Of a DNA stretch of 64,000 nucleotides, positions 1 through 64,000 are shown in pieces. Position numbers and translations under genes: made by a program. Positions within the stretch are counted from its first letter, which is position 1; each line of letters starts with the position of its first letter. The notes beneath the pieces are model-generated. The model searched no databases. It was not told the DNA's origin and saw only the letters and a list, made by a program, of their open reading frames with translations. This DNA comes from Pseudomonas phage vB_PaeM_GXNNA8, in sequence record PV400810.1. One strand, given 5' to 3'.

Positions 1-51
1 CTGTACCGGATCCATCATTCGAAATTACCGGAGAAAGTCAAACATCAAGCC

Positions 52-903
52 ATGAAAGACGTGGTGTGCATGTACCACTACAAATGCCTCACCTCGATCA
101 TTCACAACGACTATCCCTTTACCGCCCGTAAAGAGGTGGTCCTGGAGACCTATAACCGGTTGAGCTTGAAGTATGACATTAAACGGTATGGAAGCTGGAG
201 GGCGTTGATTGAGGCTCGGGCGGAGTTTATCCTGAACCCTAAGACCGGTATCCACTACGAAGCCTTTACCCAGATGAACGATGATAAGAAAATCGTTTAC
301 ATGGTAGGAGATATTCAGAACAGGCTTAGAAGGGCGATTAACGACATTAACAAAGTCTTCCACGATGTCAAGAACAAGACCAACATCGTTAAACTGGAGA
401 ACTCTAAGGTTAACCTCGGAGATGAACTGACCATTAAGTCGGTAGCGAAAGACGTGAATCAACACGTTCAGTACCTGGATCGTATCCTGACAGAGGAAAC
501 CTCGTTCTACAAGGAAGAGTTAATGAACTATGCAGCCAGTGTACTGGAGGATGTTCGGATGAACATGCTGACGTATACCCTGCAAGAGTTCCCTAAGCGG
601 TACAACAACCCCAAAACCCCTGAGTACAAACAGTTTGCTGAAACGGTCGTATTGCACCTGTTTGATTACCTGCACGCCAACAACATCAAACGCAGTAAAG
701 TCTACAACGTGTTGATCAAGATGCGCGGTGCTTACGGGGCGAGTCGGAGTCGGAATGACATGGTTAAGACGATTCGGGAATTAGGTGATCAGATTGTGAT
801 TGCCATTACCGGACGTAAAACCCCTCAGTGGGTATTAACCACTCGTACTGCGTTGTGCTTGTTCATTGTACTGCGCGTACTGTCCAAGGATTATTTCGAA
901 TAA
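52..903 (+). CDS. hypothetical protein; reading frame is open back to window position 1, so possibly 5' partial
   Basis: 283-aa ORF; no in-frame stop between window start and the first ATG at 52. Confidence 0.5.
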   Translation: MKDVVCMYHYKCLTSIIHNDYPFTARKEVVLETYNRLSLKYDIKRYGSWRALIEARAEFILNPKTGIHYEAFTQMNDDKKIVYMVGDIQNRLRRAINDINKVFHDVKNKTNIVKLENSKVNLGDELTIKSVAKDVNQHVQYLDRILTEETSFYKEELMNYAASVLEDVRMNMLTYTLQEFPKRYNNPKTPEYKQFAETVVLHLFDYLHANNIKRSKVYNVLIKMRGAYGASRSRNDMVKTIRELGDQIVIAITGRKTPQWVLTTRTALCLFIVLRVLSKDYFE

Positions 904-950
904 CCAGTTACAAGGAATTTATTCATGCAGACCGCATAGGAGCGGACAGT

Positions 951-1247
951 ATGCACGCACTCCCCTTGACCCAAAAGCTTCTCTGTTCGTGCCATACCCA
1001 CACCATGGTTAGTGTGATGGTGGAAAGTGGTTCAGCGTCACTCCGGGTGTTCATGATCTTCCCTTGGATCCCTACGCCACCCGGTGAACCCTCCAGGCCG
1101 CCGATGTTCGACGAGAACTCGCCGAATTACCGTTGGTATCTGGATCAAACCGCCGCCTCTGAAGCCTTCACCCTGTTGGCCAACGGCAAGCCGGCTAAAG
1201 GCCACACCCTGCAAGAACTGGAACATGCACTGCTTGCTGTAGCGTAA
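951..1247 (+). CDS. small hypothetical protein (98 aa), internal start of the 828..1247 ORF
   Basis: ATG at 951 preceded by AGGAG at 937-941; ends just before a bidirectional hairpin. Confidence 0.35.
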   Translation: MHALPLTQKLLCSCHTHTMVSVMVESGSASLRVFMIFPWIPTPPGEPSRPPMFDENSPNYRWYLDQTAASEAFTLLANGKPAKGHTLQELEHALLAVA

Positions 1248-1302
1248 CCCTTGTAACTAAGTGGGTTATACCGCCCTTTCTGAAGCAGAAATAACCCGAT
1301 AC

Positions 1303-1331
1303 CTCCTGGAGCCCCACAAGGGCTCCAGGAG
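1303..1331. terminator. bidirectional hairpin terminator between convergent genes
   Basis: perfect 11-bp inverted repeat ctcctggagcc/ggctccaggag with a 7-nt loop. Confidence 0.55.
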
Positions 1332-1340
1332 GGTCAGGTC

Positions 1341-4300
1341 TTATGCTGTTCTGCGTTGTTGCAGTAGGCGTTTGTTGCGTTCCACTTTAGCGTTCTCCAA
1401 CAGCACGTCAATGGTCATCATGCGATTCTGTTCCGGAGGCAACATCTTGGCTAACTTCCGAATCTCCACCTCTAGACGAAGTGCTAAGATATTGTCCTGG
1501 GTGCTCATCAGTTCTTCAGTTAGGCTGTGAACCTTACTCCGGACTTTATCGATGAGTTGAACCACGTACGGCTCATACTCGGTTCGTCCTTGGTTCTGGG
1601 CAGAGTTCAGTAAGTTGCGGGTGTCCGTTAGGGCAATCCCCGGAGGGATCCCGTACAAGGACTTGTTCTCCCCGAGCTTAATGAACCAGTAGCTCAGTAG
1701 CCACGCAATGACCAAGTCATCGTGCTGCTTCGCATCGTGGTCGATTCGATCCCCCTTGAGTTTCAGGTTGATCAATTCATCCGCGAGCTTCGCATAACAG
1801 AGGCCGTACCCGGTATTCCCAACCGCCTCTTGGATGAGGCCGTACAGGACGTCCCGACTGGTCTTGGTCGTTACGAACCCGAAGTATTGTTTATACTTCA
1901 GGTAGAACGCTTTATTCCGGTAAGCAAATTTGGTGTTCTGGACTTCCTCAAACTCCTTAGCGTTATTGACGGTGTCTTGGTAGATTTGGTTAAAGACCCG
2001 TTTAAAGGGGTCCATGCCCTTAGCCGGCAGCATAATCAACAGACTGTCGATCATGTGATGCGCGTAGTTACGCTCAATGATCAAGGTGCTGTTCTGAATC
2101 ACGTCCAGCAAATCCACAACAATGGCTGTGACATCATCCAAGAAGGTTAAGGGATATCGTCCCACCCCAATGACCTTACCCGTCTTCATACTGCGAATCA
2201 CAATGGTGCAGGCATCCTTGTTAATGGCTGAGGACGTATCCACACCAATCAGGAAATGGTCATTGTACTCCTTCTTTGCCATCTCCAACAATTCCTGTTG
2301 GGTCACAAAGAAGTCCACGTACAGGTTACAGTCCCGATATTCCTTACTCCACACCACGTCCCGCTTCATGTTGTTAATGGCTTCCCGGGTCACATCGTCA
2401 AACAACCGATTCTCCCCATCTTCCACCCACATGAGCAATAAGTCGATCTTGGCTTTCGCCAAACTCAATCCTAGCAGGTCAATGGTTTCCCGCACCCAGG
2501 CTTTGTCCTTACCCAGTTGAAGGTAATTGTACACCATGGAGACTGACGGAGAGGTTGTCTTCGTAGGGGAAGCCCTGAGTAACATCTGCCTCAAGTGACT
2601 CTCACTGAAGCAATCAAAGAACTTCTCCCGCCACTCCGTTGCACTCATGAGTTTATTGAACATAAACTCCCCGCTGGGATGGAGCGTGGTATTGGGGGTC
2701 GTAATGTGCGTAATCCCATACGGCAACCCCTGCTCTCTGCACAACGCCATTTCCGTTAGCGAGGACGGGGAACACCCGTCAATGATGGTGTCGATGAACC
2801 GAATATACCCGGACTCATCGTAGTTGGTAGTCCCTACCCGTAACCCCCGACCGAGATCCCCTGCTGCATCCTGACTGATCTGAGGAACGTTAATGTACAG
2901 CGTATTAACGTTATCTTCCCCAAAGGCCTTGTAGGTCAGACTGGTACCAGCATCCTTGTCCTTGTAGGTCGAGTTAATCAAATACGAGGGAATTGAACTC
3001 CGAATCTGTTTAATAGCCGCAATGAACTGAGCTCGGTTATCCGACTTCAAGGTAATCAAGTGGCTGGTATACCCCCGCCCCATGATGTACGTTAACCAGA
3101 AGTCAATCACCTGAACCGATACCGTGTTGTGGGTCACAATGAAGTCATCGGTCAAATACAACTGTTCACTGTTATCGACTTCAATACAGGTACAATCGTC
3201 ATCCCCTACGAAAGTCACCCGCTCGATCAGCAACCGATTATCAAAGACGACATTCTCTTCCCTGAACTTGAACGGAGGTACCTCTTCCGGTAGGGTAATC
3301 TCTACTCCGTTCTTGGTGACTTTACCGGTTCCACCTAGACTACGGGCTAAATACGCCAGTTGACCTCCTAGGACGCGATTTAAGGCTATAAAGACCTTAC
3401 CCCTACCAACCTTACCCCTAACGTCTAAAAACGCCTGTAAGAGGTCTCTCCGGGCGTTTAAAGGGGCTTCTAGGTATTGATCCGGTAAACCGTGTTCCCT
3501 GTTGAATAAATAAGGTTGGTTATCAGTCCGTTCTAAGCAACTGTTAGCCACTCCCTGAATAACTGTTACCCCCCGAGGGAGATGATCAACTACGTACTGT
3601 TTAACCGCATCCGTACGCGTGGGGATAATAACCTTACCGTCTTGATCTTGTCCGCAATAGATCAACCCGAGAACGTACGGGTCAATAGGTAGGTCCTGTT
3701 CACTCCCGGGTACCGGAGCCGGTAACGGCAATTGAAGTTTAACCTTCTTCTTCAACAGGTTAATGACATCAACGGTCGAATAGTCATTCCAGAGTGCACG
3801 TCCATTGAGGCAGTTGGAATAATCCTTCAAGGTCCACAGATGTTCAGTCCCTACGTCTGTAGCTCGTCCGTCACTGGTAATGACGCGATACAACCGGCGT
3901 TTACCCTGGGGATGAATACCAATCACCTGACACGGCTTCCCGGAACGGTCCAGGACTTGATCCCCCACCCGTAGGTGTTCGATCCGTTTCCAAGTATCCT
4001 GAGGGGTAATAGTCTTCAGGGTATCCTTAGGTACAATACGGACCTTAGCACTGTTACGCTGCTGCTTACCCTGTTGCCGCGGCATGATCATGTAGGTGGT
4101 AATGTGATTCAAATACGACCAAATAAAGCTGATATTCCCCCGGTTCGCTAAGAAGGGCTGATTCGGCTTTAACCGACAGACTTCCCGTAGGAAGTACCAA
4201 AAGTTACTCCGACACTCCTCCAGGACCCACACCTGTTGCTCAGGAGTGAGGTTAGGATCAAAGGGATCCACTCCTTTCAACAGGGGATTGTTCAATTGGA

Positions 4301-4607
4301 GAATAAAGTAAAAGTTATTGATTCCCTGTTGCCTGAACACTTCGGTGGTTCTGAGGAAACTGGTATTCCGGGTCTCCCGATCATAACCCGCTTGGTAGTT
4401 GAAAAAGTCCTTGAGAAAACGAACAGTCTTAATACCGCTTAAGCTGTCTTCATTGAAGTGAGCTAAAAGGGTTTCATCGTCTGTTCGAGCCTCCCAATCA
4501 ATACGGAGGCGTTTATCATCGATCAGTTCTTTGGGTAGGTTGTTACATCTCAGGTACTTAACCAACCATTTAGCATAGGAAAGGGATGTGTTCTGTTCGT
4601 CTGTCAT
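1341..4607 (-). CDS. terL: terminase large subunit (DNA packaging ATPase/nuclease), intein-containing precursor
   Basis: N-terminal NFWYFLREVC and MPRQQGK P-loop region resemble T4 gp17 (cf. CRDDIVYFAETYC ... SRQLGKT); C-terminal LIGVDTSSAINKDACTIVI resembles the terminase nuclease motif; 313-aa insertion ending VTHN|T. Confidence 0.8.
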   Translation of the reverse strand: MTDEQNTSLSYAKWLVKYLRCNNLPKELIDDKRLRIDWEARTDDETLLAHFNEDSLSGIKTVRFLKDFFNYQAGYDRETRNTSFLRTTEVFRQQGINNFYFILQLNNPLLKGVDPFDPNLTPEQQVWVLEECRSNFWYFLREVCRLKPNQPFLANRGNISFIWSYLNHITTYMIMPRQQGKQQRNSAKVRIVPKDTLKTITPQDTWKRIEHLRVGDQVLDRSGKPCQVIGIHPQGKRRLYRVITSDGRATDVGTEHLWTLKDYSNCLNGRALWNDYSTVDVINLLKKKVKLQLPLPAPVPGSEQDLPIDPYVLGLIYCGQDQDGKVIIPTRTDAVKQYVVDHLPRGVTVIQGVANSCLERTDNQPYLFNREHGLPDQYLEAPLNARRDLLQAFLDVRGKVGRGKVFIALNRVLGGQLAYLARSLGGTGKVTKNGVEITLPEEVPPFKFREENVVFDNRLLIERVTFVGDDDCTCIEVDNSEQLYLTDDFIVTHNTVSVQVIDFWLTYIMGRGYTSHLITLKSDNRAQFIAAIKQIRSSIPSYLINSTYKDKDAGTSLTYKAFGEDNVNTLYINVPQISQDAAGDLGRGLRVGTTNYDESGYIRFIDTIIDGCSPSSLTEMALCREQGLPYGITHITTPNTTLHPSGEFMFNKLMSATEWREKFFDCFSESHLRQMLLRASPTKTTSPSVSMVYNYLQLGKDKAWVRETIDLLGLSLAKAKIDLLLMWVEDGENRLFDDVTREAINNMKRDVVWSKEYRDCNLYVDFFVTQQELLEMAKKEYNDHFLIGVDTSSAINKDACTIVIRSMKTGKVIGVGRYPLTFLDDVTAIVVDLLDVIQNSTLIIERNYAHHMIDSLLIMLPAKGMDPFKRVFNQIYQDTVNNAKEFEEVQNTKFAYRNKAFYLKYKQYFGFVTTKTSRDVLYGLIQEAVGNTGYGLCYAKLADELINLKLKGDRIDHDAKQHDDLVIAWLLSYWFIKLGENKSLYGIPPGIALTDTRNLLNSAQNQGRTEYEPYVVQLIDKVRSKVHSLTEELMSTQDNILALRLEVEIRKLAKMLPPEQNRMMTIDVLLENAKVERNKRLLQQRRTA
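3126..4064 (-). mobile_element. intein inserted in the TerL Walker A motif (GK|T), about 313 aa, probable class 3 (WCT-type) with LAGLIDADG-like middle domain
   Basis: block A-like SAKVRIV...TWKRIEHLRVGDQVL, block B GTEHLW, block F DDCTCIEVD, block G FIVTHN followed by +1 Thr; the excised junction would restore PRQQGK-TVSVQ (cf. T4 SRQLGKTTVVA); N-terminal boundary approximate. Confidence 0.7.
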
Positions 4608-4692
4608 ACATCAACTCCACGAAAACCCTATAACAATCAAGTAACCCTGGGCGTTGCCCAGGGTTACTCTTTAACTATAGGATCAACCGCCG

Positions 4693-4878
4693 TTAACCTT
4701 CGGGTTCCAACCGAGTCCGTTCGTGAATGATGACGTGCTTAGCGCCGAACACCACCACTTCCGTCTTCTCACCGTTCTGAAGAATAACCTCTTGCGAGAT
4801 ATCTTCAGGCGTCTGGACCCGAACCACTACTTCCTTATCTTCGGTACAATGAGCGGTTACGTTAACCGTACTGGTCAT
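4693..4878 (-). CDS. small hypothetical protein (61 aa)
   Basis: strong RBS AAGGAGGAAACAAAATG; fills the gap between the 574-aa ORF and terL. Confidence 0.5.
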   Translation of the reverse strand: MTSTVNVTAHCTEDKEVVVRVQTPEDISQEVILQNGEKTEVVVFGAKHVIIHERTRLEPEG

Positions 4879-4890
4879 TTTGTTTCCTCC

Positions 4891-6615
4891 TTAAGGAAAT
4901 TCAACCGTTACACCGGTAACGGCCAGTTGCTTCTCATCACCAGACGTTTGGCGTTCTACCCAACGAAGGAACCAGGTCTTGCCCTTCTGAAGTTCAATGT
5001 TGATGGTGTTGTTCTTATTCCAATCCGAGATCGGATACCGCCAGGAACGCCCGTCTTCATGAACCAGGTAGAAATGAGTGGGTAAAGGAGCTTTCTCTTC
5101 ATCGAACCGATTGAAGCTAGGTTCGACCCCCCAATACAACGCTTTCAGCCAATCCGTTTGATTACCGTACCCGTTGGCCACATTGACCGTGGTAGCGACT
5201 CCGGAGTTCTTAGCGACAATGAACTTCGCTTCGTACGACGGTTTATTCTGCGAGAAGGACACGTCAAAGCGTTTACCCGGCCCATTGATGTCTTTATACA
5301 ACACAATGGTGGTGTACTGCCGGAAGATCACACTCTCGTACTGACTCGATACATCCCTCAAGTTCAAGTTAAAGATCAAAGATTGAGCAACCCCGTAGGC
5401 GGAAGGCCGCCAGACTTCACTCTTCTCATTGAACTTCACTTGAGCGGTCACATCAATGGCTGTTTTCCGATCCAGATCCAACAGCCAATGTTGGAGTCGA
5501 TACCCCGAAATACTCGGATCCCATTGCGGGAAGGTGTAGATCTTCGGCGAGTAAGCGCCTTTAACAGGACCGGCTTCTACCGAATAGGTTCGACTGATAT
5601 GATCAGGACTCCCGGGTTTGGCAATGTAATGCTGTTCATTCGCTGCCAGTTTAAGGGTCAGAACGATCTCACCCTCTTGACCCGGCCAGGTGGGACGCCA
5701 TTCATTCAACCCATACAGGTTGAACCGTTCGCCGTTCACCGGCATGGGCGCACTGGTGCTGCCGTCTGAGTAATGAATCACCGCCCTGAACTCAATAGCC
5801 GTTACCAATACGTTCACCGGAATGATAATCTTCTCCGTATTGAGCGTGTTGGTAAACCACGGTGTGAGCAGTTCAATCTCCGTGACATACTTGGTACCAA
5901 TCTGGTGATCCCGCATGTACGCACAGTGCTGGACCATTACAGGTTGAACCGGGGGAATGAAGTTACCCCCCTCGTCATAGAACACCAACGTACAACGTGT
6001 ACCGTCTTTCAGGGCTTCCTCGTTCTCCGTGACACTGAAAGGACCCGTGGTCATAATCTCCAGGTTCGTACGATCTACGATCTCAGCCAACTTGGTAGGT
6101 ACCTTGTTGCTGATCATATTCGCCGACTTGTCGTACTGAGCACTGATGATCCGACCGTTATCACTGGCGTCGTTACCGAGGTAGAGTTTAGCGTACGCTG
6201 CACCGGGTCGCATGATGGTGCTGTCAACGCGCGCCACGTTAGGCCGTTGACTGTAGTCCACACTCAGCAAGGCTTCACCCAGCAGAGGACCCCCTCGTAG
6301 ACCGAAGATCCAGTCTTGTTCAGTCGTAGTACCGTCCTCACTGGTCCGAGGTTCCCACGGGACCAAGGTAGACTTCAAGGTCTTCCCCTGATAATCCACA
6401 TGAATCACCTCCAGGAACTGTTTATTAGGTACATCAATCACCAATTCCCGTTCCCGGGGGACTACGTACTTAACAATGTCCTCCGGCGGATGCTTGTCCG
6501 GATCATAGATGTCAGGCAGGTAATGGATCCTGTACCGTTGGCCGTCATTCTCAGGAGCCAAATCAGTACCCGCCACCGCTCGCTCAGCACTCGTGCTGGG
6601 TTTGTTGTCAAACAT
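4891..6615 (-). CDS. hypothetical protein (574 aa)
   Basis: long ORF, RBS AAGGGG upstream, in the same minus-strand cluster as terL. Confidence 0.55.
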   Translation of the reverse strand: MFDNKPSTSAERAVAGTDLAPENDGQRYRIHYLPDIYDPDKHPPEDIVKYVVPRERELVIDVPNKQFLEVIHVDYQGKTLKSTLVPWEPRTSEDGTTTEQDWIFGLRGGPLLGEALLSVDYSQRPNVARVDSTIMRPGAAYAKLYLGNDASDNGRIISAQYDKSANMISNKVPTKLAEIVDRTNLEIMTTGPFSVTENEEALKDGTRCTLVFYDEGGNFIPPVQPVMVQHCAYMRDHQIGTKYVTEIELLTPWFTNTLNTEKIIIPVNVLVTAIEFRAVIHYSDGSTSAPMPVNGERFNLYGLNEWRPTWPGQEGEIVLTLKLAANEQHYIAKPGSPDHISRTYSVEAGPVKGAYSPKIYTFPQWDPSISGYRLQHWLLDLDRKTAIDVTAQVKFNEKSEVWRPSAYGVAQSLIFNLNLRDVSSQYESVIFRQYTTIVLYKDINGPGKRFDVSFSQNKPSYEAKFIVAKNSGVATTVNVANGYGNQTDWLKALYWGVEPSFNRFDEEKAPLPTHFYLVHEDGRSWRYPISDWNKNNTINIELQKGKTWFLRWVERQTSGDEKQLAVTGVTVEFP

Positions 6616-6626
6616 GAATATCCCCT

Positions 6627-9239
6627 TTAGTCACTGTTACTTACTTCAAAGTGGCCTTCAATGACACAGACAGACTTCAAGTAAAGGTCGTTCACTTGCT
6701 TAATGAAGACAAACTGGTTGGGTGTTACCGAGAGCAGTTCATCATTCGCGTAGGGCATAATGGCAAAATAGCGGAGGTCGTATTCCCGAATCACCGGGTC
6801 ATACTTTAACCACCACTTGTACGGACTGACCTGTTCCTCAATGAACTGAGGACTGTACGTCTCTTCACCGTCTACTCGATTAGGAACCACCAACAACCGG
6901 TTCTTAATCGCATTCACCACCACATTCAGGAAGGGGCTGAACAACCGGTACTTATCCTGAAGGGTCGGTATCACCGGATCCACCAACGGCTTAGGACAGT
7001 ATTCCGTTAAGTAATCACTCACCCGTTGATCAATCTCCCGACTCTCTTTATACCCTGGGAAGTTGTCATAGGGGACGACATACTTAATGGGTTGGAAGAC
7101 ATGTTTGACCATGTACGGTAACCCATTGAGGTGATTCCAGAGGTTATCTGGAGAAGACAGCTCGGCCGTAGGCACATCGTCCGTTACCACCAAACGACCT
7201 CCAATGACGGTACGCGTTACCCGGTCTTCCCTCAGGTTATACCGTTTAAACCGTCCGATCACCCCACCGTCCACAAACCCGAGTTCGGTTTCTACCTTAG
7301 GACGTTCCTTATCCTCCCACAGGTCATGGCAACGCACCACAAACTGTTGAGCACCCGGTCGAATGAACTGTTTATTGATGATGTAGCAGTACCCGTTGTC
7401 AAAGATCCAATCGACATTATCAATCAATGGATGACCGTTCATCCAAATATCGATTTGAGCAGGAATCAAAGGGACTGCCAATCCACCCGGTTCATAGATG
7501 TGGGTAATGGCAAAGCTCAAGCTGTGATCAATGTGATCCAGTTCAAACCCATAAGCCAAGGTCCGGGTATTGAAGACCACTACCCCACGTTGGTTAACGG
7601 GATCCAATCCTTTCCAGACTAAGACTTCATTAACCACCTCGTAGATCTTCTTATCCCCAGTGACATCCGTTAACGCACCGGTGATTTCCCCTCGATCCAC
7701 ATTGAAATGACTGGTATACACCCTGAACCCATCAAAGGGGTCTAAGGGCAGATCGGTATTGGTTACCACATAGTCCAACGTTCGTCCGTATTGACCACAG
7801 GTGAACTCAACGAGTTGACACTTCGGATTCCGAGGTGCGTAGTACCGAATATTGTTGACATTGTGGTATTCCAACAGGCACCCGTTCTCATCATGTTCCC
7901 AAGCGGTACAACTGACTCGGTAACTGATGGGGATCTCAACCCCTCGACCACCCGCCTCGTATACCGCTTTAAGGGGAGTTTCACTGAGGACCCGAGTCGC
8001 CGCATTGTACCCCACTGCTTTACGAGCGCCCTCTACGGTCAGCGCTTTCATTTGACTCCGGGTAAAACTCATCACCACCCCAGCTTCCAGATTAGGAGCG
8101 GTCCACTCCGGTACCGTTGCTCGATCACCTGTCATGGCTTTAAGGATGTTTTCATCAGTCATCCGGTAGAGGTAACGGATCCGTTGATTATCATGTGGCC
8201 AAGGATATTCCCAATCCGTTTTACGAACCAATACCAGGATACGAATATCCTTCACCTCACTGAGGTCCTTGTGGTAATTACTCGCGGCTTGGATCTGGTC
8301 ATCCGCGATGGCAACATCCACATGAGTCAACTGACGAATCGTACTCACCGCATTCCGATGGAAATACAGACCTGTCGACCCTTTACCCAACAGGTAGTAA
8401 TCGTTGTCATCAAAATACCGAAGGGTAAAGTCCCCTGGGCGTTTAGGAGGATGCAGGATCAGTTTCCGTTTCTTATCCAAGGTGGAATAGAAGTCTTGCA
8501 GGGTGTTGTACGCGTACAGCTCCGTACGGATCACAGTGGGGTCATGGAAGAACTCCACTACATCCCCTAGGACCAAATTAGGAATCGACCCTGGATTACC
8601 ATGCCAATAGACCCCATTCACTGTTACCCCGGTAAACCCAGGCTTGGCTTTACAGGCTAAGTAGCGGTTATTAAAGACCGCCAGTTCAGCCTGACTCTCG
8701 TACACCATGGTCTCATAGACGTACGGGTTACTGGCAGCATTCGCAGTTTGTTCATTCTTCGCCACGTCACTGGAAGCGGTGTAGCATCGAAAGAACATTT
8801 CCTGACCCGTTGGCATGGGGTAGGTGTTATACTTCTCCAGGGCGATAAACGTGAGCTTATCGTACGTCATCATGACCCAAGCTTTATTCCGGCTGTACTG
8901 GTACCCTTTGGTGTTGTAGATATCCAGCTGAACACCCCGGCGTTTACACAGCTCGGCCAGGTTCATCCACCGGTCTAAGGGATTCCGTTTCAGTAAGTTG
9001 GTATGGAAGTTCCAATACCCTGCATCTAACCCCCCTACAGAAAAGACGTAATAGAACGTATCCCGCTTAGGCAAACTCCGCCATTTGCCCATAAAGGAGA
9101 AGTTGTCCACATCTCCGTAGTAGTCACTGAGCCGTACTGTACGCACCTGGTACTGGTTATTCTCTTCCGGGTTACCCCACAGGTGGTCTGTCGCGTAGGC
9201 CAGCAATGGGTTATCCGTATCAAACCCTTTCATGGTCAT
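6627..9239 (-). CDS. hypothetical large protein (870 aa); possibly a packaging/virion protein such as portal, but unsupported
   Basis: long ORF upstream of terL in the same transcription direction; no motif recognised. Confidence 0.55.
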   Translation of the reverse strand: MTMKGFDTDNPLLAYATDHLWGNPEENNQYQVRTVRLSDYYGDVDNFSFMGKWRSLPKRDTFYYVFSVGGLDAGYWNFHTNLLKRNPLDRWMNLAELCKRRGVQLDIYNTKGYQYSRNKAWVMMTYDKLTFIALEKYNTYPMPTGQEMFFRCYTASSDVAKNEQTANAASNPYVYETMVYESQAELAVFNNRYLACKAKPGFTGVTVNGVYWHGNPGSIPNLVLGDVVEFFHDPTVIRTELYAYNTLQDFYSTLDKKRKLILHPPKRPGDFTLRYFDDNDYYLLGKGSTGLYFHRNAVSTIRQLTHVDVAIADDQIQAASNYHKDLSEVKDIRILVLVRKTDWEYPWPHDNQRIRYLYRMTDENILKAMTGDRATVPEWTAPNLEAGVVMSFTRSQMKALTVEGARKAVGYNAATRVLSETPLKAVYEAGGRGVEIPISYRVSCTAWEHDENGCLLEYHNVNNIRYYAPRNPKCQLVEFTCGQYGRTLDYVVTNTDLPLDPFDGFRVYTSHFNVDRGEITGALTDVTGDKKIYEVVNEVLVWKGLDPVNQRGVVVFNTRTLAYGFELDHIDHSLSFAITHIYEPGGLAVPLIPAQIDIWMNGHPLIDNVDWIFDNGYCYIINKQFIRPGAQQFVVRCHDLWEDKERPKVETELGFVDGGVIGRFKRYNLREDRVTRTVIGGRLVVTDDVPTAELSSPDNLWNHLNGLPYMVKHVFQPIKYVVPYDNFPGYKESREIDQRVSDYLTEYCPKPLVDPVIPTLQDKYRLFSPFLNVVVNAIKNRLLVVPNRVDGEETYSPQFIEEQVSPYKWWLKYDPVIREYDLRYFAIMPYANDELLSVTPNQFVFIKQVNDLYLKSVCVIEGHFEVSNSD

Positions 9240-9244
9240 AACTG

Positions 9245-10123
9245 TTACCCGTTGAGATCATACGTGTAATCGATGTTCTTAAGGAAGGTATCCAGGATCC
9301 CTTTGTTGTATTTAGGATCCAATGCCATTCCCAGCGGTGTTTTATTCAGCGCCCTGAAACGTGCTGCACCATAGACAAAGGCCGTCAACAAGCAAGGTGC
9401 TTCAGACGCAGCTTCAAAGACCTGTTTCCCCAGCCCCGTAAAGGCCAATCCACCCACCACAGCAATGAAGTCCTTAAGACCCATCCCTTTGAGTTTATAC
9501 AACACAGGATTCTTACGAATCTCACTGAGGAGGTCTTCCAGCTTACTCAGATGAGGGAGATCGGCAATGACCCCCAATACAAAGTCTTTTTCCATCCCGT
9601 ACACATTACGCAGGACATTCTCAACTACAAAGACCAGGTCATTGTTCGGGTTCTCTTGAAGACAAACCACATAATACCCAATCAACACCTTCAGGGTCGA
9701 AGACTCTACGATATCCAAACCACCCCGCATCGTTAACCGTTGGGTTAGCGCGTCACTAAAGGCTTTGGTTACCATATTGCGACTCAGCTTAACCGGACCG
9801 AAGTTCAACTCAGCAACATCCTGTTGTAGAAACGCCGCCAGTCGCATAATAGTCAGGTCATTCTGGTTCGTGACTCGGTTCTGTTTATCCCGGTACGGAC
9901 GTTCGTCATACACCGTAATGGTTTGGCGGGTATGGGTCTGTAAAGTAATCGGAAAAGCAATGGTCGAAAACGGAACGTTGGTGGCGTGCGTAATAACGTA
10001 GACCTTGTCTTTCTTAGTGGGAGACAGATTGTTAGTCAGATGAAGGGTTTTGATGACTTCGTCTACGTGGTGAGACGCCCGGATCACTTTACCGACCGTG
10101 GTGTCATAGGCATTGATCAGCAT
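9245..10123 (-). CDS. hypothetical protein (292 aa)
   Basis: ORF; first gene of the minus-strand block diverging from the 10.1 kb region. Confidence 0.55.
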   Translation of the reverse strand: MLINAYDTTVGKVIRASHHVDEVIKTLHLTNNLSPTKKDKVYVITHATNVPFSTIAFPITLQTHTRQTITVYDERPYRDKQNRVTNQNDLTIMRLAAFLQQDVAELNFGPVKLSRNMVTKAFSDALTQRLTMRGGLDIVESSTLKVLIGYYVVCLQENPNNDLVFVVENVLRNVYGMEKDFVLGVIADLPHLSKLEDLLSEIRKNPVLYKLKGMGLKDFIAVVGGLAFTGLGKQVFEAASEAPCLLTAFVYGAARFRALNKTPLGMALDPKYNKGILDTFLKNIDYTYDLNG

Positions 10124-10232
10124 GGTAGATATTCCTTAAAATAACATGTTATGTGACAGTGCCTTATTACACTGTACGGCCCTGAAAATGGGTTCATACG
10201 ATTGCTTCAAACTTTTCCCCCACGAGGTTGCC

Positions 10233-12401
10233 ATGACTGTTTTCAACAGAATCGTCCCTGGAAAGGTGGACATTAGTGGGATTCGGGACAACTCTATTCC
10301 AGAATATGACACGTCCCCGCCAACCACCCCGCTCCACCTTCCTGTTATCCACGGTATCTTCCCCAAAGGAAAACTGGCGTCTAAAGCAGGCACCCAATGG
10401 GTAGCCCCCCAAGACGTCAAAAAGATCTTTGGTGACATTTTCGACGAGAAGTCGCCCTACTACAGCCCAACGTCGGTCCTGATCCAGGCCCTCGCCCTGG
10501 GTCGCCAGAACACCATTGGTATTCGCCGCCTCTCGGTCAACGAAGTGGTTTCGAAAGCCTCGCTCTCTGCGTTTGTTCAGAAAGTGGAAGTTCAAGCCTA
10601 CGAGCGGGATGCCAACGGCCGTTGGAAGTATAACGAAAACGGCGAGCGTATTCCGATCCCGGGTAAAACCTACCCGAACGGTCTGAACATCGAAATCAAA
10701 ATCGATGATGCCGCAGCGGGTAAAGAACCCGGCGCGCTCGAAGTCCGCACCATCGCCGCCAGTGGTGATACCCCTGAAACCCTGGTACTCCCCCTGTTCG
10801 AAGGGGTGGCTGGTGTCGGTGACGAATACAACAAGTCGGGCCTTAACCTGGGTGTCCGTGCGGACGCGCTGAATTGGCGTTCCATTTCCGAATTCGTTCG
10901 GTCCACGGGGACTTTCCCTTACGACCTCCGTCAGTTCACCGATGGAGTCGATGGGACTCGTGTGTATTCGAAAACCACCCTCCAACAGGAAAGTGCCAAG
11001 TTCACCCTGTTCCCGGTGTCCCTCAACGGCGTTCAGTACAGCCTGCAAACGGGTTTCGGCTCCTTTACTGGTCGTAACAAGAACGCCCCGGGTAACCCGG
11101 TTCCGGCTCCGTTCAACGACCTGGTCGTTTACCAGGACAACATCGACACCCTGTGTCAGATGATGTATGTGGTGGAACAGCCGGAAAATGATACCCTGGT
11201 AGAAGTCGGTGTTCCCGGTGAGTACTACAAGCAGATGAACCCGTTCACCTGCACCAACCACAACGGCGCGCCTTACTACGCCATCACCACCTCGGGTGTT
11301 ATCAAGTGGGACCTGAGCGGCGCTATTAAATCCTCGGGCGGTATTTCGCCGTTCCTGGATAAGGACGGTAAGGTACCTGATTACGTTACCAAGCCGACAG
11401 TCAACGATCCCTTTGGTCTGCTGACTAACACCGAGCGTCCTCTCACTCACCTTCAGGCGTGGGAAATCACCAACAAACTGATGGTGGCGGATCTGACCAG
11501 TTACGTGAATGGTGTGGAAATGAAAGACACCACTCGTAACCGTCAATCGATCTTCTGGGATATTGGTTATTCCCAAGAAGTAAAAGATATCGCCGAGCAG
11601 TTCCTGGGTGCCCGTAAGGACATTCTGGTTGTAGCAGACGCCTGTGTCTGGAGACCGGGTGAGAAGAACAGTCTCGAAGAGATCTATTCTCGGGCTGCAA
11701 TGATCACCAATCGACTGCGCATGACGGTCGAGTCTGAGAAGTGGGGTACCCCAGCCTGCCGTGCAGCTGTGAACCTCATCGAAGCGAAAGTCACCGATGA
11801 ACCGACCGGCTGGTACTTCTCGGGTAACATCGACCTGGCCTATGCCTTTGCACTATGGGCAGGTAACATCGACGGTCTGATCGTCACTCCAAACGCACCG
11901 GATCATGCGGATAACCGTAAACTCCGTCTGATGCACTCCCCCAACATCGTCTTCGAAGAAGATGAAGTGGCGGCTGAGAACTTCAGCAACGGCCATATCT
12001 CCCTGAAGCCTTGGGACTGGAACGTTCAAACGTACCGTCCGGGTCTCCCCACCATTCACCCGAACCCCGACTCGGTCCTCAAGGACCTGGCTAACCCGTT
12101 CCTGTGCGTGGCGATGGAGAAGATCTCCGCGGATCAATGGCGCATCGTTTGTGGTGACCGTACCATCACCGCAGATAACTACGCCTCCATCATGAAAGAC
12201 GAGATCGAGAGCGCGTGCCGTAACGCGGTAGGGGGTGAAGTCTCCAACATCGTCGCAGAAACGTTCTACGAAACTGGAACGCTCGGATCCCGTGCGAAAC
12301 TGCGTGTGATTCTCCACGCTTGGTTTAACAAAGCCAAGTACATGATGGAATTCGATCTCTACGCTTACAACCAACAGGATCTGGCCACTACTGCGGCCTG
12401 A
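10233..12401 (+). CDS. abundant structural protein candidate (722 aa; possible major capsid protein); ORF finder start at 10146 probably too early
   Basis: ATG at 10233 preceded by GAGG; very strong bias toward ctg/cgt/ggt/atc/aac/ttc codons typical of highly expressed genes; size near phiKZ-type major capsid proteins (~750 aa). Confidence 0.3.
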   Translation: MTVFNRIVPGKVDISGIRDNSIPEYDTSPPTTPLHLPVIHGIFPKGKLASKAGTQWVAPQDVKKIFGDIFDEKSPYYSPTSVLIQALALGRQNTIGIRRLSVNEVVSKASLSAFVQKVEVQAYERDANGRWKYNENGERIPIPGKTYPNGLNIEIKIDDAAAGKEPGALEVRTIAASGDTPETLVLPLFEGVAGVGDEYNKSGLNLGVRADALNWRSISEFVRSTGTFPYDLRQFTDGVDGTRVYSKTTLQQESAKFTLFPVSLNGVQYSLQTGFGSFTGRNKNAPGNPVPAPFNDLVVYQDNIDTLCQMMYVVEQPENDTLVEVGVPGEYYKQMNPFTCTNHNGAPYYAITTSGVIKWDLSGAIKSSGGISPFLDKDGKVPDYVTKPTVNDPFGLLTNTERPLTHLQAWEITNKLMVADLTSYVNGVEMKDTTRNRQSIFWDIGYSQEVKDIAEQFLGARKDILVVADACVWRPGEKNSLEEIYSRAAMITNRLRMTVESEKWGTPACRAAVNLIEAKVTDEPTGWYFSGNIDLAYAFALWAGNIDGLIVTPNAPDHADNRKLRLMHSPNIVFEEDEVAAENFSNGHISLKPWDWNVQTYRPGLPTIHPNPDSVLKDLANPFLCVAMEKISADQWRIVCGDRTITADNYASIMKDEIESACRNAVGGEVSNIVAETFYETGTLGSRAKLRVILHAWFNKAKYMMEFDLYAYNQQDLATTAA

Positions 12402-12411
12402 GGAATGAAAG

Positions 12412-13320
12412 ATGGCTAACGAAACGAACTTCCCTCATCGGTCCAGTACGACCCTACTCCCGAAGTCCGATCCCTTCGTACGGGCTCTGGACCTGCAAAA
12501 CCGTCCGGTTATTAACGCCCAATTCGGGGGTATGTACGGTTGGGCTGGTAACGTCTTCGAGTATGTCAGCGCACAACCTCACGTCAGTCAACTGGGGTGG
12601 TGTATTGTCCTCTCGACTCCTGCTGCCTTCTCCCGACTGCCGGGTGGCACTGCGTTGCATTCGCTGTGTAAGGCGTGGTTTGAAAACCGTTCTCAGTCGT
12701 TCGAAGGTCTCCGTGACATGACTGAGGTTCAGTTTGCTCAAATGGAATGGACGGGTCACGTACTCTCCATTCCGTCGGGCGCTACCCGTTCAATGGGTCA
12801 AGTCACGCATACTGGTTACGATTGCATCGGTGAAGTGTTCACCAAGATGTTCAAGGTCTGGCAACAATGGCTGGTCATGGATTCGGAAGTCCTGAACGCC
12901 AAGATTGTCATCCTGGATAATCCGGGTGACATGCTGATCGATGAAGTATCGGTCTCGTGCATCTACTTCGAACCCACCCACACCATGAAGGACATTGCTC
13001 ACGCTGCCTTGGTGGTTGGTATGATGCCCCGTACCTCTGTTCCGATTGAAATCAAGCGTAACAAGAGCGAAGAAGGCGCAATCCGTCAGATCACCATGGA
13101 GTTCACCGGTTTGGTGGAATTCGACACCCTGGCTGTGAAACAGATTGCTCGTCAGATGTTGAAACTCCTTCCGCTGTACAACCCGGATGCCATTGCTGCC
13201 CCTCCGGGCTTCAAACAGCGTTCTGCGGCTGTCACCTCGTCGCCGTCCGGTACCATCGAACGGATGATCGATCAGAAAGCCCAAGTGGACGGCGCTGCCG
13301 GTCAGTTGTACATGGGTTAA
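12412..13320 (+). CDS. hypothetical protein (302 aa), co-transcribed with the preceding gene
   Basis: same codon bias; 10-nt spacer after the upstream stop; followed by a strong hairpin. Confidence 0.55.
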   Translation: MANETNFPHRSSTTLLPKSDPFVRALDLQNRPVINAQFGGMYGWAGNVFEYVSAQPHVSQLGWCIVLSTPAAFSRLPGGTALHSLCKAWFENRSQSFEGLRDMTEVQFAQMEWTGHVLSIPSGATRSMGQVTHTGYDCIGEVFTKMFKVWQQWLVMDSEVLNAKIVILDNPGDMLIDEVSVSCIYFEPTHTMKDIAHAALVVGMMPRTSVPIEIKRNKSEEGAIRQITMEFTGLVEFDTLAVKQIARQMLKLLPLYNPDAIAAPPGFKQRSAAVTSSPSGTIERMIDQKAQVDGAAGQLYMG

Positions 13321-13339
13321 ACAAAAAAGGTGTACTGCA

Positions 13340-13373
13340 TACCCTCCCTACCCTTTGCGGGGTAGGGAGGGTA
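13340..13373. terminator. hairpin terminator after the putative capsid operon
   Basis: 14-bp stem taccctccctaccc/gggtagggagggta with a 6-nt loop. Confidence 0.5.
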
Positions 13374-13386
13374 CTGTATGGGTTCA

Positions 13387-13791
13387 TTACGCTTGGCAGA
13401 AGATATTCCCATCTACGCACGAAACCTCATTGTTCTTGCGAATCATGACTTCTCTGAAGACAACAAAATCCTTCGAATGAGACGCATTGTGTTCCCCAAA
13501 GGGTTCGTGGTGCATGATGTAATGGTCCATCTGCTCTTCCGTAAAGTGTTCAGGAAAGGTCACTTCCCATCCATCATAACGGCGTTTGAAGATCGGGTCT
13601 GTGCAGTCCGGAGAATGCAGGATCCGTATCTTCCCTGCGTATACTCCTAACGAGAAGCTAAAAATACGACCGTTCTCTATTCGCTTAATGGAGTAACGCA
13701 TACCCTTAGCTTCTAGATAGCGCTGAACAACTAGCAGCACGATTACAGCATATGTGGTCAGAAGCACCGCATTTGCGATAACGTTGTACAT
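13387..13791 (-). CDS. small membrane protein (N-terminal transmembrane helix)
   Basis: hydrophobic N-terminus VIANAVLLTTYAVIVLLVV; the overlapping + strand ORF 13378..13650 judged spurious. Confidence 0.45.
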   Translation of the reverse strand: MYNVIANAVLLTTYAVIVLLVVQRYLEAKGMRYSIKRIENGRIFSFSLGVYAGKIRILHSPDCTDPIFKRRYDGWEVTFPEHFTEEQMDHYIMHHEPFGEHNASHSKDFVVFREVMIRKNNEVSCVDGNIFCQA

Positions 13792-13803
13792 AGGTTTATC
13801 CTC

Positions 13804-14484
13804 TCATCGAACGTTAAGTTCGTCCACGAATGGACCGATTTTCTTCTTGAAGTTGGATATTTCTAAAGCGAAAATGTCCTTAGTTGAAGTGGTGAACCCA
13901 TCCCATAGATTACCTTTAGGACCATATTCCTCCAAAAAGGCCTTATTCAATTTCTTAGAACAAGGGGGTAATCCAGTGAGTACAGCAAACTCGTCGTACA
14001 GCTTTTGATACTTCTGATTGACGACATCCGTTAAGCGCTTAGTGGTGTGAATGACCAGCTCAACGAAGGTGTAGGAAGACATTCGAATAGTATCTGCCCT
14101 GATAGGCCGACAGGATTGTGAAATGAAACGTTCGTCCTCAGGTGTAAAGATCCCGTCCGCATAATACCGAAGAAACATCCACCCTACTCCTGGAGAGACT
14201 TCATAGGGATGACGTTTCGTAATAGGACGACCCGTCTCAAGTAACAGGATAATAGTGTAGATAAGCAAAACATCATGTTCTGTTAGATTATCCTGGTGGT
14301 CTATTAGACGCTTAGCGACGTTAAGGGAATCCAGCAAGTAGTAGTGGTCATACCCATCCTGATGATTATGCTTCAAGTGGTTAAAGACCTTGTGTACTAA
14401 ATCCGTGGGAATTCTACCGCCTAGGATAAGTTTGATGTCAGACAGTAATTTGATTTCTCCAAGGGTTTTCGCATCGGCTTCCAT
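13804..14484 (-). CDS. hypothetical protein with an HD-like His/Asp motif cluster (possible phosphohydrolase); start moved to the ATG at 14484
   Basis: HLKHNHQDGYDH ... DHQDNLTEHDVLL; RBS GAAGGGA before MEADAKTL; an upstream terminator separates it from the ORF-finder start. Confidence 0.4.
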   Translation of the reverse strand: MEADAKTLGEIKLLSDIKLILGGRIPTDLVHKVFNHLKHNHQDGYDHYYLLDSLNVAKRLIDHQDNLTEHDVLLIYTIILLLETGRPITKRHPYEVSPGVGWMFLRYYADGIFTPEDERFISQSCRPIRADTIRMSSYTFVELVIHTTKRLTDVVNQKYQKLYDEFAVLTGLPPCSKKLNKAFLEEYGPKGNLWDGFTTSTKDIFALEISNFKKKIGPFVDELNVR

Positions 14485-14502
14485 TGGTGGTATCCCTTCT
14501 AG

Positions 14503-14550
14503 AAAAAAAAAATAAAGATTGGAACAGGGGGAGCAAACGCTCACTCCCCC
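14503..14550 (-). terminator. rho-independent terminator (hairpin plus U-tract) downstream of the 14558..15013 gene
   Basis: gggggag...ctccccc hairpin followed on the minus strand by TTTATTTTTTTTTT. Confidence 0.6.
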
Positions 14551-14557
14551 AACAGGT

Positions 14558-15013
14558 TCAATCTACAACCGTCATGTTGACAAAGGCACCTTCTTTTTCG
14601 AACTGCTCACGAAGGCTTCCTGTCACACAATGTTCGTAGGCTGTTTCTGTTCCGCTGTTCATAACTTGGATATAACCGCTTTTAGCCTTACCGTTATCAT
14701 CCACCCCGAGGGTATAGAACCAGTTACCCGTCGGGTTGGTTATGAAGACTTCACGGGTAGCGAGATTGGTCTCACGGTGGTAGGAGAACTGTTTACCCAT
14801 GTCATTCCCAGGCTTGGTAAAACTGACTTGGACTTTTTCCGGGTACCCGATGGTCAGGGTCCACAGGTCACCTTGAGGAATCTGGGTCAGCTTGACCTCA
14901 GCACCGTCCTTCAAGGTGCAGTTGAACATGATTTCTTCATTACCCGCCGCATTGGCCAGTTGCAAGAACAGGAAAGTGAAGACGGTTGAAATAGACAGGA
15001 AAAACGTTTTCAT
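14558..15013 (-). CDS. small secreted/periplasmic protein with signal peptide
   Basis: N-terminus MKTFFLSISTVFTFLFLQLANAAG is a typical Sec signal peptide. Confidence 0.5.
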   Translation of the reverse strand: MKTFFLSISTVFTFLFLQLANAAGNEEIMFNCTLKDGAEVKLTQIPQGDLWTLTIGYPEKVQVSFTKPGNDMGKQFSYHRETNLATREVFITNPTGNWFYTLGVDDNGKAKSGYIQVMNSGTETAYEHCVTGSLREQFEKEGAFVNMTVVD

Positions 15014-15075
15014 GGAGTATCCTCATGTGTGCGAAAGTACATCCTTGTGGATGTTGGGTTTCATTCGTTTAGGTG

Positions 15076-15597
15076 TTAAGCAGACTCCCCCCAACCAAAG
15101 AACCCTGATAGTGCTTTAGACGGGGGTATTCCCTTTGGGGTTTTTATGATCTTCTCTTCCTTGTTCTTATCCTGCGTGCTCCGGTTCACCTGTTGAATCA
15201 AGCGACGGAGACTGATACCGATGTTCTCTTCGATATCATAATCCGTAATCGCCAGACTAAATTGGGCGATTGAGAGCCGACTTCCTCCCAACATAAAGTC
15301 TAAGGCAGGGTTAGCGTTATACGCCAAGGCAAACTTGGATCCGGTCTTGTCACGACCGTTATGTTCGAAGATCACCACAGTACCGCAGTCCGTACCGATC
15401 AAAATAAGACGACGACCTGTTTTAGGATCCAGTGCTTTAAAGACCTTACCCACTGGGAGTTGAAGTCTTACAGCACCCTCGTACATATTCCCTGAGCTCC
15501 TCCATTCGGGATCAAAAGCCATTGAGTTATCTATGCGGGCTATCACGTTTTCGAAACGTTTAGCCAACTCAAGACTTTCGTCTAGTATCGCCAGCAT
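15076..15597 (-). CDS. hypothetical protein (173 aa)
   Basis: RBS AAAGGAGG upstream; promoter-like motif 45 nt upstream. Confidence 0.5.
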   Translation of the reverse strand: MLAILDESLELAKRFENVIARIDNSMAFDPEWRSSGNMYEGAVRLQLPVGKVFKALDPKTGRRLILIGTDCGTVVIFEHNGRDKTGSKFALAYNANPALDFMLGGSRLSIAQFSLAITDYDIEENIGISLRRLIQQVNRSTQDKNKEEKIIKTPKGIPPSKALSGFFGWGESA

Positions 15598-15639
15598 AGA
15601 GCATATCCTCCTTTAATTGACTAAGGAAACCAATGCCTT

Positions 15640-15668
15640 ATTCACCCTAGTGATATAGACCTCAAAGA
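15640..15668 (-). promoter_or_regulatory. early-promoter-like motif (minus strand TTTGAGGTCTATATCACTAGGGTG)
   Basis: member of a 7-copy motif family; lies between an upstream terminator and the 15597 gene start. Confidence 0.4.
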
Positions 15669-15692
15669 ACATGCAAGTTAAAATACGACAAC

Positions 15693-15724
15693 CTACTGCC
15701 TAGCCCATTACGGCTAGGCAGTAG
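15693..15724 (-). terminator. hairpin terminator downstream of tmk
   Basis: 13-bp stem ctactgcctagcc/ggctaggcagtag. Confidence 0.45.
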
Positions 15725-15733
15725 TGACGTGTT

Positions 15734-16387
15734 CTAATATTTATTACACAGGCGTTCCAGATAGGTGGTCATTTGATTGAACACCTCGTCTTCACTCACG
15801 GTGGCGTCAATGAGCGCACAGTCACGGCCTGTTTGCCCCATGCGTCGATACGCTGTACGGGCCTTTTCATAGAATTCAACCGTTTGAGAATCCAGACGGT
15901 TCATACCACCCCGTTGATGGACCCGGTCCAACACCACCTCAACCGGTGCATCCAGAATGAACGTAAAGTGAGGCCAGAAGTCTTGGGTCAGTAAGCGGTG
16001 TAACTCCAGGATTTTCCCTACCCCCAATCCCCGGGCTTCCCCTTGGTACGCTATGGTCGTATGCACATACCGATCACAGAGTACAAACTTCCCGGCTTGC
16101 AAGCTGGGTTTAACCAAGGTTTCAAGGTGTTGTACCCGAGCCGCATTGAACAACAGGAGTTCCGTCATTTGGCAAGGGCCTTCTTCACCCTCATCCAGCG
16201 ACAGGAGCAATTCCCTGATACGGTTACAGTACGGAGTCCCACCTGGTTCTCGGGTCTTAACCACATCCACACCACGTTCTACTAACCAGTTCGCTATGCG
16301 ATTAACAACAGTGGTCTTACCCGTTCCATCCAACCCCTCCACCACACAAAACATTCCGGAGTAGAGACTAGCGAAATTCATAGTCAT
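15734..16387 (-). CDS. tmk: thymidylate kinase (dTMP kinase)
   Basis: P-loop EGLDGTGKTT, REPGGT and DRY motifs of the Tmk family. Confidence 0.85.
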   Translation of the reverse strand: MTMNFASLYSGMFCVVEGLDGTGKTTVVNRIANWLVERGVDVVKTREPGGTPYCNRIRELLLSLDEGEEGPCQMTELLLFNAARVQHLETLVKPSLQAGKFVLCDRYVHTTIAYQGEARGLGVGKILELHRLLTQDFWPHFTFILDAPVEVVLDRVHQRGGMNRLDSQTVEFYEKARTAYRRMGQTGRDCALIDATVSEDEVFNQMTTYLERLCNKY

Positions 16388-16563
16388 TTCCCGATTTTTA
16401 TTTCAAAGTTGAATCGCTTGGGTTTCTCATACGTCTTGAGGATACCTGCGTCCCCTTCAGGTCTGCTGGGGTCGTACGGACGGCGTTCTTCAGGAATATG
16501 ATCGTAAACCTTACCGAGGGATTCCAGCAGTTTACGGTCGATTTTAACATCGTTGTTAGCCAT
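16384..16563 (-). CDS. small hypothetical protein (59 aa) translationally coupled to tmk (ATGA overlap)
   Basis: ATG at 16563 with GGAG 9 nt upstream; TGA stop overlaps the tmk ATG; below the ORF-track length cutoff. Confidence 0.35.
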   Translation of the reverse strand: MANNDVKIDRKLLESLGKVYDHIPEERRPYDPSRPEGDAGILKTYEKPKRFNFEIKIGK

Positions 16564-16586
16564 AACGAATACTCCAGTGTTGTAGG

Positions 16587-17504
16587 CTACTCTCTACTCC
16601 GTAAGATATCATTAATCACACCCAAATAAACCCCCTTAACTTCTTCATAGTCATTCATCCAGTAACCGGATTTCCTCCTGATGATACCCTGGGTGATCTC
16701 ATGCAGTGTTCCACCAAGATCATCTTCTATCTCTAGGTCTTTAGGGGTGGGCAACCCTACCAATAACCTCATCGCAGGGGTGGAGTCTTTCAAACGAAAG
16801 ACAAAGCGTTGAGTCGGTAGAGGAATACCTGCCCTTTCCCACTCTACCTCCTTCTCCTTAGAGACCGTAAGGACCACTTCATCGTTCTCTTTTAGAGTAT
16901 ACCAATGTGAAATGAGATTGGGGAGTACTAGCTCTTTCAATTCCCCGGGAAGATCGTTGTAAAGGATTCGCTTAGGGACATCCCACAATGGGGCTATAAA
17001 TGGCCGACAACCTATGTCCGTGCCCGCCAATTTACCGAGTGTGGCGGGAAGATTCAACAGTACCTGGTAATCTGATTCACTCCATTCATTGATGTTTAAC
17101 GTGTGTTCTGAGGTGTCTTCCTGTATGAACCCTATCCACGTACTGGGGAATAGGTGAATGTTACTCCGAGACGCCTGCATCATCCCCAATACCACATTCA
17201 GGGATTGATTAGCAATATGAACGAATGGACTCTGTCTGTTGCTATCAATGGTGTAAATGGAAGGAACGGCCATACTCGTGTCCATCATCACGAAGGTCTT
17301 TCCAATGGACCCTGGGTAGTCATCCGTGTGATCTCTGAAATAGTCTTCCACTTTAGCGAGTGCCATTAATTCCACCAAGGTCACGCATGCACTACCCGTG
17401 GCATTCACCAAGCAAGGATTCACTGTATGGCCTGCTTTCATGGCTTTATGATACATCGCCACAGATTCCACCCCACCACTCCAAGCCAAATTAATAACAG
17501 CCAT
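16587..17504 (-). CDS. PP-loop ATPase-like protein (adenine nucleotide alpha-hydrolase superfamily; QueC/GMP-synthase-like N-terminus)
   Basis: N-terminal INLAWSGGVESVAM matches the SGG[VIL][DE]S PP-loop signature; remainder not assignable. Confidence 0.4.
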   Translation of the reverse strand: MAVINLAWSGGVESVAMYHKAMKAGHTVNPCLVNATGSACVTLVELMALAKVEDYFRDHTDDYPGSIGKTFVMMDTSMAVPSIYTIDSNRQSPFVHIANQSLNVVLGMMQASRSNIHLFPSTWIGFIQEDTSEHTLNINEWSESDYQVLLNLPATLGKLAGTDIGCRPFIAPLWDVPKRILYNDLPGELKELVLPNLISHWYTLKENDEVVLTVSKEKEVEWERAGIPLPTQRFVFRLKDSTPAMRLLVGLPTPKDLEIEDDLGGTLHEITQGIIRRKSGYWMNDYEEVKGVYLGVINDILRSRE

Positions 17505-17513
17505 TCTCTTTCC

Positions 17514-17561
17514 TCCAAATAAATAAAGAAACCAGTAGGTAGGGGTATCCCCTACCTACTG
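17514..17561 (-). terminator. rho-independent terminator downstream of the 17571..17906 gene
   Basis: 13-bp stem cagtaggtagggg/cccctacctactg followed on the minus strand by TTTCTTTATTTATTT. Confidence 0.6.
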
Positions 17562-17570
17562 ATCGTCTGG

Positions 17571-17906
17571 TTATTGCGGTTGATAGTGAGCAATGATCTC
17601 TTTAAGTACCGCAGTGAGATCTTCCTCGTGGAAGGCGATCCGTTCTCGCGTGGACAGACTGATAATCCCCAAAGAGACATATTCACCCGTAGGGGTCAGT
17701 TTAGCCACCGGTGTTTCCCGGGATGGGAAATGGTAGAACCAAACCCCATTCGGACTGATAACGGCGGTCAACCCGTTACGACCTTCGGTCTGGTATACCG
17801 TGGGCGTTTGATCCTTCCCCTGTTCTTTAAGAACCTCCAACAGTTGGAAGAACGTGTCCAAAAGCGTCTTACTGGTTGCTTTGGTACAGAACGAATCCCC
17901 TCTCAC
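17571..17906 (-). CDS. hypothetical protein (111 aa)
   Basis: start overlaps the upstream gene stop (ATGA-type coupling); the mirror + strand ORF 17574..17909 judged spurious. Confidence 0.45.
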   Translation of the reverse strand: MRGDSFCTKATSKTLLDTFFQLLEVLKEQGKDQTPTVYQTEGRNGLTAVISPNGVWFYHFPSRETPVAKLTPTGEYVSLGIISLSTRERIAFHEEDLTAVLKEIIAHYQPQ

Positions 17907-18721
17907 TGACCCTGCCCCTTGATGATATCCACAATCTGGTCAATCCGGTTGATGATCAAACCTGACCAAGGTTCGAACCCAACGAGTTCACCGTCATCCG
18001 ATTTGATGGGGGCATCTTTGTTGGTATGCTGAGCGATCAACTCTTTGACCGTAAACCACCCCATATCCTTGTTGTTCACTTCGTTGGACATATCGAACGT
18101 GGTGTTGTGTTCCACCACCGGAACCAGACAGATAACACCGACGTGAATATTCCCAACGTACCCGGGCTCACCCTTATCCATTACGAACCCAATAGGAAAC
18201 GCCTTCTGAGTAACTTCTTCGGTGATATCACCCCGGTTAAATGAGTAGAAGGAGACCTCCTCCAGGAATTCACGACGGAGATTAGCCTCCACGGTATGAG
18301 CCCAATCGATCACCGAAGTTTCCCCGTAGAACTTATCAGCTTCCAGGTAGTGGGAAATGTCTTCCTTCTCGATATGACCCCCGGGGGCCAGGGACAAGCA
18401 GCTACTCAGGCGTTGATCCCCAGCTTTCTTGGTACGTTGATACACTGCGAACTCGATATTCCCATCGGTACTGATACGGTACGGGAGACCGTAGGCAATC
18501 CCTTGACGGAAGAGTTCATGCTGGTTGTTCAGGGAACGAACAGAACCCATGACCGCACTATCCAGTTCGTTCAGGATCTTGATGGTGGCTTCTTGCCCCA
18601 AGATCGTGGCCTCGTTAACAGGCACCAAGGCTTCAACACTGGGAGAATGAACCCCGTAGGTGAATTCACCGTACTTCTTGAATTCGTGCGACTCTTTAAC
18701 CACTTGTTTAGGGACGATCAT
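17903..18721 (-). CDS. hypothetical protein (272 aa) with a divergent Nudix-like element
   Basis: GGHIEKE ... RREFLEEVSF resembles GX5E...REUXEE but with a long insertion; weak. Confidence 0.5.
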   Translation of the reverse strand: MIVPKQVVKESHEFKKYGEFTYGVHSPSVEALVPVNEATILGQEATIKILNELDSAVMGSVRSLNNQHELFRQGIAYGLPYRISTDGNIEFAVYQRTKKAGDQRLSSCLSLAPGGHIEKEDISHYLEADKFYGETSVIDWAHTVEANLRREFLEEVSFYSFNRGDITEEVTQKAFPIGFVMDKGEPGYVGNIHVGVICLVPVVEHNTTFDMSNEVNNKDMGWFTVKELIAQHTNKDAPIKSDDGELVGFEPWSGLIINRIDQIVDIIKGQGQ

Positions 18722-18733
18722 GGAATAAACCTC

Positions 18734-19039
18734 TTAGTTGACAGTGGAAGTGGGGGGTGTTGCGGCTTTGAGTTTCTCTGAGATCTGTTCAAAGATCAGC
18801 GAGAGAGCTTTTTCAGTGTCCTTACGGCTAAACGGACTCCCTTCAATATTCACGGTGATATCACCGTCACTGGGGATTTCGATCGTGGCATACACCACAC
18901 CCTCCTTCCCCTGTTCAATGACAATGAAGGTTTCGAGATGCCCCATCATAACCCTCAAGGGTTTATATTCAAACGTCCGAATCACCGAAGGTTCAGCTTC
19001 CAGCGCCATCTCGAACGTGATGATGTTATCACTTAGCAT
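18734..19039 (-). CDS. hypothetical protein (101 aa)
   Basis: ORF in the operon. Confidence 0.45.
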   Translation of the reverse strand: MLSDNIITFEMALEAEPSVIRTFEYKPLRVMMGHLETFIVIEQGKEGVVYATIEIPSDGDITVNIEGSPFSRKDTEKALSLIFEQISEKLKAATPPTSTVN

Positions 19040-19041
19040 AT

Positions 19042-19713
19042 CTACCCCTCATGGTCTTGAAATCGGTTAGGCTGAATCATTAGGCGCGAGAGACCCTTCT
19101 TACCCAGCATGAACCATTGGATCTGTAACCCTATCCCTACAAGGTCCTCTTCCGTCAGGATGTCATCCATTACTTCGTACTTGAGGACCTGGTTTCCAGA
19201 ATGGATGCTCCCAATGAGGGCATCACTGTCCCCATTCACTACCGCGGCATACCAATCCGTATCGTTCAGGGTTTCAAAATACTCGTTTTTCGCACTGTAG
19301 TAACGGATAAGGTAACCCGTTTCACCCCGGATGGTCAGTCGAATCGTCCGAGACTCCGCCTCCCAGAAGGTCCCTTCCGCATCCGGTTCCGTAACGACGA
19401 TGTGACTCAGATGCTTTAACCCCCCTACCTCGATCAGTCCAGTGGGTTTAACCTTATTGATCTGATCTTTCAATTGGGTATGGATATCGGCCAACAACTC
19501 GGCATCTACGAGATCCACTCGGTAACTGGAGAATGAGAACCCAGTTGGACTATCTTCAATCCGAGCAATCGTCCCTTCTGCATTCCAGAGGGTAACCTCC
19601 CAGCCTTCACCCTTACGGGTATAATCAAACCGGAAATACAGGTTGTTCTTGATAGCAATAGGGATACCGCGTTGATTGTCCTCCCAATTGATGGCTTTAA
19701 ATAAACGTTTCAT
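19042..19713 (-). CDS. hypothetical protein (223 aa)
   Basis: ORF; RBS AAGGA upstream. Confidence 0.5.
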   Translation of the reverse strand: MKRLFKAINWEDNQRGIPIAIKNNLYFRFDYTRKGEGWEVTLWNAEGTIARIEDSPTGFSFSSYRVDLVDAELLADIHTQLKDQINKVKPTGLIEVGGLKHLSHIVVTEPDAEGTFWEAESRTIRLTIRGETGYLIRYYSAKNEYFETLNDTDWYAAVVNGDSDALIGSIHSGNQVLKYEVMDDILTEEDLVGIGLQIQWFMLGKKGLSRLMIQPNRFQDHEG

Positions 19714-19736
19714 CGCGAACAGTCCTTGGAATAGGG

Positions 19737-19756
19737 AAGGGGTAGTTGCCTACCCC
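19737..19756 (-). terminator. short hairpin (possible partial terminator/attenuator) between the 19766 and 19713 genes
   Basis: aggggtag ttgc ctacccct; no U-tract; only 24 nt from the next start. Confidence 0.3.
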
Positions 19757-19765
19757 TAGGTAAGA

Positions 19766-20140
19766 TTACTCTTGCGGAGGAATGAGGGTGGTACGGTTGT
19801 CGCAGTGTTCCTTGATGAACGACCGGTGGATGGCATAGGTGACCATAACCAAGAACTTCTCGAGATACTCGATGAGGTTCTTTTCGTCAACGCTGGATTT
19901 CGGTATCGAAAAGGTGATACCTTCGGAACGGGCGCGGTAATGCACCAGCAGTTCATCATCACGCTCGACGACGATGTCAGCAACCAACGCGCCCGGCCGC
20001 GCTTTCAGCTTGACCTCGCCGATGTAGAACTCGACGATCGACGCGTTCATCTGGAAGGTAAGGGTTTGGAGCCCGAACATCATCGCTTCGATACGCTGCT
20101 CCATTGGAGTCTCAGCCAAACTCTCTTGGGTGTATTGCAT
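19766..20140 (-). CDS. hypothetical protein (124 aa), GC-richer early-type gene
   Basis: ORF; elevated GC3 relative to neighbours. Confidence 0.45.
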   Translation of the reverse strand: MQYTQESLAETPMEQRIEAMMFGLQTLTFQMNASIVEFYIGEVKLKARPGALVADIVVERDDELLVHYRARSEGITFSIPKSSVDEKNLIEYLEKFLVMVTYAIHRSFIKEHCDNRTTLIPPQE

Positions 20141-20385
20141 TACTTAAGCTCCTTACAGTTGATGGTCAAGGTAACAAGACCTTTGGTGATGGATTTGCGG
20201 GCTTTGAGGTATTCCTTGCCTTGCGAGAAGATGTTGTTCTGCAAGCCGTGATGTTCAACAACCTGGCGCATGGCGGCCGAGCATTGAGTTGAATCATCCA
20301 ACAAGGTGGATGTTGTAGCAACGTTGTCGTTGTTACCCATGCTGAGGATGTTTATGGTGACCAACAGCAGTGCTTTCGCGCTCAT
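20140..20385 (-). CDS. small secreted protein with signal peptide (81 aa)
   Basis: MSAKALLLVTINILSMG N-terminus; overlaps neighbours by 1 to 4 nt. Confidence 0.45.
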   Translation of the reverse strand: MSAKALLLVTINILSMGNNDNVATTSTLLDDSTQCSAAMRQVVEHHGLQNNIFSQGKEYLKARKSITKGLVTLTINCKELK

Positions 20386-21173
20386 GGTAGTAACCTGTGT
20401 GCTCTGAGCGAGGGGTGCTCTTCCAGCATCCTTTCTCGCATGGGGTCAATGAAATCATGAAGAACCTCAATCAACCGACCACGGCTGAGGTCGGCAGTCC
20501 CGAAAGGTTCCTTGCGCAGCTTGCCGTGAGGGTTGGTACCAAACAACGCCAACGGCTTGCTCTCTTCGGTCTGCGGGGTAACCACATGTTCACGTAAAGC
20601 GAACTCCCAACTGTCGTCCGTCCAATGCACTGCGAGGGTGTAAGGGGGGCTCTCAAAGTCCCACTTGACGCTAACCCTACCTGGCAGAATCAGTGGACTG
20701 AGGATGTCCTTGATACGCTTGGCGACGATCAGCAACTCTTCCTCGAACAATACCTCGCCAGAGAGACCTGTTTCGAAGTCGATGGTCGGCGCAAGATTCA
20801 CCCGTGCAGGTGCGTTCTCAACTGCAATTTTGTAAGCGCCGAGGAGACGAATAGCGTCGGTCGAGTTGAACAGCTGCTCGTTGCGCAGGTTAATGTCCAA
20901 GCCCAGTCGGCCTTCATCGTCCGGTTCACTCACACCGATGGAGGCGATGTAGGTACTGCCGCATGCCGTGATCTTGTAAACCTCCATCGATTTACCACGG
21001 TTGATAGTATTATCGAGAATGAACCCCGATTGACGTTGCGGGGTTGCTTCGGTGGCCAGGTGTACTTCGCCGCGCAAGTAGACCGGTGGGGTCTTACGCG
21101 GATCGTTGGTGTTGGCTAGGACCAGCCATTCTTTCAGGAAAGAAGCGAGGGTGTGCAGGTCAGTAGTTTTCAT
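20382..21173 (-). CDS. hypothetical protein (263 aa)
   Basis: ORF; first gene after a promoter-like motif. Confidence 0.5.
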   Translation of the reverse strand: MKTTDLHTLASFLKEWLVLANTNDPRKTPPVYLRGEVHLATEATPQRQSGFILDNTINRGKSMEVYKITACGSTYIASIGVSEPDDEGRLGLDINLRNEQLFNSTDAIRLLGAYKIAVENAPARVNLAPTIDFETGLSGEVLFEEELLIVAKRIKDILSPLILPGRVSVKWDFESPPYTLAVHWTDDSWEFALREHVVTPQTEESKPLALFGTNPHGKLRKEPFGTADLSRGRLIEVLHDFIDPMRERMLEEHPSLRAHRLLP

Positions 21174-21225
21174 TTATACATGGGGTCCTTTCAACGTGGT
21201 AGATGAGGATAAAGAATGCGTAAGC

Positions 21226-21262
21226 CTGCTGTAATACTACCAATGATGTACTGGCCTTCAAC
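21226..21262 (-). promoter_or_regulatory. promoter-like motif variant (minus strand CCAGTACATCATTGGTAGTATTACAGCAGG)
   Basis: shares TACATCATTGG and TATTAC with the other motif copies; about 60 nt upstream of the 21173 start and downstream of a terminator. Confidence 0.35.
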
Positions 21263-21277
21263 CCCCGCACTCCTTAA

Positions 21278-21327
21278 ATCAAAAAATAGTCCCTATAAAG
21301 CTAGTGGTCCTAACGGCCACTAGCTTT
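21278..21327 (-). terminator. rho-independent terminator downstream of 21341..21781
   Basis: 11-bp stem aaagctagtgg/ccactagcttt followed on the minus strand by TATTTTTTGATTT. Confidence 0.6.
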
Positions 21328-21340
21328 ATTGAAGGAATGC

Positions 21341-21781
21341 TTACTCGAACAGCTTGGCGGCCTGTTCCTGGCTGGCCGTACGTTGGGTTTCCAACCAAAC
21401 GGCTTGTTCTTCGGTATGCGTGTAATCGACTGCGGTGGTGCTTTGCCCCCACAGATAATCTTCACCCACTTTCTGTTTCAGGTGATGCTGGGAATTGATG
21501 TTCAACCCCCCGAGGTTCAGGGTACCGTCGACGGTGGTCAGTTCCTTGTTGTTTTCGAATTGACTCCGGGCGATCTGGGAGGTGGCTGTTTCAACCTGCG
21601 CGCTGATATCGTTGAAGAAATTGACATGCTGGAGAATGCTGTCTTGGGTAACACCCTTAGGCAGTTCCACCTTCTCCGAATCGAACGTGATGTGGTTGGT
21701 GGCCTTATTGTAGTCGTGCGCGTCTACCAGACCTTTAACGCCCTTTTCCATCCATTCGCCGTATTCTTTATTGATCGACAT
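21341..21781 (-). CDS. hypothetical protein (146 aa), monocistronic early-type gene
   Basis: flanked by a promoter motif upstream and a terminator downstream. Confidence 0.5.
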   Translation of the reverse strand: MSINKEYGEWMEKGVKGLVDAHDYNKATNHITFDSEKVELPKGVTQDSILQHVNFFNDISAQVETATSQIARSQFENNKELTTVDGTLNLGGLNINSQHHLKQKVGEDYLWGQSTTAVDYTHTEEQAVWLETQRTASQEQAAKLFE

Positions 21782-21871
21782 AACAACCTCTTACTGTCCA
21801 AAAGTGGTGGTGTGACGACACCAAGACAAAGCAAGGGAAGTGGTGTACTGCCCTCGTCAGGTAGGTCCTGA

Positions 21872-21905
21872 TGTCGCTCACCCAAGTAATATAGACCTGA
21901 AATCT
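21872..21905 (-). promoter_or_regulatory. early-promoter-like motif (minus strand AGATTTCAGGTCTATATTACTTGGGTG)
   Basis: exact TATATTAC core; about 100 nt upstream of the 21781 start. Confidence 0.5.
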
Positions 21906-21920
21906 TTTGGGCGAAACCCC

Positions 21921-22589
21921 TTACTGCTTGCAGGGTTGGTGCAGGAAGTTCTCCAACACATCCAACGGGGTTTGTTGGAAATCAACCGATCCGCTCTCGA
22001 AGTAAGTTTCTGCTTCCTTCAGCAGGTTCTCAAAGAACTCATCTGTAAACCCATTGTTACCGATCAACTCACTCAGGCTACTGGTGAGGTCAGGGTAGTC
22101 CTCTTCCGGGACACCCGGTTCATCCACACGGTACCCCAGGTAGTTAATCAGGATACGGGCACGATCCCGGGGTTTGTCTTCATCGGTCAGGATATACTCC
22201 ACCAGGGTTTTATCAACTCCCAATACACGGGTGGCAACCAATTCGAACAACTGTTCGGAACTGTTCACTTCCATGGTACAAATCTTGTCCACAGTGGCTT
22301 TGGTCAGGACATGTTCATGGGTCAGAGTATGTTTGGACCACATGCCCGGCAGTACCCCCACGGTGTTCATATACAACTTAGCCAGCTTCGCCACATAGAT
22401 CCGGACCGCATCGGTTTTCTGAGTGGAAGTAAACACGCCTTTGATGAAATGGATGTCTGTATCAGCATTCTTGGAACGTTCCCATTCCTTCTGGGCGGTT
22501 TCCCACAATACCTGGAGAACATTAAACCCTCCCTTCACCTCACGCAGATGAAGAACCAGGGTTTGGAAATTAAGCTTTTCAATCAACAT
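21921..22589 (-). CDS. hypothetical protein (222 aa)
   Basis: ORF; RBS GAAGGAA. Confidence 0.5.
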   Translation of the reverse strand: MLIEKLNFQTLVLHLREVKGGFNVLQVLWETAQKEWERSKNADTDIHFIKGVFTSTQKTDAVRIYVAKLAKLYMNTVGVLPGMWSKHTLTHEHVLTKATVDKICTMEVNSSEQLFELVATRVLGVDKTLVEYILTDEDKPRDRARILINYLGYRVDEPGVPEEDYPDLTSSLSELIGNNGFTDEFFENLLKEAETYFESGSVDFQQTPLDVLENFLHQPCKQ

Positions 22590-22639
22590 AAGGAAATTCC
22601 TTCTGGTTTAGATAGATAGCCGCAACGGACTATAAGAAT

Positions 22640-22692
22640 AAACAAACAGCTAAAATTAATAACCTAGCCTTGGGGTCTACCCCAAGGCTAGG
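22640..22692 (-). terminator. rho-independent terminator downstream of 22708..23571
   Basis: 13-bp stem cctagccttgggg/ccccaaggctagg followed by a T-rich run on the minus strand. Confidence 0.55.
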
Positions 22693-22707
22693 TGTGCTGG
22701 CTCAGGC

Positions 22708-23571
22708 TTACCGGAACACATCCAACGAACTGGACACAATCAACCGTGCGGGTTTGGATTGAGCAGGCGTTCGTCTACGGAGATCATCCAGCATTTCCTG
22801 TACTCGAACAAAGCTTTCTGTACCCGCATAACGTTCCGCCACTTCAGGTGAACGCATCTTCTGATCACAGATGAAGAAGAGCTCTTCCATGGTCGTGGTG
22901 AACTCCATTTCCCCACCCTCAGCGGAATAGTCGTCCAGAAGGCTCTCCAAGCCCGCTGTGAGGTGTTTACAGGCACGGAGTATACCCTGCTCTATGACAG
23001 CGTCATACGTGCTCCAGTAGTCCACCTCGCGCGTTTTATCGCCAAAGTTCTGAGGCTTGGTTACCGTACGGATACTAAACGCCGTATTAATATCCGGATT
23101 ATCCAGACTTTCTTGCAGCAGTTGTTTATGGTGTGGGTTCTTCGCCCACGGAATCACTTCAATGTCGTTGTAAACCGGATCATTCGGTCCACCCGTAAAG
23201 ATCCAATGAACTTTACGAATATGACCACAGACATTATCAAAATCAATGGTCCGAAGACGGTTAATCCATTCGAAGAGATCCGTGATCTGCTTGCGAACCA
23301 CTTCCCCATTGACCAAGATCTTGTAATACTGGGGTGGATGACCGATTTCACAATACATCTGACCTTCGTTCACCCGACGGTCAAAATCACTGCCTGGACG
23401 GGCACACTCACGAATGTAGTCATTCACACGATAGGTAATACCGGAACGGTTAGGGATATTGAACCCCCCCGCATTGATCCGGTAGTACCCCGAACTGTCC
23501 ATGGGTTTGAGAATACCCCGTTTACCACTGTTCGCCAGCAGGGTATTCTCAAAGGTTAAAGTATTACTCAT
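22708..23571 (-). CDS. hypothetical protein (287 aa)
   Basis: ORF. Confidence 0.5.
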   Translation of the reverse strand: MSNTLTFENTLLANSGKRGILKPMDSSGYYRINAGGFNIPNRSGITYRVNDYIRECARPGSDFDRRVNEGQMYCEIGHPPQYYKILVNGEVVRKQITDLFEWINRLRTIDFDNVCGHIRKVHWIFTGGPNDPVYNDIEVIPWAKNPHHKQLLQESLDNPDINTAFSIRTVTKPQNFGDKTREVDYWSTYDAVIEQGILRACKHLTAGLESLLDDYSAEGGEMEFTTTMEELFFICDQKMRSPEVAERYAGTESFVRVQEMLDDLRRRTPAQSKPARLIVSSSLDVFR

Positions 23572-24292
23572 CTGGGACCCCTTTAACGATCATTTCCAGA
23601 TCGGTTACTTTGGTGTCTTGCTTGATAATAGCAGCCACCGTGTTGTCTTGGAGGAAACCTCCGGTGAGTTTCAAGTAGGTGCCGTCAATCAGCATCGAGC
23701 TGTTATTCAACCCTACCCATACCGGAGGGCGACCGTCTAGCATGGCTTGACTGTTACGATACGGATTATCCAGGTTATCCGGATCCCGCATCATAACAGA
23801 ATTAAAGATCCGCATGTGTTGCGGCGTATCACCGACTTCACTGCCTGATTGTATCTTGGCGTTATCAAACAAGGAAGTGACATCATTGTCTGATAAGTAC
23901 CAAGGAATCTTCGCGTAGAGGTCAAACTCAGTGAAATAGAAGTAGGGCTTATTGGGGTCTTGGATATACCGAAGGTTCTCAATAAGGGTATCCCCTTCTT
24001 CAAACTCCAGGATAAGGTACTGAACACCATCAATACCCGTCTCCCGAACGTTCATAGGGGCCATTGTGACATCCGTCAACGCCACCCAAGGGGAGTAACA
24101 CTCCCCCGGAATGACAACACCCGCCACTAACGTAGTGGTCACTTTATCCCCAATAAACGCTAACCCATGTTCAGTAAAACGTTTGGGAATATGAACTTCC
24201 AAAGGACGATTCGCAGTGACACTGTGATCGTCGTGGAGGGTGTACGCCTTACGGATCTTACTTCGGTCTCGTACGAGAGAAGTAACGTCCAT
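23564..24292 (-). CDS. hypothetical protein (242 aa)
   Basis: ORF; 8-nt overlap with the downstream gene. Confidence 0.5.
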   Translation of the reverse strand: MDVTSLVRDRSKIRKAYTLHDDHSVTANRPLEVHIPKRFTEHGLAFIGDKVTTTLVAGVVIPGECYSPWVALTDVTMAPMNVRETGIDGVQYLILEFEEGDTLIENLRYIQDPNKPYFYFTEFDLYAKIPWYLSDNDVTSLFDNAKIQSGSEVGDTPQHMRIFNSVMMRDPDNLDNPYRNSQAMLDGRPPVWVGLNNSSMLIDGTYLKLTGGFLQDNTVAAIIKQDTKVTDLEMIVKGVPDE

Positions 24293-24295
24293 TCA

Positions 24296-25846
24296 TTAAA
24301 CTCCCAGCAGTTCACCTACCAGCAGTTCGATCAACGCCCCATGGAGGCGTTCACGCTTGCTGTTGAGGTTGTCTTCCTCACCGAGCTTAACAAAGGTCAG
24401 TTCAATGATCTCCGCAGCCAGTTCACACCCCAACAACTTCAAGAAGTTAGGGACGAGTTTGGTTTGGAAGATGACCTCTTTCGCCCGTTGAGCCTCAATC
24501 TCCATGCTCACAGGTTCAACGCCACTGCTCTTGCGGACATCATTCTCGTAGAGGGTGTAGAGAACGTCCAGGTCACCGCTCAGGTTCTCTTCAATGAGGG
24601 TACGGACCGAAGACCCTTCTGCATCCAAATGCTCATACAACGCCGCCCGAGCTTCTTCCCGTTCATTCAGGAACTGAACAATAGCCCCAACACTGTTGTT
24701 AATGAAATGTTTACGGGCATCTTGGTTCAGTGGACGGTGAATACCCTCGAAGTAGTCAGCCGTCAAGTTTTTAACCAGGTCAGGGTTATTGATGAGGTCC
24801 AGGAAGCCATTCGGACGACCAGTGAGACGCCCATAGATCGAGGCGATCACACAGTCGTTCAAACTCCCCCCATTACCCGTTACCGTCTTGAGGACCTCAT
24901 CGCTGTAATACACGACGACATTACCACTCAATCCCTTAACGGTAACGTCCAGGGCATCAACCGGTTTAAAGTCCACCAACTTAGAGGCTTCAGCCTCGTA
25001 GATGGCCGCTTTACGGTTACGGTAGAGTTGAACCGTGTTCTTCAACGCAATGAGGTAATGGGTCATCCCATTCCACAACAGGTTGATATACGCCCGGTAA
25101 TCCTCCAGCGACCCCTTAACCAGGAACGCCGGGTCTTCCTGACTGTACATCTTCGTCAAGATCACGTAGGTCTTCAGCAGCAGGTTAAGACGTACCGATT
25201 TCACACGCGTAAAGTCAAAGGTCGCCTCACCCTTGTAGTGGAAAAGGGATTTGAGATCGGCCAGCATCGTAATCGCGTAGAACGCGTACACGATATCTTC
25301 GAGTTTGGAATCCAGGATGGCATTAATCTCTGGGTGAGACGTGGCCACATAATCCCGGATCTCCTGTTCCGTTGCGAATTCAAACTCCAACCGTTTCAGA
25401 ACATCCAGACCCACACTATCAAACGATAGTGCCTTGTTCTTGACTTCAGTGGGATAAATAGCCGAGTCAAAGAACGGATCCGAGACATTGATGTACGTGA
25501 TATTGAAATGACGCAACGACGCCCAGTTCAGATCACTTCGGCTGTACAACAGACCCACTTTCTCCTGGACGGCGTCCGCCATCGGGACGCCGTAGGACTT
25601 CACCATCTCGAACGCACCGCGGATGGTCTCAGCGGCTTTGTCACTCCCCGCCTCAATCGCTGCCGAATGCTCCGTGATCTCGGAAGTCACTTCAACCACC
25701 TTATCCCGGAAGTCCTCCTCGTACGGGAACGCCCCATAACTCAGGGTATTCAACCCCTGAAGGATCGGGGTGGATGGGACTACAGTGCCTTCAGGGAGCG
25801 CGACGGCGATGTTCTCTGCCAACGCCAGGCTGTCCTTACTGATCAT
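24296..25846 (-). CDS. hypothetical protein (516 aa)
   Basis: ORF. Confidence 0.55.
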   Translation of the reverse strand: MISKDSLALAENIAVALPEGTVVPSTPILQGLNTLSYGAFPYEEDFRDKVVEVTSEITEHSAAIEAGSDKAAETIRGAFEMVKSYGVPMADAVQEKVGLLYSRSDLNWASLRHFNITYINVSDPFFDSAIYPTEVKNKALSFDSVGLDVLKRLEFEFATEQEIRDYVATSHPEINAILDSKLEDIVYAFYAITMLADLKSLFHYKGEATFDFTRVKSVRLNLLLKTYVILTKMYSQEDPAFLVKGSLEDYRAYINLLWNGMTHYLIALKNTVQLYRNRKAAIYEAEASKLVDFKPVDALDVTVKGLSGNVVVYYSDEVLKTVTGNGGSLNDCVIASIYGRLTGRPNGFLDLINNPDLVKNLTADYFEGIHRPLNQDARKHFINNSVGAIVQFLNEREEARAALYEHLDAEGSSVRTLIEENLSGDLDVLYTLYENDVRKSSGVEPVSMEIEAQRAKEVIFQTKLVPNFLKLLGCELAAEIIELTFVKLGEEDNLNSKRERLHGALIELLVGELLGV

Positions 25847-26019
25847 TGGTTCGCTCCTTGTTTAACAACACGCTTCGTGAGGGCCTTGCTGATCTTCTCA
25901 GCCTGAATACTGGGATCCAGCGGCGCAATGTACTCCAGTCCTACCTTACGGATCGTCTGTTTAACGAACTCCGCGGTATTCGCCAGTGCAATGACATTGT
26001 TGATTAGTTCTGCTTTCAC
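25843..26019 (-). CDS. small hypothetical protein (58 aa, GTG start) coupled by ATGA overlap to the 516-aa gene
   Basis: GTG at 26019 with AGGAGAG 6 nt upstream; its TGA overlaps the downstream ATG. Confidence 0.3.
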   Translation of the reverse strand: MKAELINNVIALANTAEFVKQTIRKVGLEYIAPLDPSIQAEKISKALTKRVVKQGANQ

Positions 26020-26050
26020 AGGGAAACTCTCCTACGGAAAAGAAGGTGAA

Positions 26051-26929
26051 TCAATACGAAATAACGTGACGATTTTCAGGCAACAGACCTTTGTAATACG
26101 TGGTGTACAATGTAGAAGAAATTTCACCCAGGGTGATCTTACCATCCTTATCTACATCGAACCCCTTGTTCTGGAGATACGCTTTACTCCCCTGAAGGAA
26201 GAGGACTTCATCCGCCTTCTTACCTACTGAGGCCGGATGGAAGATCGTCAGATAGAAATCTTCCAACTGGGTATACCGCTTACCCCGTTTCATCCACATT
26301 TCGAAGTACTTGAAGACCAGATCCAATTGAGTCAACTGATCCATGGATCGAATCACACTCAACGGAACATTCAAATCATTGGCGGCTGGACTCATGAATT
26401 GAATCAACCCGTACGCTTCAGAACCTGCCGCATTCTTAATAGATGGACTGAATGTCTGACCGGTCTCAAAAGCCATACAGGACATCAGCCAATGAGGCGC
26501 TCGGTGATTCGGTACATGAACACCGCACCAATCCTTCACTTTCGCCGTAAAGGCAGGACTGACTTTACCGCTCCACGCAATGTCGTAGGTCGGCGTGCGG
26601 TAACGCTCCTTGTACACCTCGAATGCCTTATCCAAGCCACTCAAGGTCCCATTCCCCCAAATACCATCCACAGTCAGGGAATAGAGACCCAAGAAGGCCA
26701 GATTACGCTGGAGCGCTGTAATGACGTTATAACCACTGGCATCCGAGGTGGTGGGGAGACCGATACCTCCGGTATTCTTACCCACCACCTCGGCATACCC
26801 CCGGAGCAGGGTTTCAGTGGAGGAGGAAGTTCCCTTCCCCCACACACCGTCAATCTGCCCGGTATAAAGACCCAGTTCCTTGACCAATGCTTGCAGGTCT
26901 CGGTAACCGTTCTTCGTCCGGAAGTTCAT
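26051..26929 (-). CDS. endolysin: two peptidoglycan-binding repeats plus C-terminal lytic transglycosylase/lysozyme-like domain (phiKZ gp144-like architecture)
   Basis: repeats ...DGVWGKGT... and ...DGIWGNGT... (PG_binding_1-like); catalytic region AFETGQTFSPS...GSEAYGLIQFM matches the E...GLxQ lytic transglycosylase motif. Confidence 0.7.
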   Translation of the reverse strand: MNFRTKNGYRDLQALVKELGLYTGQIDGVWGKGTSSSTETLLRGYAEVVGKNTGGIGLPTTSDASGYNVITALQRNLAFLGLYSLTVDGIWGNGTLSGLDKAFEVYKERYRTPTYDIAWSGKVSPAFTAKVKDWCGVHVPNHRAPHWLMSCMAFETGQTFSPSIKNAAGSEAYGLIQFMSPAANDLNVPLSVIRSMDQLTQLDLVFKYFEMWMKRGKRYTQLEDFYLTIFHPASVGKKADEVLFLQGSKAYLQNKGFDVDKDGKITLGEISSTLYTTYYKGLLPENRHVISY

Positions 26930-26931
26930 CG

Positions 26932-29900
26932 TTATTTACCTCTGTAGAGTTTAATGGCTTGGCGAGTGATCTGGAAACCATACTCATTAGCAACCAGCTT
27001 GTTCCTCAAACTGAGTACCATTCGGTTAAACATCCCTTTAAAGCTCGACTTCACATCAATTACAATCCCACTGGCAGTCTTAAGCGGTCTTTCCATGATA
27101 CGACCCACAGTGGCTTTCATCTGGTTCCCAATGACATACTTATCCGCATTGGTACTCGGGTCTAACGACTCGATGTAGAACGTAATGAATGCCTTACCTG
27201 GACCTAACATGGGACGATTAAGATTGAACATCGTGGAAATGGCATTGTTCTCGACACCGGTTCCTTCCACCAACCCTTTCCGTTTCGTTTCCTTATCCTT
27301 CTGAACAATGAACGAACGGAACGAGTCAGACATCTTGTCTAAGGGAGAGTTGTACCGAACATCGATGTGTACGATCTTTCCATGATGCTTCGAACGGATC
27401 TGTTTGATACCGAGTTTGTTGATGTCTGCTTCGAGCTCAGGAAGCTCCTCGCCCTCCACCAAGTGAGGCTCTTCGATATCACATAAAATCGTGTCCTGTT
27501 CGACGTAATCTCCTACCTTAACCCGCATCACCAGGTTGTTTGACACGTCCTCGGCAAACCGACTGGGTTTAATGAATGGGGTACGTGCTTCCATGGCCAA
27601 TTCTTTCGAAATTGCAATAGAGTCCTCGTACACATCCTGGTCTTCCACCATAACGATCTGGCACATCTTACCCATCTTAACCCCGACCTGCCCTGGGCAG
27701 AAGGGGTCTCGACCGAACCAGTTTTCATCCCAGCCGATGACATCTCCCTTACGGAAGGTATCTCCGACCTTCAGATCCGTGGTACGGTTATGAGGATGGT
27801 ATTCCCCACTGGCTTCTCCAATCACCAACCCCAAGGGGTACGAGTCCGTTGTTCCATCCTTGTATTCGACGAGTAAGCGATCGTTCTCCACTTTAGTGAC
27901 CTTACCATCTTCAGCGGCTACTTTGCTGTAAAGATCGGAGGTCCGGTGGGCCAGTACGTTCTCGTAACCCGTTCTCAGGGTAACGATCTCGTAGTTCTTA
28001 GCCATCACTGCTTGAGAGGCCTGAGTCGATGTGAATACTGCTCGCTTCACATCGTCATGCGTTCCACCGTACATCAGGTTCATGGTAACCGAACCGTCAC
28101 CGGTAGGGGTACGTTTGTTCTTGGGATCAACATTGCCTCGGAAATCAGCGATACCCGGATCAGAGGTGGTGTAGGTCACATACCCCACTTTACCACTGTC
28201 CTTGTTGGCTTCACTGATGACCCCTTTGTAACTCTCCAGCTGAGTCCGTGCGCGTTTGACCATGGTGATTTCACTACGACCACCTGTTCCACCAAACGTC
28301 ACTTCCTCTTGGTCCTTCACTTGGTGAACCGGATTCACTTCTTCCACCAAGTTCGTAGACCGGTCAGTACCAATGGCAATAATAACCGCATCCGGGTTAA
28401 AGTCCAGTTTGTGTTTACGCCCTTTCCCTTTATTCCGGTATTGACGAATGGACTTTACAAATTCCGTGTAGAGATGACCTGCGAAGCGTTCATACCCTAC
28501 AATGCGCTGCTCTTCAATCTCCACCTCGTGCCGACTGTAATCCGTTTCCAATGCCTTAGCTGCATCAATCAGCAAGTAATGGAAGTCTTCAGACAGCTTC
28601 ATCTCTTTCAAAAGGTCTTTCGTAATGGGATCAATAAAGAGATCGAAGAGGTTCTTCATTTCCTGGAACTGAGATGGACGAACCCGAGGGTCTCCCATCA
28701 ACGCACTCCAGATACTGTTATTATTCAAATCACTCCGACTGAAGTTACTGATGTTGTTCAACTTCGGCATTCCACCAAAGATCAACGTGGTGAGCTTCTC
28801 CCGACGGTTAAAGATCAAGTATTCGTCATTGAACTGAATCGCGTATTCATCCTCCGTCAATTTAGGGCGAGTCCCTACGGGTACCGAACGCGTCGTGGCT
28901 TTAATCACCCGCAACAGTTCATCAATACCGAAGTAGAAGCACAGGACCACTCCCAACGGAAACGAATACCCGCTGATGTTAATCACCACGTGTTCCAAAG
29001 GCGCTTTACGAACATCAATACCGAGCAAGTCTTCAACAGTACCGAGTTCCTCTTCCCCTTTGTACAGGTTACCGTAATCATCAATGATCAAAGGTAATCC
29101 GTCCTTTACCCCAATCAAGAACCGATCAGGGCGGGTATAGGCTTTGAACTCAGGGTGGAGTTCCAGGAGATCCTTCAACCGGAAGTCCAATACCAACCCG
29201 TCGACAGTAATGTACTTGTACTGACGGGCCAGAATGCTGTAAATCCGAGGGGCTTTAAGGGAGCGATCCCAAGTACTGCCTTTAGTGACCGTATACCCTT
29301 TCCGTTTACTCTGGAGGGAGATTTGCTTCACCATGAACGTAGAGAGGTTATCCACCATCTTCGGACTACGACTCACCATGAGCTTACGGTCATAATAGCT
29401 CGACAGCACCACTTCCCGGGGACTGATCTTCCGGAAGGGTTTCTCCCGACGTTGCAGTTGCATGTGTTGCTTAACACCATCAATGACGTAGGTGCCGTCT
29501 TTCAGCACCGTAGGCAGCCGAGTATGTACAGTGACCTGATCACCATTGACTTCGTGCAACTGAATGCTGTGGACCTCGTAACTGCCTTCTACGCTGACGA
29601 CCTTCTCACGCCGGTAGTCGTTCATCGCAAAGCCAGCGTTCTGAAGACCCAACACCATTCGACCAATATCCCGGTGTAAAAACTTCTGAGGATATTCGAT
29701 CTTGAGGGATTTGGCACGACTCCGCAACATGCTCTCATCCAGTACGGGGAGAAACTCACCTTCAATCTCTCCACCCAGGTCTTTAACCTCTTCGGGTTTA
29801 ATCTGAATGAACTCTTCGAACGTTTGACCGTTCTCCATTTCAATGTGTTGATAACGGGTCGCTTTACGCATGAAGAAATCATGTTCAGCTACCGTCAGCG

Positions 29901-31251
29901 TACCTTCCTTAGCCCGCTCCTCTAACGCCCGCTTTACACCACTCTCAGGCGTCTTAAACACATTCTTGTTGGTATTGATCTCGGTTTGGACTTTCTCCAC
30001 CTCCAGCAGTTCATCATCTACCGGCGATGTCCACTCTTCAAGATTTGAATCAGCACCTCGTTCTCCCGCTGTGTCTTGCTCTTCGTCATGTGCCTCGCCA
30101 GGTCCTTCACTTCGGCTGAAAACATCAAGGATAGAACCAGCAGGACGATCAGCACGGGGAACCGTGCCCGAGCCAGTATGGTCTCGGGTTTCTGGAAGAT
30201 TGGATGTTTCTTCTTCTTCTTCTCGTGACGTTCCCGCAGCCACTTGGTCAACGGTACCTTTCTCTCCGGCAATTGGGATGACATTTTTCGTTTCCTCTTT
30301 AATGAGTACATTCTCAGGAACGCCTCCACGAGAAAGATTCATCAAAGCCAAATAGAAACGTTTAACCGCATTATGGCGGGTCAATGTCTTCAGACTTTCA
30401 AACTCTTTCCGAGCAGAGGGGTAGGTTTTCTCGTCTTTAGGATTTGTCTCATCTAACCAACCCTTCAACAGCCCCAGTTGTACTACAATGACTTTACTTT
30501 GAGACGTAAAGAGGATATGCAAATCCTTATACGCCTGGTCAGTGAGTTTACCGAACAAACTGAACGAATACTGGCCAAACAGGAACCCCAGTAGGTCCAA
30601 CAGCCAATAGCAGTTCTCAGCCTTCGTACTCTCCAGCATATTGCGCATCAGGACAGGATGGCCGTCCTTAAACCCATCAATAAACCGCCCGTAGTCTTTC
30701 TCAAGCTCAACCAGGGACGGTAGGTTCAACGGCAGGTCAATCCGCATATACTGCCGACGCACCCCTTTCTCGGCTTCTGCATTGATGTTCTCAATGAGCA
30801 GGTGCATCATGTTGTAGTATTTTTCATAATTCACGAAAATACTCGGACGGTAAACGAACCCCTGAGGAATCATCCCGTAGTTCTTAACGACTAGGACGTT
30901 CTCTTTGTTGTACACCGTGCTGATCTCACGCACCCAGCTGTACATGTAGTGACTCGCCCGGTACGCCTTAACCGCCTTAGGGTAGTCATAGGCGACTGTA
31001 CGCCCATGCCCCATCACCGGCTTATACCCGTCCCTTACAAACTCAATAAAGACCTCTTTAGGGAAGTTACTGATAAACGCTTCACTACTACCCGGTCCCT
31101 TTTCATTAACCGTCTTCGGTACGAAGTGCAGTAAACTCCCCTTAGGAAGGATCACTTCACCAATACCCAGGACTTTAGGGTTTACAACGTCTTGTTTCTT
31201 ACGCAGCACAAAGTGCTTAAAGAACTCGGAATACGTAATTGGATTGCTCAT
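26932..31251 (-). CDS. DNA-directed RNA polymerase beta subunit, N-terminal fragment (split multisubunit RNAP; 1439 aa with insertions)
   Basis: GGTGGRSEITM ~ E. coli RpoB GPGGLTRERAG; VYEDSIAISKEL ~ NFEDSILVSERV; ASGIVIDVKSSFKG ~ SGTVIDVQVFTRDG; ends before the GDKxxGRHGNKG region; its ATG overlaps the stop of beta-prime exon 2. Confidence 0.65.
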   Translation of the reverse strand: MSNPITYSEFFKHFVLRKKQDVVNPKVLGIGEVILPKGSLLHFVPKTVNEKGPGSSEAFISNFPKEVFIEFVRDGYKPVMGHGRTVAYDYPKAVKAYRASHYMYSWVREISTVYNKENVLVVKNYGMIPQGFVYRPSIFVNYEKYYNMMHLLIENINAEAEKGVRRQYMRIDLPLNLPSLVELEKDYGRFIDGFKDGHPVLMRNMLESTKAENCYWLLDLLGFLFGQYSFSLFGKLTDQAYKDLHILFTSQSKVIVVQLGLLKGWLDETNPKDEKTYPSARKEFESLKTLTRHNAVKRFYLALMNLSRGGVPENVLIKEETKNVIPIAGEKGTVDQVAAGTSREEEEETSNLPETRDHTGSGTVPRADRPAGSILDVFSRSEGPGEAHDEEQDTAGERGADSNLEEWTSPVDDELLEVEKVQTEINTNKNVFKTPESGVKRALEERAKEGTLTVAEHDFFMRKATRYQHIEMENGQTFEEFIQIKPEEVKDLGGEIEGEFLPVLDESMLRSRAKSLKIEYPQKFLHRDIGRMVLGLQNAGFAMNDYRREKVVSVEGSYEVHSIQLHEVNGDQVTVHTRLPTVLKDGTYVIDGVKQHMQLQRREKPFRKISPREVVLSSYYDRKLMVSRSPKMVDNLSTFMVKQISLQSKRKGYTVTKGSTWDRSLKAPRIYSILARQYKYITVDGLVLDFRLKDLLELHPEFKAYTRPDRFLIGVKDGLPLIIDDYGNLYKGEEELGTVEDLLGIDVRKAPLEHVVINISGYSFPLGVVLCFYFGIDELLRVIKATTRSVPVGTRPKLTEDEYAIQFNDEYLIFNRREKLTTLIFGGMPKLNNISNFSRSDLNNNSIWSALMGDPRVRPSQFQEMKNLFDLFIDPITKDLLKEMKLSEDFHYLLIDAAKALETDYSRHEVEIEEQRIVGYERFAGHLYTEFVKSIRQYRNKGKGRKHKLDFNPDAVIIAIGTDRSTNLVEEVNPVHQVKDQEEVTFGGTGGRSEITMVKRARTQLESYKGVISEANKDSGKVGYVTYTTSDPGIADFRGNVDPKNKRTPTGDGSVTMNLMYGGTHDDVKRAVFTSTQASQAVMAKNYEIVTLRTGYENVLAHRTSDLYSKVAAEDGKVTKVENDRLLVEYKDGTTDSYPLGLVIGEASGEYHPHNRTTDLKVGDTFRKGDVIGWDENWFGRDPFCPGQVGVKMGKMCQIVMVEDQDVYEDSIAISKELAMEARTPFIKPSRFAEDVSNNLVMRVKVGDYVEQDTILCDIEEPHLVEGEELPELEADINKLGIKQIRSKHHGKIVHIDVRYNSPLDKMSDSFRSFIVQKDKETKRKGLVEGTGVENNAISTMFNLNRPMLGPGKAFITFYIESLDPSTNADKYVIGNQMKATVGRIMERPLKTASGIVIDVKSSFKGMFNRMVLSLRNKLVANEYGFQITRQAIKLYRGK

Positions 31252-31430
31252 ACCTCAATATCCTCTAAGCCGCTCGTCGCTGCTTTAAACATAAAGAGAA
31301 TCGGTTCATTGATCGGATCATACAAAAACCGACCTGTACCACTGATGTAATACTCCCGTTTCCCAAAGAGTTCGTAGGCCTGTTGTTTGCTGTCTTCCGC
31401 TACAACAGAATGGCTCGACAATTGGTCGCC
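31248..31430 (-). CDS. RNAP beta-prime N-terminal fragment, exon 2 (60 aa: GDQLSSHSVV...ISGTGRFLYDPINEP...)
   Basis: has no start codon of its own; joined to exon 1 it completes DYFD-GDQLSSH (cf. NADFDGDQMAVH) and continues like RpoC LSPANGEPIIVP...; TGA overlaps the beta ATG. Confidence 0.6.
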   Translation of the reverse strand, partial: GDQLSSHSVVAEDSKQQAYELFGKREYYISGTGRFLYDPINEPILFMFKAATSGLEDIEV

Positions 31431-33253
31431 CGCATTGGTCAGTCCATGCTAGGACCCGGCACGCTCAGGTGCCTGCCTGTCTATTAAACAGGGCCAGACT
31501 ATATCTTGACCGTAGGGAATAGGTTTATTCCCCCTTAGGTCTCCTCCACTTCCACCCCCTTCCTTGGTAGGTGTACAGGGTCATAACTCCCTTAGTCGTT
31601 GAACTTTACGCGTGGGGTCTAACACCCGGTAGCGTCTTAGCGGCTGATTGTCCCTTGTTTACGACCCTTAGCGTTATTGGTTAGCGTAGGTCAGGTCTGC
31701 TGTTCTTTCTACCTTTCGGTCGCATTCACGCTTACTGTTTCCAGTTACGTTGTAGCCAACAGACTTTTGTGAACTCCCAGCAATTCAGAGGAATACGGTC
31801 TAGGACTTTCGTGCCTAGCCGGACTAAGTGATGGATATAAACTCGTTAACGTGTGAGTTTCTTGAAACGATAACGGGAATGGAGCAACTTACCTTCTCGT
31901 GCGCAAACGATAACGGTACGGGGATTGGCTCCGGTGATTCGGGTAACTGCATCAACGCCATACACAATCGACGTCTCCTGGGTTACCGAATCAAACATTT
32001 CATACACAGCTGTAGCAGGGTGCATCTTGCGCCGGATGCATTCCAGTTCGTATTCATTCAAATCAGGCCAAGGGGTCTCGTCAGACTCCCGCTTGAATTG
32101 AAGGTCTTTAAAGGCGGATCTCGGGTTGGTGTTACTCAGGGACGTCAGGATGCCTGTTGTCCCTACCTGTGTTGCTCTAGAGGCCTCCGCCAATGAATTA
32201 TACACCGTGATTTCACCGGTGAAGACATTCCGGGCAAGGATCTTCTTACCCACAGGGGGTTTATAGTCCCAGATCTCTTGGAAGTCACGTTTATCTCCCT
32301 CCCGACGAAGAACGTACCTGTTCTTGTACACCGAGCGAGGACGTTTGAGCACCAGACCAATACACCAAGAATCCACCTCCATGGTTCTGGCAAACTCATT
32401 TTGACTGACGTACTTAAAGACTTGACCTAATTCCCTGTCAAAAACCTCCAGGGGATTATTGTCCGCTCTCGCTTCTTGATTGTTGCACGCTTTGAAGGAG
32501 TTGTCCTTAGCGGTAACCCAAATCAAGTTAAAGAGCTTGAAGTTCATCTTGTTACCGTCATTATGATCGACCATTAGCTTGGGGTAGCCCTTAGGCGGCT
32601 TACCGAAGGTCTCCGCCAGTAGCCGGTGGACATACTTGCGTTCATCCCCACTGACCACATCCAGTCGAACAAAGGGGTAGAAACTGTCCACAATGACCTT
32701 ACCACCCAGATACGGTGGGTAAAGATTCTTTCTAAGTGTTCGGTATACCACACCGTCTCGGTTGATTGCGTTGAGTTCAAACCCAGGGATGTAGTAGTAC
32801 CCAGAGAGTTCAGGGTAAGGGATGCCCTCTTCAGGATAGACCAAGTAAAGGTTATCCGCTGCAAAGTTTTCTGCATCGTCATCCAGAAAACCTACTTTCA
32901 CCTGTTCCCATTCAGAGATAGGAAGGTGGAACTTTCCTTCTCCATGGAGGATCATTAATCCCAGTTTGATCTTAACCAGTTCGTCTCCATCGCCCCGTGC
33001 GATGAAGAACGTGTTCCCGTCTGCCATCCGATGGACCGGAACATCCGTCTTATCAGTGACATTGAAAACTGTGTTGGTTGTAGACAACACGTATTTCTTT
33101 CCAAAACACGTTAACATCTTTACAACTCCTTATGGTCGAATGCGAACACTTCCGCATACAATAGGAGTTGTATAGTGAGTTTATATCATGCATCACTATC
33201 TAATCATGGTCACTGTCGAGCAAAGCTTCTCTAGAGGGGTCTACGGACATGGC
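31431..33253 (-). mobile_element. group I self-splicing intron (1823 nt) with HNH homing endonuclease ORF, inserted in the beta-prime catalytic motif
   Basis: minus-strand RNA contains R element GUUCAACGACUAAG (31591-31604), S element AAGAUAUAGUC (31497-31507), a P-like AAUUGCUGGGA (31775-31786) and a P9-like hairpin GGCACCUGAGCGUGCC; exon 1 ends in U, the intron ends in G; splice points inferred from restoration of the conserved protein motif. Confidence 0.7.
31846..33117 (-). CDS. intron-encoded HNH homing endonuclease (423 aa)
   Basis: VHRLLAETFGKPPKGYPKLMVDHNDGNKMNFKLFNLIWVTAKDN matches the HNH_3-type motif; own SD AAGGAG 8 nt before the ATG. Confidence 0.75.
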   Translation of the reverse strand: MLTCFGKKYVLSTTNTVFNVTDKTDVPVHRMADGNTFFIARGDGDELVKIKLGLMILHGEGKFHLPISEWEQVKVGFLDDDAENFAADNLYLVYPEEGIPYPELSGYYYIPGFELNAINRDGVVYRTLRKNLYPPYLGGKVIVDSFYPFVRLDVVSGDERKYVHRLLAETFGKPPKGYPKLMVDHNDGNKMNFKLFNLIWVTAKDNSFKACNNQEARADNNPLEVFDRELGQVFKYVSQNEFARTMEVDSWCIGLVLKRPRSVYKNRYVLRREGDKRDFQEIWDYKPPVGKKILARNVFTGEITVYNSLAEASRATQVGTTGILTSLSNTNPRSAFKDLQFKRESDETPWPDLNEYELECIRRKMHPATAVYEMFDSVTQETSIVYGVDAVTRITGANPRTVIVCAREGKLLHSRYRFKKLTR

Positions 33254-34645
33254 ATCGAAGTAATCGGGATGGACTTCACGTTTAGGGAACCGTTTACAGG
33301 TTTCCCGTACACCCCAATCAATCGGATTACGAATGACCCGCTGACTCGCATTGGTGGTGGTACGTAGGTTAACCTTAGCCGGGAAGATAGAGCCAATTCC
33401 CGTAATGGGATACCGGGTTTGTCCCGTAATCTGTTCTTCGATGACACTGTGGCAACTCAAGTAGAAGAGTTCCATGTAGGTGATAGGTTTCACCCATTTA
33501 CGGTCTTTCCCTTGAGGGAGATCGTTGATGTCATGGAGAACACACACATCAGTCCCATCATCATAAATGAGGGCTAAGTATTTCCACTCAATGACAATGG
33601 GTTTACTCCGTAGGGAGGGATCAGCAAACCCGTTGAAGAGTTTCATTAACCCGGTGGCGGTGGTCCATTTCTCTACCACTTCAGGGGAGACTTCAGCGTA
33701 TTCGTATTCCAGGGTCTTGGTATTCACCAGCTTAGCGGTTTGAGAGCTGGGGGTGAAGATGTTGGAGAGGTAACCGTTGGTTAACGCATTGATGCAGACA
33801 TAAGGGAAGTTCAGTAGGGCTTGGTAGAGCCCCATGTCCGCAGAGTTAGGACCTACACCGTCGTCGAAGTCTAAACGTGTCCTGGAGACTTTACGGGCGG
33901 TAATGACATTCCGGGTGCTGTTGTGAACCCCCCGGGTGGACATACGACGCTGGAGAACACCCCCTTTCCCTTGGAGTAAACCAAAGAGGTAATTATCCAA
34001 TTCCAAGAAAGCATTCTGTACCCCCCACCGAACGGTATCGTAAAGGGGGTTCAGGGCATCTTCCTTATTCCCGAGGATCACCCTCACCCGGAACATTAAG
34101 GCGCGGTAGAATTCAGTGATCTCAGGTTCGGTATGGGAACCATCCGGATTGAATTGGATATCCCTGAGACCCGCGGGGATGACCAGGACCTTATCCGTTA
34201 ACGCTGTCTTACGGAATTGGTTCGCCAGTTCTACCCGTTGTTTGCGTTTATGGGAGGGGGTCAGGGAGAAGACAGTTTCATCGAAGTGTTTCAGGAAGAA
34301 GGCGAAACCCTTTTCCCCTTCCAGGATGTTCGATTTTATGAAATCCTTCAATTCGGGATCCCATACCGCGTATTCCGATCCTTTCAAAATTGAATGATAC
34401 AGACTTTTGATCTGTATAAGGGCTTTTAGGTAAGTGGGATTGAAGATGGGAAGTTTAACGTCGATATACGCTTCCGTGTTATCGCGTTGTTTACTACCCA
34501 GTTTACCGAAGATGTCAAGGGAGAAGAGACCATCATCATTGAGGTTCTGAGTCATCCCTTCAAACGAGTCCGTAGACGTAATAGGTTTAAAGACACCCGG
34601 AACAATCGTCCGGGGGTCTAAGAGGGTAATGTTAGTCGGTTTCAT
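33254..34645 (-). CDS. RNAP beta-prime N-terminal fragment, exon 1 (464 aa; unspliced ORF runs on to a TAG at 33200)
   Basis: NDDGLFSLDIFG ~ RpoC ERDGLFCARIFGP; VLVIPAGLRDI ~ VLPVLPPDLRP; RRMSTRGVHNSTRNVI ~ GKRVDYSGRSVIT; TRYPITGIGSIFPA ~ NRAPTLHRLGIQAF; ends ...HPDYFD at the intron. Confidence 0.7.
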
Positions 34646-34675
34646 ACGGTTTCCTTATGCGGGAGTGCATTAACA

Positions 34676-37600
34676 ATGGCGGATAATACATTCGATGATT
34701 TCGATTGGGGAGAGGATCCCTTTACTGGGGATATTGATTTCGATACCGATTTCGATGGGAAGAAACCGGGGTTCATTCGTTCGGTAGCAACCGGGTTTTT
34801 GTCAGGAGTAGTGAATCAGACAGTAGGGGACACCGATGCTCGGTTGAACACCCTGAAGATGGTCCTCCCTAAGACCTGGGGGACTGCCTTTACGACGGCG
34901 TCGGATATTAACCGTCGTCGGAGAGAGATCGTAGACGAACTTAAACGTGAAAGCTACGACGCAGTCGTGGACCTCCAATACTTGGCTAAACGGGGTGGTG
35001 ATAAGTTAGGTAAAATAGCTCCTAATAAGATCACCGGGGGTGTGGCCAGTGGGCTGACTCGGTTTAGTCAGAATGACTTCAGCAGTTGGAAGCCGTATAC
35101 GTCGTCGGCGAGTGACACCCCGTCCATGGAAAATGTGGACGAAAATGATGTGAAAGACCTGCTGGGGAGTGAAGACGCCAACTCCCTGTTAGAGCGGGAA
35201 ACGGTCATTGGGGTGGGTGAAAGTATTACCGCCATGATGACCGAAGTAGGTGGCCGCACCATTGGGGGATTGAATACCCTGAACCTGAGTATTGGGCGGA
35301 GTAACCAACTGCTGGAACAAATGGTGAATTACCAACGTAAAGTTCAATTGAGAAATGATACCCTCAAGGTGAACCTGTTGGCACGTTCCTATTTGACCAG
35401 CGCGAAGTTCTACAAGTTCATGGAAGCCAGTAATCACCGGATGATTGCTGAACTGAAGACCATTGCCCTGAACTCCGCTAAGAGTGATTACGAAAAGACC
35501 ACCCACAGTCAAGCGATGCGTAAGAGCATTCGGGAATCGGTCTTCAATACGGTTAAAGGCTCCTTTGGAGGAATACGGGAGTTTATTAACGAGCGGTTCG
35601 GTAAGGATGCGCGAGGGGACGGAATCCGAGGTGCAGGTGACCTGATTGGTGCTATGCGCATGGCGGCGGAGATGTCGGAAGGCATGCCGCTCAACGTAGG
35701 GACCATGGTGGGTAACGTTGCAGCCCAAATGTTCATTAGCAACCTCCCCCGGATGATCAATTCCCGGAAAGGGAAGGAATACGTTGCTAAGTTCAAGAAA
35801 CAATTCCCGGAACTGGGGAAATGGGCGGATAACGCGTACGCGCAACTCACGGACTTGGGTAACGTAGCGTCGTATAACCTCAGTAATGCGGAAGGGATGG
35901 TCAATACCCTTTCGGAATACCACAACTGGGGATCCTCGTTTGACGAGGATGGGGACTACGAACAATACCTCAGTACGCTCCGTTCAGGTCAAAAGCCGTT
36001 GGGTAAAGTGGAATGGACGGTTATTAATACCCTGAAGAAAGGGGCGAATAAAGGCATGGCGGGGTTGTTGGATGAGATGTACCAACCCACCGGGAGTCGT
36101 TACAGCCTAAAACGTCGGGGGTTAATGGATGCCCACGAACCGGAGATCTGGAACAAACAGTCCTCCCGTACCCTGAATGAAGTGATTCCCGAACTGCTCA
36201 GTCACATTCACTTGTCGATTGAAAAGATCCGTACAGGGGATGATACCCTTAAAGCATCGAGTTATGACTACGTGCGGGGTAAGTTGGTCAGCCATAACCA
36301 AAAGGTAGCAGATACCTTTAACCGGGTGATGGATAAAGACCAATTCAAGTCCCAAGCGGATACGTCCCTTCGATTGGTGGATTCCATTGACCCCAATAAG
36401 GAATTGTCCAACGAAGCCCGCCGTGTATTGGCGATGCAACTGGTTCAGAATGCGGATAAACGGAAAGGGTTCAGTCCGTACCTGTACATGAACTTGGAGA
36501 CCAAAGGAGTTAACCGTCAGGTAGCGGATGAAATCCGGGAATTGTTCCAACGGAATTTTGATATTACCCCGGAAGCCTTTACGGCCTTTAAGGAGGGCAG
36601 TACCCTGGACCGGGCGAGTGCTATTGCTCGTCTTCCCACAGAACAAGCCCGAGAACGCGCCGCTAAGTTAACGGAACAATCCAACCTCCTGGGTCGGTTT
36701 ATGCCTGACATTGCCGAACGCGTCGATATGTTGCGTTCGTCCGGGTATTACAACGTCATGAAAGAAGCTGGCATCATCAAGTCTGAAAATGGCCACGATG
36801 AAGTCAATATGGACACCTTCCGGAACGTCCTCCAGTCCTTCATTGACAACCCTGACCGTGCTATGACGTATGACAACCCTCTGGAAGAAGCGGTGCGTAA
36901 GACCCGTTCCTTTGGCAGACGAGGAAGAGGACGTCGAGACGCCGGAGGTGTGATTGCGGCTGAGAACGCTCAGTTGAATGAAACCCTTCAGGGTGTACGG
37001 GAAACTTTGGATAAACTCGGGGCGCATATTGAGCAGGGAGGTGTAAGTCGTTCGGGTCTTACGGATCCGTCTTCTCTGTTCACCGCTCTGAACGACCAGG
37101 TGACCCAAGGGAACAGCCTGCTGGGTAAACTGGTAGAACTGGGAGGGAACCGTAACGATATCCTCACCAAGATCTTGGAACGTCAACCCTACGAGAAAAC
37201 CACCCCTGAAGCTGAAGAGGTCATTCAACAACAGAAACGGAGTATTCTGGAACGGATTAAGAGTACGTCGTTTGGGGATCTGTTTAATAAGGGAATAGAC
37301 AAACTCCTGGATAACCAACCGTTGGTACTGGGTGGCTTACTGGGTGGATTGGCGGGTATGGCGATCTACAACCCGAAAGGCGCTGCGTTGGTAGGGGGTG
37401 GCTTGGCGCTAGGGATGGCGTATAACAAGTTGCGTGCCAGAGCGGCTGCTCGTCGAGCCGAGGACACGGAAGACCTGTACGAAGAAGGGTCCGATACCCC
37501 GATCCTTGAATCCTTTAAACTCTTTAAGGGTGAGTATCTGGATATGCTCACCGGGAAGATCATTCAGGGGTGGGATCAGATTACCGGGAGTATTAAAGAC

Positions 37601-40600
37601 CTGGCCAACGGAGCCGTTATTGGCGCTAGCCGCTTAGCGGGTAAACTCTTTACCGAAGACAACAAGGAAGTATTCCTTAAAGGCCTGAATAAGGTGCGGG
37701 ATCTCTTTATGAAAGCCTTTAACTGGCTGGATCCCGTTAACCGAGTGAAAGGGCTTTGGGATAAAGCTCGTACACGTCTGTACCGGATGGATATTTACAT
37801 TGAAGGTGAAGACGAACCGGTTTTGCTGGGGAGTCGCTTTGGTAAAGGTCAATACTTCAAACGGAGTGGCGACGGGTTCGTTGAACTCCAGGGATGGGAT
37901 GAGATCGATGGCCCGGTGTATGACAAGGAAGGGAATACCCTGATCACGGCTGAAGAATACGACCGTGGACTTAAAACCTCCATGGGGACCAGTATCAACA
38001 AGCTGGGTGCAGGGCTTAAACAAGCCGGACAGTTCGGGTTGGATCTCTTTGGTAAACTGAAAGACCGTGCGGGCGGGTATGCGAAAGGCATGGGGGGTCG
38101 GGTTAAGAATCCGTTCAGTACGGATCACTCTCCGGTGGTCAATTCCGTGGATCGGATCTATTACCTCCTCTTGAAACATTGGGGGTATAACTCACCGGAT
38201 GGTAGCCCCAATCCCTTTACTCCTCCAGTACCAGGTTCCCAAGATGCCCCAGAGGGCCCTCCAGGGTCCCTAGGAGATCGAAACGATCTTACCCTCACCG
38301 AAGCCCTTATGGAAAAGAATCCAGCGCTTAAAGACGCCCTGGAGCGCTTTAGAGCCGCTAAAGGAAAAGCGGGTGCGGGGGACAACACCGATCGGTTCCG
38401 TCGGTCAGCGTCGACCAGTGATACCACCCGAGCTAACTCACTGGCCGACCGCACGCAAAAACTCCAGGAAGAGAAAGACAATACCGTTAAGAATGCCATC
38501 ATCTCGATTGCTGAAAACTTCGGTTTCGGTATGAAGGATGAGAAAGAACTCGGTAAGAAGAAGAAGTTCGGTATCTTCGGTCTCCTGAGCAGTTTGGTAG
38601 GAGGTGTTAAGAAAGGCTTCGAGTGGTTGACCAGCTTCCTGGGTTCTAAGGTCCTCTGGAGCGGGTTCAGTGCATTGTTTAAGTTCGGTCGTATGGGACT
38701 TAAACTGTTGCCGATTATCGCTAAGGGCGTCGCTGGTGGACTCGGTGGGTTATTGAATGGTCTGGGTGGACTCGGACGCTTGGGTAAACTGGGTGCAGGA
38801 CGCGCCGGTTTGATTGGCGCAGGTGCATTGTCTGCGTACGAAATGTACCAGGTCGCTACTGACGAAGAAACGAAGAAACTCGATACCACCGACCAAATCC
38901 TTAAAGTGGGTAAAGCCGGTAATAGTCTTTACCAACAAGTGGGTGCCACTGCGGGCTTACTGGGTGGACAGACCATTGCGAAATGGATTCTGGAGAAGGT
39001 CAAAGGAAAGAGTCCCACTACGGATGCCCTGGGGTCTTCGATGTACAGTCCCTTTGGAGTGATGTTGGGGACTTCTAAATGGGGATGGGATTCCCTGTTT
39101 GGTTCAGGTAAGGGGAAACAAACTGAACTACGGATGGTTCAGTACGGTCTCTCAGATCCTCACGGTCCTCTGGCGGCTAAAATCCTCAACGTTGAGAACC
39201 TGCTAAAAGACCATGTGGTGATTGGAAATGGGCGTGCGTCGCTGTCTAAGCAAGCGCCTATTGAGGAAGTCCTTCGTCTCTTCGTGGGTGATCCTCAAGA
39301 CCGTAATGAAATTGGTGAAGTCTTTACCTGGTTCAATGGACGGTTCAAACCCGTTTACTTGACCTACCTGGCCTGTTTGGATGCGGTTAAACTGAGGTCG
39401 TTGAAGGACTATGACGATTCGTCTGACTTAATCGTGTACAAAGTGGCTAAGCAAGCCCACAGTGCCCTCAGTGGGTTGGTGCCTTCCCCGTACCAGATCG
39501 TAGCTAAGATTGACAAGGAGACTCCTCTCCTTGATCAACAAATGACGATCATCCGGGTGGGTAACCTCCTGGAGGCTCTGAAGAAGTACGTCGGGGCTAA
39601 AGATCCCACCATTGATCCCTTTGCCGTTTCTACGGTTAAAGGCCAAAGTCTGGAGTCCCTCCAGAAGGAACGGGTTCAACTGGAACGGAGGCTGGAAGAC
39701 CGCAGTACTCAGTGGAAAGACTTCGGGGAGAAGATGGAGGCCACCGATCGCCTGAAGGAGGTTAAAGGTGAAATCGATCGGTTAGGGAAAGCGTATACCG
39801 CCAATGCGGTTGTCGGTCAGATCTATATCCAAGACCTGATGCCAGATGGTAAAGCTCTGGATATGCTTACTGCTATCCGGGTGGCTACCTACGGGAATGA
39901 TAAGGATGTCCCCTGGCGGGTCGAAGCTGTCCTCAAGTTGGAACGTCATTGTGAATCCCTGTTTATGGCGAAAGGGGATGACATGGTGTTCAAGGGCAAC
40001 ATAGGTGAACTCTTCGGTCGGTTCAAGGACGCCTTCCGGGTGGATGATCGGTACGTGGATGCCTGGTGCAAGTGGTTCAGGGATCGGTTCCTGCCGGTAC
40101 TGACCAACTACATGACCCTGATGAAGAAATACCGTCGGGGGCTACCGGGTGTGGTTTGGAGAACCCTTTCCGCCACCGCACGGTATGAGATCGCCAAGGA
40201 ACTGACTCAAACCCAAGTCAATGGTGTCTTTGGCTTTACCATTTCAGTCTGGAACGTACGGGCGGCACCCTTCGCCTGGGAAACCTCTCCAGGGCGGTCG
40301 GATAAAGTTGACAGGATGTTGAACCTCTTGGGGGAAGCGTCGGTAGAAGCTAAACTCAAAGACCCTGAATTGGAAGCGGGTAAGACCAACGCCCAAACCT
40401 GGGCTGAGAAAATCAGTCCTCACCGGGTAGGGGGTGGGTTCACCGACCAACAGGCGAATGTTTCTACCCCGGAACAGTTCCGGTCTCGGAGAGATTCTGC
40501 TCTAGGAGGGATGTACGGTACCTTTGGCGGAGACGCTGGGAATACGTACAGTAGTGACGGTCGGTTCAGAACCCCTGAGAATGCTTTTGGCTTCACGCCC

Positions 40601-42307
40601 ATTACGGGTGATTCGGACACCAGTCATTTGGATATGACCGGTGTGCGTACGAACCAAGGAACGGATCGAGGGGTGAGTGTTCCTAAACCGTTGGCGGAGC
40701 AGTTGATCATCCGTGAGATGCTGAAACAAGGTTTTACGGATCCCCGTGAAATCGCTGAAATGCTCGCCCTTACCAACTACGAGTCTTCAGGCTATTCCCG
40801 GACCACTGAGAACATGAAGTACAGCAGTCCGGAACGCTTGGTTCAACTCTTCAGGGAAGTGAAGAGCATGGAACAAGCGAGAGCCCTCGTACAAGCCGGT
40901 GAAGTGGCCATCGCCAATACCGTGTACGGTGGGGGTAAAGGTGCTTCCTTAGGGAACAGGGAAGCTGGTGATGGGTACCGTTACCGAGGGCGTGGGTTTA
41001 TTCAGCTGACGGGTCGGGCTAATTACCGGAGGGTTGGGCAAGAGCTGGGTATTGATCTGGAGAACAGACCAGAGCTGGCCAGTAACGATCCGAATGTCAT
41101 GGCAGCAATTGCGGTGAACTTCTTCAGGAACTCTAAGCTCTTGAGGAGTATTAGCCAAACCGGTGACTTCGGTAGAGCAGCCACAGGGTTGAATGGAGGT
41201 AATCCGTTACCTGAAATGCCTCAGCGCTACGCGCTCTATCTGAATTACCTGAAGAAACTGCAAAGTGGTGAACTGACCACAGCTGATAAAACGGCTGGGA
41301 GTGGGTTAGGGAGCCAAACCGGGTCCGACCTGTACGGTCAAGAAACCCCCAGCGAACCCCAGCGTCCTCAAGTCAGTAGACCGGCTCCAGGCGTTGTGGG
41401 TGGTAGTCTGCCGTCCCTGAATGGAACCATGGGAGGCGGAGGGGGACAATACGGGTCAGGTGATAACGGTGGGATGATCGTTAACACCAATACACCGGGT
41501 AGCAGTGGACTGCGCCTGAAATCCCCTGAAGCCATTGCGGGTGGTGAACATCACCCTGCTGTGGAAGAACTGGGTAAAATCATTCAACAGACAGTTCCGG
41601 GTTTCCGGTACTTCTCTGCGCTGAATGACGCCTACCACGTCAATAAGGGGTCTAAAGGCGCTCATCCTAAAGGCCTGGCCTTAGACTTCACCCTGGTGAA
41701 TGGCGCACAAGGAAGTGACCAAGCGGTTGCCATTGTAACGGATATTCTTCGTCGGGCAGGATTGAGCCCTCAGGAATTCCAAGTCATCAATGAATACCGC
41801 AGTCGAACGGCACTCGGTACGGGCGGGCATATCCACGCGGCCTTTAAGTCCCCTGAAGCAGCGAACAAGTTCCTTAACGCTGTACGAGGCGGCCAGTCCG
41901 TGAACGGGCAGGATACCACCGGACTGGGAGGGGGTGTGGTTGGACCGATGCAACGGAACGTTCCACCTACGCCTACTCCCACCTTTGGTAACCCGGCTAC
42001 GGATGTCCCGATCTCGACTCCGAGGTCTAATGAGGGTTCTCCACCTCCCTCTGCACCTCAACCGGTTCCGCCTGCGCCGTCTGAACCTGTTCCTCAGTCC
42101 CCTCGGGGTACCGAGGCGCTTACGACCACCCGTAGTGATGACTCTGCGTTGGTGGCTGAGCTTAAGGCCTCGTTGGGTAAACTGGGTGATAACAGTTCGG
42201 ATACGAACAGTATTCTGGCTGAGATCTACAAGGTACTGGGTCGGATGGCGGAGATGCAAGACAAACAGGTGAATCAGGGAACCGATAAAACCGTCCGTTT
42301 GAATTGA
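34676..42307 (+). CDS. giant virion-associated protein (2543 aa) with tape-measure-like Gly-rich hydrophobic segment and two C-terminal peptidoglycan hydrolase domains (GH19-like muramidase and M15 zinc peptidase); phiKZ gp181-like
   Basis: GRGFIQLTGRANY motif (GH19 chitinase/lysozyme family) near nt 40980-41020; AHPKGLALDF ... GGHIHAAF (H-x-x-G-x-A-x-D ... HxH of peptidase M15) near nt 41660-41840; hydrophobic GLLSSLVGGV...LGGLLNGLGGLGRLGKLGAGRAGLIGAG segment; Pro-rich linkers. Confidence 0.8.
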   Translation: MADNTFDDFDWGEDPFTGDIDFDTDFDGKKPGFIRSVATGFLSGVVNQTVGDTDARLNTLKMVLPKTWGTAFTTASDINRRRREIVDELKRESYDAVVDLQYLAKRGGDKLGKIAPNKITGGVASGLTRFSQNDFSSWKPYTSSASDTPSMENVDENDVKDLLGSEDANSLLERETVIGVGESITAMMTEVGGRTIGGLNTLNLSIGRSNQLLEQMVNYQRKVQLRNDTLKVNLLARSYLTSAKFYKFMEASNHRMIAELKTIALNSAKSDYEKTTHSQAMRKSIRESVFNTVKGSFGGIREFINERFGKDARGDGIRGAGDLIGAMRMAAEMSEGMPLNVGTMVGNVAAQMFISNLPRMINSRKGKEYVAKFKKQFPELGKWADNAYAQLTDLGNVASYNLSNAEGMVNTLSEYHNWGSSFDEDGDYEQYLSTLRSGQKPLGKVEWTVINTLKKGANKGMAGLLDEMYQPTGSRYSLKRRGLMDAHEPEIWNKQSSRTLNEVIPELLSHIHLSIEKIRTGDDTLKASSYDYVRGKLVSHNQKVADTFNRVMDKDQFKSQADTSLRLVDSIDPNKELSNEARRVLAMQLVQNADKRKGFSPYLYMNLETKGVNRQVADEIRELFQRNFDITPEAFTAFKEGSTLDRASAIARLPTEQARERAAKLTEQSNLLGRFMPDIAERVDMLRSSGYYNVMKEAGIIKSENGHDEVNMDTFRNVLQSFIDNPDRAMTYDNPLEEAVRKTRSFGRRGRGRRDAGGVIAAENAQLNETLQGVRETLDKLGAHIEQGGVSRSGLTDPSSLFTALNDQVTQGNSLLGKLVELGGNRNDILTKILERQPYEKTTPEAEEVIQQQKRSILERIKSTSFGDLFNKGIDKLLDNQPLVLGGLLGGLAGMAIYNPKGAALVGGGLALGMAYNKLRARAAARRAEDTEDLYEEGSDTPILESFKLFKGEYLDMLTGKIIQGWDQITGSIKDLANGAVIGASRLAGKLFTEDNKEVFLKGLNKVRDLFMKAFNWLDPVNRVKGLWDKARTRLYRMDIYIEGEDEPVLLGSRFGKGQYFKRSGDGFVELQGWDEIDGPVYDKEGNTLITAEEYDRGLKTSMGTSINKLGAGLKQAGQFGLDLFGKLKDRAGGYAKGMGGRVKNPFSTDHSPVVNSVDRIYYLLLKHWGYNSPDGSPNPFTPPVPGSQDAPEGPPGSLGDRNDLTLTEALMEKNPALKDALERFRAAKGKAGAGDNTDRFRRSASTSDTTRANSLADRTQKLQEEKDNTVKNAIISIAENFGFGMKDEKELGKKKKFGIFGLLSSLVGGVKKGFEWLTSFLGSKVLWSGFSALFKFGRMGLKLLPIIAKGVAGGLGGLLNGLGGLGRLGKLGAGRAGLIGAGALSAYEMYQVATDEETKKLDTTDQILKVGKAGNSLYQQVGATAGLLGGQTIAKWILEKVKGKSPTTDALGSSMYSPFGVMLGTSKWGWDSLFGSGKGKQTELRMVQYGLSDPHGPLAAKILNVENLLKDHVVIGNGRASLSKQAPIEEVLRLFVGDPQDRNEIGEVFTWFNGRFKPVYLTYLACLDAVKLRSLKDYDDSSDLIVYKVAKQAHSALSGLVPSPYQIVAKIDKETPLLDQQMTIIRVGNLLEALKKYVGAKDPTIDPFAVSTVKGQSLESLQKERVQLERRLEDRSTQWKDFGEKMEATDRLKEVKGEIDRLGKAYTANAVVGQIYIQDLMPDGKALDMLTAIRVATYGNDKDVPWRVEAVLKLERHCESLFMAKGDDMVFKGNIGELFGRFKDAFRVDDRYVDAWCKWFRDRFLPVLTNYMTLMKKYRRGLPGVVWRTLSATARYEIAKELTQTQVNGVFGFTISVWNVRAAPFAWETSPGRSDKVDRMLNLLGEASVEAKLKDPELEAGKTNAQTWAEKISPHRVGGGFTDQQANVSTPEQFRSRRDSALGGMYGTFGGDAGNTYSSDGRFRTPENAFGFTPITGDSDTSHLDMTGVRTNQGTDRGVSVPKPLAEQLIIREMLKQGFTDPREIAEMLALTNYESSGYSRTTENMKYSSPERLVQLFREVKSMEQARALVQAGEVAIANTVYGGGKGASLGNREAGDGYRYRGRGFIQLTGRANYRRVGQELGIDLENRPELASNDPNVMAAIAVNFFRNSKLLRSISQTGDFGRAATGLNGGNPLPEMPQRYALYLNYLKKLQSGELTTADKTAGSGLGSQTGSDLYGQETPSEPQRPQVSRPAPGVVGGSLPSLNGTMGGGGGQYGSGDNGGMIVNTNTPGSSGLRLKSPEAIAGGEHHPAVEELGKIIQQTVPGFRYFSALNDAYHVNKGSKGAHPKGLALDFTLVNGAQGSDQAVAIVTDILRRAGLSPQEFQVINEYRSRTALGTGGHIHAAFKSPEAANKFLNAVRGGQSVNGQDTTGLGGGVVGPMQRNVPPTPTPTFGNPATDVPISTPRSNEGSPPPSAPQPVPPAPSEPVPQSPRGTEALTTTRSDDSALVAELKASLGKLGDNSSDTNSILAEIYKVLGRMAEMQDKQVNQGTDKTVRLN

Positions 42308-42319
42308 TCCATCTTAATA

Positions 42320-42341
42320 GGGGAGTACATCAGTACTCCCC
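42320..42341 (+). terminator. hairpin terminator after the giant gene
   Basis: 9-bp stem ggggagtac/gtactcccc with loop atca, then a T-rich run. Confidence 0.5.
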
Positions 42342-42374
42342 GCCTCTTTAGTTAACCTTAGGAATTTATTCACG

Positions 42375-44567
42375 ATGGCTCAGGTGACGACACGCGACCG
42401 GGACATTATCACGAAATCGTTCCGTCTGTTAACCCGCGGTATCCCACCGAGTGAAGTATTAGACATCCTCGATTGGGACAAATATTTCAACGTTTTCAGT
42501 AGTGCAACAGGGGATAACCGCTTTGTGAACCCTGTGCCTCAATGGAGCCCTGCGACCGATCCCCGATACGGACGGTTAATGGTCACCCCAGAAGGGGGAT
42601 TCGGCTCCATGTATAAAGAGATCTACGACAACAATGCCACTCTCTTAACCATTACTCCAGGTGTGGCTCAGTTCGCTGGTCTGCTGTCATTCATTACAAA
42701 CATGTTCTCTCCCGCAGCGGCTATCATTGCCAACAAAGGGCGGGCACCCAGTCTGTCGTTCTACATGGGACAAGCCATCGGTTCTATCGCCTTTTGGCCT
42801 ATGCAGCTGTTGAGTATCAGTACCCAATTTCTGGCATTCTTAGCAGATTCCCCCAAGCATCAGTTCTGGACTGTTAAGCCTGCGGTTGGGGCGTACACCA
42901 TGGTGGCTACCGGCGTACTGAATGACTTCATGGTGAAACTGGGGTACATTGATCCCATCCTACCTAAGATGAACCAGCAACAGACCGATCCCCTGTACGG
43001 TCTTAAACCCGATTACGACAACAGTAAAGCCGTTTCCAGTCTGTCTACCCTTTTCCCTGATTGCGTCAACCAGGATGGGACTATTGACCTCATGCGGTTG
43101 GTCAATAAAGGGGTGCGTAAACACCGGGTGATGTTGGAACGTCTGGCCTCTATGGACAACGACACTTCTATTAACTCCCCCCAACAGAAATTGGAACGAG
43201 CCAAACAAATCCTTCAAGAAGTCACCTTCGATCGTTCGGTAACCGCTGGCAGACCTTCTCAAGAGTATATTGAAAAGGAAATGAGTACGGTCGGTAAATA
43301 CCGGGGTGATAACGAACCCAACTATGTTGAAGAAGACAGTGCCTACCTCAACCGAGGCGCTTATCAAGACATCGACCCTGCACGTAATAAGCAATATGGA
43401 ATTGCCAACCTTGAACTGGAACAACCTCCAACCGGACCTGACGGACAACCCACCTCCACCATGCAGCCTATGGGAACGGGTGGGTCTTATGGTACTTCAG
43501 CTCCTCCTGTAAACCCCAACGAACGGCCTCAACGCCCCTCTCCCGCCACTCCCTCAGTAACCGCTAATCCCGCTATTAACAATGGGGATCAGTTCTACTA
43601 CGAAGACAACCCTAACGATCGTACCTGGATGGGAGATATTTACGACCTCGTTAAAACCGCTGTAGCCGGTGGTATGGATGGGATCACCTTCCGCGTAGAG
43701 GGGAACGGGGGAGCTACTCGGGATTCCTTCTCTAATAGCACTGGGCAATCGCCTATGGCGGAGAAGTTCAATTCCATTGTTCGCACTACCAATGACTTCA
43801 CCTTCGATGTGGCTAAAGGTCAAACTGGCTTAGCCATTGTCGATGGACTGATTAACATTGTTAAAGACGCGGCTATGGGAGCCCTTTCCGGGTCTGTTAT
43901 TGGAAATATCCCCCTGGCTGTTGCCAATAACAGTTACGTCAAGATCCCTGACCACTGGACTGAATCCTCCTGCAATCTCCATACGGAGACCTACACCATT
44001 AAGTCAGTCTGTAACTACGCACACCCGTATGAGCAGATTGTTAAGATCTGGGTATTGATTTCCCTCCTACTGCCCTTAGTGGCCGGTAATACCTCAGGTG
44101 GTGGAACCCATACCTCACCCTTCTACGTGAAAGCTTTCTGTAAGTCTCGTGGAATCATCCGTACCGGTCTGGTGACTCAACTGGATCTGACCCTGGGGGA
44201 AGGAGATGCAGGGTGGACTCGTGATCGTAAACCGTTGAATATGACGGCCAGTTTACAGATTACCGATCTGGAACCCCTGGTCACCCTTCCTATTGATCGG
44301 TCCATTAGCATCCTGGATCTTACTAATCCGAATGCGGTGGTCAGTCGTATTCTGTCGGATGACAGTGCGTTCAACAACTTTGCCAGTCGTATCACAGGGA
44401 TGGACTACCTGGATACCATTCTGCGGTGGTCGCGTTTGAACCGTCAACTGACGGGTGTGGTCACGGATATTAAGACCAGTATTCGTTCTGACAACATCGC
44501 GGCTAAAATCAACGATTCCGTGGTGGGTGATATACTTCGCATAACGACAAAACCTCTTGCAAGATAG
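42375..44567 (+). CDS. hypothetical protein (730 aa), probably a structural partner of the giant protein
   Basis: ORF with RBS AGGAA; same strand and operon as the giant gene. Confidence 0.55.
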   Translation: MAQVTTRDRDIITKSFRLLTRGIPPSEVLDILDWDKYFNVFSSATGDNRFVNPVPQWSPATDPRYGRLMVTPEGGFGSMYKEIYDNNATLLTITPGVAQFAGLLSFITNMFSPAAAIIANKGRAPSLSFYMGQAIGSIAFWPMQLLSISTQFLAFLADSPKHQFWTVKPAVGAYTMVATGVLNDFMVKLGYIDPILPKMNQQQTDPLYGLKPDYDNSKAVSSLSTLFPDCVNQDGTIDLMRLVNKGVRKHRVMLERLASMDNDTSINSPQQKLERAKQILQEVTFDRSVTAGRPSQEYIEKEMSTVGKYRGDNEPNYVEEDSAYLNRGAYQDIDPARNKQYGIANLELEQPPTGPDGQPTSTMQPMGTGGSYGTSAPPVNPNERPQRPSPATPSVTANPAINNGDQFYYEDNPNDRTWMGDIYDLVKTAVAGGMDGITFRVEGNGGATRDSFSNSTGQSPMAEKFNSIVRTTNDFTFDVAKGQTGLAIVDGLINIVKDAAMGALSGSVIGNIPLAVANNSYVKIPDHWTESSCNLHTETYTIKSVCNYAHPYEQIVKIWVLISLLLPLVAGNTSGGGTHTSPFYVKAFCKSRGIIRTGLVTQLDLTLGEGDAGWTRDRKPLNMTASLQITDLEPLVTLPIDRSISILDLTNPNAVVSRILSDDSAFNNFASRITGMDYLDTILRWSRLNRQLTGVVTDIKTSIRSDNIAAKINDSVVGDILRITTKPLAR

Positions 44568-44614
44568 AACACCTCTTCTATTTTGTATTGATTAAAAGAA
44601 CTTATTCAGTAATA

Positions 44615-44646
44615 ACTCCCCTACCCCTTAATTGGGGTAGGGGAGT
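44615..44646. terminator. bidirectional hairpin terminator between convergent genes
   Basis: 13-bp stem actcccctacccc/ggggtaggggagt. Confidence 0.55.
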
Positions 44647-44657
44647 CTTCGTTAGGG

Positions 44658-45767
44658 TTATTTAATGCGAATAGGGGCGTTCGGGAAGGATTGATTCAAT
44701 ACATCCGTTGCCCGTTCAGTCTGAAAGATCCCCCGGGTGGTTAAGAGGGGAATCAACTCTTCAACAGGTGTTAACAGGGTTACCATGTCGTCACTGATGT
44801 TCGATACCAACCCCAGGTTGTACGCTTTACCGAATTGGGTCTCCCGGTAATACCACTCTTTACCAGCTACCGTTTCTAAGACGTTTAAGAGTTTCGTACG
44901 AATGGCGGGGTGCTCTTCACTGTGGACTTGACTGTCGAAGGAGAACTTCGTAAAGAGGGTTTCAATGAAATCCGGGTATTTACTCAGTAAGGTATTCTTG
45001 CCTTCGGTGTTAATGAGTTCAAAGACCTTACTGATACTCTCGACATCCCCATTCGTAATCATGTACTGAATAGCTTCAATAAAAGCATCTTGTCTCAGAG
45101 AGAGATACGGGTAGTTATCCCATTGGGTTTTATAACTGTCACTCATCCCGTACATCGCCGAGTTGTACAGGATGGCGTTGTAAAACGCCGATTGAACACT
45201 GACGTCTACAAACTCATCAATACCGGTATAATCCCTGAGCATATCGAGGGTGGCGCTACCGAGCTGAGTTCTCCAACTGTCATTGATACGGAAGGGTGAA
45301 CCTTGATCACCATAACCGACCTGGATAATCTGACCCACATTCAATCCAGTGAGTCGATTGAATTCTGCGGTGAGAGTGTCTGCGATGAGTTGCTTAACGC
45401 CGTTCTTACCCCAGACGTTAACACCCATTTGATTCCCCGCCGCGGTAATCAAGTCATCATCACTGAAACTGACCCCATTGCTATCAATACGAATGGCTCG
45501 GGTAATGTCCTTCGTATTGAGTAAACCGCCTGACAGGGCTCCAATAACACCGTCTAGGGCTTCTACAACCGAACTCCGGTACGCGGTGATGGTTGACTTG
45601 AGTGTGGTGTCATTCGGGTTAGTAAGAGCCACCCCTTCTTTAAGACGACTGGCGGTGACATCAATAGGGGTTAGGGTTTCACTTTTAACCCCCCGCATTG
45701 CGGTTTCGGTTTCTTTCTTAAAGGCATTAATACCCGAAGACAGATTGAACCCGTCAAGGATACCCAT
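44658..45767 (-). CDS. hypothetical protein (369 aa)
   Basis: ORF; RBS GGAG. Confidence 0.5.
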   Translation of the reverse strand: MGILDGFNLSSGINAFKKETETAMRGVKSETLTPIDVTASRLKEGVALTNPNDTTLKSTITAYRSSVVEALDGVIGALSGGLLNTKDITRAIRIDSNGVSFSDDDLITAAGNQMGVNVWGKNGVKQLIADTLTAEFNRLTGLNVGQIIQVGYGDQGSPFRINDSWRTQLGSATLDMLRDYTGIDEFVDVSVQSAFYNAILYNSAMYGMSDSYKTQWDNYPYLSLRQDAFIEAIQYMITNGDVESISKVFELINTEGKNTLLSKYPDFIETLFTKFSFDSQVHSEEHPAIRTKLLNVLETVAGKEWYYRETQFGKAYNLGLVSNISDDMVTLLTPVEELIPLLTTRGIFQTERATDVLNQSFPNAPIRIK

Positions 45768-45775
45768 AGCGGCAC

Positions 45776-45831
45776 TCCAAAAAATAAAGAATAAAGGGGA
45801 AGGGGAGTAGGTGCGCTAGCGCACCTACTCC
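45776..45831 (-). terminator. rho-independent terminator downstream of 45837..46271
   Basis: 14-bp palindromic stem ggagtaggtgcgct/agcgcacctactcc followed on the minus strand by CCTTTATTCTTTATTTTTTGG. Confidence 0.6.
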
Positions 45832-45836
45832 TGCAT

Positions 45837-46271
45837 TCACTCTTCCGGTTCATCCACAATGGGTTTCTCCAAACGCTTCTTCTCTACGATGCGAATGGTT
45901 TCTTCCACTGTGAGTATTTCACCGTGTTCATCAACAACCTCGATGATGATTCTGCAAGATTTCATCCGTAGGATAGACAACCCTTCCAAGAGTTTCTGGA
46001 AGGTTAACGTATAGCTTTGGAAATAGGTTGCCTTAATGTTACCTTGCCGGGTAATGCGTTCGGTCTTAGCCCGTTGGGGATCTCGGGTGGTCACCACATA
46101 CTCCAGATAATCCCGTAAGTAGTTCTTCCACTTGTGAGGGGTAGGAACCACTTTGTTCAGAATTGCCCGGAATAACCGGGCGGGGGGATCTCTGAGTTCT
46201 TCATCCCGTACAAACTTGTGGGAGATACTCTCCAACCGGCTGGCTTTGGGTCTCTTTCTGTTTGCTTCCAT
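45837..46271 (-). CDS. hypothetical protein (144 aa)
   Basis: ORF directly abutting the upstream gene. Confidence 0.45.
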   Translation of the reverse strand: MEANRKRPKASRLESISHKFVRDEELRDPPARLFRAILNKVVPTPHKWKNYLRDYLEYVVTTRDPQRAKTERITRQGNIKATYFQSYTLTFQKLLEGLSILRMKSCRIIIEVVDEHGEILTVEETIRIVEKKRLEKPIVDEPEE

Positions 46272-46850
46272 TTAACCTCCCCGACGTTGGATAAGTACCA
46301 GAGTCAGTATTTTGATCAGGTCAATAACCATCAGCCTAAACCACCGGCTGGTTAAGAAGTTCTCTACGACAGGATGACATTCAACAGGATCGTCCTCATT
46401 CGGTATAACGGGGAATAAGGTACAGTATAGTTCCATGAGTTTCAGCATCCCCTGGTAATACCCGTCGAGACTGTAACCGTTACTGTACCAGTCCAGGAAA
46501 CTGGGGTAGTGTTCGATCATGTTACTCACGAAGTGTTCGTCAGGGTTCCACGAGTAACCTGACAGTACCCTCTCTACCAGCCTGTGAGCGTCCTTAGAGG
46601 ACTTTGTTGACAGTTCAATAGGTAAGGGTAGGTAGACCCTCGGATCGATGTCAAAGGACGTATTTAGGGGCTTTAAGCAATCGTATAGATCCTGGATCTG
46701 AGCTGCGAACCGTACTGAAGCCTTAGAGAACCGTTGATTAATCTCAGTCAGCTGCTCGATCGTGAGGGAATCCAGTTTTCGGTTAAACAGGTTACCTATA
46801 CCAGGTATCCAGCTTAACCACCTGAATAGAGCCCGTTTAGTTAGTGCCAT
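46272..46850 (-). CDS. hypothetical protein (192 aa)
   Basis: ORF; RBS AGGAG; promoter-like motif about 20 nt upstream. Confidence 0.5.
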   Translation of the reverse strand: MALTKRALFRWLSWIPGIGNLFNRKLDSLTIEQLTEINQRFSKASVRFAAQIQDLYDCLKPLNTSFDIDPRVYLPLPIELSTKSSKDAHRLVERVLSGYSWNPDEHFVSNMIEHYPSFLDWYSNGYSLDGYYQGMLKLMELYCTLFPVIPNEDDPVECHPVVENFLTSRWFRLMVIDLIKILTLVLIQRRGG

Positions 46851-46865
46851 TTACACATACTCCTA

Positions 46866-46892
46866 ACCACTCAAACGAATAATGTAGGTCTG
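46866..46892 (-). promoter_or_regulatory. promoter-like motif variant (minus strand GATTTTTCAGACCTACATTATTCG) in a divergent intergenic region
   Basis: TTTCAG-ACCTACAT-TAT family member; abuts the ATG of the + strand gene at 46900. Confidence 0.35.
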
Positions 46893-46899
46893 AAAAATC

Positions 46900-47412
46900 A
46901 TGGAAACGCCTGACGACACACCCGAAAAGGAAAAGAAGAAAGCCAGTCCTTTGGATACGGATAAAATGCAAACGGTTCTGGAAGAACTCCGTAAGGCAAT
47001 GACTGGTAATCTGGAGGATATCGAACAGGAAGAACTGGTTAAGGTAGTACAACGTAACCGGGCTTTCATTCTAGAATACGCTATGTCTGCGTATTTGGAT
47101 AATCCGAAGAATGCGCATCTACTGGAAGGGGTGACCCAGATTATTGCGCAGATTGAAAAGACCGTACGGGATGACCGTAAAGAGCGGGCTAAGAAGAAAG
47201 AGAATGAAGGCAACCGACTGGCCTTTAACCAAATGCTGGAGGCTATGGAGCGTATTCAAAGTGGAGGGATTAAACTCCCCACCTTTGAGTTCTCCCATTT
47301 CGTACTGGATCCCTCTAAACCCCTGCCTCTGGATCCTACCTTGAGTCCCATTACGGAAGAAGAGCTGGTGCAGGGGAATCAGCTGGTGGATATCGATGGT
47401 GAGGAAATTTAA
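46900..47412 (+). CDS. hypothetical acidic protein (170 aa)
   Basis: ORF followed by a strong bidirectional hairpin; no obvious SD. Confidence 0.5.
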   Translation: METPDDTPEKEKKKASPLDTDKMQTVLEELRKAMTGNLEDIEQEELVKVVQRNRAFILEYAMSAYLDNPKNAHLLEGVTQIIAQIEKTVRDDRKERAKKKENEGNRLAFNQMLEAMERIQSGGIKLPTFEFSHFVLDPSKPLPLDPTLSPITEEELVQGNQLVDIDGEEI

Positions 47413-47424
47413 CCAAGCGAACAT

Positions 47425-47452
47425 AACTGGGTGGGGATCTCCCCACCCAGTT
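47425..47452. terminator. bidirectional hairpin terminator
   Basis: 12-bp stem aactgggtgggg/ccccacccagtt with loop atct. Confidence 0.55.
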
Positions 47453-47462
47453 AATAAAGGGG

Positions 47463-48245
47463 TTATTCCGTCAAGTAATCATAGAAACCTTTATTGATCG
47501 GAATCAATTTCAATACAGGAGCTAGCGCAATGGATTGGGCGAAGATACGGTCATAAATACTCCCTTCTAAATACTCGGTTTCTTGAACCAGGAGATCTGG
47601 AACCAAAAACGCCGTATCAGGAATAGGCGGTTTACCGACGTTCTCAAAGAAGGACTTGTAGTCTTCATTCAACAGGAAGTCATATTTGAAGACATAATCG
47701 AACTGTCGATAGTAGGAGGGTGTCGCATTGATAATGTCGTCATCAACGGTCTTCACCTCCACCCGGTAGCCTAACCGAGTCTTAACGTGCTCGATCAACT
47801 CCTCCTTAAGGGCTGTATCCATGACATAAGGGAAACAGTTGATCGTGAGGGTAATCCCTTTGATCTCGATAGGTTTATCGGTCAGTTGTTCATGCTCGAT
47901 AATCACCTTAACGAAATTAGACAGGAACCCTGTAGGGTAATACCCGTACCCCCAATCCCGTAAGCTCCGTTTCTGATAGAGTTCCCTGAAAATCTGTCGG
48001 GTGAACCCAAAGAACGGATAATTAAACGTATCCATCCTTCTCTCCCTGTAGTTCTTCTCAATATGAAGTTCCCACAGGGTGTCCCCTTGAAGCCGGCGTT
48101 TCTCTTGATACGCTGCAAAGGCTTCATCACTCAAGCTGTTTTCATCGCTAACAGCCATGTCTCGTGTTAACCACTTCTGAATCAATCCCCTCCGATAATC
48201 GAAGAGACTGTCCACATCCGCGTAGGCGGTTAATACCCGATTCAT
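47463..48245 (-). CDS. hypothetical protein (260 aa)
   Basis: ORF. Confidence 0.5.
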   Translation of the reverse strand: MNRVLTAYADVDSLFDYRRGLIQKWLTRDMAVSDENSLSDEAFAAYQEKRRLQGDTLWELHIEKNYRERRMDTFNYPFFGFTRQIFRELYQKRSLRDWGYGYYPTGFLSNFVKVIIEHEQLTDKPIEIKGITLTINCFPYVMDTALKEELIEHVKTRLGYRVEVKTVDDDIINATPSYYRQFDYVFKYDFLLNEDYKSFFENVGKPPIPDTAFLVPDLLVQETEYLEGSIYDRIFAQSIALAPVLKLIPINKGFYDYLTE

Positions 48246-48655
48246 GCCTTACGTCCTTTAGATGGGGGTACAATGAAATGACTGGTATACACCCTAAACG
48301 CTAAAGCAATCAAGAAACTCCAGCGTTTATATTCATTCTCATCGGAAATATCCAGTCCATTACCCCCTTCAATGGTCTTAAAGACTTCCTTGAACATTTG
48401 ACTGAACTGACTGAAAGCCACCTGATGCTCACCCAAGCGGGTGATAACCATCATTTGAATACTGACCCAACTGTCGAAGAGATCACTCTTACTTCCCACT
48501 TGGGACATAAAGACTGAATAGGCTTCGTTAAAACAGATCAAAGGACGGTTGATAAGCGACGAGAAGTTCTGAATAATGGGAGAAGGAGCTTCTCCGGTTG
48601 ACAGGTCTAACCATACTTCTTGAATGGTATTCGACAAATGAATGAGTTTATCCAT
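48242..48655 (-). CDS. hypothetical protein (137 aa)
   Basis: ORF; 4-nt overlap with the downstream gene. Confidence 0.45.
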   Translation of the reverse strand: MDKLIHLSNTIQEVWLDLSTGEAPSPIIQNFSSLINRPLICFNEAYSVFMSQVGSKSDLFDSWVSIQMMVITRLGEHQVAFSQFSQMFKEVFKTIEGGNGLDISDENEYKRWSFLIALAFRVYTSHFIVPPSKGRKA

Positions 48656-48664
48656 GGGGAGAGA

Positions 48665-49342
48665 TCACTTCTGGTTAAAGTTAGTGTCGATATGACGACC
48701 ACGCATGAGGTGGTGGACCGTGCTCAGCACCTTGGTACCCGAGCCTTTACGCAGGCTCCCATTGGTGGTAGTCTTACCGGTGGTCAACAAATCGTTCTTG
48801 TACGCCTTAAAGGCCTCTTGGTCGCCGCCTTTAACGTTGTACAGTTCATTCGCCATGATGTTCAAACCCAGGTTACGCAGTACGGTAACCTCAGGACCGC
48901 TGATCCCCGCACTCCGGCTGTCCCCCATGGGTTGACCGGTGAGGTCATCGATTTCGTAGTCGTTCTTAGCCGCACTGAACTTCTTGGACAACATCTGACG
49001 TTGTTTACGGACTTCAGCACGTCCTACAATCGCCTTATAAGCGGTCAGTGACTTGATCCCGGTGTCTTCGTCGTAAATAACCAGTTGGTGTTCAACTTCA
49101 ATACCGAACTGTTTACAGAGTCTCATCAGGTTATCAAAATTCAGTTTCTCTTCAGGAACAAAGTTACTGGCCCAAATCGCCAGGGGATTCCCTTTTTCCA
49201 ACCACTGGACGAAGTCTTCAAAAGCGTCATCGTCCATAGTGGCAAAGAGTTTCTCATAAATCTTCTTATTGCCACCCCCTTTGGTCAGAGGGCCAAAGGC
49301 TTTATACACATGTTCTTCAAATGCCTTCCGGTTACCAGCCAT
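48665..49342 (-). CDS. hypothetical protein (225 aa)
   Basis: ORF. Confidence 0.5.
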   Translation of the reverse strand: MAGNRKAFEEHVYKAFGPLTKGGGNKKIYEKLFATMDDDAFEDFVQWLEKGNPLAIWASNFVPEEKLNFDNLMRLCKQFGIEVEHQLVIYDEDTGIKSLTAYKAIVGRAEVRKQRQMLSKKFSAAKNDYEIDDLTGQPMGDSRSAGISGPEVTVLRNLGLNIMANELYNVKGGDQEAFKAYKNDLLTTGKTTTNGSLRKGSGTKVLSTVHHLMRGRHIDTNFNQK

Positions 49343-49752
49343 TACACTTTCCTCGGGTATTTGTAATGTGTAAACGTCTTGTTGGCCAACGTAATCACTT
49401 CTTTGGCGGAGTTAATAAAGGGATCACTCTCGACCGTACTGATCGCCAGGAGTTCATCAAACAACATGGAGCAGTTCTCCAAGGTTTGACTGAAGAGGGT
49501 CTTATTCCGGTCATTCACTTCAATCACCGGGATTTCACTGTCAATGGCGCTCACACCATAGCGACCACTGACAGTATACAACAACGGGCTATCCTCCCGC
49601 ACAGCAGACACCCGTTCTTTCAACCGCCTGATGTAGTCGAACGGATCCAGGCAAAGATTAATAAAGTTACTGTCCGCCATAATGAGAATGGTGGTGGGGC
49701 ACGGTGCTGTTTCCATGAGGGGGTCCTTTACAGAGTCGGGGTGGGAGGACAC
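49342..49752 (-). CDS. hypothetical protein (136 aa)
   Basis: ORF; 1-nt overlap. Confidence 0.45.
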   Translation of the reverse strand: MSSHPDSVKDPLMETAPCPTTILIMADSNFINLCLDPFDYIRRLKERVSAVREDSPLLYTVSGRYGVSAIDSEIPVIEVNDRNKTLFSQTLENCSMLFDELLAISTVESDPFINSAKEVITLANKTFTHYKYPRKV

Positions 49753-49774
49753 AGGCTATCCTCCCACCCTTTAT

Positions 49775-51244
49775 TTAAACAATAGCCTTAGGCGCACCTT
49801 TCTCTTTCCAGTAAGGTTTACGTTCACCCAGTGCAATACGAATGAGCTCATACGTTGTAACGGTGTACTTGTCAATATCTGGATTGGTGTACCAGTAGTC
49901 TACCGTGTTCTCCAGAATATCGTTCCAGTCCAGTCCTTGAGCAATAATACCGTCGTACAATGCCTGAGGAGTCAGACGGTATTTGTGGGGGAGTGTCAGC
50001 CAGAAGGTTTGCATGAACCACAAGTGGTAAATGATGGTCAGTGCTCGCAGGAATTTACGGTCTTCAATGGTATTTTCCCATACAGTGGTACGTCCCACCT
50101 TCAGATCAGGGTACAGAATGCAGTGATGACTGCGGTCACTCCCTTCCAGGCCGAAGTACTTAGCTGTCTTCAGTACATGGTACATGGTCAGACCTTCTTG
50201 AATCCCCATGGACTGGGAACCAATGAAGAACGCGTTAATACCTGACATCCCCGCCTTATTCCGATAGGGTTGACTACTGTAAAGCATCAAGTCAGGCATT
50301 TCTTTAGCGTCGGTCGTCACGATAACGTCCTTACCGAAGGGATTCGGGTACAACCACTCTTGGCCGTTGCTCCCACCTTTAAGCACCGACCCTTTAAGGA
50401 TCTCATGCCCAATCTGCGGAATACGCATCATGGCCTTAGGACCTTTCAGTTTCTTCCCTGGACGAATGAAGACTGATTCCTTCTCTTCAGGACGGCTGTT
50501 CATATTGATCTTATCAACAACCTGAGCTACCCAAATCTGGTAGCAACCCGATACCCCACCCAAGATATCCGCGTCTTCATAGACAATCCGGCGGAGGTTG
50601 CCAATCACCAAATCCCGAGTCTTCTTCTCCCCGCCTTGATCGACTTCCCCTTCCTGGAAATGCTCCGATACACGCTGGAAAGGCATTTCGGAGATAGAGT
50701 CGACCACACACAGAATAGGGGTAATAATCTTAACGGGTTTGCCTTCCCTGTCAATAAAGGGGGTCTTCATGAAGATATCAGCTTTGGCTTTAATCTGTTC
50801 AGTAACCTTCTCTTTAAGCCATTTGAACTTGTCATGAACAAAGGCTCCATCACAAGAATTTACCAAATCATTCCGAGAGAAGTAGAAGAATCGCTTACCG
50901 AGTATCTGTTCGTTGAAGTACTCGGGAATACCGATCTCTCGGTCTACCATTTCCGCCAGACGGTCTACAGAGAAGGTGGCCTCAATATCAAAGAAGAAAA
51001 CAACCGACCCTTTAAACCGAATCAGGACCCGTGCCATACCCAGTACGGTCATCCCGGTCTTCTGGGTGTTGTTTCCACCGGCGATCGCATTGTTACGACA
51101 AAGACCCCCGTTGTTATACGCCACGCCTGATGCACTCATCAAGATCTCGGTGTTTAACATATCGAAGATAGGGGAAAACGGAAGATCAACAATCAACGTA
51201 TCCGACGATTCCAACTCTTGGGTAAACAGAAGAGGTGTGCTCAT
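49775..51244 (-). CDS. RecA/UvsX-like recombinase homolog with degenerate Walker A
   Basis: [20 protein letters not shown] ~ RecA [32 protein letters not shown]...[17 protein letters not shown] ~ VIVVDSVAAL...GDSHMGLAARMMSQAMRKL; P-loop position reads GGNNTQKTG rather than GxxxxGKT. Confidence 0.5.
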   Translation of the reverse strand: [489 protein letters not shown]

Positions 51245-51341
51245 GTTCCTCTTATTCCTCGTATTTTATGAACTTTAGCTGAAAGGGCAACGCCCTGTTT
51301 TAGATGGGTCTGCGTAAAAACCCATTCCCCAAACTATACTC

Positions 51342-52184
51342 ATGAGATTTTCAGTTATGGAACATTCCTTCACATCAAAAGACTTCATCGAACGGATCAA
51401 GAATCCCCAGCTTCTCTCAGTCCTGGGGGCTGAAAAACTCAGTGTAGGGGAAAGTGTGGGTCTTTTCTTCTCTGAGTTCGGTGCGTCTATAGACCGCCGC
51501 CTGGCCGCCTTCGAAAAGTCGGTTATCACCCTGGACGTTGAAAAGTTCCGTAAAACGATCCAGCGGAAAGAGATTCTCTTTGTTAAGAACGCCGGTTTGC
51601 CAGTCATTGTCCCGGAGACCTACACGCCTGGACTCGGTAATATGATGGCCTATACTCAATTCGTAGCCACGGATGGGGTCTATCTGGTCAGTAGTATGAA
51701 AACTGAAGCAATTCGACTATACGATTGGCTTAAGCAACTGATTAAGACTGGTCGTCCCGAAACCCGTTTCCGTTGGACCATTACCAACTTCGACGCGGTA
51801 CTGGACCGTTCCGAACAGTTCCTTAAAGGTCTCCCATCCAACCCCCACCGCAAGACCTGTACCCTGGGTGAAGTTTACGTCAATTTCGAAGAACTGTACA
51901 GTGTACTGGAAACCTACAACGTGTCAGCCAAGCTACTGGGTGCCCGGGATGTTGAAATGGCCAGTCGGGAATTGAGTCGGGTTTATGAACTGGGACAACT
52001 CCTGGTGGAGAAGATCAAAACCAATGACCTCATCGTGGATGAGAAGAATCTGACTGAAGTGGAATTGGTGGTTAATCGTTTTGTGGAGTTTACAGACATC
52101 TGCGGAGCGATGATGACCCTCCTGAACGAACTGGCAGCCGTCTTCCGTGATCAGACCGAGACGATTGTAACCAAAGCAAAATAG
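51342..52184 (+). CDS. hypothetical protein (280 aa)
   Basis: ORF followed by a bidirectional hairpin. Confidence 0.5.
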   Translation: MRFSVMEHSFTSKDFIERIKNPQLLSVLGAEKLSVGESVGLFFSEFGASIDRRLAAFEKSVITLDVEKFRKTIQRKEILFVKNAGLPVIVPETYTPGLGNMMAYTQFVATDGVYLVSSMKTEAIRLYDWLKQLIKTGRPETRFRWTITNFDAVLDRSEQFLKGLPSNPHRKTCTLGEVYVNFEELYSVLETYNVSAKLLGARDVEMASRELSRVYELGQLLVEKIKTNDLIVDEKNLTEVELVVNRFVEFTDICGAMMTLLNELAAVFRDQTETIVTKAK

Positions 52185-52194
52185 CAGCATACGT

Positions 52195-52230
52195 ATACCT
52201 ACTGGGAGGTTCACACCTCCCAGTAGGTAT
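52195..52230. terminator. bidirectional hairpin terminator
   Basis: 15-bp stem tacctactgggaggt/acctcccagtaggta. Confidence 0.55.
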
Positions 52231-52235
52231 AATGT

Positions 52236-53747
52236 TCACTCTTTATCAGTACTTCGTCCTAACTCCGCCAAGGTTAACACCCGAAGGTTAGCAATCGCCG
52301 ACGTATGGATATAGATAAACTCATCCGTCTCCACAATCGTCGCGTACCGCAAACCTTCCTTGTTACGGGTGTCCGTCACACACCATACCTTAACTTTAGG
52401 GTCCGTAATCGAATTAAAAGCGTTTCGATCCGGGGTGTCGTACCCAATGGACAGCTTGATGGTTACCGGCTTAATTGCACTGGGATGAGTGACCTTTAAA
52501 CTGATCGTTTCCCGAGTCTGGGTAAAGGCTGGATCCAGCTTAAGTTTCTCCACCCCTTTTCCATTGACTTCCTTCTGGTAAATCAAATCCGTGATAATGT
52601 AGAACGTCAGATACCCATAGCGGTTCTCGGTATCCTTGTTCATAAACCCTTCAAACAGAATATCCATCCCAATTAAGAAATCCCTGATCCGATACGACAT
52701 CAATACCGGTGAGATCAGTTCAATCAGAACTGGTTTCGTATTCTGTTTGGTGAAAGGGGAGATCAGTTCCTTTTCCTTAGGAACCCCTGGGAAACGATCC
52801 ACTAACCGCGCCACGTCCTTGGTGACAATGTGGTTCAGATCCCCTGCTGACAAATACCCCTCGGGATTGGCAATCCGTTGTACCGTAAAGTCAAACAACT
52901 TATCCAGTAAACGAAGGGGTTGTTTGGTGTAGAGCTTAGAATAGGTCACATCCGGGGTGAGCTTACCGTAGTACGTTTTATCCCGTTCGACCTTACCAAA
53001 CCCGTACACCCGATACCCGTGTTGTTCTTTATAGAACGCTTCAGGATCCAAGGTATTGAAATACCACCGAGAGGCACTGACGATCTTGTTGAATTCCACC
53101 TCTGGGTTTTCATATTCCTTACGGGAAACCACTTCCAAGTTAGTTTCCTTCTTAAACCCAAACAGACTGATTGTTTCAGCAAGGTCCCTTTGTTTGGAGG
53201 CTTCCTTATTCCCTTGACCCCCTTCTGCAACGCCTGGGAAATCGAAGACTACCCGACGGTCTGTTTGACTGGCTATTTCCAAGCAGGTGAGGATGTCTAA
53301 CAACACCGCTCGCTCCGTTGCACTTAAAACCAGTCTTCCGAGTTTGAACTCTTCAGTGGCTTCGACGTTCTCCTTATCCACCTTACTCAAGGCTTCCAAG
53401 ACTTTGTGTTCGGTAATGATACACAGGTTCTTCAGGATGGGATCGGTGGTAAGGGCGTTCAGGACTTCCCAATATCCCTTCAAGAGGGCTTCCAGCTCAC
53501 TCTCCGCATTCACTACGGTCAACGACACAATATCCCGAATCGTTACAGCCGTGTTGGTCTTCTGAGGATTACCGGTGTAATACCCCGCTGACGTCGGGAC
53601 ATCCTTGGCCAGCTTACGCTTACCTTCTTGTTGGATATCGTAAGAATACCCATGACCACCCAGGAAGTAGCTGTTTTTCTTTAACTTGCTGTTATGCCCC
53701 ACCAGGAGGTACATAACCCAGTTGACAGACGGTGTGATGGCTTCCAT
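52236..53747 (-). CDS. hypothetical protein (503 aa)
   Basis: ORF; no motif recognised. Confidence 0.55.
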   Translation of the reverse strand: MEAITPSVNWVMYLLVGHNSKLKKNSYFLGGHGYSYDIQQEGKRKLAKDVPTSAGYYTGNPQKTNTAVTIRDIVSLTVVNAESELEALLKGYWEVLNALTTDPILKNLCIITEHKVLEALSKVDKENVEATEEFKLGRLVLSATERAVLLDILTCLEIASQTDRRVVFDFPGVAEGGQGNKEASKQRDLAETISLFGFKKETNLEVVSRKEYENPEVEFNKIVSASRWYFNTLDPEAFYKEQHGYRVYGFGKVERDKTYYGKLTPDVTYSKLYTKQPLRLLDKLFDFTVQRIANPEGYLSAGDLNHIVTKDVARLVDRFPGVPKEKELISPFTKQNTKPVLIELISPVLMSYRIRDFLIGMDILFEGFMNKDTENRYGYLTFYIITDLIYQKEVNGKGVEKLKLDPAFTQTRETISLKVTHPSAIKPVTIKLSIGYDTPDRNAFNSITDPKVKVWCVTDTRNKEGLRYATIVETDEFIYIHTSAIANLRVLTLAELGRSTDKE

Positions 53748-53813
53748 TACGTTAACTCATTCTAGTAGGTGCGTGCACATGGGATACACATCCTTGTGGA
53801 ATTTAACCGGTCC

Positions 53814-54269
53814 CTATTGCGTGCATTTTCTTAACAGCATTTGGTTATTATTTTGTAGAATCTTGTTCTCTTCAAGGACCTTAAGTAGGTGTTCCTTAAG
53901 TACCTTGTTTTCAGCCGTCGCAGTAATGGTTCGTTTCGACAAGATGATATTTTGATTCTTGACACTGTCTAGTTGTCGACTCAACGCATCATTGATACGA
54001 ATGAACTCTTTTAGAGGACCCCCTTCCCCCGCGGTAGGGTCGAAGAGCATATTAATCTTAGCCAGACCAATTTCAGCATCTGCCAGATCCATACGCAGGT
54101 TGAGGTTGTTACTCAACAACGCAAACAAACCAAATAGTAGCAGGGCAATAGTGAGTACTGAAACTTTAAGGGCTTTGCTCAGTTGGTCTTCAGCAGATTC
54201 CCCTTTGAAGAATTTAAGAACGAATTCTATGAATCTATCCGCCATCTCCTTTGCAATACCTAAAACCAT
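53814..54269 (-). CDS. small membrane/coiled-coil protein (151 aa); ORF-finder start at 54347 probably too early
   Basis: ATG at 54269 with AAGGAA 8 nt upstream; TM segment VSVLTIALLLFGLFALL; C-terminal heptad-like sequence. Confidence 0.4.
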   Translation of the reverse strand: MVLGIAKEMADRFIEFVLKFFKGESAEDQLSKALKVSVLTIALLLFGLFALLSNNLNLRMDLADAEIGLAKINMLFDPTAGEGGPLKEFIRINDALSRQLDSVKNQNIILSKRTITATAENKVLKEHLLKVLEENKILQNNNQMLLRKCTQ

Positions 54270-54302
54270 GGGCGTATTCCTTACATCAACGGTGAGCCAA
54301 TC

Positions 54303-55649
54303 ATGAGTACCACGTTCCTTTCTTTCGCAAGTATAGCAAAGCTTCACGACAACAGTCTACTCACAACCTCCCCTATTGGCGAGCTGTCGAACAAGTCCAA
54401 TAGTTACGCCAAAGACCCGGGTAAGTTTACCCTGGCTGCGAACAGTCCCAGTGCAACCGTATTGGTCAATTTCTATTCCGAAACCGATGGAACAGAGATT
54501 GTTATGCCGCAAGCGATTGCTGAAGCTCAAATCGGTGTGTCCAACTGGTTGTATGAACAAGCTCTTAGTGGGAAAGTCACTGACAGTCGTCCTAACACCC
54601 TTGCGCTACTCAAAGCCCAATTCACCACCAGTGTTGTGATTGAAGACGTTGGTGAAATGGTCACCAATAATACGATCTGGCTACCGAGCTTTGTTCGTGG
54701 CTATCATGTCGTGGGTGGTGATAAGCAGCCGTTCTACTTGTGGATGGCTGACGCGTACTTCCTGATCCAATATCCCCGTGTTCAGTTTACGATTATCCAC
54801 CCCATCCCGTTAAACGAGATGGACGACCTGATGACCATGAACTACCAGCAGATTGCTGAACGGTTCGCACGGGAAACCCCGACGGTCATCGCGCAACGTG
54901 AACATGAAGCGACTCGGAATGCAGGCTGGCCCTATACAGAGCGCAACGTCGAAGAATTCCAGATACTTGACCTGGTTAACACCGGCAAGTTCAACATGGG
55001 GTACTGGTCTATCCTGTCCTGGGGTAATGGTACCGAGGCGGAAGATCAGCTCTACGAACAGATTCAAGATGAAATCCTGAAAGATTCGAAGTATCCCCGT
55101 GAAGATTGGGAAGAAAAGATCCCCGATCTCTTCAACCCGCTGGAGTTCTATGCCATCCCCCGTTTCGACATGATTGGGATTGTAGACCGCACCACCGGTG
55201 CTAGCTCGTTCTCCCCCATTGTCGATCGTGAGACTGAAATCGATATTGCCAAGCAGTACTTGGTCCCAACAATACCAGAAGACTTCATCATAAAATCCTT
55301 CCAAACCCTACCCATGCTGTATAAATCGATTCAGATTGGGTTTGTGGCTAAAAAGAACAATCGTCAAGGGATGCAGAAGATTCGTTCAATTGTTCCCCAG
55401 TACCAATTGATCCCCTCCCTGGATCCTGATTTTGGATCCATGGGTGAGGCCACCATGGCGTTTATCCGTGGAATGGAGGACTTGGTAGCAGCCGCTGAAG
55501 TAGTTACACCGTTCTCTTTGCTGCCTCCCGGGGTTACCCGTCTGACTCGTTTGGATAAGGTCTGTGTGGGCAAGCGTATTGGTAAAGTGAAATACGTGAT
55601 GTTCACGCGCTGGCAAATGATTCAAGACGGGATTGTAAAGGAGGATTAA
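54303..55649 (+). CDS. hypothetical protein (448 aa; start uncertain)
   Basis: ORF; no clear SD at 54303. Confidence 0.5.
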   Translation: MSTTFLSFASIAKLHDNSLLTTSPIGELSNKSNSYAKDPGKFTLAANSPSATVLVNFYSETDGTEIVMPQAIAEAQIGVSNWLYEQALSGKVTDSRPNTLALLKAQFTTSVVIEDVGEMVTNNTIWLPSFVRGYHVVGGDKQPFYLWMADAYFLIQYPRVQFTIIHPIPLNEMDDLMTMNYQQIAERFARETPTVIAQREHEATRNAGWPYTERNVEEFQILDLVNTGKFNMGYWSILSWGNGTEAEDQLYEQIQDEILKDSKYPREDWEEKIPDLFNPLEFYAIPRFDMIGIVDRTTGASSFSPIVDRETEIDIAKQYLVPTIPEDFIIKSFQTLPMLYKSIQIGFVAKKNNRQGMQKIRSIVPQYQLIPSLDPDFGSMGEATMAFIRGMEDLVAAAEVVTPFSLLPPGVTRLTRLDKVCVGKRIGKVKYVMFTRWQMIQDGIVKED

Positions 55650-55652
55650 TGA

Positions 55653-56285
55653 ATGGCTGAGCAAAACATCATCCCAGCCATTGGTGCAGCCGGACGGTTT
55701 GAAGCCATCGCGCCCTTCTCAACTGTGGTGAATCCCAATACGTTCTACACCGTAGAGGCCACTCGAACGATACCTGAAATGCAGGGATTGAAGATTAAGA
55801 TCTACGAGCGGGTCTTTAAACCCATTGGACTCAGCGAAGCAGATTACCCTGCGGTACTGGAAAAGGCGATCAGTGAAAACGCCGTGGTGGTGTCGTTAAT
55901 ACCGCGGAGTGGTCCTCCGGTCTATGTACTGACCACCTACCTGAAGAGTTTTCCATTGGTAGACGGGTATTCGTACGAACGCATGTGTATTGTCACCGAC
56001 TGCGGTGCATTACCCCCTGAGATGAAGGATAACCTTGTCTTGGCGATGCAACATTTCGATACCTACATCAAAGCCCATTTCGGAGTGGAAGGGAAATCCA
56101 CTTTGGGAACTGTGCCGGTGATTGGGTATGTCTCGAAGAATGAGCATGATGTGTTCGAAACCACCCGCAAGAATACGATCACGGATGACAGTAATGATTT
56201 GTCTCGTATTCGAGATCTGGAAGCGGCCTTAGTGGCCAGGGATGAATACATTAAGGATCTAGAGTCCCGGTTGGGGGTACCGTAA
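55653..56285 (+). CDS. hypothetical protein (210 aa)
   Basis: RBS AAGGAGG; followed by a bidirectional terminator. Confidence 0.5.
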   Translation: MAEQNIIPAIGAAGRFEAIAPFSTVVNPNTFYTVEATRTIPEMQGLKIKIYERVFKPIGLSEADYPAVLEKAISENAVVVSLIPRSGPPVYVLTTYLKSFPLVDGYSYERMCIVTDCGALPPEMKDNLVLAMQHFDTYIKAHFGVEGKSTLGTVPVIGYVSKNEHDVFETTRKNTITDDSNDLSRIRDLEAALVARDEYIKDLESRLGVP

Positions 56286-56292
56286 TACTGAC

Positions 56293-56326
56293 TACTCCAG
56301 GAGAGCCGTTGGGCTCTCCTGGAGTA
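56293..56326. terminator. bidirectional hairpin terminator
   Basis: 15-bp stem tactccaggagagcc/ggctctcctggagta followed by a T-run. Confidence 0.55.
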
Positions 56327-56338
56327 TAGTCGTTTTCG

Positions 56339-57505
56339 TTATTTAACTCGACGAATCGAGCCGATCGAGTATCCGTCACTGAGGTCAGCAGGCACCACGT
56401 AGTGATACGGACGGATGACTTCCGTGTGGTTCAAATCCATCAGGAAACCCGTCAGGATATCAACAAAACTCTCCGTGTACCGATTAAGTACGCACTCAAT
56501 AAAGTCAACCGATTCATCCGTGATCTTAACCGGCTCACTTCCATCCAGTGGATAACTCCACACGAACCAACTGTTCACATCCAACCCGAAGGGAACGTCT
56601 GTGGTGGCTTTATAGGCGTACAAGCGCTCCAGGATCTCGTTAGCCGCCTTATCCAACCATTCCTTACCATGCACACTGTTGAAAGGATAAATGCGTTTAC
56701 TGAAGTGACTGGCAGCAAATAGAAGGGTGCGGACTTCCTGCTCGAAGAGTGCTTTACCCGCGTCGGTCAGGTTCGCATGCTTGCGGTAATATTGAATCTG
56801 GCGGTTCACTTGATGTTCCAGTTCACCGATAGACTTAATAAGGTCCTTAATGTCCTGACGGTCATCGGGGTTATCGATCTCCAACGTTTCCCCTTCTCCG
56901 AGGGTAATCCCTTCTTTAGGGACTTCAGGGTAGACTTTATCAAACCGAACCGTAAAGTAAGAAAGGTCGTCTTTCTTGGTTTTGAACGTGAGGTAGAGGT
57001 CGTGGTCACGTTTACCTACCCATTCAACCAAATGGTTGCTTTTCTTGGTGATAACATCCACTGCATGACGGAGTTTATTGGAGAGTTTAATCACCAGTTT
57101 ATCCGTGGTTTTCAGATCATCTTGAAGCACATCATCAGCGGGGTGTTTAGCCGCGACCTGTAACCAACTACTGGGGAACTCTATAGAGACCCTCCCCATA
57201 CCCCCTACGATCTCTTCTGGAATGGTGAAGATTTCGTCATTGAAGAGGTATTGGGTCCACTTCTCGTTCAGTCGGAACGTGAGGGTACCGTTGTCACGGG
57301 TATACCGCACGTAGGCTTCTTCTTTACCTTCTTTATTGAGGGTAAAGAAGTAATGGATCTCGACATCCCCGAGGGTCAGCACATCTCGATATTCCGTTTC
57401 CCCTTCTACCCGTTGGCCTACCTCAACCAATTCTCCACCCCACAGGTGGTCGTATAGACGAGCCAGGTTGTTATAGCCCACGGATCCTACTTCTACTTGA
57501 CGCAT
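56339..57505 (-). CDS. hypothetical protein (388 aa; ATG at 57505 preferred over the TTG at 57535)
   Basis: AAGAAGGGG RBS before the ATG at 57505. Confidence 0.5.
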   Translation of the reverse strand: MRQVEVGSVGYNNLARLYDHLWGGELVEVGQRVEGETEYRDVLTLGDVEIHYFFTLNKEGKEEAYVRYTRDNGTLTFRLNEKWTQYLFNDEIFTIPEEIVGGMGRVSIEFPSSWLQVAAKHPADDVLQDDLKTTDKLVIKLSNKLRHAVDVITKKSNHLVEWVGKRDHDLYLTFKTKKDDLSYFTVRFDKVYPEVPKEGITLGEGETLEIDNPDDRQDIKDLIKSIGELEHQVNRQIQYYRKHANLTDAGKALFEQEVRTLLFAASHFSKRIYPFNSVHGKEWLDKAANEILERLYAYKATTDVPFGLDVNSWFVWSYPLDGSEPVKITDESVDFIECVLNRYTESFVDILTGFLMDLNHTEVIRPYHYVVPADLSDGYSIGSIRRVK

Positions 57506-57534
57506 TTTAAACCCCTTCTTTAAGGACGACTTCA

Positions 57535-60357
57535 ATGTTAGGACTGTTTTCAGTTAAGATCAAACAAACGGGAGACTACGTACACATTACGGGTGTGTCC
57601 TATTACGATTTAGCCAAAGACATTGAGAAGTTCTACAGCACTTCTCTCTTAACGAAACATCAGATTCGACGCGAATCCTGGGACACCATTAAGGTGCATA
57701 ACTTCTTCCTGGTAGAATTGCACCACATTGTGGGGGAACTCCTCAAAATACGGAACCTTCGTACCCGCAGACGAGCGTTGAGTGAACTGAAGGAACTCAT
57801 TGAAACCGAGACCTGGATTAAAGATACGGTTAATCCGGGAGGTAAACCTTTTGATCTTAAGAAACTGAATCAATTTAATACGGTTCCTTTTCCTCAGCAG
57901 TTGGACTTCCTTCAGCAATACCCGATCATTGTGAACAGTTATCACTTGAAAGGGATGCTGCTGGATGCTAAACCAGGTTCAGGGAAAGCCATGCCACTCT
58001 CAACTCGGGTTAAGGTCCCGAATGGGTGGAAAGCCTTGGGTGACCTAAAGGTCAAGGATATCGTAGTGACCCCTGGAGGCGATACCGCGTGTGTGGAGAG
58101 TATTTACCCCCAGGGGATCACGGAAGTTTATCGCTTCTATTTCGAAGACGGTAGAACGGCTGACTCTCATCCGTATCATTTGTGGAAAACCACGGTGAAT
58201 GGGATCGATGAAATCTTAACCACGTTGGAAGTACTCCATAAAGCCCGTAAAGAGGATGTGTACTTCCCCTTAGTGGGTGAGATCAATGGATGCAACCCCC
58301 ATTGCGATACGTCTTCTGAAGTCGCTGCAAGGGAGCTGGTCAATACCGACGTTGTAATAGGGGACAACGTATTGGAGCTCCCGTATCGGGATCGCTTTAA
58401 TATAGTCACATCGGTGATTGAACACGTGGGGTGTTTAATCAGTGAATCCGTCTTATCCGCGTATCACGAGAACCGGATTGGGATGGAGAACTTCCGTCGG
58501 TTGATGTGGTCCATTGGAGGAACAGCTACGGAGCCGGTGTTGGTTAACGGTTTGTATAAGGTTGACTTTAAGCACCGAGACGTCGGCAAGATGATGACTG
58601 GGTTAATTGGAGACAATCCCCGTATTCAAGGAATGTATAACTTCTCCCAGTATGAAGACCTGCAACTGAAGCTGGCGTACTGGGAGAAAGTGGAGAATCA
58701 AGAGACTTGCTGCATTGCCTTGGATAATGACGAGAAGCTGTATGTGGTGGATGACTACATCGTGACCCACAATACCTTTACGTCCTTGGCGTGGTCTCAA
58801 TTGATCAATACGGCTCCGACGGTTGTCTTTTGCCCTATGAACATTGTGGATAAAGTCTGGGTAGAACAACCCCTCCAGCACTTTAAGGTTCCACCCCGTA
58901 TCTGGACCAGTATCAGCGGTAAGGTCTTAGAAGAAGGGTATGACTTCTACATCGTCCATTACGATTACATGACCAGTGGTATGGGGAAATACTTGGAGAA
59001 CTTCCTCATTACGCTGAGTAAGAAGCATAAAGGCGCTTTGAAGATGATTCTGGATGAATCCCAGAACTTCAATGACCCTAAAGCAGCCCGTACACGGAAG
59101 TTGATCGAATGGTGCGACATGGAACTGTTCGGGCATCACCTTCCGATGTCCGGGACCCCGCTAAAGGCTCAGGGGAGTGAGATCTTCCCAACGACCTGTA
59201 TGATCGATCCCTACTTCGATAAGAAGGCTCGGGAGTTCTTTATGGCGTCCTATGGTCGTAACCGTCCCTCGTTAATGGATTTACTGAGCCGACGTATCGG
59301 ACGTATGAAGTTTACGATCCCTGAACTGGTGGGATTGGGTGATCCTCCTCCTATGGAACTGGTTAAGGTGAAGATCCCGAATTCAGATCAATACACCTTG
59401 GATGCTATTCGCCTCCAAATGCAGATTTACATTGGAGAACGGATTGCGTTCTATACGAAGCATATGCCGAGCTTCCTGGAATTCTACAACGATGTTCTGA
59501 CGTCGTATGAATTGTCTATCCAGGGGAATGCTAAAGCGGTTGAGAATCTGGTGAAGTACAAACAGATTGTTCACCGGTTCAGAACCCGGGGGTACAACAG
59601 TTTTACGGATAACCAAGACAGTCAGTTCTGTAAGCGGGTGGAAGAAGACATCGAGAAGGGCCTTAAAGGGACCGCCCTGAAGGATTTCAGGAACATTAAG
59701 TCCGCGGTTAAGTACTTGGGTCTAAAACTGCGTGGAGAGGCCTTAGGGAACGTTTTAGGACGAGCCCGTATTAACGCTATTAAGGACACCATTGCGCACG
59801 CAGGACTCCCTGAGCTCATCGATAACGTGGAGAAGAAGACCCTGATCTTTACCTCCTACGTGGATGCCCTTAAACTCTGTGAGGAATACCTCACGAAGGT
59901 CGGGTATCCGAATGTGACAGTATACGGTGAAAACAGCGCCGAACGAGACGCCAATATCAAACGCTTTGAGAAAGACCCCACTCTCCGTGCGTTGATTGCG
60001 ATCTTTGATTCCCTGAAGGAAGGGTATCCCTTGATTATGGCGAACCTGACCATTCTGTTGAATGCGCCTTTCCGAGAGTATGAAGTGAAACAGGTCCAAG
60101 CCCGTACCTGGCGTACCGGTCAGGATGCTCCCTGTTACTTTAAACTCTTGGATATGGACACCGGGGATAAACTCAACATTATGACCCGCAGTATTAACAT
60201 CATGGAATGGTCTAAGGAACAAGTGGACATTCTCATGAGTAAAGAACAGGGTCATGAGTTGTTGGGTAATATCACCGGCCAAGAAATGTTTGATATGGGG
60301 GATGAACCTGAAACCCATTCTCTGTATACCTCCCGGAGTGTTCTTTCACTCTTTTAA
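57535..60357 (+). CDS. SNF2/DEAD-like superfamily II helicase, intein-containing precursor (940 aa)
   Basis: Walker A KPGSGK-[intein]-T; motif II ILDESQNF; motif III LPMSGTPL; C-terminal helicase motifs LIFTSY, LIMANLT, QVQARTWRTGQDAP. Confidence 0.8.
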   Translation: MLGLFSVKIKQTGDYVHITGVSYYDLAKDIEKFYSTSLLTKHQIRRESWDTIKVHNFFLVELHHIVGELLKIRNLRTRRRALSELKELIETETWIKDTVNPGGKPFDLKKLNQFNTVPFPQQLDFLQQYPIIVNSYHLKGMLLDAKPGSGKAMPLSTRVKVPNGWKALGDLKVKDIVVTPGGDTACVESIYPQGITEVYRFYFEDGRTADSHPYHLWKTTVNGIDEILTTLEVLHKARKEDVYFPLVGEINGCNPHCDTSSEVAARELVNTDVVIGDNVLELPYRDRFNIVTSVIEHVGCLISESVLSAYHENRIGMENFRRLMWSIGGTATEPVLVNGLYKVDFKHRDVGKMMTGLIGDNPRIQGMYNFSQYEDLQLKLAYWEKVENQETCCIALDNDEKLYVVDDYIVTHNTFTSLAWSQLINTAPTVVFCPMNIVDKVWVEQPLQHFKVPPRIWTSISGKVLEEGYDFYIVHYDYMTSGMGKYLENFLITLSKKHKGALKMILDESQNFNDPKAARTRKLIEWCDMELFGHHLPMSGTPLKAQGSEIFPTTCMIDPYFDKKAREFFMASYGRNRPSLMDLLSRRIGRMKFTIPELVGLGDPPPMELVKVKIPNSDQYTLDAIRLQMQIYIGERIAFYTKHMPSFLEFYNDVLTSYELSIQGNAKAVENLVKYKQIVHRFRTRGYNSFTDNQDSQFCKRVEEDIEKGLKGTALKDFRNIKSAVKYLGLKLRGEALGNVLGRARINAIKDTIAHAGLPELIDNVEKKTLIFTSYVDALKLCEEYLTKVGYPNVTVYGENSAERDANIKRFEKDPTLRALIAIFDSLKEGYPLIMANLTILLNAPFREYEVKQVQARTWRTGQDAPCYFKLLDMDTGDKLNIMTRSINIMEWSKEQVDILMSKEQGHELLGNITGQEMFDMGDEPETHSLYTSRSVLSLF
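57988..58773 (+). mobile_element. intein (262 aa) in the helicase P-loop (GK|T), probable class 3 (Ala1, WCT-type), paralogous to the TerL intein
   Basis: AMPLSTRVKVPNGWKALGDLKVKDIVV (block A with Ala1), HPYHLW (block B Trp), QETCCIALD (block F Cys), DDYIVTHN|T (block G). Confidence 0.7.
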
Positions 60358-60374
60358 CCCTTAAGGAACAGATA

Positions 60375-61430
60375 ATGAATCAGCAAGCTGATACGGTTGA
60401 ATACGAAGACGAACTGATGGACGGTGTTCCAGAAATGGAACATATTGAGCAAGTACTCGATGGTCTTTCGGATACGGTCATGGGAACTGAAGGAATGGAC
60501 CTGACCGCGAATCAGCGTTACCTTCAGTCCGTTCTCCATACCGCGGGTTACCTGACCCGTAATGAAGTGGCGGGGAATGAGGGGTTCCTGTCGTCGATTG
60601 GCGAAGGGATTAAGAAAGCCTGGGAATACATCAAGAACCTGTTCAAGTCGATCTTCGGAAGTCTTTTCAAGAAGAACGTTAAAGACAAACTAGATAAGGT
60701 AGATGAATCCGCTAAGGCCGCTGAAAAGGCGATAGACGCCGTAGCGAATCCTAAGGTGACAACGACCAACGTAGGACCTGTTCTCCAAGAAGCCACCCAG
60801 ATCGCCAACAAGATCGAGGACCAAAGCGCTAAGGAGACCGTAGTTAAGAAACTTGACGACATTAAAGCCCTTCCGGTGGAACACCAACCTGAACAGACCA
60901 AGAAGGTGATCGAGGAAGTCTTTGAGTCCAGAATCATTTACAGCAGTCTAATGCGTAACCAGGTCACCAAACTGGAAGCCGCGGTGGCTCGTTTGAATGA
61001 GCGTAAAGCGAAGTACCAGAAACTGGCAGATGAAGGTGAGGATTCTGGCGTAGCGGACGGCATGGTTATTGGTATCCAGCAATACGTGAATGGACTTATC
61101 GGCCTGCCTAAAGTGACAACGATCAAAGACCTCAATTCCGCTAAGGAATTTGTCCGCAAAATCGGTCGTTGTGAAGAAGCAATGTCCAACAGTTGGGTGA
61201 GCATCTTTGAGACCCGCCGAGTACTGGAGAGCAAGATTGCCAAGGTGGAAGGTCAAATCAACCACTACAGTAACGACACCGATAAGGAAGCCCTCAATAA
61301 GCAACTCGATGAGCTGAAAGGACTGCTGAGTGGGGTGGTCGAGGTGGATAAGATCACCGAGACGGTGGCAGCTACGATGATCGGCATCACCGAACTGGTC
61401 AGATCGTCGTGTGTTACCAAAGTGAAGTAA
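60375..61430 (+). CDS. hypothetical coiled-coil-rich protein (351 aa)
   Basis: RBS AAGGAA; followed by a terminator. Confidence 0.5.
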   Translation: MNQQADTVEYEDELMDGVPEMEHIEQVLDGLSDTVMGTEGMDLTANQRYLQSVLHTAGYLTRNEVAGNEGFLSSIGEGIKKAWEYIKNLFKSIFGSLFKKNVKDKLDKVDESAKAAEKAIDAVANPKVTTTNVGPVLQEATQIANKIEDQSAKETVVKKLDDIKALPVEHQPEQTKKVIEEVFESRIIYSSLMRNQVTKLEAAVARLNERKAKYQKLADEGEDSGVADGMVIGIQQYVNGLIGLPKVTTIKDLNSAKEFVRKIGRCEEAMSNSWVSIFETRRVLESKIAKVEGQINHYSNDTDKEALNKQLDELKGLLSGVVEVDKITETVAATMIGITELVRSSCVTKVK

Positions 61431-61448
61431 ACAAAAATAAAGAGATTA

Positions 61449-61482
61449 ACCCCTACCCAGCCGAAAAGGGCTGGGTAGGGGT
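61449..61482. terminator. bidirectional hairpin terminator
   Basis: 14-bp stem acccctacccagcc/ggctgggtaggggt with loop gaaaag. Confidence 0.5.
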
Positions 61483-61493
61483 ATACAACGCTT

Positions 61494-61694
61494 TTAATCG
61501 AAAGAGACCGGTTGGGGGATCAGGTCTTCTTTCTCAGGTCGAAAGGGTTCTGCGTAACCCACCGAGTTTTCACCGGGGAGGGTGAGTGTCCACAACATGG
61601 GCTCATCGTCGGGCCCTATCCCCGCAAACCCGATTTTGTTCTGCAAAGGAACACTGGGTTTCTTTTCCTTATCCGAGTTCTCGAAACGAGTCAT
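61494..61694 (-). CDS. small hypothetical protein (66 aa), immediately downstream of the Arc-like gene
   Basis: ATG at 61694 with GGGAGA 9 nt upstream; the ORF-finder GTG start at 61736 overlaps the upstream gene. Confidence 0.35.
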   Translation of the reverse strand: MTRFENSDKEKKPSVPLQNKIGFAGIGPDDEPMLWTLTLPGENSVGYAEPFRPEKEDLIPQPVSFD

Positions 61695-61695
61695 A

Positions 61696-62043
61696 TCAAA
61701 CAATCTCCCATAACGAATAAATATCCTCTCCCTCACAGGTTTTTGCCCGGATCTTTAATCCAGTCGGTGTCGGTATCAATTCAGTCACCACACCTGGGAG
61801 CCCTTCAACCCGAACAGGGTCACCTACCGATGGAATAGTCCTTATTTGGGTTCCACCTGTGTTCCCACTGGCTATCGCAGCCTGTATGAGCATGATAAAT
61901 TCAGCATTCATACTCCGCCCATTGGCCGTTGCGCGTTCGCTAACCTTATCGCGTAGCTCAACTGGCATCCATAATACAAACTTATCGGCCGTTCGACTGT
62001 TACCTTTCAGAACACCTTTCATCGCTTTCTTGACTTGACTCAT
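61696..62043 (-). CDS. Arc/MetJ-type ribbon-helix-helix DNA-binding regulator (N-terminal RHH plus C-terminal extension)
   Basis: FVLWMPVELRDKVSERATANGRSMNAEFIMLI aligns with Arc repressor FNLRWPREVLDLVRKVAEENGRSVNSEIYQRV; AAGGA before the second ATG (62043). Confidence 0.6.
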   Translation of the reverse strand: MSQVKKAMKGVLKGNSRTADKFVLWMPVELRDKVSERATANGRSMNAEFIMLIQAAIASGNTGGTQIRTIPSVGDPVRVEGLPGVVTELIPTPTGLKIRAKTCEGEDIYSLWEIV

Positions 62044-62097
62044 AGATAACATCCTTTGTGTTTATTCGGTCTTAAAAATAGGAAGGCAACCACGCCT

Positions 62098-62135
62098 TAA
62101 TATACACAAAGGTAATATAGACCTGATTACAACTA
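62098..62135 (-). promoter_or_regulatory. early-promoter-like motif (minus strand AGTTGTAATCAGGTCTATATTACCTTTGTG)
   Basis: exact TATATTAC core; about 60 nt upstream of the Arc-like gene. Confidence 0.5.
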
Positions 62136-62386
62136 GAAGTTAATTACCCTTAGTTCCATTGACTTAGCCATGCGTTCGTCAAGTGTTCTTATAATCGGTG
62201 TCCTTACTCAGTAAGCGTTTGATGAGTAACCAGAATTTACGAAGACCCCTTACTTTTATTCTTTTGAACTGCACACGTTCCATCTTTATTTCCACAGGAC
62301 CGTTGTTAGTGTCAGGCATTACTTTGCTCGTTGTGTTGAGTGAACTATAAAAATGGAAATGAAGCAAAAGATAAAATACTGATCAA

Positions 62387-62408
62387 CCCTCACCCCTAGG
62401 GGTGAGGG
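62387..62408 (-). terminator. rho-independent terminator downstream of 62420..62848
   Basis: ccctcacccc ta ggggtgaggg hairpin followed by a T-rich run on the minus strand. Confidence 0.5.
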
Positions 62409-62419
62409 CTAACCAATAC

Positions 62420-62848
62420 TCAGAACCGACTGCGTTCGATCTCTTCTGCCGACAAACCGTCGTAGAAGTGGTCGAGCGTGTACTGTTCGCCGACCTGCAC
62501 GCCATTTTCCCACGTCATCAAGATGCGTGCACGATGTGTGACGCCGACCCGGTTAGGTACATCACCCAGACCACCGAGTTCGGACAGCGCTTTACCCAAG
62601 ACTTTGATGTCAGCCTTTTCGAATGGGTAAACAGTGATCTCCGCGATCGCGTACTGCATGGTCAACGGGAGGTCATCGAGGAACTCGGGAATTTCTTCCC
62701 CCTCGGCTTGCTCGACGATGGTCAGACCCAGTTGCTTGGCGCGCCAGTCCTGGGTTACAGCACGAACCCCAGCGACTTCAACGATTACCAGAGGGCCGAA
62801 GTTCATTTCGAAACCACCAGCGCCCTTACGGATAACATCTCTTTTCAT
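62420..62848 (-). CDS. hypothetical protein (142 aa), GC-richer
   Basis: ORF with high GC3. Confidence 0.45.
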   Translation of the reverse strand: MKRDVIRKGAGGFEMNFGPLVIVEVAGVRAVTQDWRAKQLGLTIVEQAEGEEIPEFLDDLPLTMQYAIAEITVYPFEKADIKVLGKALSELGGLGDVPNRVGVTHRARILMTWENGVQVGEQYTLDHFYDGLSAEEIERSRF

Positions 62849-62916
62849 AACGATCCCCCAGATAAGTTGGACTTGAGTGTCGTGATTACCACCGCGTAGA
62901 CTGGTGTTTTGGTGAG

Positions 62917-63351
62917 CTATTGGGTGACGACTTCTTCAGCCAGGTCCACAGGTTCACCGAAGGCCGGTGCGGTTTCGTCGGTGTAGTCGAAGATGCGTAC
63001 ATGCATCAGTTGACCACCCGACAACGCCCACTCGGATTGCTCCTTGTTGTAGGCTTGGATCGCTTCTTCCAGCCCACCGTGTTGGTGGGTGAAGATGGTA
63101 CCACCGACCGACCAGCTGGAGAGGGTCACCGAACCATCGGCTTCCTTGTGCAGCGAGTTCAGGCAGAAGTAGGAACCATGGCACAGCAGCACCGGGGTAA
63201 CCCTTTCGCCCTTCACCAGTGCGGCGATACCAGCAGCACGATAAGGTCCACGGCTACCACCGTGGGTGTCGATCACATAACCGTTGTTGGCTTTAACAGC
63301 TTCCAGGACGGCGTTGTAGTTGGCGATGGTGAAGTTCGATTGTTTAGCCAT
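62917..63351 (-). CDS. hypothetical protein (144 aa), GC-richer
   Basis: ORF; RBS AGAGG; promoter-like motif 35 nt upstream. Confidence 0.45.
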   Translation of the reverse strand: MAKQSNFTIANYNAVLEAVKANNGYVIDTHGGSRGPYRAAGIAALVKGERVTPVLLCHGSYFCLNSLHKEADGSVTLSSWSVGGTIFTHQHGGLEEAIQAYNKEQSEWALSGGQLMHVRIFDYTDETAPAFGEPVDLAEEVVTQ

Positions 63352-63384
63352 GGTGTAAACCTCTAAAAAGGAATGAATGTTGTG

Positions 63385-63421
63385 TACCTAATCACCCAAG
63401 TAATATAGACTTGATTACCAC
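63385..63421 (-). promoter_or_regulatory. early-promoter-like motif (minus strand AGTGGTAATCAAGTCTATATTACTTGGGTG)
   Basis: exact TATATTAC core; near-identical over about 30 nt to the copy at 62098-62135. Confidence 0.5.
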
Positions 63422-63437
63422 TGGACGTTAAATGTCC

Positions 63438-63668
63438 TTAGATACACTGACTCAACGCAATGGTCTTGGTGTAAATTTCAATCCTGACATCCAACAGGAA
63501 GAGTTTAGCTTGTTCATACGCCAAGACCGTATCCGCTGAAGCGATCTCCTGAAGCGCGCGGTTCTGAATGACGTACAGTGCTTCGATTTCACGATGAAGC
63601 ACTGAGAACTGACTCGAACACTTATTCTTCGAGTCCCGCCAGTCGAACATATCGATAACATTGCTCAT
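63438..63668 (-). CDS. small hypothetical protein (76 aa)
   Basis: RBS AGAGGTG before the ATG. Confidence 0.4.
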   Translation of the reverse strand: MSNVIDMFDWRDSKNKCSSQFSVLHREIEALYVIQNRALQEIASADTVLAYEQAKLFLLDVRIEIYTKTIALSQCI

Positions 63669-63705
63669 CTTACACCTCTGTGTGGGGGAAGGGGGTAAAC
63701 ACCAA

Positions 63706-63879
63706 TCACAGTTGGCGTTGAAGGCGATCTGCCATACGGCTTGCTTCGTAGCTCAGTTGACGGTAATGTTGCCGGTAAGACGGTTCTAGGGAACACATCG
63801 CCTGACGGGCATAACGACGAGCTTTTTGACGCAGGGTTTCAACACGCTGAGCTAACCCCTGTTTGGCCTGATGGGTATT
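63706..63879 (-). CDS. small basic protein (57 aa; internal ATG at 63879 preferred over the GTG at 63927)
   Basis: AAGGAG 9 nt before the ATG at 63879; the GTG start would sit inside the promoter-like motif. Confidence 0.35.
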   Translation of the reverse strand, partial: NTHQAKQGLAQRVETLRQKARRYARQAMCSLEPSYRQHYRQLSYEASRMADRLQRQL

Positions 63880-63923
63880 CATTGACAAGGCTCCTTGACC
63901 GTTAAACGGTCTCTGTCTGTGCT

Positions 63924-63950
63924 TCACCCTAATGATGTAGGTTTGAAAAG
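63924..63950 (-). promoter_or_regulatory. promoter-like motif variant (minus strand CTTTTCAAACCTACATCATTAGGGTG)
   Basis: TACATCATT subfamily; about 45 nt upstream of the 63879 ATG. Confidence 0.3.
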
Positions 63951-64000
63951 AACCTCAAGTTAAATAACCAGGTAAGTGAAGAATATGGGTTTGGGTACTA

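What the first reader, a model, noticed from the sequence alone, without database searches (positions are those of the whole stretch)
3126..4064. Intein in the terminase large subunit P-loop (PRQQGK|intein|T), apparently class 3 (no N-terminal nucleophile, WCT signature)
The 1088-aa TerL contains a 313-aa insertion ending FIVTHN followed by Thr. Removing it restores PRQQGK-TVSVQVIDF, which aligns with the T4 gp17 Walker A SRQLGKTTVVAIF. The insertion has intein blocks A, B (TEHLW), F (DDCTCIEVD) and G, and LAGLIDADG-like segments (VLGLIYCGQDQDG, LQAFLDVRGKV). Its first residue is Gln rather than Cys/Ser. The Trp, Cys and Thr occupy the class 3 WCT positions, a class best known from actinobacteriophage proteins.
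Basis: partly seen in the sequence, partly recalled or inferred. Interest (0 to 1): 0.65.

Follow-up and report, generated by a model that had tools for sequence, protein, structure and literature searches.

The report
Class 3 intein in jumbo-phage terminase
The DNA-packaging motor gene of this Pseudomonas phage EL-like jumbo phage is interrupted, exactly inside its ATP-binding loop, by a 313-residue self-splicing protein element (a class 3 intein with a decayed homing endonuclease); it is real, but it is an ordinary example of a well-described kind.

Summary
ORF 1341-4607 (-) encodes a 1088-aa large terminase (TerL), 98.8% identical in DNA to Pseudomonas phage EL gp011. Residues 182-494 (window 3126-4064) are an insertion between Lys and Thr of the Walker A motif PRQQGK|T.

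Intein-less homologues (Vibrio phage VP4B, Pseudomonas phage OBP, Kosakonia phage Kc263) read PRQxGK-TV with a gap matching the insertion exactly. In 107 TerL homologues with an insert at this site, block B His75 and Trp77, block F Cys293, block G Thr311-His312-Asn313 and Thr+1 are invariant. Residue 1 is non-nucleophilic in 105 of 107.

These residues align one-to-one with Trp67/Cys118/Thr137 of the solved class 3 DnaB intein 6BS8. An AlphaFold model (pLDDT 96.9) matches PI-SceI, class 3 DnaB inteins and I-DmoI. Among EL-like isolates the intein is under purifying selection (pN/pS 0.04-0.09).

One refinement: the LAGLIDADG domain has lost both catalytic aspartates (Gly138, Arg216), so homing is probably dead. 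The intein appears fixed in the EL/RisingSun clade.

Class 3 inteins in phage TerL P-loops are published. I also recall this one being listed in InBase (from memory, unverified). Splicing itself was not tested. Low novelty.

The parts
1341..4607 (-). TerL precursor ORF: 1088 aa plus stop, 124.9 kDa. It is the equivalent of Pseudomonas phage EL gp011/ORF011.
4065..4607 (-). N-extein, aa 1-181. It ends with the first part of Walker A, PRQQGK (window 4065-4082).
3126..4064 (-). Intein, aa 182-494 of the precursor (intein residues 1-313, 35.2 kDa).
3729..4064 (-). N-terminal Hint half (intein residues about 1-112; blocks A and B). Gln1 is at 4062-4064. It contains an 11-residue loop (VPKDTLKTITP) that most relatives lack.
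3834..3842 (-). Block B His75-Leu76-Trp77 (B:10 to B:12). Trp77 is the W of the WCT triplet.
3261..3728 (-). LAGLIDADG-type homing endonuclease domain (intein residues about 113-268; boundaries approximate). Motif helices lie at 3648-3680 (PYVLGLIYCGQ) and 3414-3461 (LNARRDLLQAFLDVRG). The catalytic Asp positions are Gly138 and Arg216, so the domain is predicted inactive.
3126..3260 (-). C-terminal Hint half (intein residues about 269-313; blocks F and G).
3186..3188 (-). Block F position 4 Cys293 (precursor Cys474), the predicted initiating nucleophile.
3126..3134 (-). Block G Thr311-His312-Asn313 (the T of WCT, the penultimate His, and the terminal Asn that cyclises).
3123..3125 (-). Thr+1 (precursor Thr495). 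It is the C-extein nucleophile and also the Walker A Thr of GK-T.
1344..3125 (-). C-extein, aa 495-1088: the rest of the ATPase domain plus the nuclease domain of TerL.

Best explanation
The 313-residue insertion is a functional class 3 intein that carries a degenerate LAGLIDADG homing endonuclease domain. It sits between Lys181 and Thr495 of the Walker A loop (PRQQGK|T) of the terminase large subunit of an EL-like jumbo phage. The 124.9-kDa precursor cannot bind ATP because its P-loop is split. Inferred mechanism, by analogy with characterised class 3 inteins: (1) block F Cys293 attacks the Lys181-Gln182 peptide bond and forms a thioester-linked branched intermediate, helped by His75 and the Trp77 pocket. 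(2) The N-extein is transferred to the side-chain oxygen of Thr+1. (3) Asn313 cyclises and releases the 35-kDa intein. (4) An O-to-N acyl shift makes a normal Lys-Thr bond, which gives the 89.7-kDa active TerL with an intact Walker A. The endonuclease domain has lost the catalytic acidic residue of both LAGLIDADG motifs. The element is therefore probably no longer mobile and is inherited vertically in the EL/RisingSun/FishSpeaker clade, where every relative found carries it. What is shown: anatomy, homology, fold, conservation, purifying selection, and presence/absence polymorphism. What is inferred: that splicing occurs, its chemical route, and that the endonuclease is inactive.
For: Coordinates and junctions are exact. 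The gene is TerL (phrog_2 E 5e-48), and its Walker A aligns to T4 gp17. Intein-less homologues have a precise 313-aa gap at GK|T. USC-1 (+) and VP4B (-) share 88% extein identity; N1M2 (+) shares 78-80% with Kc263 and OBP (-). The insert alone has homologues (28-39% identity over 92-100% of its length) inside other ATPase, helicase and nuclease genes: SNF2 helicases, Cas4/RecB, mycobacteriophage terminases and PhoH. That is the behaviour of a mobile intein family. In 107 TerL inteins at this site His75, Trp77, Cys293, Thr311, His312, Asn313 and Thr+1 are invariant (His312, Asn313 and a Thr/Ser/Cys at +1 were part of the extraction pattern). Residue 1 is M/L/A/F/E/Y/G/P/Q/D in 105 of them. Trp77, Cys293 and Thr311 align to Trp67, Cys118 and Thr137 of Msm DnaBi1 (6BS8), whose WCT roles are experimentally established; its C118A mutant is splicing-dead (PMC6195587, PMC2807308). 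The AlphaFold model has pLDDT 96.9 and pTM 0.93. Foldseek matches PI-SceI (7e-13), VMA inteins, class 3 DnaB inteins (about 1e-6, TM 0.71-0.75 on the target) and I-DmoI. Purifying selection acts on the intein among EL isolates: 40 synonymous against 7 non-synonymous differences versus phiRU, pN/pS 0.054. Across the clade the Hint halves are better conserved than the endonuclease part. Both catalytic Asp residues are lost here (Gly138, Arg216). Only 14 of 107 inteins, all from distant clades with longer inserts, keep both, and 13 of those 14 have a precomputed Pfam LAGLIDADG_3 hit. TerL is essential, and seven independently isolated EL-like phages carry the same intein at 97.8-100% protein identity.
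Against: No experiment shows splicing of this protein. Curated intein profiles barely see it: Pfam Hom_end_hint scores E 6e-4, below its cutoff, and NCBIfam gives nothing. The class 3 chemistry is inferred from sequence signature only. Two of the 107 homologues begin with Cys or Ser, so residue 1 is not strictly constrained. The endonuclease part still shows few non-synonymous changes among isolates (pN/pS 0.085 versus phiRU, small counts), which does not fit a completely functionless domain. Asp140 and Asp142 lie just after the first motif, so residual metal binding cannot be excluded.
Confidence: 0.85

Rival explanations
1. It is an intein that splices, but not by the class 3 route. For example, Thr+1 could attack the N-terminal junction directly (class 2, KlbA-like), with Cys293 playing only a structural or coordinating role.
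For: No chemistry was tested here. Residue 1 is non-nucleophilic, which also fits class 2. Block F position 4 has a coordinating role (as Asp) in class 1 and 2 inteins (PMC6195587).
Against: Class 2 inteins lack the WCT triplet (PMC2807308). Here the triplet is invariant in 107 homologues. It aligns to the catalytic residues of a solved class 3 intein whose Cys-to-Ala mutant is splicing-dead.
Confidence: 0.06
2. It is a domesticated or dead insertion that is not removed. TerL would either work with the 313-residue domain in place, or this ORF is not the active terminase.
For: All 85 closest relatives (53-74% identical full-length TerL) keep the insertion, and the endonuclease is degenerate. 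No splicing data exist.
Against: The insert splits GK|T of the P-loop, which is incompatible with nucleotide binding. The residues that stay invariant while the rest falls to about 25% identity are exactly the splicing residues, including the terminal Asn and Thr+1. The phages are viable and have no second TerL hit (one place per record). Comparable TerL inteins of mycobacteriophages splice efficiently (PMC5050341).
Confidence: 0.04
3. It is a still-mobile homing intein whose endonuclease is active despite its atypical motifs.
For: The endonuclease region folds confidently as a two-motif LAGLIDADG domain. It shows few non-synonymous changes among isolates. Synonymous divergence versus phiRU is higher inside the intein (pS 0.18) than in the exteins (0.07-0.09), which could reflect gene conversion. 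Asp140 and Asp142 follow motif 1.
Against: The canonical catalytic positions are Gly138 and Arg216, and the second motif has no nearby acidic residue. No intein-less allele was found in the clade that could serve as a target. Intein and extein identities fall together across the clade, as expected for vertical descent.
Confidence: 0.1

Closest known systems
Class 3 inteins: prototype mycobacteriophage Bethlehem DnaB intein (Tori et al. 2010, PMC2807308); solved examples Msm DnaBi1 (6BS8) and MchDnaB-1 (6RIX/6RIY)
   Same: Non-nucleophilic residue 1. WCT triplet at B:12, F:4 and G:5. THN C-terminus. Thr at +1. Insertion in an ATPase P-loop. These are the best mini-intein hits by both sequence and structure.
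   Different: Different host protein (TerL, not DnaB). It carries a LAGLIDADG-fold domain, whereas 6BS8 and 6RIX are mini-inteins. About 12-13% identity over the structural alignment. It has no equivalent of the redox partner Cys48 of DnaBi1: Leu58 aligns there (my reading of the alignment).
Mycobacteriophage TerL1-a P-loop inteins and class 3 TerL/Cas4 inteins of actinobacteriophages (Kelley et al. 2016, PMC5050341; bioRxiv 10.1101/2025.01.02.630785)
   Same: The 'classic' insertion between the invariant Lys and the nucleophilic Thr of the TerL Walker A. Class 3 Hint domain plus LAGLIDADG endonuclease. Direct homology: mycobacteriophage Phrappuccino/Settecandela terminase and Cas4/RecB inteins match at 27-28% identity over about 95% of the insert.
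   Different: The host is a Gram-negative nucleus-forming-type jumbo phage with a very divergent TerL that no Pfam terminase model detects. The endonuclease here is degenerate, and the element looks fixed in its clade rather than sporadic.
PI-SceI (VMA1 intein) and other endonuclease-bearing inteins (PI-PfuI, Tli/Pho VMA)
   Same: Same two-domain architecture, with a LAGLIDADG domain inserted into a Hint domain. These are the top structural matches (E 7e-13, TMq 0.64-0.68).
   Different: Those are class 1 inteins (Cys1 nucleophile, Asp at F:4) with active endonucleases and an extra DNA-recognition region. Identity is only about 13-15%.
Other inteins of phage EL itself (ORF039, ORF040, and the SNF2-like helicase inside this window)
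   Same: Same intein family: profile E 9e-87, 1e-68 and 4.5e-37. All have Cys at block F:4 and end THN|S/T. Two of them sit right after a GK of a P-loop.
   Different: Different host genes and lengths. The SNF2 intein is 262 aa with a shorter middle domain.

Membership tests
Intein (Hint-domain protein-splicing element) | In-frame insertion in a conserved host protein, with homologues that lack it precisely at the same point | tested here: met
   VP4B, OBP, Kc263 and P0103/P0111/P0116/P0119/P0120 read PRQxGK|TV with a gap matching the 313 aa exactly. Extein identity across +/- pairs reaches 88%.
Intein (Hint-domain protein-splicing element) | Hint fold with splicing blocks A, B, F and G, a C-terminal His-Asn, and a nucleophile (Ser/Thr/Cys) at +1 | tested here: met
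   AlphaFold pLDDT 96.9. Foldseek matches PI-SceI at 7e-13 and DnaB inteins at about 1e-6. phmmer matches gp41-1 at 7e-7. H312-N313|T495.
Intein (Hint-domain protein-splicing element) | Match to curated intein profiles at their own thresholds | tested here: not met
   Pfam finds only Hom_end_hint, 20.3 bits against a cutoff of 32.1. NCBIfam finds nothing. Family members do reach LAGLIDADG_3, Hom_end_hint, Hom_end, Hint_2 and Hint. This is a sensitivity limit of the profiles, not a defining biological feature.
Intein (Hint-domain protein-splicing element) | Protein splicing actually occurs (ligated exteins plus free intein) | not testable with these tools
   Indirect support only: the essential gene has a split P-loop in viable phages, the splicing residues are invariant, and pN/pS is 0.04-0.09.
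Class 3 intein (Tori et al. 2010) | No Cys/Ser/Thr at intein position 1 | tested here: met
   Gln1. 105 of 107 homologous TerL inteins also start with a non-nucleophile.
Class 3 intein (Tori et al. 2010) | WCT triplet: Trp at block B:12, Cys at block F:4, Thr at block G:5 | tested here: met
   Trp77, Cys293 and Thr311 align to Trp67, Cys118 and Thr137 of 6BS8. They are invariant in 107 of 107.
Class 3 intein (Tori et al. 2010) | Ser or Thr (rarely Cys) at +1 | tested here: met
   Thr495. Thr in all 107 extracted inteins, though the extraction pattern required Thr/Ser/Cys at +1.
Class 3 intein (Tori et al. 2010) | Obligate block F Cys nucleophile and a block F branched (thioester) intermediate | not testable with these tools
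   Needs C293A/S and T+1A mutants and analysis of intermediates.
LAGLIDADG homing endonuclease (active) | Two LAGLIDADG helices packed as a pseudo-dimer (fold) | tested here: met
   Helices 129-137 and 202-216. Foldseek matches I-DmoI at 7e-4 and the endonuclease domain of PI-SceI. 20 of 49 family members hit Pfam LAGLIDADG_3.
LAGLIDADG homing endonuclease (active) | Catalytic acidic residue at the C-terminal end of each LAGLIDADG helix (the ..GDG / ..DxDG positions) | tested here: not met
   Gly138 and Arg216 occupy these positions, whereas Miami/N1M2-type relatives have GDG and DTDG. So this is not filed as an active endonuclease.
Terminase large subunit (T4 gp17-like) | N-terminal ASCE ATPase with Walker A, plus a C-terminal RNase H-like nuclease, homologous to known TerL | tested here: met
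   phrog_2 E 5e-48. The profile hits T4 gp17 3EZK/3CPE at E 1.8e-7, with both the Walker A region and the nuclease region aligned. It is syntenic with virion structural genes.

The most novel reading that the evidence does not exclude
The intein is not just a stranded parasite. It would be retained across the whole EL/RisingSun clade of jumbo phages as a post-translational switch. Splicing, which depends on a catalytic Cys within a Cys291-x-Cys293 pair, would gate when TerL becomes ATPase-competent. That would tie DNA packaging to the redox or compartment state of the infected cell, as proposed for the mycobacterial DnaB class 3 intein. The low non-synonymous rate in the catalytically dead endonuclease domain would then reflect a new structural or regulatory role.
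Probability: 0.06. Interest if true: 0.55.

Novelty: already known. Interest (0 to 1): 0.15.

Why it matters
The main value is for annotation. GenBank AJ697969 calls this gene a 'putative ATP-dependent DNA helicase'. That is most likely because BLAST matched the intein to intein-containing helicases. RefSeq calls it TerL without marking the intein. Several relatives are labelled 'DarB-like antirestriction', 'gyrA' or 'helicase' for what is probably the same reason. Marking the intein gives the true 775-aa TerL and prevents misleading phylogenies and length outliers.

The finding also adds a data point on the intein life cycle. A class 3 intein is fixed in a whole jumbo-phage clade with its endonuclease decayed, while sister clades still show presence/absence polymorphism and intact endonuclease motifs. 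It does not open a new question: class 3 inteins in phage TerL P-loops have been described since 2010.

Tried and rejected
1. Curated profile searches on the insert and on the whole protein found almost nothing. Pfam gave only a sub-threshold Hom_end_hint match and NCBIfam gave nothing. This reflects profile sensitivity and is not evidence against an intein.

2. A word-seeded protein search with the intein alone returned only 11 PhoH-family intein hosts and not even the self hit. Searching with the full TerL worked and returned 741 hits.

3. phmmer of the spliced TerL against PDB sequences found nothing. A profile of intein-less homologues was needed to reach T4 gp17.

4. Literature searches for an explicit description of the phage EL TerL intein found none. 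The supplement of Tori et al. 2010 and the paper Tori & Perler 2011 are not held. The InBase listing therefore rests on my memory.

5. I considered a different N-terminal boundary, because a block A-like 'KDTL' lies 13 residues in. I rejected it: intein-less homologues fix the junction at GK|T, and relatives lack the 11-residue loop VPKDTLKTITP.

6. I considered a redox partner equivalent to Cys48 of Msm DnaBi1. Leu58 aligns there, so there is none (my reading of the alignment).

7. I looked for a third intein in the window with a family HMM over all six frames. Only TerL and the SNF2-like gene matched.

8. Model coordinates are not exposed, so I could not measure the distances from Cys293 to the splice junctions.
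Full report
**What is there**

The window is an EL-like jumbo phage. ORF 1341-4607 on the minus strand encodes 1088 aa. It is 98.8% identical in DNA to gp011 of Pseudomonas phage EL (NC_007623, Elvirus), and 97.2-99.0% identical to six other EL-like isolates. PHROGs assigns the protein to the main terminase large subunit family (phrog_2, E 5e-48).

PRQQGK ends at residue 181. The insertion runs from residue 182 to 494 (313 aa, window 3126-4064) and ends FIVTHN, and residue 495 is Thr. Deleting it gives a 775-aa protein reading MPRQQGK-TVSVQVIDF.

**Is the host site really the Walker A loop?**

The spliced protein alone finds nothing in the PDB. A profile of 14 intein-less relatives matches T4 gp17 (3EZK/3CPE, E 1.8e-7). 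It aligns 'qpRQtGKsvs' to 'LSRQLGKTTV', the gp17 Walker A, and it also aligns the nuclease domain.

**Is it an insertion, and is it mobile?**

tblastn with the spliced TerL finds 313 phage records.
- Some carry the gene in one piece of about 2.3 kb: Vibrio phages VP4B and pTD1, Pseudomonas phage OBP, Kosakonia phage Kc263, Edwardsiella phage pEt-SU and others.
- Others carry it in two pieces spanning 3.15-3.4 kb.

In a protein alignment the intein-less genes read PRQ[QS]GK|TV with a gap that matches the 313 residues exactly. Presence and absence separate very close exteins. USC-1 (+) and VP4B (-) are 88% identical. N1M2 (+) is 78-80% identical to Kc263 and OBP (-).

The insert alone matches 414 phage records at 28-39% identity over 92-100% of its length. 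The matches lie inside unrelated genes: SNF2 helicases, Cas4/RecB nucleases and mycobacteriophage terminases. It also matches PhoH ATPases from metagenomes. A segment that moves between different P-loop proteins and is precisely present or absent is an intein, not a lineage-specific domain.

**Class assignment**

I extracted 107 inteins at this TerL site from a search of 5.8 billion proteins.
- The first residue is M, L, A, F, E, Y, G, P, Q or D in 105 of them, and Cys or Ser once each.
- His75, Trp77, Cys293, Thr311, His312 and Asn313 are invariant in all 107, and Thr+1 is too. His312, Asn313 and a Thr/Ser/Cys at +1 were part of my extraction pattern. Trp77, Cys293 and Thr311 were not.

phmmer against PDB sequences gives gp41-1 (E 7e-7) and then the class 3 DnaB inteins 6BS8 and 6RIX/6RIY. 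In those alignments His75, Trp77, Cys293, Thr311, His312 and Asn313 fall on His65, Trp67, Cys118, Thr137, His138 and Asn139 of Msm DnaBi1. Kelley et al. 2018 identify exactly Trp67/Cys118/Thr137 as the WCT triplet, and they show that C118A is splicing-dead (PMC6195587).

Tori et al. 2010 define class 3 by three features: a non-nucleophilic residue 1, the WCT triplet and Ser/Thr at +1. [quoted passage not shown] All three sequence criteria are met here. The chemistry itself cannot be tested with these tools.

Gly72 is at B:7 and the Thr is at B:8, which is normal for class 3.

**Fold**

An AlphaFold model built on a 49-sequence alignment has pLDDT 96.9 and pTM 0.93. Foldseek against the PDB gives these matches:

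| Match | E-value |
|---|---|
| PI-SceI | 7e-13 |
| Tli/Pho VMA inteins | 1.0e-11 to 1.8e-8 |
| PI-PfuI | 1.4e-8 |
| Class 3 DnaB inteins (TM 0.71-0.75 on the target) | about 1e-6 |
| I-DmoI (middle domain) | 7e-4 |

The architecture is a Hint domain with a LAGLIDADG domain inserted into it.

**The endonuclease is degenerate**

The two LAGLIDADG helices are residues 129-137 (PYVLGLIYC) and 202-216 (NARRDLLQAFLDVR). Relatives such as Klebsiella phages Miami and N1M2 have the canonical ...LLGDG and ...LLDTDG endings. The window has Gly138 and Arg216 at those two catalytic Asp positions.

Only 14 of the 107 inteins keep both Asp residues. All 14 are longer (346-363 aa) and come from distant clades, and 13 of them have a precomputed Pfam LAGLIDADG_3 hit. 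None belongs to the EL clade. I infer that homing activity is lost.

This agrees with three other observations:
- Every one of the 85 closest relatives (53-74% identical full-length TerL; contigs up to about 240 kb) carries the intein.
- Intein and extein identities fall together across the clade.
- The intein evolves faster than the extein (for example 37% against 66% versus RisingSun), and its endonuclease part evolves fastest.

**Is it still functional?**

Among EL-like isolates the intein shows strong purifying selection. Versus phiRU there are 40 synonymous and 7 non-synonymous differences (pN/pS 0.054). The range over four isolates is 0.00-0.09, similar to the exteins.

TerL is essential, each genome has a single TerL locus, and the P-loop is split. 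The element therefore has to splice out for the phage to package DNA. This is an inference, supported by efficient splicing of mycobacteriophage TerL inteins (PMC5050341).

Two observations stay unexplained. The dead endonuclease domain also shows few non-synonymous changes. Synonymous divergence versus phiRU is about 2-3 times higher inside the intein than in the exteins, which may reflect mosaic recombination. Counts are small in both cases.

**Mechanism proposed**

This is inferred from class 3 precedent.
1. Cys293 attacks the Lys181-Gln182 bond and forms a thioester branch.
2. The N-extein is transferred to the Thr495 hydroxyl.
3. Asn313 cyclises and releases the 35.2-kDa intein.
4. An O-to-N shift restores PRQQGK-T in an 89.7-kDa TerL (masses).

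**Comparison with what is known, and novelty**

Class 3 inteins, P-loop GK|T insertion ('classic' site TerL1-a) and class 3 LAGLIDADG inteins in TerL and Cas4 are all published (PMC2807308, PMC5050341, bioRxiv 10.1101/2025.01.02.630785).

I found no open paper that mentions the EL TerL intein, and neither GenBank nor RefSeq annotates it. From memory, InBase lists 'PhiEL ORF11, ORF39 and ORF40' inteins. I could not open that source.

The recollection did make a testable prediction, and it held. EL ORF039 and ORF040 are annotated, like ORF011, as 'putative ATP-dependent DNA helicase'. Both contain inteins of this family (profile E 9e-87 and 1e-68, ending THN|S and THN|T). I therefore rate the finding as already known. 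At most it is an unannotated member of a known kind.

**Verdict**

The added findings are the degenerate endonuclease and the clade-wide fixation. Interest is low (0.15).

Noticed in passing
window 57988-58773 (+), inside ORF 57535-60357 (+): A second intein of the same family sits in the window. It is 262 aa and interrupts the P-loop of a 940-aa SNF2-like helicase (DAKPGSGK|AMPLSTRV...YHLW...ETCCIALDNDEKLYVVDDYIVTHN|TFTSLAW). It has Ala1, HxW, a block F Cys and THN|T, the class 3 signature. The profile built from the TerL inteins matches it at E 4.5e-37.
   Followed up: partly
L014 (AJ697969.1) 14709-17819 and 17889-20171; outside the window: Phage EL ORF039 and ORF040, both annotated 'putative ATP-dependent DNA helicase', each contain a related intein (profile E 9e-87 and 1e-68, ending THN|S and THN|T). 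ORF040 is interrupted right after GFGK. An EL-type genome therefore carries at least four inteins of this family.
   Followed up: partly
window 1341-4607 (-) and its homologues in public records: The intein appears to drive mis-annotation of TerL. Records label the gene 'putative ATP-dependent DNA helicase' (EL, RisingSun, Joad, phiKT1019), 'DarB-like antirestriction' (several RefSeq records), 'gyrA: DNA gyrase subunit A' (ZPAH34) or 'DNA helicase/terminase'.
   Followed up: no
window 3126-4064 (-) compared with L011 (phiRU): Synonymous divergence between the window and phiRU is about 2-3 times higher inside the intein (pS 0.18) than in the flanking exteins (0.07-0.09). Versus EL, HHBS8_1 and IR-QUMS the endonuclease part is almost identical (pS about 0.01-0.02) while the N-terminal Hint part is not (0.10-0.16). 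This mosaic pattern suggests recombination within the gene, but counts are small.
   Followed up: no
window 4029-4061 (-), intein residues 11-21: The window's intein has an 11-residue loop (VPKDTLKTITP) between block A and the conserved Trp25. RisingSun has a comparable but shorter (9-residue) extra loop there, and FishSpeaker, Miami, USC-1, N1M2 and D6 have none. The model's confidence dips slightly there (pLDDT about 91).
   Followed up: no
PQ516283.1 (Pseudomonas phage vB_PQ1), homologue of window 1341-4607: In this 184-kb record the TerL match is broken into 4 pieces annotated as separate hypothetical proteins, and the intein into 2 pieces. This looks like frameshifts or assembly errors rather than biology.
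   Followed up: no

Follow-up and report, generated by a model that had tools for sequence, protein, structure and literature searches.

The gene for the N-terminal subunit of the virion RNAP beta-prime in Pseudomonas phage vB_PaeM_GXNNA8, a relative of Pseudomonas phage EL (97.6% identity), appears as a 481-aa open reading frame (33200..34645, minus strand) that stops inside its own catalytic aspartate motif. How the remainder of the active site is encoded is the question raised by this locus, which was analyzed within a window of 64,000 nucleotides (the whole stretch; all positions refer to it). The first-pass annotation listed, besides this frame, a start-less frame (31248..31430, minus strand) beginning GDQLSSHS, and proposed that a group I intron with an HNH gene splits the beta-prime gene between the two; both frames are present, and the proposal is borne out by homologs and by a covarying core. 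The segment 33202..31431 is very probably a mobile intron of group I, type IA (typical of phages), residing in an EL-like nucleus-forming jumbo phage. The locus comprises the following elements (here and below a slash within a sequence marks an insertion point or splice junction).

33203..34645, minus strand: exon 1 of the virion RNAP beta-prime N-terminal gene, 481 codons (ORF list and homolog alignment)
33202..31431, minus strand: complete group I intron, 1772 nt (boundaries from uninterrupted homologs and six independent same-site introns)
31248..31430, minus strand: exon 2, 60 codons (GDQLSSHS...LEDIEV) plus stop codon TGA
26932..31251, minus strand: virion RNAP beta gene, 1439 aa, homolog of phiKZ gp178 (tblastn versus phiKZ gp178, E = 4e-68)

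Exon 1 ends in ...LDSDHD, with its final codon, GAT, at 33205..33203. Approximately 98 uninterrupted homologs (538-541 aa) read ...YFDAMSVDPSREAGLDSDHD/GDQL... in an alignment and continue through the junction, which sets the exon boundaries to the codon level. The insertion point directly follows the second catalytic Asp codon and precedes the Gly codon (D-S-D-H-D/G-D), and ligation of the exons restores the frame (DSDHD-GDQL) in a register identical to that of these homologs. The 481-aa ORF is terminated by the first three bases of the intron, UAG. Since this stop codon directly abuts exon 1 and the frame between the exons is closed, the possibility of an intein was rejected. The 3' junction reads ...AAUGCG/GGCGAC; this splice site, the terminal G (omega-G) at 31431, the downstream beta gene and the overlap of the exon 2 stop with the beta start (ATGA, 31251..31248) are all as first annotated. 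The spliced mRNA would join 34645..33203 to 31430..31248 (predicted RNA junction ...GACCAUGAU/GGCGACCAA; other form, as cDNA, GACCATGAT/GGCGACCAA) and would encode a subunit of 541 aa that contains each of the three catalytic aspartates and whose predicted junction peptide ...EALLDSDHDGDQLSSHSVVAEDSK spans DSDHD-GDQLSSH.

The identity of the host gene emerged only with a profile of homologs, a single-sequence structure search being insufficient. Against solved structures, the homolog-family profile matches the AR9 nvRNAP beta-prime (7S00/7S01, E = 3e-11), and it has weak matches to bacterial and plastid beta-prime/gamma. A Pfam search with the spliced beta-prime fragment and the 1439-aa beta protein gave no match, and a solved-structure search with a single sequence (the 524-aa product of the first-pass annotation) returned nothing relevant. 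On this profile alignment, the interrupted gene is identified as the N-terminal half of beta-prime with the DxDGD Mg-binding motif.

The first-pass annotation ended exon 1 at 33254, 51 nt before the true 5' splice site after U33203, and arrived at an intron of 1823 nt and a product of 524 aa rather than 1772 nt and 541 aa. The same intron spliced after U33254, with DYFD/GD as the catalytic motif, has some appeal in that this U also ends a GAU codon, the three-nucleotide guide GUC could in principle pair there, and DYFD-GD superficially resembles DFDGD. However, the 17 codons AMSVDPSREALLDSDHD that would then fall in the intron are conserved coding sequence: all of the approximately 98 uninterrupted homologs keep 17 residues (AMSVDPSRExxLDSDHD) between YFD and GD. 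Such a join would delete these residues and is therefore refuted by the homolog alignment. In addition, the P1 extension helices abut 33203 rather than 33254, the exon 1 codons up to 33203 have a dN/dS of 0.03 relative to EL, and D-Y-F-D-G-D is without the D-x-D-x-D spacing of the real motif, DSDHD/GD, which aligns with SGDYDGD of AR9 beta-prime in the profile alignment. We give the upstream splice site practically no credence.

The intron bounded by U33203 and G31431 contains a ribozyme core in which the P, R and S elements reported by the first-pass annotation are present on the transcribed strand. Its parts are as follows.

31442..31821, minus strand: ribozyme core (RF00028 alignment and RNAalifold consensus)
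31821..31796, minus strand: P2
31792..31787 / 31547..31542, minus strand: P3
31785..31775, minus strand: P element AAUUGCUGGGA
31783..31777 / 31647..31641, minus strand: P4
31774..31771 / 31653..31650, minus strand: P5
31764..31662, minus strand: P5 extensions
31635..31608, minus strand: P6
31604..31591, minus strand: R element GUUCAACGACUAAG
31597..31593 / 31501..31497, minus strand: P7
31592..31577, minus strand: P7.1
31573..31553, minus strand: P7.2
31541..31508, minus strand: P8
31507..31497, minus strand: S element AAGAUAUAGUC
31492..31476, minus strand: P9
31473..31458, minus strand: P9.1
31455..31442, minus strand: P9.2

The match to the group I model RF00028 anticipated in the first-pass annotation is found in part. 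An Rfam scan of the whole 64,000-nt window at gathering thresholds found nothing, whereas a local E-value scan gave an RF00028 match of 46.7 bits (E = 3.4e-10); this score is 3.3 bits below the curated gathering cut-off of 50 and is counted against the intron reading. The EL copy, which is 97% identical, scores 51.1 bits and exceeds the cut-off, and independent introns at the same site score 63.9 (L003), 68.3 (L005), 63.8 (L083) and 54.4 (L084). In an alignment of eight related ribozymes, with 92 pairs in 18 helices, 95.1% of cells form pairs, whereas slid controls reach 36-47%. Compensatory (double) changes affect 49 of the 92 pairs; the corresponding numbers are 6-16 for slid controls and 20 for shuffles. 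RNAalifold cannot draw the P3/P7 pseudoknot and folded R and S as local hairpins, which were replaced by P7 before pairs were counted. P7 is invariant among the aligned ribozymes and P7.2 has compensatory changes in six of its seven pairs. The predicted core helices P3-P9, the P/Q/R/S elements and the P3/P7 pseudoknot are supported by this covariation. The extra helices P7.1 and P7.2 between P7 and P3' place the intron in subgroup IA, an assignment that follows the established classification.

The 5' splice site is presented by P1, which is built from widely separated strands.

33177..33205, minus strand: P1 5' strand (exon GAU at 33205..33203, intron UA, bulge GAU, AGUGAUG, bulge CAU, GAUAUAAACUC)
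31822..31844, minus strand: P1 3' strand (GAGUUUAUAUC-CAUCACU-UA-GUC), starting 1 nt after the HNH stop codon
31824..31822, minus strand: internal guide GUC

The exon GAU/UA pairs with UAGUC, with a U.G wobble between the splice-site U33203 and G31824, and the guide sits 1.37 kb downstream of the 5' splice site. Guide pairing spans only three exon nucleotides, which is also counted against the intron reading. The P1 duplex has a predicted energy of -24.9 kcal/mol (RNAduplex), compared with -12.2 +/- 3.2 after shuffling. L003, L005, L083 and L084 share this architecture but not its sequences; in all, five distinct same-site introns with unrelated extension sequences have duplex energies far below shuffled ones. 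The segment ...A-GUC-CGG is kept in all relatives. Every intron-plus allele has U at -1, and GAU is the preceding codon in all related introns, the sole exception in both cases being the anomalous chimeric intron of Photobacterium phage PDCC-1, where the YDGD codons are lost as well and which may be an assembly error; among empty alleles, GAC is found in 22/40 at the Asp codon used in the window, 39/40 at the first Asp and 33/40 at the third. A pairing of exon CC with GG proposed by RNAduplex was dropped because it conflicts with P2, and by-eye inspection of the 3' exon start (GGCGAC) against the bases 5' of the guide (CUUA) found no P10.

The locus could also hold a relic ribozyme that no longer splices, leaving an effectively free-standing HNH gene, a truncated 481-aa protein and a 60-aa piece that is separate or unmade. 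The RF00028 score under the gathering cut-off is in keeping with such a relic, long-read transcriptomics of phiKZ saw no evidence of splicing of its predicted introns under the conditions used (PMC10914365), and division of RNAP subunits among several polypeptides is natural in jumbo phages (PMC7598289). However, the natural beta-prime split falls after exon 2, past the DPBB domain (PMC7598289), and in an unspliced enzyme the chain that ends at the second catalytic Asp would not contain the third. The ribozyme helices are kept by compensatory changes across divergent phages, as is the U at -1 in intron-plus alleles outside PDCC-1. Exon 2 has no start codon (ATG/GTG) or Shine-Dalgarno sequence, yet it differs from EL by three synonymous and no non-synonymous changes and, judged by this comparison, evolves under purifying selection. 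A non-splicing relic is thus quite improbable, and in the preferred reading the pre-mRNA would self-splice with a guanosine cofactor.

Within the intron, the HNH ORF had been placed between the P1/P2 region and the core; it lies instead inside the P1 loop, upstream of the guide.

31846..33117, minus strand: HNH homing-endonuclease gene, 423 aa, EL gp185 ortholog (Pfam HNH_3), in the terminal loop of P1
33131..33126, minus strand: Shine-Dalgarno AAGGAG of the HNH gene, 8 nt upstream of the ATG, as first annotated
33122..33171, minus strand: leader hairpin ACAACUCCU...AAGGAGUUGU (MFE -22.2 kcal/mol, z = -4.1)

The protein matches Pfam HNH_3 with 42.4 bits (cut-off 24.8). Its HNH core aligns with that of I-HmuI (1U3E), the aligned block (VDHNDGNKMNF..NLIWVT) being conserved in nine orthologs. 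The SPO1 DNA polymerase intron likewise belongs to a phage, is of group I and carries the gene of an HNH homing endonuclease with nicking activity, I-HmuI; it differs in its host gene, and I-HmuI has 174 aa whereas the window protein has 423 aa with long N- and C-terminal extensions, the match reaching an E-value of only 0.002. The leader hairpin pairs nine of ten bases of the Shine-Dalgarno window and analogous hairpins occur in 7/7 related introns, so that the HNH ribosome-binding site is predicted to be buried. In the td, nrdB and nrdD (sunY) introns of T4, a hairpin over the ribosome-binding site similarly limits translation of the ORF, and these introns share with the window an IA-type core with P7.1/P7.2 and a looped-out homing-endonuclease ORF. 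They differ in that their ORFs lie in P6 or P9.1 loops, not in P1, and encode GIY-YIG or other nucleases.

During co-infection, the HNH protein would nick the conserved DxDGD-coding DNA of intron-less relatives, and repair would then copy the intron into the nicked allele. Site-specific nicking near the insertion site is expected only by analogy with the homologs I-HmuI and PhiPA3 gp210 (PMC11620839). The intron may instead splice while its endonuclease no longer drives homing, being in decay or serving another role such as interference with competing phages. The HNH dN/dS relative to EL, 0.32, is ten-fold above that of the host gene; it shows relaxed constraint and is counted against active homing. 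Moreover, all seven sequenced EL-group genomes carry the beta-prime intron, leaving few empty targets within the group, and PhiPA3 gp210 was shown to be a weapon between co-infecting phages that confers a competitive advantage rather than simple homing (PMC11620839). Against this, the HNH ORF is intact with conserved catalytic residues in every intron examined, including orthologs in other introns at the catalytic Asp motif, and in many related phages the site is empty and the target DNA nearly identical. ORF-less and ORF-containing versions also co-exist, as expected for an active cycle of gain and loss; L005, for example, is an ORF-less intron at the same site in which a short hairpin closes P1. 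Loss of homing is a serious alternative that we nevertheless consider unlikely, and a mobile intron with a functional endonuclease is preferred.

The element is a genuine group I intron but of a kind already known in related phages. The exact site pointed out in the first-pass annotation is not unique to this phage: Klebsiella phage phiKp_32 and several metagenomic phages have an intron there too. In phiKZ, which the first-pass annotation named as a precedent, the gp180/gp179 intron interrupts the same gene within the same motif. PMC11512511 cites introns in the RNAP subunit genes of phiKZ, and Fig. 7 of PMC5105663 depicts them. Gene order is shared (endolysin-like gene, beta-prime N, HNH, ribozyme, short exon 2, beta) and gp179 is homologous to the window HNH protein (25.6% identity). 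The phiKZ intron, which scores 92.2 bits with RF00028, differs in its position after the first catalytic Asp (LGAD/FDGD), 6 nt upstream of the window's site, its shorter HNH protein (357 aa) and its P1/P2 region. To our knowledge, the PhiPA3 gp210 intron is the only case studied experimentally. Birkholz and coworkers (2024; PMC11620839) described this group I intron, which resembles that of the window in its I-HmuI-like HNH nicking endonuclease, its location in a virion RNAP gene directly after conserved Asp codons and its nucleus-forming Pseudomonas jumbo phage host. It differs in interrupting beta (gp211/209) rather than beta-prime, at another site. That site is unoccupied in the window (approximately 28047..28050, ...GGTHDD/VKRAVF), whereas at exactly the corresponding position EL has an insertion of 412 nt that gives an RF00028 match, an intron without an ORF. 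The source phage and EL are thus a natural pair for this second intron (absent versus present), suited to competition and homing experiments.

In phiKZ, Vibrio phage VP4B and other phages, introns sit at neighboring Asp codons. An apparent 'DHDG/' class of truncated proteins proved to be the window's site with an intron starting with GG. Related ribozymes with the same three-nucleotide guide GUC, together with related HNH genes, are found after the first, second or third Asp codon, depending on the nucleus-forming phage. The ribozyme of L207 (third Asp) is 82% identical to that of L003 (second Asp) versus 67% to that of VP4B (third Asp), and the HNH protein of L208 (second Asp) is closest to that of ZK_P1 (third Asp); in these comparisons, neither ribozyme nor endonuclease similarity is found to track the insertion site. 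We tentatively raise the possibility that the three catalytic Asp codons are a shared landing pad for one intron family that shifts between adjacent GAU codons. If so, such moves could come about through imprecise homing or through reverse splicing that needs only a minimal guide, and introns at neighboring sites would recombine as well, as in the PDCC-1 chimera.

The annotation of this gene is wrong in all seven public EL-group genomes, where beta-prime is cut short at 481 aa and exon 2 is either absent or labeled hypothetical. As annotated, the virion RNAP seems to be without its third catalytic aspartate, and the corrected 541-aa product mends this. The set of mobile introns in jumbo-phage RNAP genes is small, and this locus enlarges it by a well-defined one for which ORF-less and intron-less alleles exist in nature. 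The occupation of three Asp codons offers a lead, open to testing, on the way in which group I introns move to new insertion sites.

The first-pass annotation proposed a group I intron carrying an HNH endonuclease gene inside the beta-prime gene, and much of what it described is present: the 481-aa ORF, the 423-aa HNH ORF with an AAGGAG ribosome-binding site (Pfam HNH_3 domain, 42.4 bits), a start-less 60-codon frame opening GDQLSSHS, the P, R and S core elements, and an ATGA overlap with the next gene. The 5' splice site, however, had been misplaced at 33254. A homolog search with the product spliced there gave hundreds of matches, mostly 538-541 aa and covering the full query, and the homologs read through ...PDYFDAMSVDPSREAGLDSDHDGDQLNSNS... 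uninterrupted. Therefore, the 17 residues AMSVDPSREALLDSDHD, previously assigned to the intron, are coding. The Mg-binding motif is indeed split between Asp and Gly, but the Asp is not the one first named; the real one lies 51 nt downstream.

33205..33203, minus strand: GAT, end of exon 1 and last sense codon of the 481-aa ORF (homolog alignment)
33202..31431, minus strand: intron, 1772 nt, starting with UAG, the stop codon of the 481-aa ORF
33122..33171, minus strand: endonuclease leader hairpin, with equivalents in the comparison loci L003, L083, L084, L208, L050 and L206

The predicted spliced product is 541 aa, and the catalytic motif at the junction (slash) reads D-S-D-H-D/G-D (GGDFDGD in more distant homologs). 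The family profile matches the beta-prime subunit of the jumbo phage AR9 (7S00/7S01; E = 3e-11), whose SGDYDGD aligns with DSDHDGD of the window. Splicing requires a U at exon position -1. At the window's site, each of the six distinct intron-plus alleles has GAT as the Asp codon before the intron, while the same Asp in 40 distinct empty alleles is GAC in 22 and GAT in 18. The first Asp of the motif is GAC in 39 of 40 empty alleles and GAT in Vibrio phage 2 TSL-2019 and phiKZ, where an intron follows it; the third is GAC in 33 of 40 and GAT in VP4B and L207. Judged from these alleles, codon usage at -1 is an independent test of the 5' boundary.

Rfam at gathering thresholds found nothing in the entire window, and support from RF00028 (the Rfam group I intron model) came from a local scan that matched 31477..31849 (minus strand) at 46.7 bits, below the cut-off of 50 (E = 3.4e-10). 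The window's exact site is taken by independent introns in metagenomic relatives, with host-gene proteins of 64-76% identity. Those of L003, L083, L084 and L208 each contain one HNH ORF of 421-427 aa (RF00028 scores of 63.9, 63.8, 54.4 and 48.5 bits); that of L005 is only about 460 nt, without an ORF (68.3 bits), and the copy in phage EL scores 51.1 bits. Eight cores, each spanning the guide sequence through the terminal G, were aligned. The consensus fold comprises P2, P3, P4, P5 with extensions, P6, P7.1, P7.2, P8, P9, P9.1 and P9.2; P7 was added as a pseudoknot before pairs were counted. Paired cells reached 95.1%, a percentage inflated by taking fold and counts from one alignment; with partners slid by 1-3 columns it was 36-47%, and the margin is still very large. 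Compensatory double changes occurred in 49 of 92 pairs (6-16 in slid controls, 20 +/- 3 in shuffles). On comparative sequence grounds, the intron is a genuine, conserved ribozyme. The presence of P7.1 and P7.2 places it in the IA type, which is marked by these helices and is typical of phages. At least 120 stretches of a viral contig collection contain the core signature GTTCAACGACTA-N65-95-AAGATATAGTC; by this signature, the ribozyme type is very common in phages, far beyond RNAP genes.

In every intron, the exon-end GAU pairs with GUC of a conserved ...A-GUC-CGG directly before P2, and the splice-site U forms a U.G wobble. In the window, P1 continues through UA paired with UA, a 7-bp helix (AGUGAUG with CAUCACU) and an 11-bp helix (GAUAUAAACUC with GAGUUUAUAUC), and its 3' strand starts 1 base past the HNH stop codon. 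The duplex has an energy of -24.9 kcal/mol (shuffles, -12.2 +/- 3.2). The extension helices have different sequences in the other ORF-containing introns, and a triloop caps the extension of L005. Since these helices flank the ORF, the endonuclease gene lies in the P1 loop, and the guide is 1.37 kb away from the 5' splice site. No P10 was found for the window intron. At 33191..33214 (minus strand), the exon end AGUGACCAUGAU is nearly duplicated in intron bases 6-18 (AGUGAUGCAUGAU); L085 and L083 have comparable echoes (GUGAUCA, GUGAU). The post-ORF strand CAUCACU might pair with either copy.

The HNH core of the endonuclease aligns with that of I-HmuI (1U3E), and the catalytic block VDHxxGxKxxFxLxNLxWVT is conserved across nine orthologs, each of which is intact. 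Homologs reside in equivalent introns of Raoultella phage VB_ZK_P1, Shewanella phage FishSpeaker, Vibrio phage 2 TSL-2019, Photobacterium phage PDCC-1 and phiKZ (gp179). In each of the seven ORF-containing introns examined, a stable leader hairpin (z = -2.3 to -5.5) masks the SD window. That the SD-burying hairpin is kept despite differing leader sequences suggests, from the modeled folds, conserved translational control resembling that known for T4 intron ORFs. Comparison of the window with EL gives dN/dS values of 0.32 (HNH gene), 0.03 (exon 1) and 0.01 (beta gene); in exon 2, three changes are synonymous and none is non-synonymous. Exon 2 has no ATG or GTG and no SD, and upstream of the splice site its frame extends for just six codons.

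Seven genomes of the Pseudomonas phage EL group share 97.1-97.8% identity with the 3.5-kb region (EL is a nucleus-forming jumbo phage of the genus Elvirus). In EL, gp184 (481 aa) and gp186 are each annotated 'RNA polymerase beta subunit' and gp185 'HNH endonuclease', with no intron or exon 2 entered at gp184-gp186. Public annotations of the group are inconsistent: Pseudomonas phage HHBS8_1 (PQ287644) has two overlapping CDS in place of exon 1, small 'hypothetical protein' ORFs are called within the ribozyme, and exon 2 is unannotated or labelled hypothetical. Upstream lies a divergent 2543-aa endolysin-like gene (start 34676, plus strand). The gap of about 30 bp (34646..34675) between its start and the beta-prime start (34645, minus strand) recurs in EL, phiKZ and metagenomic relatives.

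The phiKZ locus is organized alike, shifted one Asp codon upstream: gp180 ending ...LGAD, gp179, an RF00028 match (92.2 bits) and a start-less FDGDTVSF... frame abutting gp178. PMC11512511 cites introns for the phiKZ RNAP subunit genes gp55 and gp180, as well as the intron endonucleases gp56/72/179, and the introns are drawn in Fig. 7 of PMC5105663; their splicing went undetected in long-read transcriptomics (PMC10914365). The PhiPA3 gp210 intron, studied experimentally, interrupts the beta gene behind two conserved Asp codons (PMC11620839). In a 2026 review, the EL genome paper is cited for introns (PMC13282480). Given the phiKZ and PhiPA3 precedents, the window intron is a fresh, precisely defined case of an already known element type. 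The EL beta gene carries a precise 412-nt ORF-less insertion (L001:11654-12065; RF00028, 40.5 bits) following ...GGTHDD/VKRAVF, which splits it into gp186 and gp187; judged from the description in PMC11620839, the PhiPA3 gp210 intron occupies the same site. The window is without this insertion, the site (28047..28050, minus strand) lying within a continuous 1439-aa ORF (26932..31251).

Across the loci examined, the beta-prime motif is occupied at three positions, each right behind a catalytic Asp codon.

Intron positions in the catalytic motif
First Asp: phiKZ, TSL-2019, PDCC-1
Second Asp: window/EL, L003, L005, L083, L084, L085, L208, phiKp_32
Third Asp: VP4B, L207, VB_ZK_P1, FishSpeaker

The gene segment is uninterrupted in about 46 of the 103 sequenced phages having it. 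The PDCC-1 intron (L049:5431-7150, MN562221; RF00028, only 38.7 bits) is a chimera. Its 5' splice site (after GGD; GAC, C at -1), HNH ORF and 5' P2 half are of the TSL-2019 type, the remaining ribozyme and 3' splice site (/QLN) are of the VP4B type, and the crossover lies within 17 nt of P2 common to both types. With simple splicing, the YDGD codons would be lost, including two catalytic Asp, and the PDCC-1 genome has no second exon copy; the chimera is a genuine but defective allele or else an artefact of assembly. In Aeromonas phage CF8 (L210:2746-3000, MK774614), a short insert of about 255 nt separates the Gly codon from that of the third Asp (GGU/AAAAACGG...CACAUUG/GAC), a fourth position in the motif; Rfam gave no match to it at E < 0.001. 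In the tblastn table, the Aeromonas phages PS1, ACP1 and AhC3_1 look like CF8.

Splice boundaries, ribozyme fold, wobble-bearing P1, terminal G and an intact HNH gene with a hidden SD are all demonstrated. The intron would self-splice by guanosine initiation, probably in the phage nucleus, where ribosomes are absent, and the HNH gene would be translated from exported RNA. The HNH protein may then nick empty alleles, leading to homing or to interference with competitors. Neither ribozyme similarity nor HNH similarity tracks the insertion site, which suggests that the introns of the Asp motif switch sites and exchange modules.

Follow-up and report, generated by a model that had tools for sequence, protein, structure and literature searches.

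What is the 262-amino-acid insertion that splits the ATP-binding loop of a phage helicase, where did it come from, and why has it been kept? The question is raised by a genome of the Pseudomonas phage EL type, of which we analysed a stretch of 64,000 nucleotides (hereafter the window). Its helicase precursor gene has 98% nucleotide identity to gp166 of phage EL. We consider it very probable that the insertion is a class 3 intein, predicted to be splicing-competent, and that it is a long-standing resident of this helicase in jumbo phages of the EL type.

The insertion and its class

The spliced sequence of the host protein matches Pfam Helicase_C (35 bits), while ResIII stays below the cutoff at 17 bits and the Pfam scan gave no match to the SNF2 N-lobe (SNF2-rel_dom); the best PDB match, the SNF2-family protein SsoRad54 (E 1e-4), is confined to the C-lobe. 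The C-extein, which holds a DESQ Walker B motif, an SGTPLK motif and the Helicase_C lobe, by itself matches PHROG 62, 'DNA helicase', at 243 bits. In the literature the jumbo-phage helicase is termed Swi2/Snf2-type and RapA-like (PMC7824862).

The initial annotation placed the insertion exactly: it comprises residues 152-413, with ...AKPGSGK before it and TFTSLAW after it, and interrupts the Walker A motif GSGK/T between Lys151 and Thr (splice junctions are marked here by a slash). Intein-free orthologues read ...DAKPGSGKT... unbroken. A metagenome scan found 12 distant orthologues that are uninterrupted, such as GLLLDAKPGSGK/TVSSLMWT, and 19 closer ones with an insert, all at the same Lys-Thr bond. 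Among IMG/VR orthologues the insert is absent in 49 of 80 and present in 28, and most orthologues from isolate phages, including that of Klebsiella phage Miami (44%), align in one piece to the spliced sequence. This is as expected of an intein: an in-frame insertion that is absent from orthologues, in which the host sequence is continuous across the site.

Table 1. Features of the helicase locus and of the terminase locus used as comparator
Feature	Position	Strand	Remarks
Helicase precursor gene (EL gp166 orthologue), SF2 helicase, 940 aa	57535..60357	+	ORF
N-extein, aa 1-151	57535..57987	+	Ends in first Walker A half, ...LLDAKPGSGK; intein-free orthologues go straight on with T
Predicted class 3 intein, 262 aa (AMPLSTRV...YIVTHN)	57988..58773	+	
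Block A (AMPLSTRVKVPNG)	57988..58026	+	Aligned from position 1 with Ala1 of Msm DnaB-1 (6bs8)
Block B (GRTADSHPYHLW)	58150..58185	+	His64 at B:10, Trp66 at B:12
Central domain, aa 70-225, LAGLIDADG homing endonuclease remnant	58195..58662	+	
Second LAGLIDADG helix (YRDRFNIVTSVIEHVGC)	58384-58434	+	Catalytic Asp lost
Block F (ETCCIALDNDEKLYVV)	58702..58749	+	Cys242 (58711-58713), F:4 nucleophile
Block G (DDYIVTHN)	58750..58773	+	Thr260 at G:5, His261, C-terminal Asn262
C-extein	58774..60357	+	Thr+1 at 58774-58776 completes GSGKT
Large terminase (TerL) precursor gene, 1088 aa, comparator	1341..4607	-	'Terminase large subunit' in RefSeq EL
Predicted TerL class 3 intein, 313 aa (QQRNSAKV...FIVTHN)	3126..4064	-	At PRQQGK/T

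The assignment to class 3, also proposed initially, is borne out by the signature residues. The insert begins with Ala and has no N-terminal Cys, Ser or Thr nucleophile, it carries the Trp (B:12), Cys (F:4) and Thr (G:5) that define the class as W66, C242 and T260, and it ends in His-Asn followed by Thr at +1, as expected of an intein. From Ala1 through His64-x-Trp66 and Cys242 to Thr260-His261-Asn262/Thr, these positions align column for column with the class 3 DnaB inteins 6bs8 and 6rix. In block B, HLW is matched by HQW in 6bs8 and by F65W, an engineered residue, in gp41-1 (6riz); the counterparts of Cys242 are the Cys in VRCVEVD (6bs8) and D107C (6riz). Among 22 relatives the signature residues are invariant or nearly so, Trp66 being invariant and Cys242 nearly invariant. 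A point against this reading is that position B:7, where Thr or Ser is usual, is His61; the conserved Ser60 lies one residue before it.

In Pfam scans neither the insert nor its closest relatives reached the threshold of any family, so the identification depends on searches by profile, by fold and against the PDB. In the PDB, a profile built from the insert and related sequences matched only inteins (E 1.4e-11 to 4.5e-7), including gp41-1 (6riz, E 1.4e-11) and the class 3 Msm DnaB-1 (6bs8, E 4.7e-10). With the helicase intein as query, a word-indexed search yielded just two proteins; in an exhaustive search the profile finds 11,377 cluster representatives, and nearly all of the top 150 matches read ...GxGK/A-Q-P-L...THN/T or S. 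An AlphaFold2 model (pLDDT 95.2) matched 33 intein chains at E<=1e-3. Its best Foldseek matches in the PDB were PI-SceI (E 8.7e-9, TMq 0.69), the TliVMA intein and, with TMt about 0.8, class 3 DnaB mini-inteins; bacterial intein-like and Hedgehog domains, which also have the Hint fold, matched more weakly. By signature and by predicted model, then, the insert is a class 3 intein with a PI-SceI-type fold.

While the insertion, its site, signature residues, fold, distribution and relationships are shown by the analysis, splicing itself and the order of events are inferred, and the steps are taken over from the class 3 family. The precursor would be translated with its Walker A motif split (GSGK / T), and ATP binding should be impossible before splicing. 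Cys242 would attack the Lys151-Ala152 peptide bond to give a block-F branched thioester, Asn262 would cyclise with the help of His261 and release the 30-kDa intein, and an O-to-N acyl shift would restore GSGKT. The predicted mature proteins are 678 aa for the helicase and 775 aa for TerL.

Residence, decay and loss of the exteins

The distribution of the intein among EL-like phages suggests inheritance with the gene. It is present in 19 of 19 metagenomic orthologues with a C-extein identity of at least 58% and absent from 12 of 12 with an identity of 50% or less, and the intein tree is congruent with that of a neighbouring gene. Functional constraint is indicated by the exteins, which are 58-74% identical across the 19, by a dN/dS of 0.08-0.18 for the intein, and by its GC content, which equals that of its host gene (0.490). 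We infer one single entry into the helicase site, which would have occurred in or before the EL-like common ancestor, with inheritance alongside the gene since then. Against a single entry, the intein is sporadically present in more distant orthologues, even among near-identical alleles, so that gain and loss by homing must still take place somewhere in the family.

In the EL clade itself, the homing apparatus has decayed. An active LAGLIDADG endonuclease has two helices with a catalytic Asp or Glu before Gly, whereas in the helicase intein the first motif is deleted and the second reads ...SVIEHVGC, with Val preceding Gly. Pfam LAGLIDADG_3 gave no match for EL-clade inteins but does match the full-length relatives P0062 and P0113 (39 and 34 bits). 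Since the catalytic motifs are lost, presumably after entry, the intein is probably no longer mobile by endonuclease homing. The central domain is nonetheless modelled confidently (pLDDT 82-98) and superposes on PI-SceI and the TliVMA intein. It has 7 invariant and about 17 nearly invariant positions among relatives, and is far more conserved than a decaying endonuclease would predict.

In some relatives the intein appears to have outlived the protein that carried it. In seven types of ORF little more than the intein is left, flanked by 9-26 aa of N-extein and by 0-4 aa of C-extein that is native. These ORFs occupy the syntenic position of the helicase, the largest contig being 236 kb long, and motif-pattern scans of the contigs (two on the 236-kb contig) gave no helicase match, whereas a helicase match was obtained in 14 of 14 contigs with the intein inside the helicase. 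The ORFs would still be read from the helicase's own start codon, and the deletions on the C side end 0-4 codons from the splice junction. Both in the intein tree and in the neighbouring-gene tree these ORFs are interspersed with helicase-bearing relatives, indicating at least three to four origins. A blastn comparison of L003 with L011 (83% identical) reveals two deletions after which the frame is still open from its native start. For a pair of extein-less ORFs with a common deletion structure, protein identity is 78%, pN is 0.154 and pS, which is saturated, 0.83; dS is saturated for most such pairs, and pN/pS is given in place of dN/dS. P0049 retains a full-length ORF despite the loss of Cys in block F and of Thr-His in block G. 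The helicase exteins have been deleted in at least three to four EL-like metagenomic lineages, in which the intein persists as a stand-alone ORF under purifying selection. This suggests that the intein may be more than a passive passenger.

The terminase intein and alternative readings

The window holds a second intein, in the large terminase gene. It has HLW, CTCIEVD and VTHN motifs at the junctions PRQQGK/...THN/TVS, no Cys, Ser or Thr nucleophile at position 1, and two degenerate LAGLIDADG motifs, IDPYVLGLIYCGQDQDG and RRDLLQAFLDVRG; intein-free TerL orthologues align uninterrupted across K52/T53 of the junction probe. EL records were matched at '3 places' in a search, but local tblastn finds only two copies in the window, and the third was probably a split TerL match. 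The initial annotation held that both inteins follow the Walker A Lys with Thr at +1, which is the case, and that they are homologous beyond block G, which BLASTP confirms at 42.4 bits (E 3e-9, 40% identity over 53 aa, blocks A-B). A second segment (37.7 bits, E 1e-7, 27% over 152 aa) spans the C-terminal half of the endonuclease domain with blocks F and G, and phmmer gives 43-44 bits. A residue-for-residue match of block A was also claimed but is not found: the TerL intein starts with Gln, not Ala, and its ...VRIV is separated from the conserved Trp by 11 inserted residues.

Significant similarity, a common class, a common K/T site and a LAGLIDADG-type domain in both could be taken as signs of close paralogy, in which one intein gave rise to the other by moving from P-loop to P-loop within the lineage. 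For the inteins DnaB-b and TerL1-c/e, which are 41-55% identical, passage of a class 3 intein from one ATPase to an unrelated one has been proposed (PMC5050341). We judge this history extremely unlikely for the EL pair, and it is already largely refuted. Within a set of 205 P-loop inteins that was gathered with the helicase-intein profile, and hence itself chosen for similarity to that intein, a search with the helicase intein puts the TerL intein at rank 184 of 204 (43 bits, where the others score 90-230 bits), and a search with the TerL intein puts the helicase intein at rank 197 of 205 (44 bits, compared with 100-119 bits). For each, far closer relatives occur in other phages at the orthologous site. 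Those of the helicase intein are same-site inteins in orthologous helicases, the closest scoring 144-227 bits. The TerL intein is nearest to its counterparts in the terminases of Shewanella phage FishSpeaker (39%) and of the Erwinia phages Joad and RisingSun (36%); TerL-site matches at 36-39% identity have E 1e-45. Moreover, the occurrence of the two inteins is uncoupled: RisingSun has the TerL intein and an intein-free helicase, while SL2 has the helicase intein and an intein-free TerL. The two EL inteins are thus neither mutual nearest relatives nor an exclusive subfamily. Low mutual ranks, same-site relatives elsewhere and uncoupled presence together argue for independent acquisition, and movement from one site to the other inside this genome is not upheld. 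The comparisons point to two homologous but distant inteins, probably acquired separately from a known and very large pool of P-loop class 3 inteins. The helicase intein would be one member of this 'A-x-P-L...V-T-H-N/T or S' pool at the K/T bond of unrelated P-loop ATPases, and the TerL intein another, distant member that arrived on its own.

Another reading is that the helicase insert is now a dead relic that does not splice, in a helicase that is either a pseudogene or functional without an intact P-loop. The degenerate endonuclease, the absence of a Pfam match to the insert and the precedent of Arth_1007 of Arthrobacter, a class 3 intein that is itself an inactive pseudogene (PMC3196547), all fit such a relic. 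However, His B:10, Trp B:12, Cys F:4, Thr-His-Asn and Thr+1 are intact in 19 of 19 intein-bearing metagenomic helicases (16 of the 19 were taken into the signature-residue alignment), while Arth_1007 lacks two of these catalytic positions; both exteins are strongly conserved, Walker B and SGTPLK motifs included, and dN/dS is 0.08-0.18. We think a relic very unlikely and retain a splicing, long-resident intein, with which a further possibility is compatible: that the intein splices and has also been exapted in the EL-like clade, the excised 30-kDa protein being functional itself. The repeated origin of extein-less ORFs at a slot where no helicase was matched, the L003/L011 deletions that spare the reading frame, the low pN relative to a saturated pS, the full-length P0049 and the strongly conserved central domain all speak for exaptation. 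Yet no function is known or predicted for the excised intein, the LAGLIDADG catalytic acid is absent, a helicase elsewhere in those genomes is excluded by motif-pattern scans only, the evidence comes from relatives with 36-45% identical inteins and not from phage EL itself, and conservation of the central domain could reflect mere folding needs for splicing. We offer exaptation tentatively, as a possibility of somewhat less than even standing. In the same measure we hesitate to say, though it may be so, that the EL-clade intein is no longer a mere selfish passenger, with its Hint and ex-endonuclease domains kept for the phage's own sake while the exteins were deleted at least three to four times. 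If true, the excised intein of phage EL itself probably also has a function after splicing.

Annotation and comparison with known systems

Neither EL gp166 nor TerL is recognized as an intein precursor in GenBank or RefSeq, where labels such as 'DarB-like antirestriction' and 'ATP-dependent DNA helicase' are found. Pfam misses the helicase intein, and intein segments are present inside PHROG family profiles. The InBase registry presumably listed 'PhiEL Helicase' and 'PhiEL ORF11' inteins; if so, the helicase intein is already catalogued. In the literature searched there was no relevant earlier description of EL inteins and no experimental splicing evidence for the EL helicase protein. As stated, the value of the intein finding is mostly one of annotation. 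Helicase and TerL are both predicted to need splicing for their ATP-binding loops, which is relevant to expression work and to proteomics of EL-like phages. The repeated loss of a host protein, with its intein kept under selection, could matter more, being the reverse of the fate expected of an intein. Domestication, if true, would be a bacterial-virus counterpart of yeast HO.

Class 3 inteins in P-loops of unrelated phage ATPases are a general phenomenon known since 2009-2016. The family was described in 2009 from DnaB, RecG, SNF2 and phage TerL, with a P-loop location for most (PMC2807308). Its founding member, the mycobacteriophage Bethlehem DnaB intein, has Pro1 and an active-looking endonuclease that is toxic in E. 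coli, in contrast to Ala1 and the decayed domain of the EL intein, and its native junction, VSQDQ/.../TKNTF, is not a GxGK/T P-loop site (PMC2807308). The Snf2 intein of Deinococcus radiodurans is likewise among the nearest counterparts of the EL intein. The mycobacteriophage TerL1-a inteins do follow the invariant Lys of Walker A and precede the nucleophilic Thr, as in EL, a K/T position termed the 'classic' P-loop insertion, but in other host proteins and other phage families; phages have been proposed to spread class 3 inteins among unrelated ATPases, and the EL pair, 27-40% identical over partial alignments, is far more distant than the inter-protein pairs described there (PMC5050341).

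In structure, the class 3 DnaB mini-inteins of M. smegmatis (DnaB-1, 6bs8) and M. chimaera (DnaB-1, 6rix) share with the EL intein the signature columns, the Hint fold (TMt about 0.8) and residence in a helicase. They are 125-145 aa long without an endonuclease domain, whereas the EL intein keeps a 155-aa ex-LAGLIDADG domain, and identity in the structural alignment is only about 12-14%. The best whole-model matches, PI-SceI and the TliVMA intein (1dfa, 7qsu; TMq 0.6-0.7), cover the Hint and part of the LAGLIDADG domain. Both belong to class 1 (Cys1), and their endonucleases are complete, with two motifs and additional regions for DNA recognition, while the EL intein has roughly half of the endonuclease domain and no catalytic acid.

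The extein-less relatives have precedents in Arth_1007 of Arthrobacter FB24, a class 3 intein whose exteins amount to just 66 aa (PMC3196547), and in yeast HO, an intein-derived stand-alone gene (bioRxiv 10.1101/2020.01.20.913210). Arth_1007 is a single, catalytically dead pseudogene, and in HO and WHO the endonuclease is still active; the phage ORFs, in contrast, have arisen repeatedly and evolve under purifying selection, and in most of them the splicing residues are retained although the catalytic motif of the endonuclease is missing.

A class 3 intein in the helicase P-loop

The window is from an Elvirus genome, and its helicase gene shares 97.5-98.5% nucleotide identity with those of Pseudomonas phage EL and six relatives (PPEV_gp166 in RefSeq for EL, labelled 'DarB-like antirestriction'). 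The insert in the precursor lies exactly where the initial annotation had placed it, and the canonical Walker A motif GSGKT is regained once it is removed.

Features of the window and the related extein-less ORFs (a slash within a sequence marks a junction)
Feature	Position	Strand	Description
TerL ORF (large terminase)	1341-4607	-	313-aa insert at PRQQGK/QQRNSAKV...FIVTHN/TVS
TerL intein	3126-4064	-	first residue Gln, not Ala
gp167 homologue	56339-57535	-	divergently transcribed from helicase
Helicase precursor ORF	57535-60357	+	940 aa
Helicase intein	57988-58773	+	AMPLSTRV...YIVTHN; residues 152-413; flanks ...LLDAKPGSGK and TFTSLAW...
Extein-less types			P0001, P0002, P0016, P0017, P0018, P0049, L048 type
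Extein-less loci			L002, L003, L007, L008/L009/L057, L010, L012, L048, L049, L058, L059

The spliced 678-aa helicase matched 205 of 50,697 phage records by tblastn, most of them as one unbroken alignment (e.g. Klebsiella phage Miami, 44%). A metagenome scan with the C-extein alignment gave 32 helicase loci, one not scorable for the insert: 19, with C-extein identities of 58-74%, carry a homologous insert ending ...VTHN/T, and 12, at 26-50%, are uninterrupted (e.g. GLLLDAKPGSGK/TVSSLMWT). Among 80 IMG/VR orthologues the insert sits at the K/T bond in 28 and is absent from 49, and even near-identical alleles vary in its presence (L089/L092/L093 versus L090/L091; L097-L099 versus L100/L101). Such sporadic presence is the pattern typical of inteins.

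A Pfam scan found no family in the insert. When a profile built from the insert and the two database sequences most similar to it was searched against the PDB, only inteins matched: gp41-1 variants (best E 1.4e-11) and the class 3 DnaB inteins 6bs8 from M. smegmatis (E 4.7e-10) and 6rix from M. chimaera. Class 3 inteins are defined by a Trp-Cys-Thr signature and the lack of an N-terminal nucleophile (PMC2807308, PMC5050341). Ala1 of the helicase intein aligns with Ala1 of 6bs8, and in the class 3 DnaB alignment its HLW (block B positions 10-12) stands opposite HQW, the Cys of ET-C-C-IALD (block F position 4) opposite that of VRCVEVD, and the C-terminal VTHN opposite PTHN. The Trp and Cys coincide with F65W and D107C of an engineered class 3 mimic of gp41-1 (6riz), and across 22 relatives the signature positions vary little or not at all. 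An AlphaFold2 model from 24 sequences (mean pLDDT 95.2, pTM 0.91) has as its top PDB structural matches the endonuclease-containing inteins PI-SceI (E 8.7e-9, TMq 0.69) and TliVMA, with class 3 DnaB mini-inteins next (TMt ~0.8). Profile matches, signature and predicted fold thus bear out the proposal of a class 3 intein at the P-loop K/T bond, and the helicase intein is an unannotated member of an already known kind. InBase may already contain an entry for it.

With its P-loop split, the precursor would be an inactive ATPase. By a mechanism that we infer from the class 3 family, Cys242 would attack the Lys151-Ala152 bond, the N-extein would be passed to Thr+1, Asn262 would cyclise, and an acyl shift would rebuild GSGKT. 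Sequence comparison lends indirect support to splicing activity: no catalytic residue is missing and the set is conserved, the exteins on either side show strong conservation, intein dN/dS is low (0.08-0.18), and the GC content of the intein (0.490) can be treated as equal to that of the host gene (0.478).

The spliced host protein is an SF2 helicase. Its Helicase_C match scores 35 bits and its ResIII match stays under the threshold, SsoRad54 is the closest PDB relative (E 1e-4, C-lobe only), and the C-extein alone matches PHROG 62 'DNA helicase' at 243 bits. The 'SNF2-family' label rests mainly on the literature, where the jumbo-phage helicase is described as Swi2/Snf2-type, possibly RapA-like, and as co-occurring with phage RNA polymerases (PMC7824862). 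The 'DarB-like antirestriction' label is found in RefSeq on the EL, SL2 and PhiPA3 helicases and on several TerLs (Eowyn, N1M2, Phrappuccino); GenBank names the EL TerL 'putative ATP-dependent DNA helicase' (EL records: NC_007623 / AJ697969); and the bare intein matches PHROG profiles 19299, 50, 510 and 15, named terminase, DnaC-like loader and primase (E 1e-8 to 1e-17). These misannotations are probably artefacts caused by inteins. In the neighbouring gp167 homologues (window, L008, L010, L011, L013-L040) the C-terminal part is conserved and the N-terminal region is very variable in length and sequence among EL-like phages (386 to >567 aa).

History of the intein and its relation to the TerL intein

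Two full-length relatives from equivalent sites, P0062 in a helicase orthologue (355 aa) and P0113 in a TerL orthologue (351 aa), keep both LAGLIDADG motifs (...LMGVLLGDGS... and, as the second, ...LLQGLLDTDGT...) and score above the Pfam LAGLIDADG_3 threshold, at 39 and 34 bits respectively. The EL-clade helicase inteins, at 249-271 aa, lack the first motif, and their second reads ...NIVTSVIEHVGC... with the catalytic Asp replaced, so their endonuclease is very probably inactive. The 155-aa central domain is nevertheless confidently folded in the AlphaFold2 model, with 7 invariant and ~17 nearly invariant positions. In the metagenome scan every orthologue with a C-extein identity of at least 58% contains the intein, and the neighbour-joining intein tree agrees with the tree of the neighbour gene, which is divergently transcribed. 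This distribution and these trees would fit one invasion and long vertical residence, followed by endonuclease decay. Unlike this fixed state in the EL clade, gain or loss in a homing cycle may still be ongoing in Vibrio-phage and other branches, as suggested by the near-identical alleles that differ in intein presence; their flanking residues are near-identical.

The initial annotation had proposed that the helicase and TerL inteins are paralogues that moved between P-loop sites. The two are indeed homologous (BLASTP E 3e-9 and 1e-7), so the initial annotation survives the refuting check that it had set itself. The Lys/Thr position has been termed a 'classic' P-loop insertion, in a paper that also discusses the transfer of class 3 inteins between DnaB and TerL (PMC5050341). 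However, neither paralogy nor movement between the two sites within this genome is supported. An exhaustive search with the helicase-intein profile (E<=1e-3) returned 11,377 cluster representatives, the best 150 of which hold 205 inteins. Nearly all of these fit the pattern GxGK/A-Q-P-L...V-T-H-N/(T or S), and they are spread over many different ATPases. Within this set the TerL intein ranks only 184th among the 204 matches to the helicase intein (43 bits versus 90-230 for others), and in the converse comparison the helicase intein comes 197th of 205 (44 versus 100-119 bits). The nearest relatives of each occupy the same site: orthologous helicases for the one, and the TerLs of FishSpeaker (39%), Joad and RisingSun (36%) for the other. 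TerL orthologues that have no intein align unbroken across the junction, and the alignments of those that have one are interrupted precisely at probe K52/T53. Presence is also uncoupled, RisingSun having the TerL intein and an intein-free helicase (L085), and SL2 the reverse. The two inteins are therefore independent residents from one large, already described pool.

In the TerL intein, an 11-residue insertion separates block A from the conserved Trp, and two LAGLIDADG-like motifs (...LIYCGQDQDG, ...FLDVRG) are kept that look catalytically degenerate. Some P-loops hold two inteins, in tandem or a few residues apart (P0031, a TerL orthologue; P0020, a helicase orthologue; P0047; P0055): a TerL reads PRQ/intein/TGK/intein/T, and in a helicase orthologue a Cys1 intein comes directly after a class 3 intein. 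Many top-matching proteins hold another intein at a different position, such as a ...LPG/PQPL... site.

Intein-only relatives

The part of this finding most worth following up is that the closest database relatives of the helicase intein are non-helicase ORFs of 270-309 aa that are nearly intein alone, with 9-26 residues before the intein and 0-4 native extein residues after it; in P0002, Thr+1 is followed by a 16-residue read-through tail. These extein-less ORFs come from several EL-like metagenomic phages. They occupy the helicase slot, beside the homologues of gp167, gp168 and gp169, and the contigs that carry them reach 236 kb. A motif-pattern scan that recovered the helicase on all 14 EL-like IMG/VR contigs with the intein inside it detected a helicase on none of the five with an extein-less ORF.

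In blastn, extein-less L003 and full-helicase L011, ~83% identical throughout, differ by two deletions: one takes out N-extein codons 18-145, the other starts at C-extein codon +2 and runs up to the last few codons, and the ORF remains open from the native start codon. In the L002/L021 pair the right-hand deletion end-point differs from that in L003/L011 and the left one likewise lies just past the junction. Because extein-less loci are scattered among helicase-bearing ones in both the intein tree (bootstraps 72-100) and the neighbour-gene tree (84-100 for two of three groupings, 58 for the third), the state is implied to have arisen at least 3-4 times independently.

The intein-only gene appears to be kept by purifying selection, since L010 and L058, which share the same remnant structure and 78% protein identity, have a pN of 0.154 against a pS of 0.83 at saturated synonymous sites, and since P0049 retains a full-length ORF despite having lost the Cys in block F and the Thr-His in block G. 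Any role of the excised helicase intein in phage EL itself is a matter of speculation. Two precedents come closest to the extein-less ORFs: Arth_1007, a single, dead class 3 intein whose exteins total 66 aa (PMC3196547), and the yeast genes HO and WHO, which are intein-like and domesticated (10.1101/2020.01.20.913210).
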